Positions 1 to 21,114 of a stretch of 21,114 bases of DNA are shown in pieces. Numbering within the stretch: the stretch's first letter is position 1; every line of letters begins with the position of its first letter. The DNA comes from Promethearchaeota archaeon (lineage in GTDB: Archaea; Asgardarchaeota; Hermodarchaeia; Hermodarchaeales; Hermodarchaeaceae): the NCBI GenBank assembly GCA_048938295.1, contig JBHLMI010000038.1, positions 1 to 21,114 on the forward strand, written 5' to 3'. The notes beneath the pieces were generated by a model that saw nothing but the letters and a program-made list of their open reading frames with translations, ran no database searches and was not told the DNA's origin. Both the position numbers and the translations under genes were made by a program.

Positions 1-636
1 ATTTTTGCTTCCCGCCATAAATCCGCCGCTTTCCAACCAGCGCTCCTTACCCATATTCCTGGCAATTGGGCTGATGCCGACTTGGGAGGAAAAGCTTCCA
101 CCCTGTGCATCGCACCACCATCAGCCATGAAAGTCGCATTACACACCCTTAACTCCGAGCGACAACGGTTAGGACTTCACGACTGGGCATGTGGGCTAGA
201 AGCCACTCATCATGGTCCTTTCATTGATGCCACGCCGGTTCTCTATATTGAGATTGGCAGCACTGAACAAGAATGGCAAAATCCCATTGCTGCAGAGATT
301 GTTGCACGCACCATCGTTTCAGTTGCTAAGCGTTACTCGACACCCTATCCACCAGTTTTGGGTTTTGGCGGTCCCCATTACTGTCCGGGGTTTACACGGC
401 TAAATCTTGAAACGGACTATGCAGTCTCTCATATCGTTCCCAAATATCACTTGGATATCCTGTCTGAATCGCTTGTGAGTCATGCTATCGAACGAAGCTC
501 TCCCAAACCCATCTATGCTGCTTTGGACTGGAAGGGGATGAAGAGAAACCAACGAGAGCAGGTCGCCCATATCGCTGAATCCTTGGGATTACAGGTCGAA
601 CGGATCCACAATCTCATTCGGCAATCGCCCGAATAA
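1..636 (+). CDS. dtdA: Archaeal D-aminoacyl-tRNA deacylase (DTD2/GEK1 family), 5'-truncated by window edge
   Basis: Frame 1 is open from base 1 (IFASRHKS...LLTHIPGNW..ADLGG), upstream of the track's ORF at 82. Family motifs LEATHHGP, IEIGSTEQEW, GFGGPHY and LDWKG are present. Confidence 0.93.
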   Translation: MFASRHKSAAFQPALLTHIPGNWADADLGGKASTLCIAPPSAMKVALHTLNSERQRLGLHDWACGLEATHHGPFIDATPVLYIEIGSTEQEWQNPIAAEIVARTIVSVAKRYSTPYPPVLGFGGPHYCPGFTRLNLETDYAVSHIVPKYHLDILSESLVSHAIERSSPKPIYAALDWKGMKRNQREQVAHIAESLGLQVERIHNLIRQSPE

Positions 637-657
637 TCATAGGTTGATGTGCGAATG

Positions 658-674
658 CGAAAAGACTTATTAAG
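658..674 (+). promoter_or_regulatory. Putative BRE/TATA promoter for secE-spt5
   Basis: CGAAAA (BRE-like) followed by CTTATTAAG, about 50 nt upstream of the secE ATG. Confidence 0.6.
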
Positions 675-725
675 AGAGGAAAGATGAGACTGCCCAAGAC
701 CTCTAGTTGAATTCAGGTGAAAAAC

Positions 726-911
726 ATGTCAGAGCGCCTAACAGAATTCTGGGAAAACACAAAGCGCATCGTCCAGCTGTCCCAACGACCATCCCGAAAC
801 GAAATCTGGATGCAGTTCAAACTTAGTATGCTCGGTCTTTTCGTCGTCGGAGCCGTTGGCTACATCATTCGCCTCATCATGACCGTCGTCACCACCGCCT
901 TTGGCGGTTAA
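726..911 (+). CDS. secE: Protein translocase subunit SecE/Sec61-gamma
   Basis: Amphipathic helix, RPSRNE hinge, then one TM segment (LGLFVVGAVGYIIRLI). Sits directly before spt5. ATG 726 is preferred over GTG 717 because AGGTGA lies 5 nt upstream. Confidence 0.9.
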   Translation: MSERLTEFWENTKRIVQLSQRPSRNEIWMQFKLSMLGLFVVGAVGYIIRLIMTVVTTAFGG

Positions 912-952
912 GGTCCAACACTGAGGAATGCTCGACTAGGGAGGTGCACTGA

Positions 953-1456
953 ATGGCGGAAGAAACCACCAACATCTACATCGTGAGAACTACCATCGGA
1001 CAAGAGAAGGGTATTGCCCACGTCATCTCAGGTCGAGTTAGCAAACGGCAAGTCGACCTCAAAGCCATTCTCGTCCCCGAACCCCTAAAGGGGTACATCT
1101 TCATCGAAGCACGCAGCCCCCGCGAAGTCGAACTCGCCATCGCCGGAATCCCCCACATCAAAGGTATCATCCCCGGCAAAATCCTAATCGACGAAATCGA
1201 ACACATCCTCGTCCCACGACCCCCCACCGAAGACCTCGAAATTGGCGCCATCGTCGAAATCACCGGCGGACCCTTCAAAGGAGAACGAGCCCGCGTCATG
1301 CGCATCGACACCTCCAAGGATGAAATCACCCTCGAACTCTTCGAGGCCCCCTCACCCATCCCGGTGAAGGTCCACGCCGACTTCCTCCGCATCGTCGAAC
1401 GACGTCCCACCGAAGAACTCGAAGAGGAAGAGGAAGAAGACCTCCTTAAACTCTAA
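953..1456 (+). CDS. spt5: Transcription elongation factor Spt5 (NusG homologue)
   Basis: NGN domain (IYIVRTTIGQE...KGYIFIEA) and KOW motif (VEITGGPFKGERARV). SD GGAGGTG upstream. Acidic C-terminal tail. Confidence 0.96.
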   Translation: MAEETTNIYIVRTTIGQEKGIAHVISGRVSKRQVDLKAILVPEPLKGYIFIEARSPREVELAIAGIPHIKGIIPGKILIDEIEHILVPRPPTEDLEIGAIVEITGGPFKGERARVMRIDTSKDEITLELFEAPSPIPVKVHADFLRIVERRPTEELEEEEEEDLLKL

Positions 1457-1563
1457 CGACGTATTCTCGGTGAAAGGTTTCTCAAACCTAAGCTCGTACC
1501 AAAGCAATTAATTGACTCGTATCCTTATTTTCAGAAAAGAACTCAACAGGTATATGAAAGCAA

Positions 1564-1788
1564 ATGAATGAACACAAACCGCCATCCCAACGGCTCTCAA
1601 AAGAGACATGGATCATTCTCATCCTCTTTGCGGGCCTCGTCTTGTCAAATTCCCTTATGGTCCTTGCCCTCATCTTTCTTGGACCTACCTTCATCTTACC
1701 CATCATCATTGGTTACGCCCTCACCCACCTCGCATTTTTCCTCAGCATACTCTTCTTCGGTATCTACTACATTCGTCACAAAGAGTGA
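1564..1788 (+). CDS. Small hypothetical membrane protein (2 predicted TM helices)
   Basis: 74-aa ORF filling the spt5-rpl11 gap, with two hydrophobic stretches and a basic C-end (YYIRHKE). No family recognised. Confidence 0.55.
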   Translation: MNEHKPPSQRLSKETWIILILFAGLVLSNSLMVLALIFLGPTFILPIIIGYALTHLAFFLSILFFGIYYIRHKE

Positions 1789-1805
1789 TTTTCTCCGCGT
1801 AGCAG

Positions 1806-1820
1806 CAGAACATTTAAAAA
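1806..1820 (+). promoter_or_regulatory. Putative promoter of the rpl11-rpl1-rpl10-rpl12 operon
   Basis: CAGAAC then TTTAAAAA (1813-1820), about 48 nt before the rpl11 ATG. GAGGAG SD-like sequence precedes the ATG. Confidence 0.55.
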
Positions 1821-1868
1821 CTGCCTCAAGTTCAAGGAGCTGAATCCATACAAGAGGAGACACCACCA

Positions 1869-2351
1869 ATGGGCAAAGTCGTCTGTGAAGCCCTCGTAGA
1901 AGGCGGAAAAGCATCAGCCGGACCCCCCATCGCCCCAATCCTAGGGCCGACCGGGGCTAATTTGTATCAGATTGTCCAAGAAATCAACAGGCAGACAGAA
2001 GACTTGAAAGGGCTAAAGGTTCCGGTCACTATTGTTGTGGATGATGATACCAAGGAATTCGAGATCACCATCGGTCTTCCTCCCACCTCTGCATTGATTA
2101 TCAAGGAGGTGGGTGTCGAGAAGGGCACCGGTGTAACGGGAACAGAAATCACCGGTGATATTTCCTTTGATCAGGTGCTGAAGGTTGCCCGTGCAAAGGA
2201 AAATGACCTGTTGGGTAGTTCGCTTGCGAATCGGGTGAAATCGGTGCTTGGTACCTGTGTAAGTATGGGTGTCACTGTGGATGGAATGGATGCCCGGTCA
2301 GTTCAAAAGGAAATTGATGATGGCGCCCATGCCGACAAACTACAAGGATAA
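1869..2351 (+). CDS. rpl11: 50S ribosomal protein uL11 (archaeal L11)
   Basis: EGGKASAGPPIAPILGP, KVPVTI, PPTSALI and GTCVSMGVTVDG motifs, plus gene order. Confidence 0.98.
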   Translation: MGKVVCEALVEGGKASAGPPIAPILGPTGANLYQIVQEINRQTEDLKGLKVPVTIVVDDDTKEFEITIGLPPTSALIIKEVGVEKGTGVTGTEITGDISFDQVLKVARAKENDLLGSSLANRVKSVLGTCVSMGVTVDGMDARSVQKEIDDGAHADKLQG

Positions 2352-2356
2352 ACTAG

Positions 2357-3019
2357 GTGGAGTCAAGGATGTCATTGAAACTGGCAAACATTGTCTCGGC
2401 GGTCAGCGAAGCACAAACGCAGTCGAAGAAGCGCAAGTTCGAAGAGGCCATGGAAGTCATCGTGAACTTGAAGGGTATTGACCTCAAAAAGGGTGGTAAA
2501 CAGCTCAATGTTGATGTCACTCTCCCTCATAGTACCGGTGAAGGTGTCAAGGTTGCAGTTATAGGTTCCGGGAATTTTGCTTTTAGCGCTCGAAATTCGG
2601 GTGCAGCTCGTGTCTTGGAACCAGAAGACATCGAACAGCTAGAGGCAAATAAGGATGCAGCAAAGGCATTAGCTGAAGAAGTTGATTTTTTCATTGCTCA
2701 AGCCGATATGATGCCCCTCGTAGGTCGGGTCTTGGGTCCTTTTCTTGGTCCACGTGGAAAGATGCCACGCCCTGTCCCTCCTGACACCGATGTCACAAAT
2801 CTCCTCTCAGAATTCTCTTCATCCGTCAAACTCCGAATGCGCAAGAACCTGGTCGTTCAAGCCAAAGTTGGTAAACGCTCAATGCAACCCAAGTCTGTCG
2901 CTGAGAATATCCAAGCCGTAGTCACCTCGCTTGAAAGGAACCTTGAGCGCGGTATGAATAACATTGACAAAATCTTCACCAAAACCACAATGGGACCCCC
3001 ATTCCAGATTCAGATGTAA
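2357..3019 (+). CDS. rpl1: 50S ribosomal protein uL1
   Basis: RKFEEAMEVIVNLKGIDL, LGPFLGPRGKMPRP and KTTMGP motifs. The start may be ATG 2369 rather than GTG 2357. Confidence 0.97.
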   Translation: MESRMSLKLANIVSAVSEAQTQSKKRKFEEAMEVIVNLKGIDLKKGGKQLNVDVTLPHSTGEGVKVAVIGSGNFAFSARNSGAARVLEPEDIEQLEANKDAAKALAEEVDFFIAQADMMPLVGRVLGPFLGPRGKMPRPVPPDTDVTNLLSEFSSSVKLRMRKNLVVQAKVGKRSMQPKSVAENIQAVVTSLERNLERGMNNIDKIFTKTTMGPPFQIQM

Positions 3020-3036
3020 CAAGACGGTGACACATT

Positions 3037-3963
3037 ATGAGTGCAAAACAAGAATCTCAGGCAACTGCTGCTGTTCCCCATACGAGCAAGGGTCGTCCCG
3101 TCCCTAAAGCGAAGCTCAATGAGGTTGCCCACCTCGTGTCCCTGCTCAAAAAGTATGACTATATCTCTTTGCTTCGCACCGAACAGATTGGGTCAAAACA
3201 ATTCCAAACCATCAAAAAGGTTCTCCGGGATACCGCACGTATCCACATGTCACGGAACACGCTCATGATCCGAGCCCTCGAGCAAGCGGCAGCCGAGAAA
3301 AAGAATCTTGACAAGCTCATCCCCTATGTTGAAGGGTCCAGTGCGTTTGCCTTCACTAATATTAGTCCCTTTGAACTCAACGATCTACTCCAACAAAACA
3401 GAGCCAAAGCCCCAGCCAAAGTAGGAACCGTTTCCCCCATCGACATCACAATCCATGCTGGGAACACCGGCTTCCCACCCGGACCCCTGATCTCTGAACT
3501 CGGTCAAGTGGGACTCAAAACCCGTATTCAAAGCGGATCCATCTGGATTACCCAAGACCATGTCATCGTGAAAACCGGTGAAACCGTTTCTCGTGAACAA
3601 GCCCTCGTCATGTCCCGACTAGGTATGGAACCGTATGAAATTGTACTCCAACTGGTCGTTGCCTACGATAATGGTCTCATCCTCTCTGCCGATGTCTTCA
3701 AGATTTCAAGAGGCGACGTGGTCGATCAACTAACAATTGCAGGACAAGAGGGATTAGCGCTTGCCCTGACGGCGAATTATATTAGCGAAGAGACTTTACC
3801 ATTGCTGTTGCAAAAAGCGTTCCAAGAAAGTCGAAGCCTTTCTCTCTTTGCTGTAATCCTCACTGATGAAACGACAGAACAAATCCTAGCTCAAACAGAG
3901 CAAAGTGCCACAGCACTTGCGCAGGCAGTCCGGAATAAGAACCCGGATGCCCTGCTGAACTAA
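3037..3963 (+). CDS. rpl10: 50S ribosomal protein uL10 (P0), lacking the acidic C-terminal tail
   Basis: MSRNTLMIRAL, APAKVG..SPIDI, GNTGFPPGPLISEL and LSRLGMEP motifs. SD GGTGA upstream. Lies between rpl1 and rpl12. Confidence 0.96.
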   Translation: MSAKQESQATAAVPHTSKGRPVPKAKLNEVAHLVSLLKKYDYISLLRTEQIGSKQFQTIKKVLRDTARIHMSRNTLMIRALEQAAAEKKNLDKLIPYVEGSSAFAFTNISPFELNDLLQQNRAKAPAKVGTVSPIDITIHAGNTGFPPGPLISELGQVGLKTRIQSGSIWITQDHVIVKTGETVSREQALVMSRLGMEPYEIVLQLVVAYDNGLILSADVFKISRGDVVDQLTIAGQEGLALALTANYISEETLPLLLQKAFQESRSLSLFAVILTDETTEQILAQTEQSATALAQAVRNKNPDALLN

Positions 3964-3980
3964 ACCTGGTGTAATGAAGA

Positions 3981-3995
3981 CAAAAGATTAAAATA
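3981..3995 (+). promoter_or_regulatory. Possible internal promoter for rpl12
   Basis: CAAAAG + ATTAAAATA in a 105-bp spacer, much longer than the 5-17 bp spacers earlier in the operon. Confidence 0.35.
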
Positions 3996-4068
3996 TGCCA
4001 CAACAGAGCGTTCCACCTCACAGGTAACGCCCCTGTCTTCCACAAGAAACACGGAGGACGAACGAAAA

Positions 4069-4377
4069 ATGGAATATATATACAGTGCAATGCTCCTTCA
4101 CAAAGCGGGCAAAAAAGTCTCTGCTGCCGGTCTAACCAAGGTGCTCGAAGCTGCAGGTGTCAAACCCGATGAAGGCCGTATCAACGCCCTCGTTGCAACG
4201 CTCAAAGATATCAACATCGACGAAGCTATCAAGGCTGTCCCTATCGCCGCTGCTGCCCCCGCAGCCGCTCCTGCTGCCGCTGCTCCAGCTGCCAAGCCCG
4301 CAGAAGAGAAACCCAAGAAAGAAAAAGAGGAAGAAAAGCCTGAAGAAGTAGCCGGTCTTGGCGCCCTCTTTGGCTAA
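4069..4377 (+). CDS. rpl12: Ribosomal stalk protein aP1/L12
   Basis: [16 protein letters not shown]-terminus, Ala/Pro hinge, and [16 protein letters not shown]-terminus. SD GGAGGA upstream. Confidence 0.98.
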
Positions 4378-4458
4378 CCATCCAGGGGCATACGCATCAT
4401 CCCTACTTCTCAATCCATTTCTTAACGAGGCTAGTCCATAATAGACTCAAGAAACGGC

Positions 4459-4977
4459 TTAGTGACCACGCCGTAAATACCAGCCTAAGTCGAGCCGTTT
4501 TTTCACCTGCCTCTTAACTCCTGATTTCGTCAAGCGTCCATAACCTAACCCTTCTCCCTGCGCATTGAAGACAACAACTGGTCGTGGTTCCTCGAAGCTC
4601 AGAACCTGGCGCACAAACTCGGACGATTCGAGTGATTGCCCATACAAGAATCGTTGTTCACCTTTATTGTCTGTCACGATTTTTGCTTCCGGTTTGATGT
4701 TGCCGCTCAAATAATGCAGAACATGCAGACTTGGCAGAAGTTGCCCTTTTTTGAGCTCTCCCAGAAAAAGCCCGATAAAATAGGGGTGCCTGGGCTGCAC
4801 CAGTTCATAGAGCTTCCACAAAGAGGAGGATACAACAAATACTTCGTTGCGCCGTCCTCTTCCCAGCAACAAACAGTTCTTTTCAAGAAGACGATTAACA
4901 GCTTCCTCTGAGATAAAGAAAACCAGGCTTTTGCGAATTTGCTGGGTTTCTTCCTCACTTGGAGGACCGAAGATCAA
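4459..4977 (-). CDS. nip7: Ribosome biogenesis protein Nip7 (PUA domain)
   Basis: PPSEEET N-terminus (compare eukaryotic RPLTEEET), IGLFLGE, EQRFLYG, VVVFN...LGYG and DLGWYLR motifs. TTG at 4977 overlaps the upstream TGA (TTGA). The ORF track start is 5001. Confidence 0.85.
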   Translation of the reverse strand: MIFGPPSEEETQQIRKSLVFFISEEAVNRLLEKNCLLLGRGRRNEVFVVSSSLWKLYELVQPRHPYFIGLFLGELKKGQLLPSLHVLHYLSGNIKPEAKIVTDNKGEQRFLYGQSLESSEFVRQVLSFEEPRPVVVFNAQGEGLGYGRLTKSGVKRQVKKRLDLGWYLRRGH

Positions 4978-5939
4978 GCGGCTTGTTTTTCCATTTTGCA
5001 AATAAAGAAACCCTCCATCCCATGCTTATAAGGATAAAACCGACGAGCTAATCGTAGCGACGCATCAACCTCGCGACCAAAAAAGGTGGTCAACCCAGAA
5101 TCACCAAAGGGTAAATTTGTCGAAATAACGCGCAAAGGACACCGCTGTAAAGCAAAATCAATGATTTCCTCATTTTCCTCAGGAGCAAACGAACAGGTTG
5201 AATACACCAGGACGCCACCCCTACGGAGCAGCTTGGCTGCCGCAACAATCAGTTTCCGCTGAACCTGAACCAAAGTTGCATAATCGTCAGCGGTTCGACT
5301 CTGTTTTCGCGATGGATCCAAGGGGATTAATCCCTCACCAGTGCACGGGGCATCTAACAAGACAGCATCCGCTTGTACACCTACGTCAGGTAACTCGGCT
5401 GCATCCATCCGCATCACCAAGCTATTTTCCACCCGCATTCGTGATAGATTCGATCGAAGACTCCGAATTCGGTTTCGGTTGATATCGGTCGCCACCAAAA
5501 CCCCTTGATTTTCCATCAACTGCGCAATGAGGGTTGTTTTACCCCCGGGCGCCGCACACATATCTACTACCTGCTGGTCATCACGTGGTCTTAAAACTTC
5601 AACCGCCCACATCGATGCTGGACTCTGCAACATATAATGACCTAACAAATATTCAGTCGTCGCTCCCACAGCCAAGGGTGACTGGAGTACCTGAAACGCA
5701 TACGCTAGTCCGTCAATCGGTGCCAGTTCGAATCCCTTGGTTTCTAACCGTTGTTTCTCCTCCAGAATCGGTACTGCGAGGGTGTTCACCCGAATGGTTT
5801 TAGGGAATTCCTGGTCATTTCCCTGAAGAAATTGGTCTGTTTCCTCTCCGAAGAGGGCTAGATAGCGTTCAACCATGAATTCTTTGTACCCATACTTTTT
5901 GGCTAATCGGTGAGTGTTGCTGCTTATCACGCTCATCAC
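4974..5939 (-). CDS. NOL1/NOP2/Sun-family RNA (cytosine-C5) methyltransferase
   Basis: Motif I DMCAAPGGKT, motif IV LLDAPCTGEG, motif VI LVYSTCS (both catalytic cysteines) and GFFICK. Substrate (rRNA or tRNA) cannot be read from sequence. Start is GTG 5939 or ATG 5936. Confidence 0.94.
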   Translation of the reverse strand: MMSVISSNTHRLAKKYGYKEFMVERYLALFGEETDQFLQGNDQEFPKTIRVNTLAVPILEEKQRLETKGFELAPIDGLAYAFQVLQSPLAVGATTEYLLGHYMLQSPASMWAVEVLRPRDDQQVVDMCAAPGGKTTLIAQLMENQGVLVATDINRNRIRSLRSNLSRMRVENSLVMRMDAAELPDVGVQADAVLLDAPCTGEGLIPLDPSRKQSRTADDYATLVQVQRKLIVAAAKLLRRGGVLVYSTCSFAPEENEEIIDFALQRCPLRVISTNLPFGDSGLTTFFGREVDASLRLARRFYPYKHGMEGFFICKMEKQAA

Positions 5940-5965
5940 GTTATTCTTCTAGCAACGCAAGAAGG

Positions 5966-5973
5966 CTTAAGAA
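5966..5973. promoter_or_regulatory. Palindromic TATA-like element possibly shared by the divergent methyltransferase and hypC genes
   Basis: CTTAAG(AA) in a 68-bp spacer, about 27 nt from the minus-strand start and about 35 nt from the hypC start. Confidence 0.4.
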
Positions 5974-6007
5974 GCATCCGCCTCCACTCTCTATGCGGTG
6001 AACAATC

Positions 6008-6241
6008 ATGTGTCTTGCCATCCCCGCCCAAGTGGTCAGTGTAAAAGACAAAACCGCCATTGTCGATTTCGGTGGCGTGAAACGCTCCGTCTCTATAGCC
6101 CTCTTAGAGAACCTCGCGCCTGGAGACTATGTCATTGTTCATACCGGCTATGCCATCCAAAAAATGGATCAAAAAGATGCCGAAGAAAGCCTTGAACTCT
6201 GGCGTGAAGTCTTGGCCGGTGATCAACCTCCCCAAACCTAA
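6008..6241 (+). CDS. hypC: [NiFe]-hydrogenase maturation chaperone HypC/HupF
   Basis: Diagnostic MCLAIP N-terminus, VDFGGV, and GDYVIVHTGYAI. SD GGTGA upstream. Confidence 0.96.
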   Translation: MCLAIPAQVVSVKDKTAIVDFGGVKRSVSIALLENLAPGDYVIVHTGYAIQKMDQKDAEESLELWREVLAGDQPPQT

Positions 6242-6273
6242 TCCCCTCTCTCACTTTTAGCATGTAGCTGCCG

Positions 6274-6313
6274 TGAAAAGAAAGAAGGGTTGTCTCCCAA
6301 GGGGGAGACAGCC
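6274..6313 (-). terminator. Hairpin plus pyrimidine tract, likely terminator of the DPM2-like gene (may also serve convergent hypC)
   Basis: Perfect 8-bp inverted repeat TGTCTCCC-aagg-GGGAGACA (6291-6310), followed on the minus strand by CTTCTTTCTTTTC. Confidence 0.55.
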
Positions 6314-6333
6314 GATGGTCGACGGTTTGTGGG

Positions 6334-6672
6334 TTACTCTTCTTTAGCTTCCTCTTCTTCCTCAATTTCTTCAAGGGGAATCGGGGGTGGAGTCGTAAGC
6401 ATGGTCCAACCAATCCAAGCCACAATGAAGAGTACAAGCACAATCGCCAGCCATATCGGAATTGCCACAGCCCAATAGGGCTCCGCTAGCACTGGAATCC
6501 AGTAGAAGAATGGAAACCACGGATGACCAGAAAGATCAGGAAATGCACCCGTGAAGGAAGGGTAGACTGTGTAGAACATGAAAGGATAGATCAAAGCCCA
6601 ATAGGTGTAATAGAGTAGAACTAGAATCGCGAAGAGGAGAATGAGGAAACCATAGACTTTATCTCGTGCCAT
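6334..6672 (-). CDS. Two-TM membrane protein resembling eukaryotic DPM2 (Dol-P-Man synthase regulatory subunit)
   Basis: TM1 D.V.G...YYT.W...PF and TM2 AVAIP......L.LF....I...ML.T match my recalled human DPM2 sequence without gaps. The C-terminal WIGWTMLTTPPPIPLEEIEEE resembles a poorly annotated archaeal small membrane-protein family. The CDS is solid; the product call is provisional. Confidence 0.7.
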   Translation of the reverse strand: MARDKVYGFLILLFAILVLLYYTYWALIYPFMFYTVYPSFTGAFPDLSGHPWFPFFYWIPVLAEPYWAVAIPIWLAIVLVLFIVAWIGWTMLTTPPPIPLEEIEEEEEAKEE

Positions 6673-6829
6673 AATTGGTTACCCCTAATGGTAGGGAATA
6701 TGCGACTGCCTTGATAAGGCTTTATTCTTAAGTCTTACCCACAGGCAGCCCAATTCTTAGAACAGATGAGTCAACTACCAAATAAATACTTATGGCTCGC
6801 AAGCTAAAACACATCTCGGAAGAAACGCA

Positions 6830-7891
6830 ATGAAAGCCCTCATCCTTGCCGGCGGTATCGGTACACGACTCCGTCCCCTAACGTGTACGCGCCCTAAACA
6901 ACTCCTCCCCCTTGCTGAATCCACCCTCATCGGTTACAATATCGGGCAGCTCACCAAATCAGGAATCAGGGAGGTTATTCTTGCGACCGGTTATAATATT
7001 GAGCAATTTCGAAGTGAGCTTGAGAATGGCACTAACCCCGATGTAACCTTGCACTTTTCTGTTGAATCCCACCCCCTGGGAACCGCGGGAGCGATAAAAC
7101 ACGCTGAACCCTACTTACAAGACGTAGAGCAGTTTCTCGTTCTAAACGGTGATATCGTCTCGGATATAGCCTACAATCATATGCTCCAATATCACAAGGA
7201 CCACCAAGCCATGGCCACAATTGCCCTGTATCGTGTCGAAGATCCTAGTCGGTACGGAGTAGTTGATGTTACCGCCAATGGACAAATACACCAATTTGTT
7301 GAGAAACCTCCTCCAGGTCAAGCCCCCAGTAATTTAATCAACGCGGGCTGCTATGTACTCGATTCTGCTGTTCTTAATCAAATTCCACCCAATCGAGAAT
7401 TGTCAATCGAATACGAAGTATTCCCCCAACTTTGTCAATCCACTCAAGTCTACGGTTGGGAACACCACGGAATCTGGATCGACACAGGTACCCCCGCCTC
7501 CTTCCTTGAAGCCCATCAGGTCCTCCGTGGAAAAATCGGAAAAACGCCACAGATCGGAAAAGACACGAAAATCGCCTCTTCAGCCCAGATTGCCTCCGAT
7601 GTCACGATTGGTAACCACGTGACTATAGGTAATAATACAAAGATCTCCAATGCCGTCATATTCGATAATGCCATCATTGACGCAGAGGTTATTATCCACC
7701 AGTCAATCGTTGGCCAAGGTGCCATCATCGGCAAAGCGTTAACTCTAGACGACTACACTGTCATTGGTGACGGTGCCATTCTTGACACCGGAGCCGTTAT
7801 CCCACCGGGCTCAATCGTATGTCCACAATGTCGTGTCAAAAAGGACGCATATCCTCCCCATTGTTTTGTCAAGAACCTCAAATCTCTCTGA
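6830..7891 (+). CDS. NDP-sugar pyrophosphorylase, most like mannose-1-phosphate guanylyltransferase (GMPPB/Mpg1 type)
   Basis: MKALILAGGIGTRLRPLT..RPK, PLGTAG, VLNGDI, PSRYGVV, FVEKP, NLINAGCY, SIEYEVFP, WIDTGTP, and C-terminal hexapeptide repeats. Sugar specificity is inferred. Confidence 0.88.
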   Translation: MKALILAGGIGTRLRPLTCTRPKQLLPLAESTLIGYNIGQLTKSGIREVILATGYNIEQFRSELENGTNPDVTLHFSVESHPLGTAGAIKHAEPYLQDVEQFLVLNGDIVSDIAYNHMLQYHKDHQAMATIALYRVEDPSRYGVVDVTANGQIHQFVEKPPPGQAPSNLINAGCYVLDSAVLNQIPPNRELSIEYEVFPQLCQSTQVYGWEHHGIWIDTGTPASFLEAHQVLRGKIGKTPQIGKDTKIASSAQIASDVTIGNHVTIGNNTKISNAVIFDNAIIDAEVIIHQSIVGQGAIIGKALTLDDYTVIGDGAILDTGAVIPPGSIVCPQCRVKKDAYPPHCFVKNLKSL

Positions 7892-7900
7892 AGACTCGGT

Positions 7901-8563
7901 TTACTCACTGGGACTGGCAGCGATGAGAACTCGTGCCCGCCGAGTGGTGGCAATCAAAATACTACCAAGGGTAATCACGGCAAGTACAACGGTCGTGGGA
8001 ATAAGGGTAATCCCAAACGGAGTGAAATTCAAGCCAAAAGCCACTAACACAGCCAATGCAATGCTTAAGCCACACGAAAGAGCAAGCCTTTCCCAGCGAT
8101 CAATGAAACGCTCAAAGGGGAAAAGAGCACGGATAAATGCAAATCCAGGCACAAAAACCAGCAATAATCCTCCAAATATCCAACGCAGTACCACGGCAGG
8201 GAACAGCTCCACAGGGATGAAAAAGACCGTTACCACCCCAAGCACCAATAATAGTAAAGTGATCCACAGATCCAATGCCAATGTACTGCGTAAATATTCC
8301 CAAATACTTGTTACAGGCGTCATCACCGTTTCTTCAGAAGCGCCAGGCAAGTTCAAGAGCACCTGCCCTTCTTGGGCCAGATCTTTGATCATTCGAGTCG
8401 TTACCCCTTCTGGCACCCCTTTGGTCTTTAGATCTGCCACTACCTCTTGGACGGTGGAAAAGCGGCGACTGCGAAGCGCTTCGAGAACTAGTTCTCTGAC
8501 GGTCTCAGGAACATAGGTGTCTTTTTCACGAAGCAGCATGAGGAGTCCATCCGCGGTCATCAT
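7901..8563 (-). CDS. DUF1616-like membrane domain (about 4 TM) with N-terminal winged-helix-like domain
   Basis: LRWIFG..LLVFVPGFAFIRALFP, ERLALSCGLSIAL and LNFTPFGI are typical of the DUF1616 TM part. The soluble N-terminal ~75 aa has a helix-helix-helix-strand pattern. The start may be ATG 8539. Confidence 0.75.
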   Translation of the reverse strand: MMTADGLLMLLREKDTYVPETVRELVLEALRSRRFSTVQEVVADLKTKGVPEGVTTRMIKDLAQEGQVLLNLPGASEETVMTPVTSIWEYLRSTLALDLWITLLLLVLGVVTVFFIPVELFPAVVLRWIFGGLLLVFVPGFAFIRALFPFERFIDRWERLALSCGLSIALAVLVAFGLNFTPFGITLIPTTVVLAVITLGSILIATTRRARVLIAASPSE

Positions 8564-8611
8564 TAACCAAAGATTCTTTTAACCTTTGAGTCCCCTATTG
8601 TTTCGAACCAT

Positions 8612-9151
8612 ATGCAGCGCCGCTATTCCGTCTTGATCCTGGTTATCCCCCTTCTGGCAATAAGCCTAGGGCTATTCTCACAAGGTGTAAGATTATTTCC
8701 CGTCACTGCGATCCATTCCCAGCCCAGCCAGGCACAACAGGCCATTGACGCAGCACAAAACGCCATCAATGCCGCCTATATCAACCTAGTCTTCGCCGAT
8801 AACGCAGGTTCACTGATTACCGATCTTATCGGAACACTCAATGGCGCCATCACCGAGTTGAACCAAGCCCGTAACGCCTATGCAGCAGCAGACTATGCCA
8901 CCGCCATCACATTGGCTGAAACTGCAGAATCCACCGCACACGCCGTGAGCAATGAAGCCCATCTGCGCGGTGTCACAATCACCGCGCAAATTCAAGCCCA
9001 AATCGTGTTCATCTTCGCTGTTATTCTAATTTCAATTCTGGCAAGCTACTTTGCCATTAGCCGGTGGCACCAATACCGCAAACAGAAACAGCGCGAATTC
9101 TTACGAATGGAAATCCGACTTCCCGATGACGAGGAGGAGGAACAATCATGA
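8612..9151 (+). CDS. Hypothetical membrane-anchored helical-bundle protein
   Basis: N-terminal signal/TM, Ala-rich amphipathic helices (QAIDAAQNAINAAY...LNQARNAYAAADYATAI), a C-terminal TM followed by a basic stretch, and an acidic end. ATGA overlap with the next gene. Confidence 0.8.
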   Translation: MQRRYSVLILVIPLLAISLGLFSQGVRLFPVTAIHSQPSQAQQAIDAAQNAINAAYINLVFADNAGSLITDLIGTLNGAITELNQARNAYAAADYATAITLAETAESTAHAVSNEAHLRGVTITAQIQAQIVFIFAVILISILASYFAISRWHQYRKQKQREFLRMEIRLPDDEEEEQS

Positions 9152-9651
9152 GACGATTCACCCAAACGATTCTCACCATTATCATGTTTGGCATCGTCTT
9201 AGCCACCGGCACACTCTTGGTGTCGGTATGGTTTCTGCCCCCTACCGAACCCACCCCCTCCATTGCCATGCTCAACGAAGATATGGAGGCATCAAATTAT
9301 CCAACAAACGTCTCGGTTAACACCAACATCACCCTCAACATCGAAGTCTCCAACTACATGGGCGTCGTCCAGTATCTGTATGTACGCATGAAATTAGCTA
9401 ATGAGACCACGATGGCAACTGCTGCAAATCCCTCGTCTGCTCCAACAATCCAGCAATTTGAACGACTTGTTCCCAATGGAGGGACTTGGCGCTTCCCAGT
9501 GACCCTTAATATGACTACTCCGGGCATCAATTACCGTTTGACCTTTGAATTATGGCGTTATGACCCAACAGCAGACGAGATTGTCTGGATCCGTGGCCCA
9601 CTAGGGCGGGGCCTTTGGATTCATCTGCCCATGAATGTCACAGGACCCTGA
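9148..9651 (+). CDS. DUF1616-like extracellular beta-sandwich protein with one N-terminal TM
   Basis: TM segment then EPTPSIAMLN...ASNYPTNV, VSNYMG and YRLTFELWRYD, resembling the soluble C-terminal half of DUF1616 proteins. Several NxS/T sequons (NVS, NIT, NET, NMT, NVT). Confidence 0.7.
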   Translation: MRRFTQTILTIIMFGIVLATGTLLVSVWFLPPTEPTPSIAMLNEDMEASNYPTNVSVNTNITLNIEVSNYMGVVQYLYVRMKLANETTMATAANPSSAPTIQQFERLVPNGGTWRFPVTLNMTTPGINYRLTFELWRYDPTADEIVWIRGPLGRGLWIHLPMNVTGP

Positions 9652-9671
9652 AGCGATCTGGGTGAAAAGAC

Positions 9672-10841
9672 ATGACCCGTCGGTTACACATCACACAGGT
9701 GGTCCATGACTTTCACCCTGTCATCGGCGGCTTGGAAACCTACGCATACAATTTGGCAAGGGGCCTCATTGACGCTGGGCACACCGTCACCGTCTACACT
9801 GCCAGAGTGCCCCATACTCCGAGTTATGAGCACTACCATGGTATCAATATTCACCGACTTCGTGCCATCGCCCGTCCTTTTAATTTCCCCCTTCTCCCTG
9901 GGCTCTTCCGCGCCTTAACACGACAGCGATGTGATATCCTCCACGCCCACATCAACTCCCCCATGACAGTCGACCTCACCGCCTTCGCAAGTCAACTAAC
10001 GAAGGCCCCCCTAGTGGTCACCTATCATGCTGACGCCCTGATCAGCGATATTGCTGCCAACACACCCTTTTTCCGTACCTGGCTGGACCAAATCTATCGA
10101 CGCGCCTGTCGACGCGTTGCGAACATCGCACAACAGCTCATCGTCACCTCACCTCTCTATCGCAACACTTCCCTTTTCTTACAGGATTACCTTCACAAGA
10201 CCACCGTAATTCCCGCAACGGTCAATCCATTCTTTCTCAAATCCAGACTCAGCCCACTTCAAGCCAAAGACAGCTTCGGCTTCAAACCAAACACAACGCT
10301 CCTGCTCTTTGTGGGACGCTTAGTGCCCTACAAAGATTTACACACCCTCCTCCGTGCCTTCCAGCACGTTCACCAACAGGAATCCCAGGTCCACCTAGCG
10401 CTAGCTGGGTCAGGTCCACTGAAGCCTTCACTCCAAGACCTCAGCACGCAATTGGGCATCTCACATGCGGTACACTTTCTCGGAATTTTACCCCGTCGAC
10501 GACTTCGCGACATCTACACTGCTTGTGATATCTTCGTGTTACCGTCGCGTTCACGATCAGAAGCCTTCGGAGTCGTCCAGTTGGAAGCCATGGCACAGGA
10601 AAAACCAGTAGTCGCTACCACTATAGGGGGCATACCCTATGTGGTCCGTCATGACAAAACCGGACTCTTGGTTCCCCCCTCTGATGTCACCATGCTTGCA
10701 CAAGCACTGCTTCGATTGGTGCAAAATCCCCACTTACGTGAAGAACTAGGCAAAGCGGGTCGGAGGCGGTTGCTGGAGCATTTTACCCGTGAAAGCACTA
10801 CTCGAACACTCGAAGCCGTATACTACAAGATTCTCCAATAA
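9672..10841 (+). CDS. Glycosyltransferase family 4 (GT-B fold)
   Basis: FHPVIGGLE, FVGRLVPYKD and EAFGVVQLEAMA.EKPVVAT.IGGIP (Ex7E motif). SD GGTGA upstream. Confidence 0.93.
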   Translation: MTRRLHITQVVHDFHPVIGGLETYAYNLARGLIDAGHTVTVYTARVPHTPSYEHYHGINIHRLRAIARPFNFPLLPGLFRALTRQRCDILHAHINSPMTVDLTAFASQLTKAPLVVTYHADALISDIAANTPFFRTWLDQIYRRACRRVANIAQQLIVTSPLYRNTSLFLQDYLHKTTVIPATVNPFFLKSRLSPLQAKDSFGFKPNTTLLLFVGRLVPYKDLHTLLRAFQHVHQQESQVHLALAGSGPLKPSLQDLSTQLGISHAVHFLGILPRRRLRDIYTACDIFVLPSRSRSEAFGVVQLEAMAQEKPVVATTIGGIPYVVRHDKTGLLVPPSDVTMLAQALLRLVQNPHLREELGKAGRRRLLEHFTRESTTRTLEAVYYKILQ

Positions 10842-10860
10842 CAGAATCCACAAGTGTAAG

Positions 10861-12495
10861 TCATGGCGAAGGTTCATCATGTCGGCTCATTCGTTCGACG
10901 AGCCACGAGACTGGTCGTGACACTGGATGAAGTTCTTCACTCATCCGAAGCAAAGCGAATGTATCACCCGCATCAAGTACTCGACCCCGAATCAGCATCC
11001 ACAGATACACAATCGCCAATGGAACAGCAGTTAGAATAAGGCCTATCTGGAATAACCACGAAACAATGCCTGCGAGCCCCCAGACCGTGATGGCTACCGA
11101 TCCGCTCCATAAAATCCCAAAGGCGCCGAGTGCCACAATCGCTAATACACCCAAGGTTTTGGGAAGGAACCCAAACTCCACACGCGATTCTGTTCGCCGC
11201 TGATACAATATGATAAACACGACAAAGAAGGGAATGACCACCAACCAAATCAGCGCTACCACCACTTCCCGCCAAACGGGAGTAAGAAACCACAACACCA
11301 TCAAAACGACTACAGTCCACACTGCATTGGTGGCTAAAACGGATCGAATCCGTCCCAATCCAATCAGAGTGTCTGAAAACATCACAACTAGCGGATAGAT
11401 GAGAAAACCCCCAGTCATAAGGACAAAAAATGGCAGCGCAACCAAACCTTCAGTGGCAAACATCACAATCAAAACCGGCGCAGCAAAAAAGACTGAAATC
11501 ACCGTAACGAAGGCGGCTAACAGCACACCAAGTTTCCATGCTCGGTTCATATACCCTTTAATCGTGGTCCACGCACGTTGTGCTGCATCACCAGCAGCCC
11601 GTGGCATCAACACACGGAACGGGGCAGATAACCCCTGCTGAATCCAAACCGCCACACTTAACGCTAATCCTAGCCCTGCCAACACCACATCTGAAGTGCG
11701 ATGTTGATTGGCAATAAGAATCGGCACATACACCAACACGGCTCCCAAGAGGGCCAGTGCCAGCCCTTGGGATGCTGTCGACGTCATCGATCGAATAGAA
11801 GTCACCCTTGCTTCCCCTTTTGAATCACTACGATAGCTTCGAAGGAGTCGTTGTAGCACTCCAGCTTCATAGGCGATTGTTAATCCAGATGCCGCAAAAT
11901 TCGCTATGATTACGGTCAGCAAAGTCATGGTGCCAGTCAGAAACAGGACCACTAGACCTGCAACATATGCTCCATGAAACAGCCCCATGGCAAAGGTGCA
12001 ATATCGCATTTCCTGCATGCCCCGAAAGGCTCCTTGCATCACGGTGCTAGCCGCTGTTAGGATTATAGTCCAGAGAGCGAGTTGGAGAAACGGAACCGCA
12101 TAACTAGGCACAAAAAAGTCCTGAGGTAAAATCGCCACCAACACATACATTACCGCGACGATACTCAAACTAGTGACAATGGTTGTCAGCACGGCGACAC
12201 CGATATTGCGTGTCAACATCGAAGACTGGGTACTGACCACCTCAGGAACATGTCGCCGTAAAGCCACATCCATCCCCATGGCCCCCAAGGGGATGAGCAT
12301 ATTCACCCACGTGAACACCAAAATAAAAAGATAGAATTCATAGACTGGTGTTTGGGGCAACCCTCGCACAATCAAAATCGAAGATAGAATACCAAACAGG
12401 ATCACCAACACAATCGTGATGGCTTCTGCTACGATATTTTGGGTAAACCGATTAGACGGACTACTTCTCTCTAAATCTACGGTTGCTCTAGACAC
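10861..12495 (-). CDS. Oligosaccharide flippase / polysaccharide exporter (MOP superfamily, Wzx/Rft1-like)
   Basis: About 13-14 hydrophobic segments, G(M)DVAL.RHVPE loop, QGAFRGMQ, and LIGLGR in the second repeat. Lies between two GT4 genes. Confidence 0.8.
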   Translation of the reverse strand: MSRATVDLERSSPSNRFTQNIVAEAITIVLVILFGILSSILIVRGLPQTPVYEFYLFILVFTWVNMLIPLGAMGMDVALRRHVPEVVSTQSSMLTRNIGVAVLTTIVTSLSIVAVMYVLVAILPQDFFVPSYAVPFLQLALWTIILTAASTVMQGAFRGMQEMRYCTFAMGLFHGAYVAGLVVLFLTGTMTLLTVIIANFAASGLTIAYEAGVLQRLLRSYRSDSKGEARVTSIRSMTSTASQGLALALLGAVLVYVPILIANQHRTSDVVLAGLGLALSVAVWIQQGLSAPFRVLMPRAAGDAAQRAWTTIKGYMNRAWKLGVLLAAFVTVISVFFAAPVLIVMFATEGLVALPFFVLMTGGFLIYPLVVMFSDTLIGLGRIRSVLATNAVWTVVVLMVLWFLTPVWREVVVALIWLVVIPFFVVFIILYQRRTESRVEFGFLPKTLGVLAIVALGAFGILWSGSVAITVWGLAGIVSWLFQIGLILTAVPLAIVYLWMLIRGRVLDAGDTFALLRMSEELHPVSRPVSWLVERMSRHDEPSP

Positions 12496-13640
12496 GAGAG
12501 ATACACTCCTTCAGTCAACTCAGTTGTACGGTTCCAATTGTGGTGTTCATGAACATACGTTTGACCACGGTGCCCCATCATCTGCAGCTCGGTGCGTCGA
12601 GGTAACCAACTTTCCAGGAGTTCAGCCATCCCCTCGAGTTCGGGGACCTCCATGGTAATCCCCCATTCGCTCTGCAAAAATTCAGCCACGCCACCGACCG
12701 CTGAAGCCATCACCGGTGTTCCCGTGGCTAAGGCTTCCAATAGTGAGGTGGGCAGGGTTTCGGTAAGAGAAGGAATCATAAACAAATCCAACGACGCCAT
12801 AAACGCGGGCATCTCTTCATGATCAAGACGCCCAAGAAAGTGTAGCTTCCTTGCACTAGTGCCTTTGGTTAATTCCATCCACCGATGATACCCCGCCGCT
12901 TCTCCAGCCACCAGTAAATGCAACTGATCCACGGACTCTAACTGGATTACCGCCTCCAGTAACTTATCAAAGCCCTTATCTGCAGTCAAAGCTCCTGCAT
13001 ACCCAATCACAAAAGCATCCGTTGACAAATTCTGCTGCTTACGATACTTCGGCTCCACACCCGAATGAAAACTAGAAACATCAACAGCATGGGGCACATA
13101 TACAATCCGCTCTCGTGGCACTCCCTCCTGCACGAGCACCTCCTCTGAACGATGAGTCAAACAGATTATCCGAGTAAAGGATTGATGGAGCGCCCGGGAC
13201 TCTAAGAATCGAAACAGCTGGGCACGACCCATTCCCCGCTCCAACCGTGACCATTGAGCCTCCACATGGGATAACACTGACGCGACAACCGGCACACCCA
13301 ACTCCTCTCCCGCACGTAGGGCGGCTTCTGATGCGATTGGTTGCACCGTATGTATGATATCCGGTTTCCACCTGCGTGCAAATTCTCGAACCAGTGGTAC
13401 ATATCTTCGCCTAAACAGGAACCGCCGAAACAACGTCGAAACCGACCGACTTCGGAGGTCCGAAGCCACCGGTAATAATCCCACCGTATTCGAGGACGCA
13501 AATTCATCATCCTCCGGGGTCCCACTCACAATGACGACCTCATGTCCCCGTTGCAGCAACCCCTCACTCAGCTGAGCCCAATAACGGGGCCCACCACCAG
13601 CCCGTTTTGCGTGCGACTCAACCACCATCAGGATCTTCAC
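12477..13640 (-). CDS. Glycosyltransferase family 4 (GT-B fold)
   Basis: (M)KILMVVE, PDIIHT, IGYAGAL..DKG and ETLPTSLLEALATGTPVMASAVGG. GTG 13640 is preferred (GGTGG upstream); the ORF extends to 13667. Confidence 0.92.
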   Translation of the reverse strand: MKILMVVESHAKRAGGGPRYWAQLSEGLLQRGHEVVIVSGTPEDDEFASSNTVGLLPVASDLRSRSVSTLFRRFLFRRRYVPLVREFARRWKPDIIHTVQPIASEAALRAGEELGVPVVASVLSHVEAQWSRLERGMGRAQLFRFLESRALHQSFTRIICLTHRSEEVLVQEGVPRERIVYVPHAVDVSSFHSGVEPKYRKQQNLSTDAFVIGYAGALTADKGFDKLLEAVIQLESVDQLHLLVAGEAAGYHRWMELTKGTSARKLHFLGRLDHEEMPAFMASLDLFMIPSLTETLPTSLLEALATGTPVMASAVGGVAEFLQSEWGITMEVPELEGMAELLESWLPRRTELQMMGHRGQTYVHEHHNWNRTTELTEGVYLSCLEQP

Positions 13641-13689
13641 AGATGCAACCACCACACACATCAACAAAATAGGCTAATCGACGGAATCG

Positions 13690-13697
13690 TTATAAAA
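13690..13697. promoter_or_regulatory. TATA box readable on both strands between divergent GT4 and slyD
   Basis: TTATAAAA on the plus strand, TTTTATAA on the minus strand. Confidence 0.55.
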
Positions 13698-13743
13698 GCT
13701 TAGACAAGCCTGTTACATGTATCATTTGGCAAAGTGAACAGAC

Positions 13744-14550
13744 GTGTCCAAACCCAAAACCCCGAAAAAAACCGCAAAAACAACCAAACCCAAGGCCAAA
13801 ACAAAGCCCTCCACTAAGAAAGCTGCACCTCCGGCCCCCATCAAAGCAGGGGACTTCATCTTAGCTGATTTCGTTGGATACACCCAAGAAGACCACCGCC
13901 TCTTCGATACCACCAAAGAGGACATCGCCCGCGCCGAAAACGTCTACGACGAACAAGACACCTACACCCCCCGCCTTCTCATCGTCGGCCAAGGCTGGAT
14001 GGTTCCCGGCGTCGACGACGCCCTCATCGGCATGCACGTCGGCAAAAGCAAACATGTCACCTTAGAACCCCAACAAGCCTTTGGTCTCCGTGATTCCCAA
14101 CAAGTCCGCATCATCCCCCGCGCCCGCATCAAAACCGACAAGAAACTTGTCCGCGGTATGCGCGTCACCATCGGCAACCAATCCGGCACCATCCGCCACG
14201 TCGGTGGCGGCCGCGTCACCGTCGACTTCAACCCCCTGCTCGCTGGCCACACCATCGAATACGACATCACCGTCACCAAACGCCTTACCAGCGCCAAAGA
14301 AAAACTCGAAGCCTTCCTTTATCGTCGCTTCACCGGTGTCGACAAAGAATCCCTCACCGTTACCACCAAAGGCAAAACCGTCACCATCGCCATCAAAGCT
14401 GACCCTCGCATCCTCCTCAACCAATCCCTCCAAATCTGGAAACTCGGCCTCACCCACGACATCGAAACCCACATGAAAGACAAATACACCAAAGTCTTCT
14501 TCACCGAAGAATGGGAAGTCACTCCTAAGAACTCAACAGCCCCCAGCTAG
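13744..14550 (+). CDS. slyD: FKBP-type peptidyl-prolyl isomerase (long archaeal SlyD/FKBP26 type) with Lys-rich N-terminal extension
   Basis: GDFILADF.G...LFDTT, PGVDDALIGM, AFGLRD and VTVDFNPLLAG..IEYDI motifs, plus an extra C-terminal domain. Confidence 0.92.
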   Translation: MSKPKTPKKTAKTTKPKAKTKPSTKKAAPPAPIKAGDFILADFVGYTQEDHRLFDTTKEDIARAENVYDEQDTYTPRLLIVGQGWMVPGVDDALIGMHVGKSKHVTLEPQQAFGLRDSQQVRIIPRARIKTDKKLVRGMRVTIGNQSGTIRHVGGGRVTVDFNPLLAGHTIEYDITVTKRLTSAKEKLEAFLYRRFTGVDKESLTVTTKGKTVTIAIKADPRILLNQSLQIWKLGLTHDIETHMKDKYTKVFFTEEWEVTPKNSTAPS

Positions 14551-14635
14551 TTCCTCAACTCCTATGCCAGCAACTTTCTTATTCAACCAGCTTATCTGAT
14601 TGACTTTGTATCTAATTCTGAAAATCCCTATTTTC

Positions 14636-14752
14636 TCAGATGAATTCTTTTGCCCGGCGAATAAGTCGCCTCGTAAAATACACTCCCCCTAAGATCAGAA
14701 TGATCCCAACCCTCCACAATACATATTCTTCGAAAGGCGGAGCAATAGCCAT
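14636..14752 (-). CDS. Possible 38-aa single-TM small protein or gene remnant
   Basis: MAIAPPFEEYVLWRVGIILILGGVYFTRRLIRRAKEFI: a hydrophobic helix followed by an Arg/Lys cluster. No SD. Below the ORF-track cutoff. Confidence 0.25.
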   Translation of the reverse strand: MAIAPPFEEYVLWRVGIILILGGVYFTRRLIRRAKEFI

Positions 14753-14963
14753 CGGATAAAACGCATATGCACGAACTGTACACTGAAAGAACCTATTATT
14801 GGCAATCCGATGAATCTCTACTCATTCTGCCCATACTAAGAGTAGCACTTTCTAAGCCAGCTTATGCCGTTGTAGAAATTAAGGCTGTTCAAAATCGTTG
14901 AACACCCTATATTTTCGTGTTCTAAAGTTTAGATTAATGACGCAGATGATAGAAGGGAAATGT

Positions 14964-16865
14964 ATGTCCCGTATTCGAACCCGATTTGGGAGGCGCTGGT
15001 TAAAACAAATCCGAATCCCATCGTTCAAAGTCCTGCTTTTATTATCAACAATTGTTTGCGGATTCGTCTTGACTGGTCTATATTTTAGTTATCCAAGTAA
15101 TCTCCCCGTTCAATTACAACGTTTTCAATCACATACTGAGTTAATTTGGTATGTGCGAAACCATCATCCACCCCAAGGCTATGGATGGGGGTTATGGTTG
15201 GAAGATGGCATCACATTGTCCTCAGGTGATTCTACTCGAGGAGTGGCAGGAATATCCGGGTATTCAACTACAAACGTCCAAGTCGAAGGCGTTGATGAGC
15301 CCGACACGGTCAAAACCGATGGAACCTATATTTTCACAATTACAGACGAAAAGGTTGCAGTTATTGAAGCATATCCTGTGGCCACAGCACACATCAGCAA
15401 TTGGATTTACCCAGAAGGAACACCACTTGCTTTGTTCTTATGGAACGGCTCAAAACTTATCGTGATTAGTCAAGTCACTGACCAAGAAAACACGTGGAAC
15501 TCCTACGAGATTGCACTTCAAGTCTTTGATGTCTCTCAACCGACTTCCATTACCTTACTTCAACGCATCAGCCTGGGGAATTATTATGTCAGTGCTCGGC
15601 TCATTGATGATTATCTATATCTAATCGTCCAAGACTGGATCACCGAAGAGAATGGAATTGTTGAGCTCCCATCAATAACCATAGGAAGCACCACACACCC
15701 CATCCCAGCAGAAACCATCTATTACGATCCTCAATCCTATGACTATGGGTTCTGCTACAATCAAATCCTCGCCCTTGATATCAGCAATCCCGACACTCCT
15801 CCAGACATTGAAACATTCCTTGGTGGAACAGGTACCTGCACAATCTATGCATCTCTTAGCAACCTGTACCTGGCCATATCACATTTTGACTTCCGTGGTG
15901 ACACCTTTTCCGGACATTCTACAGCCATCCATCGTTTTGTAATCTTTGAGGGGCAGATAGCATACGAAGCCAGTGGAGAAGTACCTGGCTTTCTCATTAA
16001 CCAGTTTGCCCTCGATGAAAATGCAGACTATCTGCGCGTCGCTACAACCAGTCAGATAGTAAACTATACAGCTAATCCGAACTTGTTTGTAAGCTCTTGG
16101 ACAGAAGTCAGTAACGTCTATGTCCTAAATCAACAACTCGATACCGTTGGACGACTCGAAGGTTTAGCCCTAGGCGAAAGCATCTACTCAGTTCGATTCC
16201 TCGAAAGCGTATGTTATCTCGTGACCTTCTGGAAAACCGACCCCCTCTTTGTCATTGACATGACTAATCCCACCGCACCACACCTTCAAGGAGAACTGAT
16301 CATTCCAGGATACTCAGATTACCTGCACCCCCTAGGAGATAACCAGCTAGTAGGCATCGGAAAAGACGTCAACGCTTCAGATGGAGAAAACTGGTGGTGG
16401 TATCAGGGGCTCAAACTCAGCCTCTTCAACGCCACAGACCCCTACACCCCAACAGAAAGCGCCAAACTAATTCTTGGCGTACGAGGCACCGAATCACCTG
16501 TCTTACACGACCATCACGCCATCTTGTACCATCCCCACCAGCAGCTCCTCGTCATTCCAGTGCTACTTGCCGAATATACAGACAACAGCACCCATAACCC
16601 ATATGATCACGGTGACTACGTCTGGCAGGGCGTCTACATCTTCTACCTCGACCCCGCCACCGCAACCATTACTATTCAGCACCGAATTACCCATCTCGCC
16701 AACCCCGACGTCCTCCAAGACAATTACTACGAATGGCGATCACACTTCATCACCCGCTCCCTCTACATCAACAACATCCTCTACACCCTCTCACAAGCTA
16801 CACTCCGGTTCCACAACCTCACCGACTTCACACCCCTGGGCGAAATCCAGCTCAATGCAACATAG
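14964..16865 (+). CDS. Membrane-anchored/secreted beta-propeller domain protein (Beta_propel family)
   Basis: Basic N-region plus TM, then YSTTNVQVEGVDEPD.VKTDG, PGFLINQFALDE, GESIYSVRF, TDPLFVID, IPGYSDYLHP and GLKLSLF. ATG 14964 is preferred over TTG 14898. Confidence 0.88.
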   Translation: MSRIRTRFGRRWLKQIRIPSFKVLLLLSTIVCGFVLTGLYFSYPSNLPVQLQRFQSHTELIWYVRNHHPPQGYGWGLWLEDGITLSSGDSTRGVAGISGYSTTNVQVEGVDEPDTVKTDGTYIFTITDEKVAVIEAYPVATAHISNWIYPEGTPLALFLWNGSKLIVISQVTDQENTWNSYEIALQVFDVSQPTSITLLQRISLGNYYVSARLIDDYLYLIVQDWITEENGIVELPSITIGSTTHPIPAETIYYDPQSYDYGFCYNQILALDISNPDTPPDIETFLGGTGTCTIYASLSNLYLAISHFDFRGDTFSGHSTAIHRFVIFEGQIAYEASGEVPGFLINQFALDENADYLRVATTSQIVNYTANPNLFVSSWTEVSNVYVLNQQLDTVGRLEGLALGESIYSVRFLESVCYLVTFWKTDPLFVIDMTNPTAPHLQGELIIPGYSDYLHPLGDNQLVGIGKDVNASDGENWWWYQGLKLSLFNATDPYTPTESAKLILGVRGTESPVLHDHHAILYHPHQQLLVIPVLLAEYTDNSTHNPYDHGDYVWQGVYIFYLDPATATITIQHRITHLANPDVLQDNYYEWRSHFITRSLYINNILYTLSQATLRFHNLTDFTPLGEIQLNAT

Positions 16866-16877
16866 ATGTCGCATCCA

Positions 16878-18734
16878 TTATCGAACCAACTGATACCGCC
16901 CCTTTGCGACGCGCACAAAAACTCCTTGTTTCACCAGCTTTGCCATCCGATCCGCCAGATACGCCGGATACCGATTCGCCACCAACTCCTGCAACACCCC
17001 ATCCCCCTTCAACTCACCTAAGGCTATCTCCCCCTTCCCAGCACTCGCCAATTCAACAATCCGATCACAAATCACCGACGCACTTTGCAACTTCTTAGCA
17101 AACCCTGGATCCAACAACCGTTCCGACCGCCCCTGATCGTGCCGGTGAAGCCGCAACCATTCCTCAAATCCAATACCCCCCTTACTAAACTCCTGATAGA
17201 CCTGTAACTGTTTGACCAAGAAATCACACTGCTCATACCGCGGCGCTAGCTTTCGGTCAAATCTCACCACAACTCCTTCCGACACCACACCGACTCCCCC
17301 ACCCACCGCCGCCGCCAACGCAAGAACCCACCTAGCATCCATCCACTGCCGACGCCCCTGCAAATACCCCCGCACCGTCGTCTCCGGCATCCCCGCCGCC
17401 CGCGCCGCCGCTGCCGCGGTCCCAAATTGATCCAACAACCGCCTCCGCAGCCTACTCCACCATTCGTCTTCCATCACCACCCGATCCCCATCATCCCAGC
17501 CATGCTTCCAAATCCGCGCCAAAAACGCCTCCCCCGCCTCCGTCGTCTGATAAAACGTCGTAAACTTCCGCTTCTCCACCCGCCGAATCCACCCTAATTT
17601 CCGCAACCGCTCCACCACCCGAAACACAAAATCTTCACGAAGCATAAACCGGTGTGCCACATCCGCCACCGAACCAACACCCCGCAGACCGATTAGGACT
17701 AAGAAATCTAAATCAAACCCATCCAACCCCCACTCCCCCCACTTCGCATCACACTCAAGCTGGAACACCAACCGCTCCGCCCGCTCCGGATGCGTAAACC
17801 CAATATGCTCCGCATACCACCCAAACAGCGGCCGATACACATCCAAAATAAACCACGACCGACACGGCTTCACCCCACCCACCGACTTCATGAAAACAGC
17901 AACTTCCTTTGAAGGCAACGTCGCCTCCATCAACTCCACAATCAACCCCCGCATCTGCTCCAAAATCGTCGCACCCCCCGACGTAAACCGAATACAATGC
18001 GCTCCCACATGCCCATCATCATCCCCAAAAGTCCGTACGATTTCACACTTTAGCTCTAAAGGAAGTTGAAAAAATGAACTGGGAAGAGACCCATTTAATT
18101 CATCAAACTTTGCATCTGGATACCAATGATGGAGAAGATAACCGAGCCATTTTGTGAAAGCAACGTATGAACGGGATTTTCCTCGTCTGTCACTATATTT
18201 CCTAGTACACCACGAAATATCTCCAAATACTTCTCTCAAAGTGCTATGGAACTGATTAAGTAAAACTGCATTTCCGTTTGTGTAGTGTGGAGTCTTAGTT
18301 GTTCCATATTCCTCTGTTAGGGTACCGTCTCCTATTAGATGAACCACCAATCGAACAAGATGGTTATCTTCTATAATTGGTATTCGTGGATTTCGTAGCA
18401 GTCCTGACCTTCCGTACCCTTTAATTGCGCGAACGTTTCTTTCAACATCTGAAAGAATATCTGAATTCTTATGAAACTCCTTGTAAGCGCCAATAAGCTT
18501 CAGTAAAACGCTAAGTTCAATGAAAACGGGATCAGCTAAATCTTCGCGATAGTTCACAGCGTATCGGGCCAAAAGGTCAATTTTTGTGTCAAGCTTCTCA
18601 GCGAGAGTTTTCAAAGAGATTTGATCAAGTATTTTTGAAAAGAAGTTTTTGCCAAAATCTGGGTCCAGTTGAACATAGATGTCCTGGGTGTGAAAATCAG
18701 TAAGGTGGAAGTGACGTAGGTTTTGCCTTCCCAT
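16878..18734 (-). CDS. Free-standing two-motif LAGLIDADG-like protein with multiple HTH/winged-helix modules
   Basis: Motif 1 LVVHLIGDG (D136), motif 2 IVRTFGDDDG (D240), and intein-endonuclease-like blocks TSGG..ILEQM and IGFTHPERAERL. HTH-like segments at aa ~20-80, 345-405, 418-478 and 556-616. No splicing residues. Confidence 0.75.
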   Translation of the reverse strand: MGRQNLRHFHLTDFHTQDIYVQLDPDFGKNFFSKILDQISLKTLAEKLDTKIDLLARYAVNYREDLADPVFIELSVLLKLIGAYKEFHKNSDILSDVERNVRAIKGYGRSGLLRNPRIPIIEDNHLVRLVVHLIGDGTLTEEYGTTKTPHYTNGNAVLLNQFHSTLREVFGDISWCTRKYSDRRGKSRSYVAFTKWLGYLLHHWYPDAKFDELNGSLPSSFFQLPLELKCEIVRTFGDDDGHVGAHCIRFTSGGATILEQMRGLIVELMEATLPSKEVAVFMKSVGGVKPCRSWFILDVYRPLFGWYAEHIGFTHPERAERLVFQLECDAKWGEWGLDGFDLDFLVLIGLRGVGSVADVAHRFMLREDFVFRVVERLRKLGWIRRVEKRKFTTFYQTTEAGEAFLARIWKHGWDDGDRVVMEDEWWSRLRRRLLDQFGTAAAAARAAGMPETTVRGYLQGRRQWMDARWVLALAAAVGGGVGVVSEGVVVRFDRKLAPRYEQCDFLVKQLQVYQEFSKGGIGFEEWLRLHRHDQGRSERLLDPGFAKKLQSASVICDRIVELASAGKGEIALGELKGDGVLQELVANRYPAYLADRMAKLVKQGVFVRVAKGRYQLVR

Positions 18735-18763
18735 AGCACATCAATAGGTGCATAAAAAGGAGG

Positions 18764-18771
18764 TACTTAAA
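18764..18771 (-). promoter_or_regulatory. Putative TATA box of the LAGLIDADG-like gene
   Basis: TTTAAGTA on the minus strand, 30 nt upstream of the ATG at 18734. Confidence 0.45.
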
Positions 18772-18788
18772 CCCCACAATTCTTTAAA

Positions 18789-18821
18789 CATCTATCTATA
18801 TAGATGAGGAAAATCTATATA
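18789..18821. repeat. Palindrome plus short direct repeat in the rps19/LAGLIDADG spacer
   Basis: Perfect 12-bp palindrome ATCTATATAGAT (18794-18805), CATCTA-n6-TAGATG (18789-18806), and ATCTATATA repeated at 18794 and 18813. Confidence 0.6.
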
Positions 18822-19226
18822 TTACTTTAGAGGTACGTACTGACTTCCCCTTGTAGCACCAATGCCGGGGTTGCCGTGGCGGACGGCTTTGTTGGTGGGG
18901 GCGTATTCGCCGAGGTAGTGGCCGATGTGTTCGACTTGGATGCTGAGGGGGAGGAATTCTTTGCCGTTGTGGATGCCGAGGGTGAGGCCGACCATTTCGG
19001 GGAGGATGATCATGTCGCGGTTGTGGGTGCGGATCATGGGGGGGTTGCCTTTGCCCATGTGTTGGCGGGTTTTGCGGAGGCGTTCGAGGAGTTTCTTTTG
19101 GCGGGGTGGGAGGCCGCGTTTGAGGCTGCGGCGTTGCCGGGAGGGGAGCAGGTTGATGAACTGGTCCATGGGCATGCGTTGCAGCTCGTCGAGTTCGTAT
19201 CCGCGGTAGGTGAATTTTTTGACCAT
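18822..19226 (-). CDS. rps19: 30S ribosomal protein uS19 (archaeal type)
   Basis: [51 protein letters not shown] and [27 protein letters not shown], and CTTAAAAG TATA-like at 19285-19278. Confidence 0.98.
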
Positions 19227-19375
19227 GATCGGTGACCTCGTGGAGGGTTGAGGGGTGGTGGTGGGTGCGATTGCTGCCTTTTAAGCGTTGCTGCTTACCG
19301 TGTCCCTTTTTTGGGGGAGGCAAGCATAAAGCATAAAGGGTGCAGGAGGGAAGGGGCACAGGTCGGGGGGATCCA

Positions 19376-20335
19376 ATGACGACAGACACACGGCGGACGG
19401 TGCTAGTAACGGGCGCGGCAGGCTTCGTGGGCAGCCATTTGGTGGATGCCCTGCTCCGTCAGCGGTGTCGTGTGCGGGGCTTTGATGATCTCTCCACGGG
19501 CACCCTGGCTAACTTAACCTATGCCTTAGACCATGCCGCGTTTTCCTTTGTTGAGGGGGATATCCGTGACCTGAAAGCCGTAGGGGAGATCTGTGATACC
19601 TGTGATGTCGTGGTGCATTTGGCCGCCGTCACGAAGGTCGACGAATCCCTCCGTGAACCGGAAAAATACATGGAGATCAACGTCACAGGCACCCAGAACG
19701 TCCTGCAAGGCGCTGTACAGGCGAATGTGAGTCGAGTTGTCTTTGCCTCCAGTGCCGCGGTGTATGGGACACCGGAAACTGTGCCCACCCCCGAAGCGGC
19801 ATCAACCCACCCTCTCTCACCATATGGCGCCAGTAAATTGCAGGCAGAACAGCTCTGCCAACAAGCCGCTCAAGATCATGGCATCGAAGTCCCCCAATTA
19901 CGGATATTCAACGTCTTTGGTTCTCGCCAGCCCTCGGATAACGAAGCGGGGGTGATTAGCATCTTCATCGATCGTGCCCAGCAAGGATTGCCACTGATAA
20001 TTTTCGGTGACGGGTATCAAACCCGCGACTTCATTTACATCAGAGACGTTACTGAAGCCATACTGCAGGCCGCTACGCTGGAGACTGTCCCCTCCGTGCC
20101 AATCAATATAGGGACCGGAATTCCGATCTCGGTGCGTGAACTCGCCGAAGTCATACAAGAGCTCATCCCCTCCTGTTCCACCGAACTTCTCTTTGAACCC
20201 CCCAGGCCCGGAGACATCTATCATAGTGTAGCGCAAATTACCCGCATGCAGCAACTCCTCCAATTTACACCTACCTATTCCTTATTTGATGGATTACGCG
20301 ATTATTGTATGCCCGAATCTGGGTCAACAGAATAG
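19376..20335 (+). CDS. NAD-dependent nucleotide-sugar epimerase/dehydratase (extended SDR)
   Basis: VLVTGAAGFVGS (GxxGxxG), HLAA, FASSAAVYG, YGASK (YxxxK), FNVFG and RDFIYI. ATG 19376 is preferred over GTG 19340. Confidence 0.94.
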   Translation: MTTDTRRTVLVTGAAGFVGSHLVDALLRQRCRVRGFDDLSTGTLANLTYALDHAAFSFVEGDIRDLKAVGEICDTCDVVVHLAAVTKVDESLREPEKYMEINVTGTQNVLQGAVQANVSRVVFASSAAVYGTPETVPTPEAASTHPLSPYGASKLQAEQLCQQAAQDHGIEVPQLRIFNVFGSRQPSDNEAGVISIFIDRAQQGLPLIIFGDGYQTRDFIYIRDVTEAILQAATLETVPSVPINIGTGIPISVRELAEVIQELIPSCSTELLFEPPRPGDIYHSVAQITRMQQLLQFTPTYSLFDGLRDYCMPESGSTE

Positions 20336-20398
20336 AAGAATTAAAAAACAGCATTACAATCGTCACAGACAGGATGAAGGTTGTCAGGAGGTTATCCT

Positions 20399-21114
20399 GT
20401 GACGCTCATGGATATGAAACCAGCTGAGATTGAAAAAGCGCTTACATCCGGGAAACTCAATATCGCGGTCGTCGGTGCCGGACGCATCGGACTCCCCACT
20501 GCCGTCTTGTTCGCAAAGGCGGGGGCAAAGGTCACAGCCTGTGACATCGACCCCAAAGTCGTCACCTGCATCACCAACGGGGAAAACTACATCGATGAAC
20601 CCGGCCTTGACGAGTTATTCGAAGCGGTCGTAGAAAGTGGAAACCTCACCTCCTCCTTAGATACCGCACAAATCACCAGCTCCTCGGATGCCATCATCAT
20701 CTCGGTACCCACCCCCGTGACCCAAGACAAAGTCCCCGCTTATGATCACATCCTGAGTGCCGCCCAGGCCGTCGGAAAAGGCCTGCGGCCAGGTTCCCTG
20801 GTCGTCGTTGAAAGCACCATTGGGCCCGGCACCCTAGAAACCCTCCTTATCCCCGTTATTGAGAAAGCCTCCGGGCTCACCGTCGGGAAAGATTTCCTCG
20901 CTGCCAGTTGCCCTGAACGCGCCGATCCCGGCTCCATCATCACCCGTTTCCGGTCCATCCCCCGCATCATCGGTGGGTACACCGAACAAGCCTCTGAGGT
21001 CGCCGCGGCGATTTATCGTCCCCTCGCCGAAGACATTCTCATTGTCCCCAACCCCAAGACCGCCAACGCCGTCAAACTCACCGAAAACATCTTCCGCGAC
21101 GTCAACATCGCCCT
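20399..21114 (+). CDS. Nucleotide-sugar 6-dehydrogenase (UDP-ManNAc/UDP-GlcNAc dehydrogenase, WecC/WbpA-like), 3'-truncated
   Basis: Not in the ORF track because it has no stop in the window. Translates to NIAVVGAGRIGLPTA, ISVPTP, VVESTIGPGT, SCPERADPG, RIIGG and KLTENIFRDVNIA. GTG 20399 lies 6 nt after GGAGGT; in-frame ATGs at 20408 and 20414. Confidence 0.93.
   Translation, partial: MTLMDMKPAEIEKALTSGKLNIAVVGAGRIGLPTAVLFAKAGAKVTACDIDPKVVTCITNGENYIDEPGLDELFEAVVESGNLTSSLDTAQITSSSDAIIISVPTPVTQDKVPAYDHILSAAQAVGKGLRPGSLVVVESTIGPGTLETLLIPVIEKASGLTVGKDFLAASCPERADPGSIITRFRSIPRIIGGYTEQASEVAAAIYRPLAEDILIVPNPKTANAVKLTENIFRDVNIA

Follow-up and report, generated by a model that had tools for sequence, protein, structure and literature searches.

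A membrane hairpin related to DPM2 and PIG-P beside a glycan-biosynthesis island of an Asgard archaeon

DPM2 is the regulatory subunit of the eukaryotic type-II dolichol-phosphate-mannose synthase and also a component of the GPI-GlcNAc transferase, of which PIG-P (Gpi19; PF08510) is an essential small subunit. Both proteins are small and poorly understood, the two ER glycolipid enzymes to which they belong are essential, and human glycosylation disorders result from DPM2 or PIG-P mutations. The 21,114-nucleotide stretch of Asgard archaeal DNA analysed here (the window) carries a gene for a small membrane protein lying head-to-head with a nucleotidyltransferase gene. A preliminary description read the pair as a DPM2 homologue co-regulated with donor synthesis, within a possible archaeal multi-subunit Dol-P-Man synthase. 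Is this protein an archaeal DPM2, and which glycosyltransferase would it serve? The features of the window that bear on the question are listed below.

6334..6672, minus strand: gene of a 112-aa archaeal DPM2/PIG-P-like membrane hairpin (ORF list, Pfam DPM2, hydropathy, model)
6673..6829, unstranded: 157-bp divergent intergenic spacer (sequence)
6830..7891, plus strand: 353-aa sugar-1-phosphate nucleotidylyltransferase, GMPPB/ManB-like (NTP_transferase and left-handed beta-helix)
7901-8563, minus strand, and 9148-9651, plus strand: DUF1616 fragments (Pfam; glycan-biosynthesis island)
9672-10841, plus strand: GT4 (Pfam; glycan-biosynthesis island)
10861-12495, minus strand: polytopic Wzx-like membrane protein, 544 aa (many hydrophobic segments; glycan island)
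12477-13667, minus strand: GT4 (Pfam; glycan-biosynthesis island)
19340-20335, plus strand: NAD-dependent epimerase/dehydratase, a sugar-nucleotide gene (Pfam Epimerase 216.9 bits, GDP_Man_Dehyd 185.3 bits)
20381-21112, running into the window end, plus strand: UDP-glucose/GDP-mannose dehydrogenase, N-terminal part, a sugar-nucleotide gene (UDPG_MGDP_dh_N 154.3 bits)

The hairpin and its relation to DPM2 and PIG-P

The 112-aa Asgard protein is a genuine membrane protein with two helices. Its description as a two-TM protein, divergent from the nucleotidyltransferase gene across 157 bp, was borne out by the ORFs, by hydropathy and by the structure model. The protein begins with MARDKxYG, followed by TM1, a 30-residue aromatic loop, TM2, which ends in WIGWTMLTTPPPIPLEE, and an acidic tail. 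Kyte-Doolittle analysis gives two hydrophobic segments (residues 1-33 and 61-96), and the predicted structure (pLDDT 82) contains long helices at residues 3-36 and 65-93. A fold search with this model returned nothing meaningful (best E-values of 9.3 in AlphaFold/Swiss-Prot and 7.8 in the PDB), as one would expect of a hairpin with two helices. PDB chains searched by sequence and by profile gave chance matches only (E > 1); solved DPM2 and PIG-P chains were not among the matches, nor was the TM domain of the Pyrococcus furiosus enzyme (5mlz).

The Pfam DPM2 profile (PF07297) matches the protein at 32.7 bits (E = 9e-8), above its gathering cut-off of 27.3 bits. Profile positions 2-30 correspond to residues 4-32 and positions 44-71 to residues 66-93, the same two stretches (residues 4-31 and 67-94) at which both helices had been said to align with human DPM2, with stated identities of 9/28 and 12/28. 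About 33 residues separate the two matches compared with 13 profile positions, which confirms that the archaeal loop is longer, by approximately 20 residues. The match is beyond chance, because, with all six frames of the 2.52-Mb genome scanned, the runner-up scored only 11.5 bits and PF07297 was above cut-off in none of the 14 control genomes. The N-terminal D-x-x-x-G and Y-T motifs of DPM2 are kept in the archaeal family, which differs from DPM2 in carrying, in addition, an acidic tail and the invariant motif TTPPPxP(L/I)E.

PIG-P has the same hairpin architecture. Its profile gave 21.5 bits (E = 2e-4), below the gathering cut-off of 39.3 bits, with a single aligned stretch (residues 5-108) that runs through the long loop and on past TM2. 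Among 30 diverse family members, 21 were matched by the DPM2 profile (best E = 2e-14; 54.2 bits for the Asgardarchaeum member) and 23 by the PIG-P profile at E <= 0.01 (best 5e-11). The members scored individually with PIG-P reached 33.4 bits at best, and all of these were below its cut-off. Many members obtain Pfam scores of 17-23 bits, which are below cut-off and no better than weak matches to Phage_holin_3_6, an unrelated two-TM family. Matches to TMEM208/SND2 (3/30) and Holin-X (8/30) are likewise weak and all below cut-off. A search of the ESM Atlas returned archaeal clusters only, one of them auto-named 'Dolichol phosphate-mannose biosynthesis regulatory protein'. The designation as a prokaryotic DPM2 homologue thus holds at the level of a DPM2/PIG-P profile relationship, but the protein is equally PIG-P-like. 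An independent phylogenomic study lists PF07297 as Asgard-derived, with DPM2 and PIGP duplicated before LECA (Kay et al., Nature 2025). The eukaryotic-signature link that had been proposed is real as a kinship but not new, being already on record in databases and in that 2025 paper.

The family is present in 131 of 151 Asgard genomes (69 of the 72 good ones) and in 49 of 52 genera, mostly as a single copy. Species-representative genomes hold at least 485 family loci, and 76 of the best 80 of these carry a Bathyarchaeota/Bathyarchaeia label; the family is therefore common in Bathyarchaeia too and is not an Asgard-only trait. Invariant columns of the family alignment are D4, G8, Y22, P72, W86, G88, T90, T93, T94, P95, P99 and E101, and the end of TM2 bears a near-invariant WIGWTMxTTPPPxP(L/I)E motif followed by the acidic tail. 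The window protein has every family feature, namely the (K/R)D(K/Q)xxG N-terminus, the TM1 tyrosine, WIG(W/Y)TMxTTPPPxP(L/I)E and the acidic tail. The TTPPPxP(L/I)E motif was present in the top 150 matches of a profile search against 1.84 billion proteins. The functionally critical tyrosine of DPM2, Tyr23 of the human protein, had been placed on Tyr21 by the gapless alignment of the preliminary description. The Tyr21 position varies in the archaeal family (Y/W/F/I/C/V), and the adjacent Tyr22 is invariant (30/30 sequences).

Gene neighbourhoods in the window and in relatives

The 353-aa neighbour matches Pfam NTP_transferase at 188.7 bits, together with Hexapep and LbH_EIF2B, and scores 19.4 bits with GMPPB_C (cut-off 39). 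Its best NCBIfam match is the mannose-1-phosphate guanylyltransferase man1P_GTase_Rv (NF052502), at 265.8 bits against a cut-off of 440. Hence 'GMPPB-like', as the preliminary description had it, is a fair label, but with the best match far below its cut-off a GDP-mannose identity does not follow. The gene adjoins a glycan-biosynthesis island (7901..13667), which contains two of the three GT4 genes found in the genome by phmmer.

The immediate neighbour of the hairpin gene is NTP_transferase in Hermod genus 1 and a WecB-like epimerase, replacing the nucleotidyltransferase, in Hermod genus 2, its sister genus. The head-to-head pairing is kept only within the genus, which speaks against the claimed co-regulation of the hairpin with donor synthesis. 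Elsewhere, the divergent immediate neighbour is GT4 in two Helarchaeota lineages, and the hairpin gene is adjoined by a polysaccharide deacetylase in Jord/Freyarchaeia, by an NAD epimerase/dehydratase in Asgardarchaeum and genus 22 of family f4, and by NTP_transferase at 8 of 79 Bathyarchaeia loci. Promethearchaeum has a mannose-6-P-isomerase-type cupin two genes away; the hairpin gene is present in the cultured Promethearchaeum syntrophicum MK-D1. Sugar-nucleotide and glycosyltransferase genes thus recur beside the hairpin across independent lineages, but this particular nucleotidyltransferase is limited to one genus. The families concerned make up 21 of the ~2,600 ORFs in this genome, and because they were picked after the neighbours had been seen, their enrichment is overstated.

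Any one neighbour is conserved in at most 3 of the 12 Asgard lineages, and several lineages have neighbours with no relation to glycans. An AdoHcy hydrolase gene adjoins the hairpin gene at 59 of 79 Bathyarchaeia loci. In three genera of family f4 the NAC gene follows the hairpin gene directly, after a gap of 6-10 bp, and in Thor, Hel and Asgardarchaeia lineages the ribosomal S19-L22-S3 operon lies downstream of the hairpin gene. ETF, MFS and tRNA synthetase genes are its neighbours in other lineages.

Candidate partner enzymes and the role of the hairpin

A genome search for TM-less DPM1-type GT2 enzymes found two, which are the only GT2 genes found in the genome: GT2a (229 aa; contig 47, 35497-36186), with no hydrophobic segment, and GT2b (232 aa; contig 32), with a single moderately hydrophobic internal stretch. 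Both match polyprenyl-phosphate glycosyltransferases (the catalytic domain of P. furiosus DPMS, PpgS, AglJ, AglK and DPM1), and their TM-scores to eukaryotic DPM1 are 0.80-0.82. The best solved relative of GT2a is the catalytic domain (residues 23-233) of P. furiosus DPMS (5mlz; E = 8e-18), and its closest reviewed relative is the Dol-P-GlcNAc synthase AglK, with 32% identity compared with 25-27% for DPM1. GT2a orthologues across Asgard lineages are 219-250 aa long, and GT2 relatives of the same fold occur both alone and fused to membrane domains (AglD, Agl6 and M. tuberculosis Lnt-Ppm1). Co-occurrence of the hairpin and GT2a in 41 relatives is not discriminating, since each is almost universal among them; in two good genomes of family f6, the hairpin is present without a GT2a orthologue at E <= 1e-10. 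Haloferax HVO_1613 is a TM-less Dol-P hexose transferase, and the Haloferax control genome is without a PF07297 match. Complex prediction for GT2a and the hairpin gave 0.00 in both runs, a 'no answer' that counts neither for nor against binding.

Other subunits of the eukaryotic complexes were also searched for. DPM3 (PF08285) was above cut-off neither in this genome (best 12.1 bits) nor in any of 151 Asgard genomes. GPI2/PIG-C had no match in the genome, which is 91.6% complete, and the PIGA domain reached 15.3 bits at best (cut-off 27). The genome encodes three PIG-L-family deacetylases, and two of their genes lie near the third GT4.

We consider it somewhat better than even (a probability of about 0.55) that the hairpin is the archaeal counterpart of DPM2 and PIG-P before their duplication and serves as an accessory subunit for a lipid-linked-sugar glycosyltransferase, most likely a TM-less GT2. 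With both termini probably facing the cytoplasm, it would resemble DPM2 and PIG-P in the ER as a non-catalytic subunit that keeps a peripheral glycosyltransferase in place or activates it, and that enzyme would build a lipid-linked sugar at the membrane. The likeliest partner would be one of the two dolichol-phosphate-type GT2 enzymes of the genome, and the conserved proline-acidic tail may act as the docking element. As these enzymes are TM-less, we count them as needing a membrane anchor, which supports an accessory-subunit role. The head-to-head nucleotidyltransferase is part of the same glycan island without being a fixed partner. A wider proposal seems doubtful to us, namely that Asgard archaea and Bathyarchaeia synthesize Dol-P-sugars with a two-part enzyme, in which the hairpin, through its TTPPPxP(L/I)E-acidic tail, keeps a soluble GT2 at the membrane, and that this enzyme was the direct forerunner both of the eukaryotic DPM synthase and of the accessory subunits of GPI-GlcNAc transferase, with DPM3 and the remaining subunits being later additions.

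Known enzymes offer partial parallels. Like DPM2, the archaeal hairpin shares its genome with TM-less GT2 catalytic enzymes. In the single-chain Pyrococcus enzyme, a type-III Dol-P-Man synthase, the TM hairpins are reported to resemble human DPM2 (PMC5526996). However, those hairpins are fused to the enzyme, whereas the archaeal enzyme and hairpin are encoded by separate genes on different contigs, and the archaeal family profile gave no match to the 5mlz sequence. Mycobacterial Ppm synthases have the same GT2 fold in a TM-less or membrane-fused form (split in M. smegmatis and fused as Lnt-Ppm1 in M. tuberculosis). Their activity is raised by the membrane partner, which serves as our working model, but that partner is an Lnt-type polytopic protein unrelated to DPM2 and PIG-P.

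Three other readings were weighed against this one. A hairpin acting as a functional PIG-P ancestor would be accessory not to GT2 but to a GT4 that transfers GlcNAc or a different sugar to a membrane lipid, a forerunner of the GPI-GlcNAc transferase. This is in keeping with the one-stretch PIG-P alignment, the larger number of members matched by PIG-P than by DPM2, the GT4 genes divergent from the hairpin gene in Helarchaeota, the position of two of the three GT4 genes of this genome within 7 kb of it, and the PIG-L-family deacetylases. Moreover, as of 2008, archaeal PIG-A homologues were known and no accessory subunits had been found for them (PMC2446393). We nevertheless regard a GT4 partner as unlikely, as the PIG-P scores of all individually scored members are below the cut-off, PIG-C was not found in the genome and its PIGA signature is below cut-off; in addition, thiol-cofactor pathways likewise combine GT4 with a PIG-L-type deacetylase, and adjacency to GT4 is confined to one class. 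The eukaryote-type DPM1/DPM2/DPM3 Dol-P-mannose synthase, with its DPM2 subunit and GDP-mannose synthesis co-regulated from a shared divergent promoter, is not supported and appears highly improbable in this archaeon. The DPM2 score, the DPM1-like fold of the GT2 enzymes, the best NCBIfam match of the nucleotidyltransferase and the cupin of Promethearchaeum agree with it, but DPM3 was found in 0/151 Asgard genomes, GT2a is nearer to AglK than to DPM1, the nucleotidyltransferase scores far short of the equivalog cut-off and also stays below cut-off with GMPPB_C, and the sister genus has lost the pairing. GT22 (PF03901), the family of Dol-P-Man-dependent mannosyltransferases, was not found in the genome either, which is uninformative since the controls were also blank.

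The remaining reading takes the hairpin out of glycan synthesis, for example into a ribosome-, targeting- or translocon-associated function, and ascribes its likeness to DPM2 and PIG-P to shared descent or architecture only. The NAC and S19-L22-S3 genes downstream of it, the conserved AdoHcy hydrolase neighbour in Bathyarchaeia and the weak TMEM208/SND2 and Holin-X matches point in this direction, and the near-invariant TTPPPxP(L/I)E motif resembles a docking peptide. Adjacency to housekeeping operons is, however, common for core genes and little informative, and the TMEM208/SND2 and Holin-X scores are below cut-offs. Glycan genes adjoin the hairpin gene in seven or more lineages, compared with a background of close to 1% of genes (an enrichment overstated by the choice of families), and both eukaryotic descendants act in glycolipid glycosyltransferase complexes. 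We judge a role outside glycan synthesis to be distinctly unlikely.

As the counterpart of DPM2 and PIG-P before their duplication, the single-copy archaeal hairpin would offer a simpler system for asking whether such hairpins anchor, activate or present lipid, and it is relevant to the assembly of the ER glycosylation machinery in the course of eukaryogenesis. Because the kinship itself is already on record, the value of the present analysis lies in three added points: the spread of the family in Bathyarchaeia, its own invariant proline-acidic motif, and its recurrent adjacency to sugar-nucleotide and glycosyltransferase genes where Dol-P-type GT2 enzymes lack anchors.

The divergent spacer

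Metatranscriptome contigs of close relatives (92-99% alike) span positions 6321-6748 only, and the RNA runs contain just a 0.05-0.07 share of the stretch. The lack of RNA cover over the nucleotidyltransferase gene is uninformative, because this gene is less conserved. Within the spacer, contigs from two RNA-library runs stop at 6743 and 6748, weakly hinting at a 5' end in this position. An AT-rich box, AAATAAATA, at approximately 6782-6790 could be a candidate TATA element for either gene.

The hairpin protein and its relation to DPM2 and PIG-P

The ORF listing and a 157-bp spacer confirm that a small gene lies head to head with a nucleotidyltransferase gene, as noted in the preliminary description:

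6334-6672 (-), hairpin ORF, 112 aa
6830-7891 (+), nucleotidyltransferase ORF, 353 aa

The hairpin protein contains two segments of strong hydrophobicity, and its tail is acidic (9 of the last 19 residues). In the structure model, which was built from 30 homologues (mean pLDDT 82), two long helices extend over residues 3–36 and 65–93. The Pfam DPM2 profile (PF07297) matches the protein with 32.7 bits (E 9e-8, cut-off 27.3) at residues 4–32 and 66–93, with a loop between them that is longer than that of the profile. These stretches are the same two helices on which DPM2 homology had been proposed, and that proposal was right. The concern that the match reflects generic transmembrane (TM) similarity is answered by the background, because in the whole 2.52-Mb genome, scanned in six frames, the runner-up scored 11.5 bits, and no match exceeded the cut-off in any of 14 control genomes. 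The PIG-P profile (PF08510) gives 21.5 bits, which is below its cut-off, over one continuous stretch (residues 5–108). Among 30 diverse homologues, 21 matched the DPM2 profile (best E 2e-14) and 23 the PIG-P profile (best E 5e-11). The DPM2 scores are uneven: the Asgardarchaeum member reaches 54.2 bits, whereas the Thor, Loki, Hel, Jord, and Bathyarchaeia members score 17–23 bits, no higher than weak matches to an unrelated two-TM family. Therefore, the DPM2/PIG-P link rests on the strong members together with the clear homology inside the archaeal family. At the level of sequence profiles, the likeness to DPM2 is genuine, and the hairpin protein is the pre-duplication counterpart of DPM2 and PIG-P rather than a DPM2 orthologue.

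This kinship is already on record, as a recent entry. Kay et al. (Nature 2025) placed the DPM2/PIGP duplication before LECA with an archaeal origin, and their supplementary table gives the lineage of descent of PF07297 as 'Asgard' (PMC12872463). Precomputed Pfam labels already assign the archaeal proteins to DPM2/PIG-P, and an Atlas cluster made up of Thorarchaeota proteins bears an automatic name taken from DPM2. As of 2008, no archaeal accessory subunits of GPI-GnT were known (PMC2446393). Our literature search found no paper on the function or partner of the archaeal protein.

Distribution, conserved residues and transcription

The host is an Asgard archaeon, and the close homologues of the hairpin protein are labelled Hermodarchaeia in the source records. 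A family-profile scan detected the gene in 131 of 151 Asgard genomes (69 of the 72 good genomes; 49 of 52 genera), usually once per genome. These genomes include Hermod-, Thor-, Hel-, Jord-, Frey-, Atabey-, Odin-, and Asgardarchaeum lineages and the cultured Promethearchaeum syntrophicum MK-D1. The family extends beyond Asgard. In a second scan, species-representative genomes contributed at least 485 loci, and among the 80 best of these, 76 carry the label Bathyarchaeota or Bathyarchaeia. Some Bathyarchaeia genomes carry two copies (loci L157 and L169; L130 and L195). The few members assigned to bacterial bins (Acidoferrales, Deferrimicrobium; cluster members P0346 and P0179, locus L089) are most likely mis-binned archaeal contigs.

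Searching 1.84 billion representative proteins gave 450 matches at E <= 1e-3. The best 150 of these share an N-terminal (K/R)D(K/Q)xxG, a tyrosine in TM1, WIG(W/Y)TMxTTPPPxP(L/I)E closing TM2, and an acidic tail. In a 30-sequence alignment, D4, G8, Y22, P72, W86, G88, T90, T93, T94, P95, P99, and E101 are invariant. Tyr21, which had been equated with Tyr23 of human DPM2, is variable. One family member from the representative-protein search, P0120 (289 aa), has a C-terminal extension of ~190 residues beyond the acidic tail, which could be either a genuine fusion or an error of gene calling.

Three metatranscriptome libraries (sediment, wetland) yielded contigs, 92–99% identical to the window, that cover 6321-6748, which comprises the small gene and ~75 nt upstream; the ends of two contigs fall at 6743 and 6748. 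The coverage hints weakly at transcription of the gene into a short mRNA in close relatives, although contaminating DNA in the libraries may be the source of these contigs.

Genomic neighbourhood

The 353-aa neighbour is an NTP_transferase with a left-handed beta-helix (Pfam). It had been described as GDP-mannose pyrophosphorylase-like; mannose-1-phosphate guanylyltransferase is indeed its top NCBIfam match, but with 265.8 bits against a cut-off of 440, and the GMPPB_C profile fails to match. The pairing is local only. Genomes of the same genus keep the order RsmB-like, HypC, hairpin, nucleotidyltransferase, DUF1616, whereas the sister genus retains RsmB-HypC-hairpin with a WecB-like UDP-GlcNAc 2-epimerase in the divergent position. 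The evidence does not support the earlier suggestion of a eukaryote-type Dol-P-Man synthase that is co-regulated with GDP-mannose synthesis.

The hairpin gene borders a glycan island of the window (two GT4s, a Wzx-like polytopic protein, an epimerase, and a sugar-nucleotide dehydrogenase). No neighbour family is common to more than three of 12 Asgard lineages. GT4 glycosyltransferases adjoin the gene in two Helarchaeota lineages, a polysaccharide deacetylase in Jord/Freyarchaeia, and NAD-dependent epimerase/dehydratases in Asgardarchaeum and genus 22 of family f4. In Promethearchaeum, a mannose-6-phosphate-isomerase-type cupin lies two genes downstream (L078:6870-7580 (-)), and an OST3/OST6-like membrane protein of 159 aa (32 bits, cut-off 27) is encoded 2.5 kb upstream (L078:2944-3423 (+)). 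In Bathyarchaeia, an NTP_transferase is the next gene downstream at 8 of 79 loci. Because glycan-neighbour families account for only 21 of ~2,600 ORFs in this genome, finding them beside the hairpin gene in seven or more lineages is far above chance. The type of neighbour (sugar-nucleotide or glycosyltransferase) recurs far more than chance, even though the families were chosen after the neighbours had been seen and some of the lineages are not independent.

In other lineages, the neighbours are unrelated to glycans. In Bathyarchaeia (L123-L202), AdoHcy hydrolase is the next gene upstream, in the same orientation, at 59 of 79 loci (72 bp away in a representative locus), and the ribosomal S19 operon neighbours the gene in Thor, Hel, and Asgardarchaeia. 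In three genera of the Asgard family f4, a gene for nascent-polypeptide-associated complex (NAC and UBA domains) follows 6–10 bp downstream on the same strand:

L207:3618-3986 (-), hairpin-NAC locus
L208, hairpin-NAC locus
L209:3610-3993 (-), hairpin-NAC locus
L211, hairpin-NAC locus

The TTPPP motif of the f4 proteins is decayed (e.g. ITPAPEE or KTRAPE). In one uncultured archaeon, a profilin gene (L098:6401-6787 (-); Pfam 25.6 bits, cut-off 25) is convergent with the hairpin gene, which is curious given the invariant proline-rich tail, in this single lineage.

Within the window, the DUF1616 profile is split over opposite-strand ORFs, with a further ORF between them; GC content ranges from 0.43 to 0.575 over the 5 kb of 15001-20000.

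7901-8563 (-), DUF1616 profile positions 3-120
8612-9151 (+), 179-aa protein (signal-like start; middle rich in Ala/Gln; TM helix at the C terminus)
9148-9651 (+), DUF1616 profile positions 151-291
16878-18734 (-), 618-aa ORF, no Pfam match
18796-19389 (-), 197-aa ORF, no Pfam match

Candidate partner enzymes

On the best reading, the hairpin protein is a putative accessory subunit in the membrane that assists a peripheral glycosyltransferase in making lipid-linked glycans. A multi-subunit DPM1/2/3 module had been envisaged; neither this genome nor 151 Asgard genomes gave a DPM3 match above the cut-off, so the three-subunit eukaryotic synthase is absent. The genome has only two GT2 genes, which encode GT2a (229 aa) and GT2b (232 aa); for both, the matches are polyprenyl-phosphate glycosyltransferases (PpgS, AglJ, Dol-P hexose transferase). 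Hydrophobic segments are absent from GT2a, and GT2b contains a single internal stretch of moderate hydrophobicity. The top solved relative of GT2a is the catalytic domain of Pyrococcus DPMS, whose four TM helices are missing from GT2a. Its model (pLDDT 84) is closest to the Dol-P-GlcNAc synthase AglK of M. voltae (32% identity), followed by eukaryotic DPM1 (25–27% identity, TM-score 0.80–0.82). GT2a orthologues across Asgard are 219–250 aa long.

A TM-less GT2 is the leading candidate partner. Since a soluble Dol-P-type enzyme has to work on a membrane lipid and the eukaryotic descendants of the hairpin protein serve such enzymes, a soluble GT2 and the conserved hairpin protein plausibly form a candidate two-part synthase. 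The main rival is a GT4 partner, the class seen beside the gene in Helarchaeota. A profile search did not find PIG-C in the genome, and a PIGA-domain match fell below the cut-off. The genome has one STT3/AglB. On contig 32 of the genome, GT2b is flanked by an AglF-like nucleotidyltransferase (249 aa) and a membrane protein running off the locus, and a 188-aa protein beside it (L008:2104-2670 (-)) shows, by eye, the small-GTPase motifs GEGGVGKT and WDFGG.

What the first reader, a model, noticed from the sequence alone, without database searches (positions are those of the whole stretch)
16878..18734. Stand-alone LAGLIDADG-like protein carrying about four additional DNA-binding modules
Seen: two LAGLIDADG-type helices with acidic residues retained (HLIGDG D136; TFGDDDG D240). 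An N-terminal HTH-like unit (YVQLDPDF...SLKTLAEKL...IELSVLLKL) is echoed internally (VVMEDEW...GTAAAAARAAGMPETTVRGYLQG...MDARWVLAL). A MarR/TrmB-like winged helix (GSVADVAHRF...VVERLRKLGWIRR...YQTTEAG) and a C-terminal winged helix (LADRMAKLVKQGVFVRVAKGRYQL) are also present. There is no N-terminal Cys/Ser, no C-terminal His-Asn, no host gene or intron around it, and it has its own TATA-like box. Established: LAGLIDADG domains normally ride in inteins or introns and can be domesticated (WhiA, HO). Inference: either a free-standing homing element with extended target recognition, or a domesticated multi-HTH regulator or chromosome-organising nuclease of an architecture I do not recognise.
Basis: partly seen in the sequence, partly recalled or inferred. 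Interest (0 to 1): 0.75.

Follow-up and report, generated by a model that had tools for sequence, protein, structure and literature searches.

The report
Stand-alone LAGLIDADG nuclease-like gene beside uS19
An Asgard-archaeal (Thorarchaeia-type) gene encodes an intein-style LAGLIDADG endonuclease core that stands alone, keeps both catalytic acidic residues and carries four extra helix-turn-helix modules. It has been inherited vertically at the uS19|uL22 junction of the ribosomal-protein operon, so it looks host-retained rather than freshly mobile.

Summary
ORF 16878-18734 (-) encodes a 618-aa protein whose residues 100-335 fold as a double LAGLIDADG core (AF2 pLDDT 94; Z 16.6 to the TliVMA intein endonuclease, 15.9 to PI-PfuI). 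D136 and D240 are invariant in 22 orthologues.

The core is flanked by four modules:
- an N-terminal Cro-like HTH;
- a MarR/ArsR-type winged helix;
- a second copy of the N-terminal HTH;
- a C-terminal winged helix, which is the weakest call.

There is no Hint/splicing domain.

The core belongs to a wider set of about 380-aa free-standing archaeal HTH-LAGLIDADG-wHTH proteins. Their profile also matches the endonuclease modules inside Asgard MCM and other inteins.

The gene is single-copy and under purifying selection (dN/dS 0.1-0.3). It always lies directly downstream of uS19, ancestrally between uS19 and uL22, even in orthologues only 33-36% identical. Two same-genus genomes have lost it and retain remnants. 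No clean empty site was seen.

My best reading is a long-resident, probably still catalytic, host-retained site-specific endonuclease or DNA binder. A WhiA-like dead regulator and an actively homing element remain rivals.

A conserved, unexplained G-rich strand-composition domain starts at the second LAGLIDADG motif. The scan had already found this family on other DNA.

The parts
16878..18734 (-). Whole ORF, 618 aa plus stop (P0001): free-standing LAGLIDADG protein
   Evidence: 22 orthologues; single copy in its own genome
18435..18713 (-). N-terminal Cro/XRE-like HTH module (aa 8-100). It is the fastest-evolving part.
   Evidence: AF2 helices 25-99. Relatives hit YdjS/YdaS, P22_Cro, HTH_3 and HTH_26. 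hhalign to the internal HTH gives probability 82-87%.
17730..18434 (-). [quoted passage not shown]
   Evidence: DSSP. VIA Z 16.6/15.9/14.9/14.3 to TliVMA, PI-PfuI, PI-PkoII and I-DmoI. Family profile against PDB: PI-PfuI E 5e-12. 40 of 61 relatives hit PF14528.
18324..18365 (-). LAGLIDADG helix 1 (aa 124-137, ...VVHLIGDG) with D136
   Evidence: G135, D136 and G137 are invariant
18012..18059 (-). LAGLIDADG helix 2 (aa 226-241, ...VRTFGDDDG) with D240. The following GHV matches PI-PfuI LFDAEGHV. The composition break and a recombination boundary both fall here.
   Evidence: (alignment to 1dq3)
17496..17726 (-). MarR/ArsR/TrmB-type winged helix (aa 337-413)
   Evidence: Z about 11 to MarR, AspA and Sso10a-2. 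Profile E about 1e-6 to ZitR/AdcR. HTH_5 in 25 of 61 relatives.
17265..17483 (-). Internal XRE-type HTH (aa 418-490), a duplicate of the N-terminal HTH unit
   Evidence: HTH_31 in 20 of 22. hhalign E 3.8e-6 over 71 columns to aa 20-101.
17211..17249 (-). Invariant motif LAPRYEQCDFLxK (aa 496-508) in a low-confidence linker; function unknown
   Evidence: no PDB or Pfam match
16881..17072 (-). C-terminal winged-helix-like module (aa 555-618)
   Evidence: AF2 topology H-H-H-beta-beta at pLDDT about 80-87. Weak AbiEi_4 hits in 5 of 22 orthologues and in P0030.
18735..18821 (-). Spacer between uS19 and the gene. It holds a hairpin, ATATAGAT..ATCTATAT (18798-18820), just after the uS19 stop, and a conserved TATA-like box, TTTAAGTA (18764-18771).
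18822..19226 (-). uS19 (rps19), the invariable upstream neighbour on the same strand
   Evidence: PF00203 E 1e-29. Adjacent in all orthologous loci, including the 33-36%-identical ones.
16420..18040 (-). Strand-composition domain: gene-strand GC skew +0.4 to +0.6. It starts at LAGLIDADG motif 2 and runs about 450 nt past the stop codon into the convergent beta-propeller gene.

Best explanation
This is a free-standing member of the archaeal intein-type (PF14528, PI-PfuI/TliVMA-like) LAGLIDADG endonucleases. It has lost, or never had, a splicing domain. It has resided for a long time at the uS19|uL22 junction of the ribosomal-protein operon in one Thorarchaeia-type family.

Shown:
- a monomeric double-LAGLIDADG saddle with both metal-binding acidic residues;
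- flanking modules in this order: Cro-like HTH, winged helix, a duplicated HTH, and a probable terminal winged helix;
- single copy, syntenic and vertically inherited under purifying selection;
- occasional loss.

Inferred:
- the saddle still binds a long asymmetric DNA site and probably still cleaves or nicks it in a Mg-dependent way;
- the HTH and winged-helix modules act like intein 'accessory domains', lengthening the recognised site and/or binding near the gene's own promoter;
- the gene is kept by selection on the host (domesticated, or at least tolerated and useful) rather than by continuing invasion.

What the host uses it for is not known.
For: Fold and family.

Catalytic residues: D136 and D240 are invariant in 22 orthologues. 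D136, G137 and D239 are invariant and position 240 is D/E in 61 relatives of 20-57% identity. The second motif aligns with PI-PfuI ...FDAEGHV. Inteins without these Asp residues are inactive and WhiA lost them (PMC8966425, PMC3384342).

The same HTH+LAGLIDADG module inside inteins: profile A2 matches positions 9-354 inside 1300-1650-aa ORFs. MCM inteins carry HTH_26 + LAGLIDADG_3 within Intein_splicing. The genome's own MCM intein carries LAGLIDADG_3 + HTH_3.

Vertical residence:
- one copy in G000;
- full-length orthologues only in family f1 and always epimerase / uS19 / this gene;
- identity tracks the neighbours: G003 80% against uS19 92% and epimerase 64%; G010 61% against 87% and 63%; G016 57% against 77% and 53%;
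- in G006, G010, G014 and G016 the order is uS19, this gene, YdjM (convergent), Trm112-like, uL22, uS3;
- orthologues of 33-36% identity are again just downstream of uS19;
- dN/dS is 0.1-0.3 in every module.
Against: No activity, target or expression data exist. The one RNA run held only a relative's uS19.

P0001 itself misses every curated family threshold.

The conserved basic residues of LAGLIDADG active sites could not be mapped.

The gene is dispensable. G001 (about 90% nucleotide identity to G000 in the flanks) and G012 have lost it and keep only C- or N-terminal remnants.

A 1.2-kb tract covering uS19 plus codons 1-235 is 85-97% identical between G000 and G003, against a background of about 71%. 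That is what co-conversion around a homing cut would also give.

Third-position usage in the 3' two-thirds avoids the C-ending codons of highly expressed genes. That argues for low expression.
Confidence: 0.5

Rival explanations
1. WhiA-like outcome: a domesticated, catalytically silent transcription factor. Its HTH and winged-helix modules bind promoters, perhaps its own or that of the ribosomal-protein operon. The LAGLIDADG core then serves only as a scaffold or protein-interaction surface.
For: The architecture parallels WhiA (LAGLIDADG core plus C-terminal HTH): Z 15.2 with 231 residues aligned to WhiA in an RNAP open complex, 8dy9_I. There are four DNA-binding modules, conserved operon position, its own conserved TATA-like box and a palindrome upstream. 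Selection is purifying.
Against: WhiA lost both the acidic and the basic active-site residues (PMC3384342). Here the acidic pair and its neighbours are invariant over a family diverged to about 20% identity. There is no hit to the WhiA Pfam models.
Confidence: 0.2
2. A still-selfish free-standing homing endonuclease gene parked between two universally conserved genes. It persists by recurrent homing or gene conversion among related populations. Its target would lie in or next to uS19/uL22.
For: The catalytic residues are intact. The site lies between conserved essential genes. The about 380-aa relatives likewise sit beside AspRS/GatCAB or AlaX. Degraded copies occur in G001 and G012, and there is a split paralogue in G006. 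There is a 1.2-kb high-identity tract centred on the 5' end of the gene between G000 and G003. Rearrangement breakpoints cluster at the 3' end of the gene.
Against: No clean empty site was found among 14 informative family genomes: 12 have the gene and 2 have remnants. There is one copy per genome. Divergence parallels the host genes, and the locus is conserved down to 33% identity. dN/dS is 0.1-0.3 in all modules. Long-term maintenance without turnover is not what the homing cycle predicts.
Confidence: 0.2
3. An RNA-binding, maturase-like or other non-DNA role connected with translation, suggested by the ribosomal-protein and tRNA-synthetase neighbourhoods.
For: LAGLIDADG maturases exist (bI3 maturase 2ab5, Z 10.7). 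The family's contexts are translation genes.
Against: No intron is nearby. The HTH and winged-helix modules are of DNA-binding types. The catalytic Asp residues are retained, although some maturases keep them too.
Confidence: 0.04

Closest known systems
Archaeal intein-encoded LAGLIDADG endonucleases with accessory domains (PI-PfuI 1dq3, PI-PkoII/TkoII 2cw7, TliVMA 7qsu/7qss; Pfam PF14528)
   Same: The double LAGLIDADG core matches (Z 15-17). The D...D/E-G-H-V active-site motifs match. HTH-like accessory domains flank the core (PMC8966425). The family profile matches these proteins at E 5e-12 to 5e-8, and it matches Asgard MCM-intein modules.
   Different: There is no Hint/splicing domain and no extein host. 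The gene is free-standing in an intergenic operon junction. It has an extra roughly 200-aa C-terminal extension (duplicated HTH, invariant APRYEQCDFL linker, winged helix). It is vertically inherited and single-copy.
WhiA/DUF199 (bacterial sporulation/cell-division regulator)
   Same: It is a domesticated monomeric LAGLIDADG core followed by a C-terminal HTH, and it is a conserved chromosomal gene. Structural Z is 15.2-15.3.
   Different: WhiA lost the acidic and basic catalytic residues, whereas this family keeps the acidic pair invariant. There is no match to the WhiA Pfam models. This protein is archaeal, has an N-terminal HTH and has three C-terminal modules instead of one.
HO endonuclease of yeasts
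   Same: It is a free-standing, host-retained, intein-derived LAGLIDADG nuclease. It has an added C-terminal DNA-binding domain and an intact active site.
   Different: HO keeps Hint-domain remnants and uses zinc fingers. No comparable switching cassette system is seen here. No sequence relationship beyond the fold was tested.
I-DmoI / I-Tsp061I (archaeal intron-encoded monomeric LAGLIDADG enzymes)
   Same: The monomeric two-domain core matches (Z about 14; profile E 3e-4).
   Different: Those are about 190-200 aa, lie inside rRNA introns and have no HTH modules.
Unnamed archaeal ~380-aa HTH-LAGLIDADG-wHTH proteins
   Same: They are homologous over residues 7 to about 400 (phmmer E 1e-28 to 1e-7). 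They share the motifs and are free-standing beside translation genes.
   Different: They lack residues about 416-618. They have other genomic sites (AspRS/GatCAB, AlaX). No curated family or name exists for them.

Membership tests
LAGLIDADG endonuclease superfamily (PF14528 LAGLIDADG_3 type) | [quoted passage not shown] | tested here: met
   AF2 pLDDT 94.4 with the expected element order. Z 16.6, rmsd 2.6 A over 179 aa to 7qsu; Z 15.9 to 1dq3; Z 14.3 to I-DmoI. Foldseek E 5e-9 to 2cw7.
LAGLIDADG endonuclease superfamily (PF14528 LAGLIDADG_3 type) | Sequence-profile membership | tested here: inconclusive
   P0001 alone gives no PF14528 hit at E<=1, and 1 of 22 orthologues hits at E 0.045. However, 40 of 61 homologues found by phmmer hit PF14528, best E 2.7e-16. 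The family profile hits PI-PfuI at 5e-12.
LAGLIDADG endonuclease superfamily (PF14528 LAGLIDADG_3 type) | Acidic metal-binding residue at the C-terminal end of each LAGLIDADG helix | tested here: met
   D136 and D240 are invariant in 22 orthologues. D136 and D239 are invariant and position 240 is D/E in 61 relatives. Position 240 aligns with the PI-PfuI FDAEG motif.
LAGLIDADG endonuclease superfamily (PF14528 LAGLIDADG_3 type) | Conserved basic residues in the beta1-beta2 loops (I-DmoI K42/43, K120/130) | tested here: inconclusive
   A K/R is always present at 147 or 148, and R249 is invariant. No residue-level structural superposition was available.
LAGLIDADG endonuclease superfamily (PF14528 LAGLIDADG_3 type) | Site-specific DNA cleavage | not testable with these tools
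   Needs biochemistry.
Intein | Hint splicing blocks, N-terminal Cys/Ser, C-terminal His-Asn, in frame within a host protein | tested here: not met
   The protein starts MGRQ and ends YQLVR. There is no Intein_splicing hit. The ORF is bounded by intergenic DNA.
Mobile homing endonuclease gene | Presence/absence polymorphism with uninvaded (clean) target sites | tested here: not met
   Of 14 informative genomes of the family, 12 carry the gene. The other 2 (G001, G012) carry remnants: tblastn E 1e-9 for the C-terminus and 3e-6 for the N-terminus.
Mobile homing endonuclease gene | Horizontal spread / phylogeny discordant with the host | tested here: inconclusive
   Overall identity tracks the neighbours and the genus assignment. 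However, uS19 plus codons 1-235 are 85-97% identical between G000 and G003 against a background of about 71%.
WhiA/DUF199 | LAGLIDADG core lacking catalytic residues, plus WhiA_N and HTH_WhiA domains | tested here: not met
   The acidic residues are retained. There are no hits to the WhiA Pfam models. Only fold-level similarity was found.
Anti-phage defence protein (PADLOC) | Match to a defence-system model | tested here: not met
   0 families at E<=0.01.

The most novel reading that the evidence does not exclude
The protein is an active, host-retained endonuclease or nickase that acts repeatedly at its own locus, in an HO-like way. Breaks at the uS19|uL22 junction would then account for three observations:
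- the exchange of the uS19 + 5' module between lineages;
- the clustering of rearrangement breakpoints at the 3' end of the gene;
- through one-sided resection or R-loops, the conserved strand-asymmetric G/T-rich domain of about 1.6 kb that starts exactly at the second LAGLIDADG motif and ignores gene boundaries.
Probability: 0.1. Interest if true: 0.85.

Novelty: new variant of a known kind. Interest (0 to 1): 0.55.

Why it matters
Domesticated or long-resident LAGLIDADG proteins are few: WhiA, HO and organellar maturases. None is described from archaea outside introns and inteins.

This family offers a natural, monomeric LAGLIDADG scaffold with four modular HTH or winged-helix add-ons, which may interest meganuclease engineers. 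It also offers a case where the step from intein module to free-standing chromosomal gene can be followed within one phylum.

Its fixed place inside the most conserved operon of prokaryotes, in the archaeal lineage closest to eukaryotes, raises a question. It might regulate, mark or break that locus. The associated composition domain is an unexplained mutational or selective signature worth explaining.

Tried and rejected
- Direct Pfam, NCBIfam and PDB sequence searches with P0001 gave only sub-threshold HTH hits.
- A profile of the C-terminal 200 aa against PDB gave nothing meaningful. Atlas feature search gave only generic HTH_3 clusters at score <=0.82.
- PADLOC gave no defence family.
- Literature searches for a described archaeal free-standing HTH-LAGLIDADG family found none.
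- Expression: the only RNA run (X20) held contigs of a relative's uS19 only, and nothing on this gene. This is not evidence either way.
- An antisense gene as the cause of the G/T third positions: there is no long ORF on the plus strand.
- Canonical G-quadruplex motifs: 0 in G000 and few in the orthologues.
- A repeated binding-site array inside the skewed region: the enriched k-mers occur once per gene and reflect conserved peptides.
- Simple 'foreign origin' of the 3' part: synonymous sites between orthologues are at about chance identity given the composition, yet the bias is kept in all f1 orthologues. A continuing force is therefore needed.
- Dependence of the skew on the gene's presence: the last 150 codons of the beta-propeller gene remain C3-rich in G012, where the gene is deleted. 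This test was not informative.
- Link between skew and LAGLIDADG genes in general: the MCM intein locus shows little skew. The C47 intein locus shows a skew of opposite sign ending near its second motif. The pattern is not consistent.
Full report
**1. What is there.** The minus-strand ORF 16878-18734 encodes 618 aa. Direct scans give only sub-threshold HTH hits (HTH_31 at 439-478, TrmB/MarR at 348-400) and no LAGLIDADG hit.

A word-indexed search found 22 full-length orthologues (598-624 aa, 50-80% identity). They come from Promethearchaeota/Thorarchaeota-labelled metagenome assemblies, and all are annotated as hypothetical. That includes D136 and D238-D240.

**2. The wider family and the fold.** An exhaustive phmmer search gave 223 hits. 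Most are proteins of about 370-400 aa that cover query residues 7 to about 330-400.

A 61-sequence alignment (A2) keeps D136, G137 and D239 invariant. Its second-motif consensus is FxDDEGxV.
- 40 of the 61 sequences reach Pfam LAGLIDADG_3 (best E 2.7e-16), and 25 reach HTH_5 at the C-terminus.
- The A2 profile hits PI-PfuI (5e-12), PI-PkoII (2e-10), TliVMA (5e-8) and I-DmoI (3e-4).
- It aligns the query's FGDDDGHV with PI-PfuI LFDAEGHV.

With A2 as the alignment, AF2 models residues 1-420 at pLDDT 94.4 and pTM 0.91. [quoted passage not shown]

Structure comparison gives:

| Match | Z |
|---|---|
| TliVMA endonuclease (rmsd 2.6 A, 179 aa) | 16.6 |
| PI-PfuI | 15.9 |
| WhiA | 15.3 |
| PI-PkoII | 14.9 |
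| I-DmoI | 14.3 |
| MarR/AspA/Sso10a, residues 335-416 only | about 11 |

**3. The added modules.**
- The N-terminal unit (aa 8-100) is Cro/XRE-like in relatives (YdaS, P22_Cro, HTH_3 and HTH_26 hits).
- It is homologous to the internal HTH at 418-490: hhalign probability 82-87%, E 1e-5 and 4e-6, 42-71 columns. The 'echo' is real.
- The internal HTH matches HTH_31 in 20 of 22 orthologues.
- Residues 496-508 (LAPRYEQCDFLxK) are invariant but unmodelled.
- The last 65 residues form a winged-helix-like unit in the full-length model (pLDDT 79.6 overall). AbiEi_4 hits there are weak.
- No Hint domain or splicing residues are present.

**4. Relation to inteins.** The A2 profile was searched in 151 genomes of the phylum. 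It mostly hits inside ORFs of 900-2700 aa, and several matches cover profile positions 9-354.

Two such ORFs are MCM proteins whose inteins carry HTH_26 plus LAGLIDADG_3 inside Intein_splicing. The window genome's own MCM intein has LAGLIDADG_3 followed by HTH_3.

HTH-like accessory domains are also described for the TliVMA and PI-TkoII inteins. An intein endonuclease lacking the active-site Asp residues is inactive (PMC8966425).

So the free-standing proteins share their module plan with intein endonucleases of the same organisms. The 618-aa form adds a further 200 aa.

**5. Genomic behaviour.** The gene is single-copy in its own 2.5-Mb, 91.6%-complete genome. Full-length orthologues occur only in family f1 (two genera) among 41 relatives. 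One more was found in f17 in the wider search.

In every locus the order is epimerase (divergent), then uS19, then this gene. Identity tracks the neighbours:

| Genome | This gene | uS19 | Epimerase |
|---|---|---|---|
| G003 | 80% | 92% | 64% |
| G010 | 61% | 87% | 63% |
| G016 | 57% | 77% | 53% |

In G006, G010, G014 and G016 the genes downstream are a convergent YdjM/DUF457, a Trm112-like gene, uL22 and uS3. The ancestral site is therefore the uS19|uL22 junction of the ribosomal-protein operon. Orthologues of only 33-36% identity (P0030, G041) again lie just downstream of uS19.

dN/dS is 0.1-0.3 in each module.

In the G000, G003, G001 and G012 group the downstream side has been replaced by a beta-propeller gene and a glycan cluster.
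- G001 is 89-90% identical to G000 in the flanks. It has uS19 abutting the beta-propeller gene. A 49-aa C-terminal remnant of this gene lies on the far side of the propeller (E 1e-9).
- G012 keeps a 32-aa N-terminal remnant next to uS19 (E 3e-6).

These are losses, not uninvaded sites. In the remaining 'negative' genomes the locus is not assembled.

**6. Mosaicism.** Between G000 and G003, codons 1-235 are 88% identical (87% at synonymous third positions). Codons 241-618 are 75% identical. For other pairs the N part is the less conserved one (about 45% against 69%).

A sliding comparison shows 85-97% nucleotide identity over 18026-19224, which covers uS19, the spacer and the 5' third of the gene. 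Identity falls to 60-65% at the epimerase and to 69-83% in the rest of the gene. The background between these genomes is about 71%.

A tract of about 1.2 kb has therefore been exchanged. One of its ends lies at the second LAGLIDADG motif.

**7. Composition anomaly (unexplained).** At codon about 235-240 the third positions switch. Before it they are G 0.13-0.15, C 0.13-0.30. After it they are G 0.5-0.7, C 0.02-0.12, A 0.05-0.17. At four-fold sites the counts are G 133, T 28, A 15, C 9.

All seven f1 orthologues show the switch. The 36%-identical orthologue does not.

This ORF is the most extreme of 2110 ORFs in the genome. Highly expressed genes such as uS19 and FKBP have the opposite bias, with C3 about 0.6.

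The skew (+0.4 to +0.6 on the gene strand) is not confined to the ORF. It runs about 450 nt into the convergent beta-propeller gene in G000, and through the convergent YdjM gene in G010 and G016.

I found no antisense ORF, G4 motif or repeated k-mer array.

Earlier scan notes reported the same break on this stretch and in another genome.

**8. Reading.** Three findings together argue that the protein has been kept by selection and that its active site matters:
- the acidic pair is invariant over a family diverged to about 20% identity;
- the active-site motif is PI-PfuI-like;
- residence at one locus is long, single-copy and under purifying selection.

That separates it from WhiA, which lost these residues (PMC3384342).

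Other findings keep an active homing or gene-conversion role alive:
- the gene is dispensable in two genomes;
- the uS19 + 5' tract has been exchanged between lineages;
- rearrangement breakpoints cluster at the gene;
- the site lies between universally conserved genes.

I therefore rank the readings as follows:
- host-retained, probably catalytic site-specific endonuclease or binder: 0.5;
- dead regulator: 0.2;
- active selfish element: 0.2;
- RNA-related role: 0.04.

No biochemical or expression evidence is available.

Noticed in passing
window 16420-18040 (minus strand); same in L023 and L024: A domain of about 1.6 kb with gene-strand GC skew +0.4 to +0.6 and almost only G/T at third codon positions. 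It starts at the second LAGLIDADG motif and continues past the stop codon into whichever convergent gene follows (beta-propeller here, YdjM in G010 and G016). It is conserved in all f1 orthologues and absent from the 36%-identical orthologue.
   Followed up: partly
G001:C85:~2830-2930 (L016 1404-1672); G012:C13:~3670-3780 (L027): Remnants of this gene in two same-genus genomes. In G001 a C-terminal piece lies between FKBP and the beta-propeller gene. In G012 an N-terminal piece lies between uS19 and the beta-propeller gene. The propeller gene therefore sits where most of the gene used to be. In G000 and G003 it lies downstream of an intact copy.
   Followed up: yes
window 14898-16865: The beta-propeller (PF09826) gene is only 75% identical in nucleotides between G000 and G001, although the flanks are about 90% identical. 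It occupies different positions relative to the LAGLIDADG gene in close relatives. This suggests an exchanged or diversifying surface-protein allele at the edge of a glycosylation cluster.
   Followed up: partly
window 18822-19226 and 19340-20335: uS19 is detached from the rest of the S10-type operon. Upstream is a divergent NAD-epimerase in all f1 genomes. In G000, uL22 and uS3 are on another contig (C15) that begins inside the Trm112-like gene, with about 1.4 kb between Trm112 and uL22.
   Followed up: partly
window 18798-18820: A perfect 8-bp inverted repeat, ATATAGAT(N7)ATCTATAT, lies immediately after the uS19 stop codon. It is shared by G000, G003 and G014 only. It could be a terminator hairpin or an operator.
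   Followed up: no
G000:C47:29800-31300; C35:36-1973; C38:68796-70034; C31:1818-2921; C18:6745-7218: Other local strand-composition islands in the same genome. One, of opposite sign, ends near the second LAGLIDADG motif of an intein endonuclease (C47). Five ordinary genes (MCM C-extein, Ras-like GTPase, Fer4 protein, metallophosphatase, DinB) have 100-codon stretches with at least 85% G/T third positions.
   Followed up: partly
L030/L031 (P0040), L032-L034 (P0042): The about 380-aa HTH-LAGLIDADG-wHTH relatives are also free-standing and sit in translation-gene contexts. One overlaps the start of an AspRS gene next to GatC/GatA. Another lies 13 nt upstream of an AlaX-like gene.
   Followed up: no
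G006:C3:76325-77472; G008:C168:1-1595: In G006 a second family member is split into two ORFs (243 + 176 aa), probably a frameshifted paralogue. In G008 the orthologue appears as two overlapping pieces with in-frame TGA stops, which is either an assembly problem or a pseudogene.
   Followed up: no
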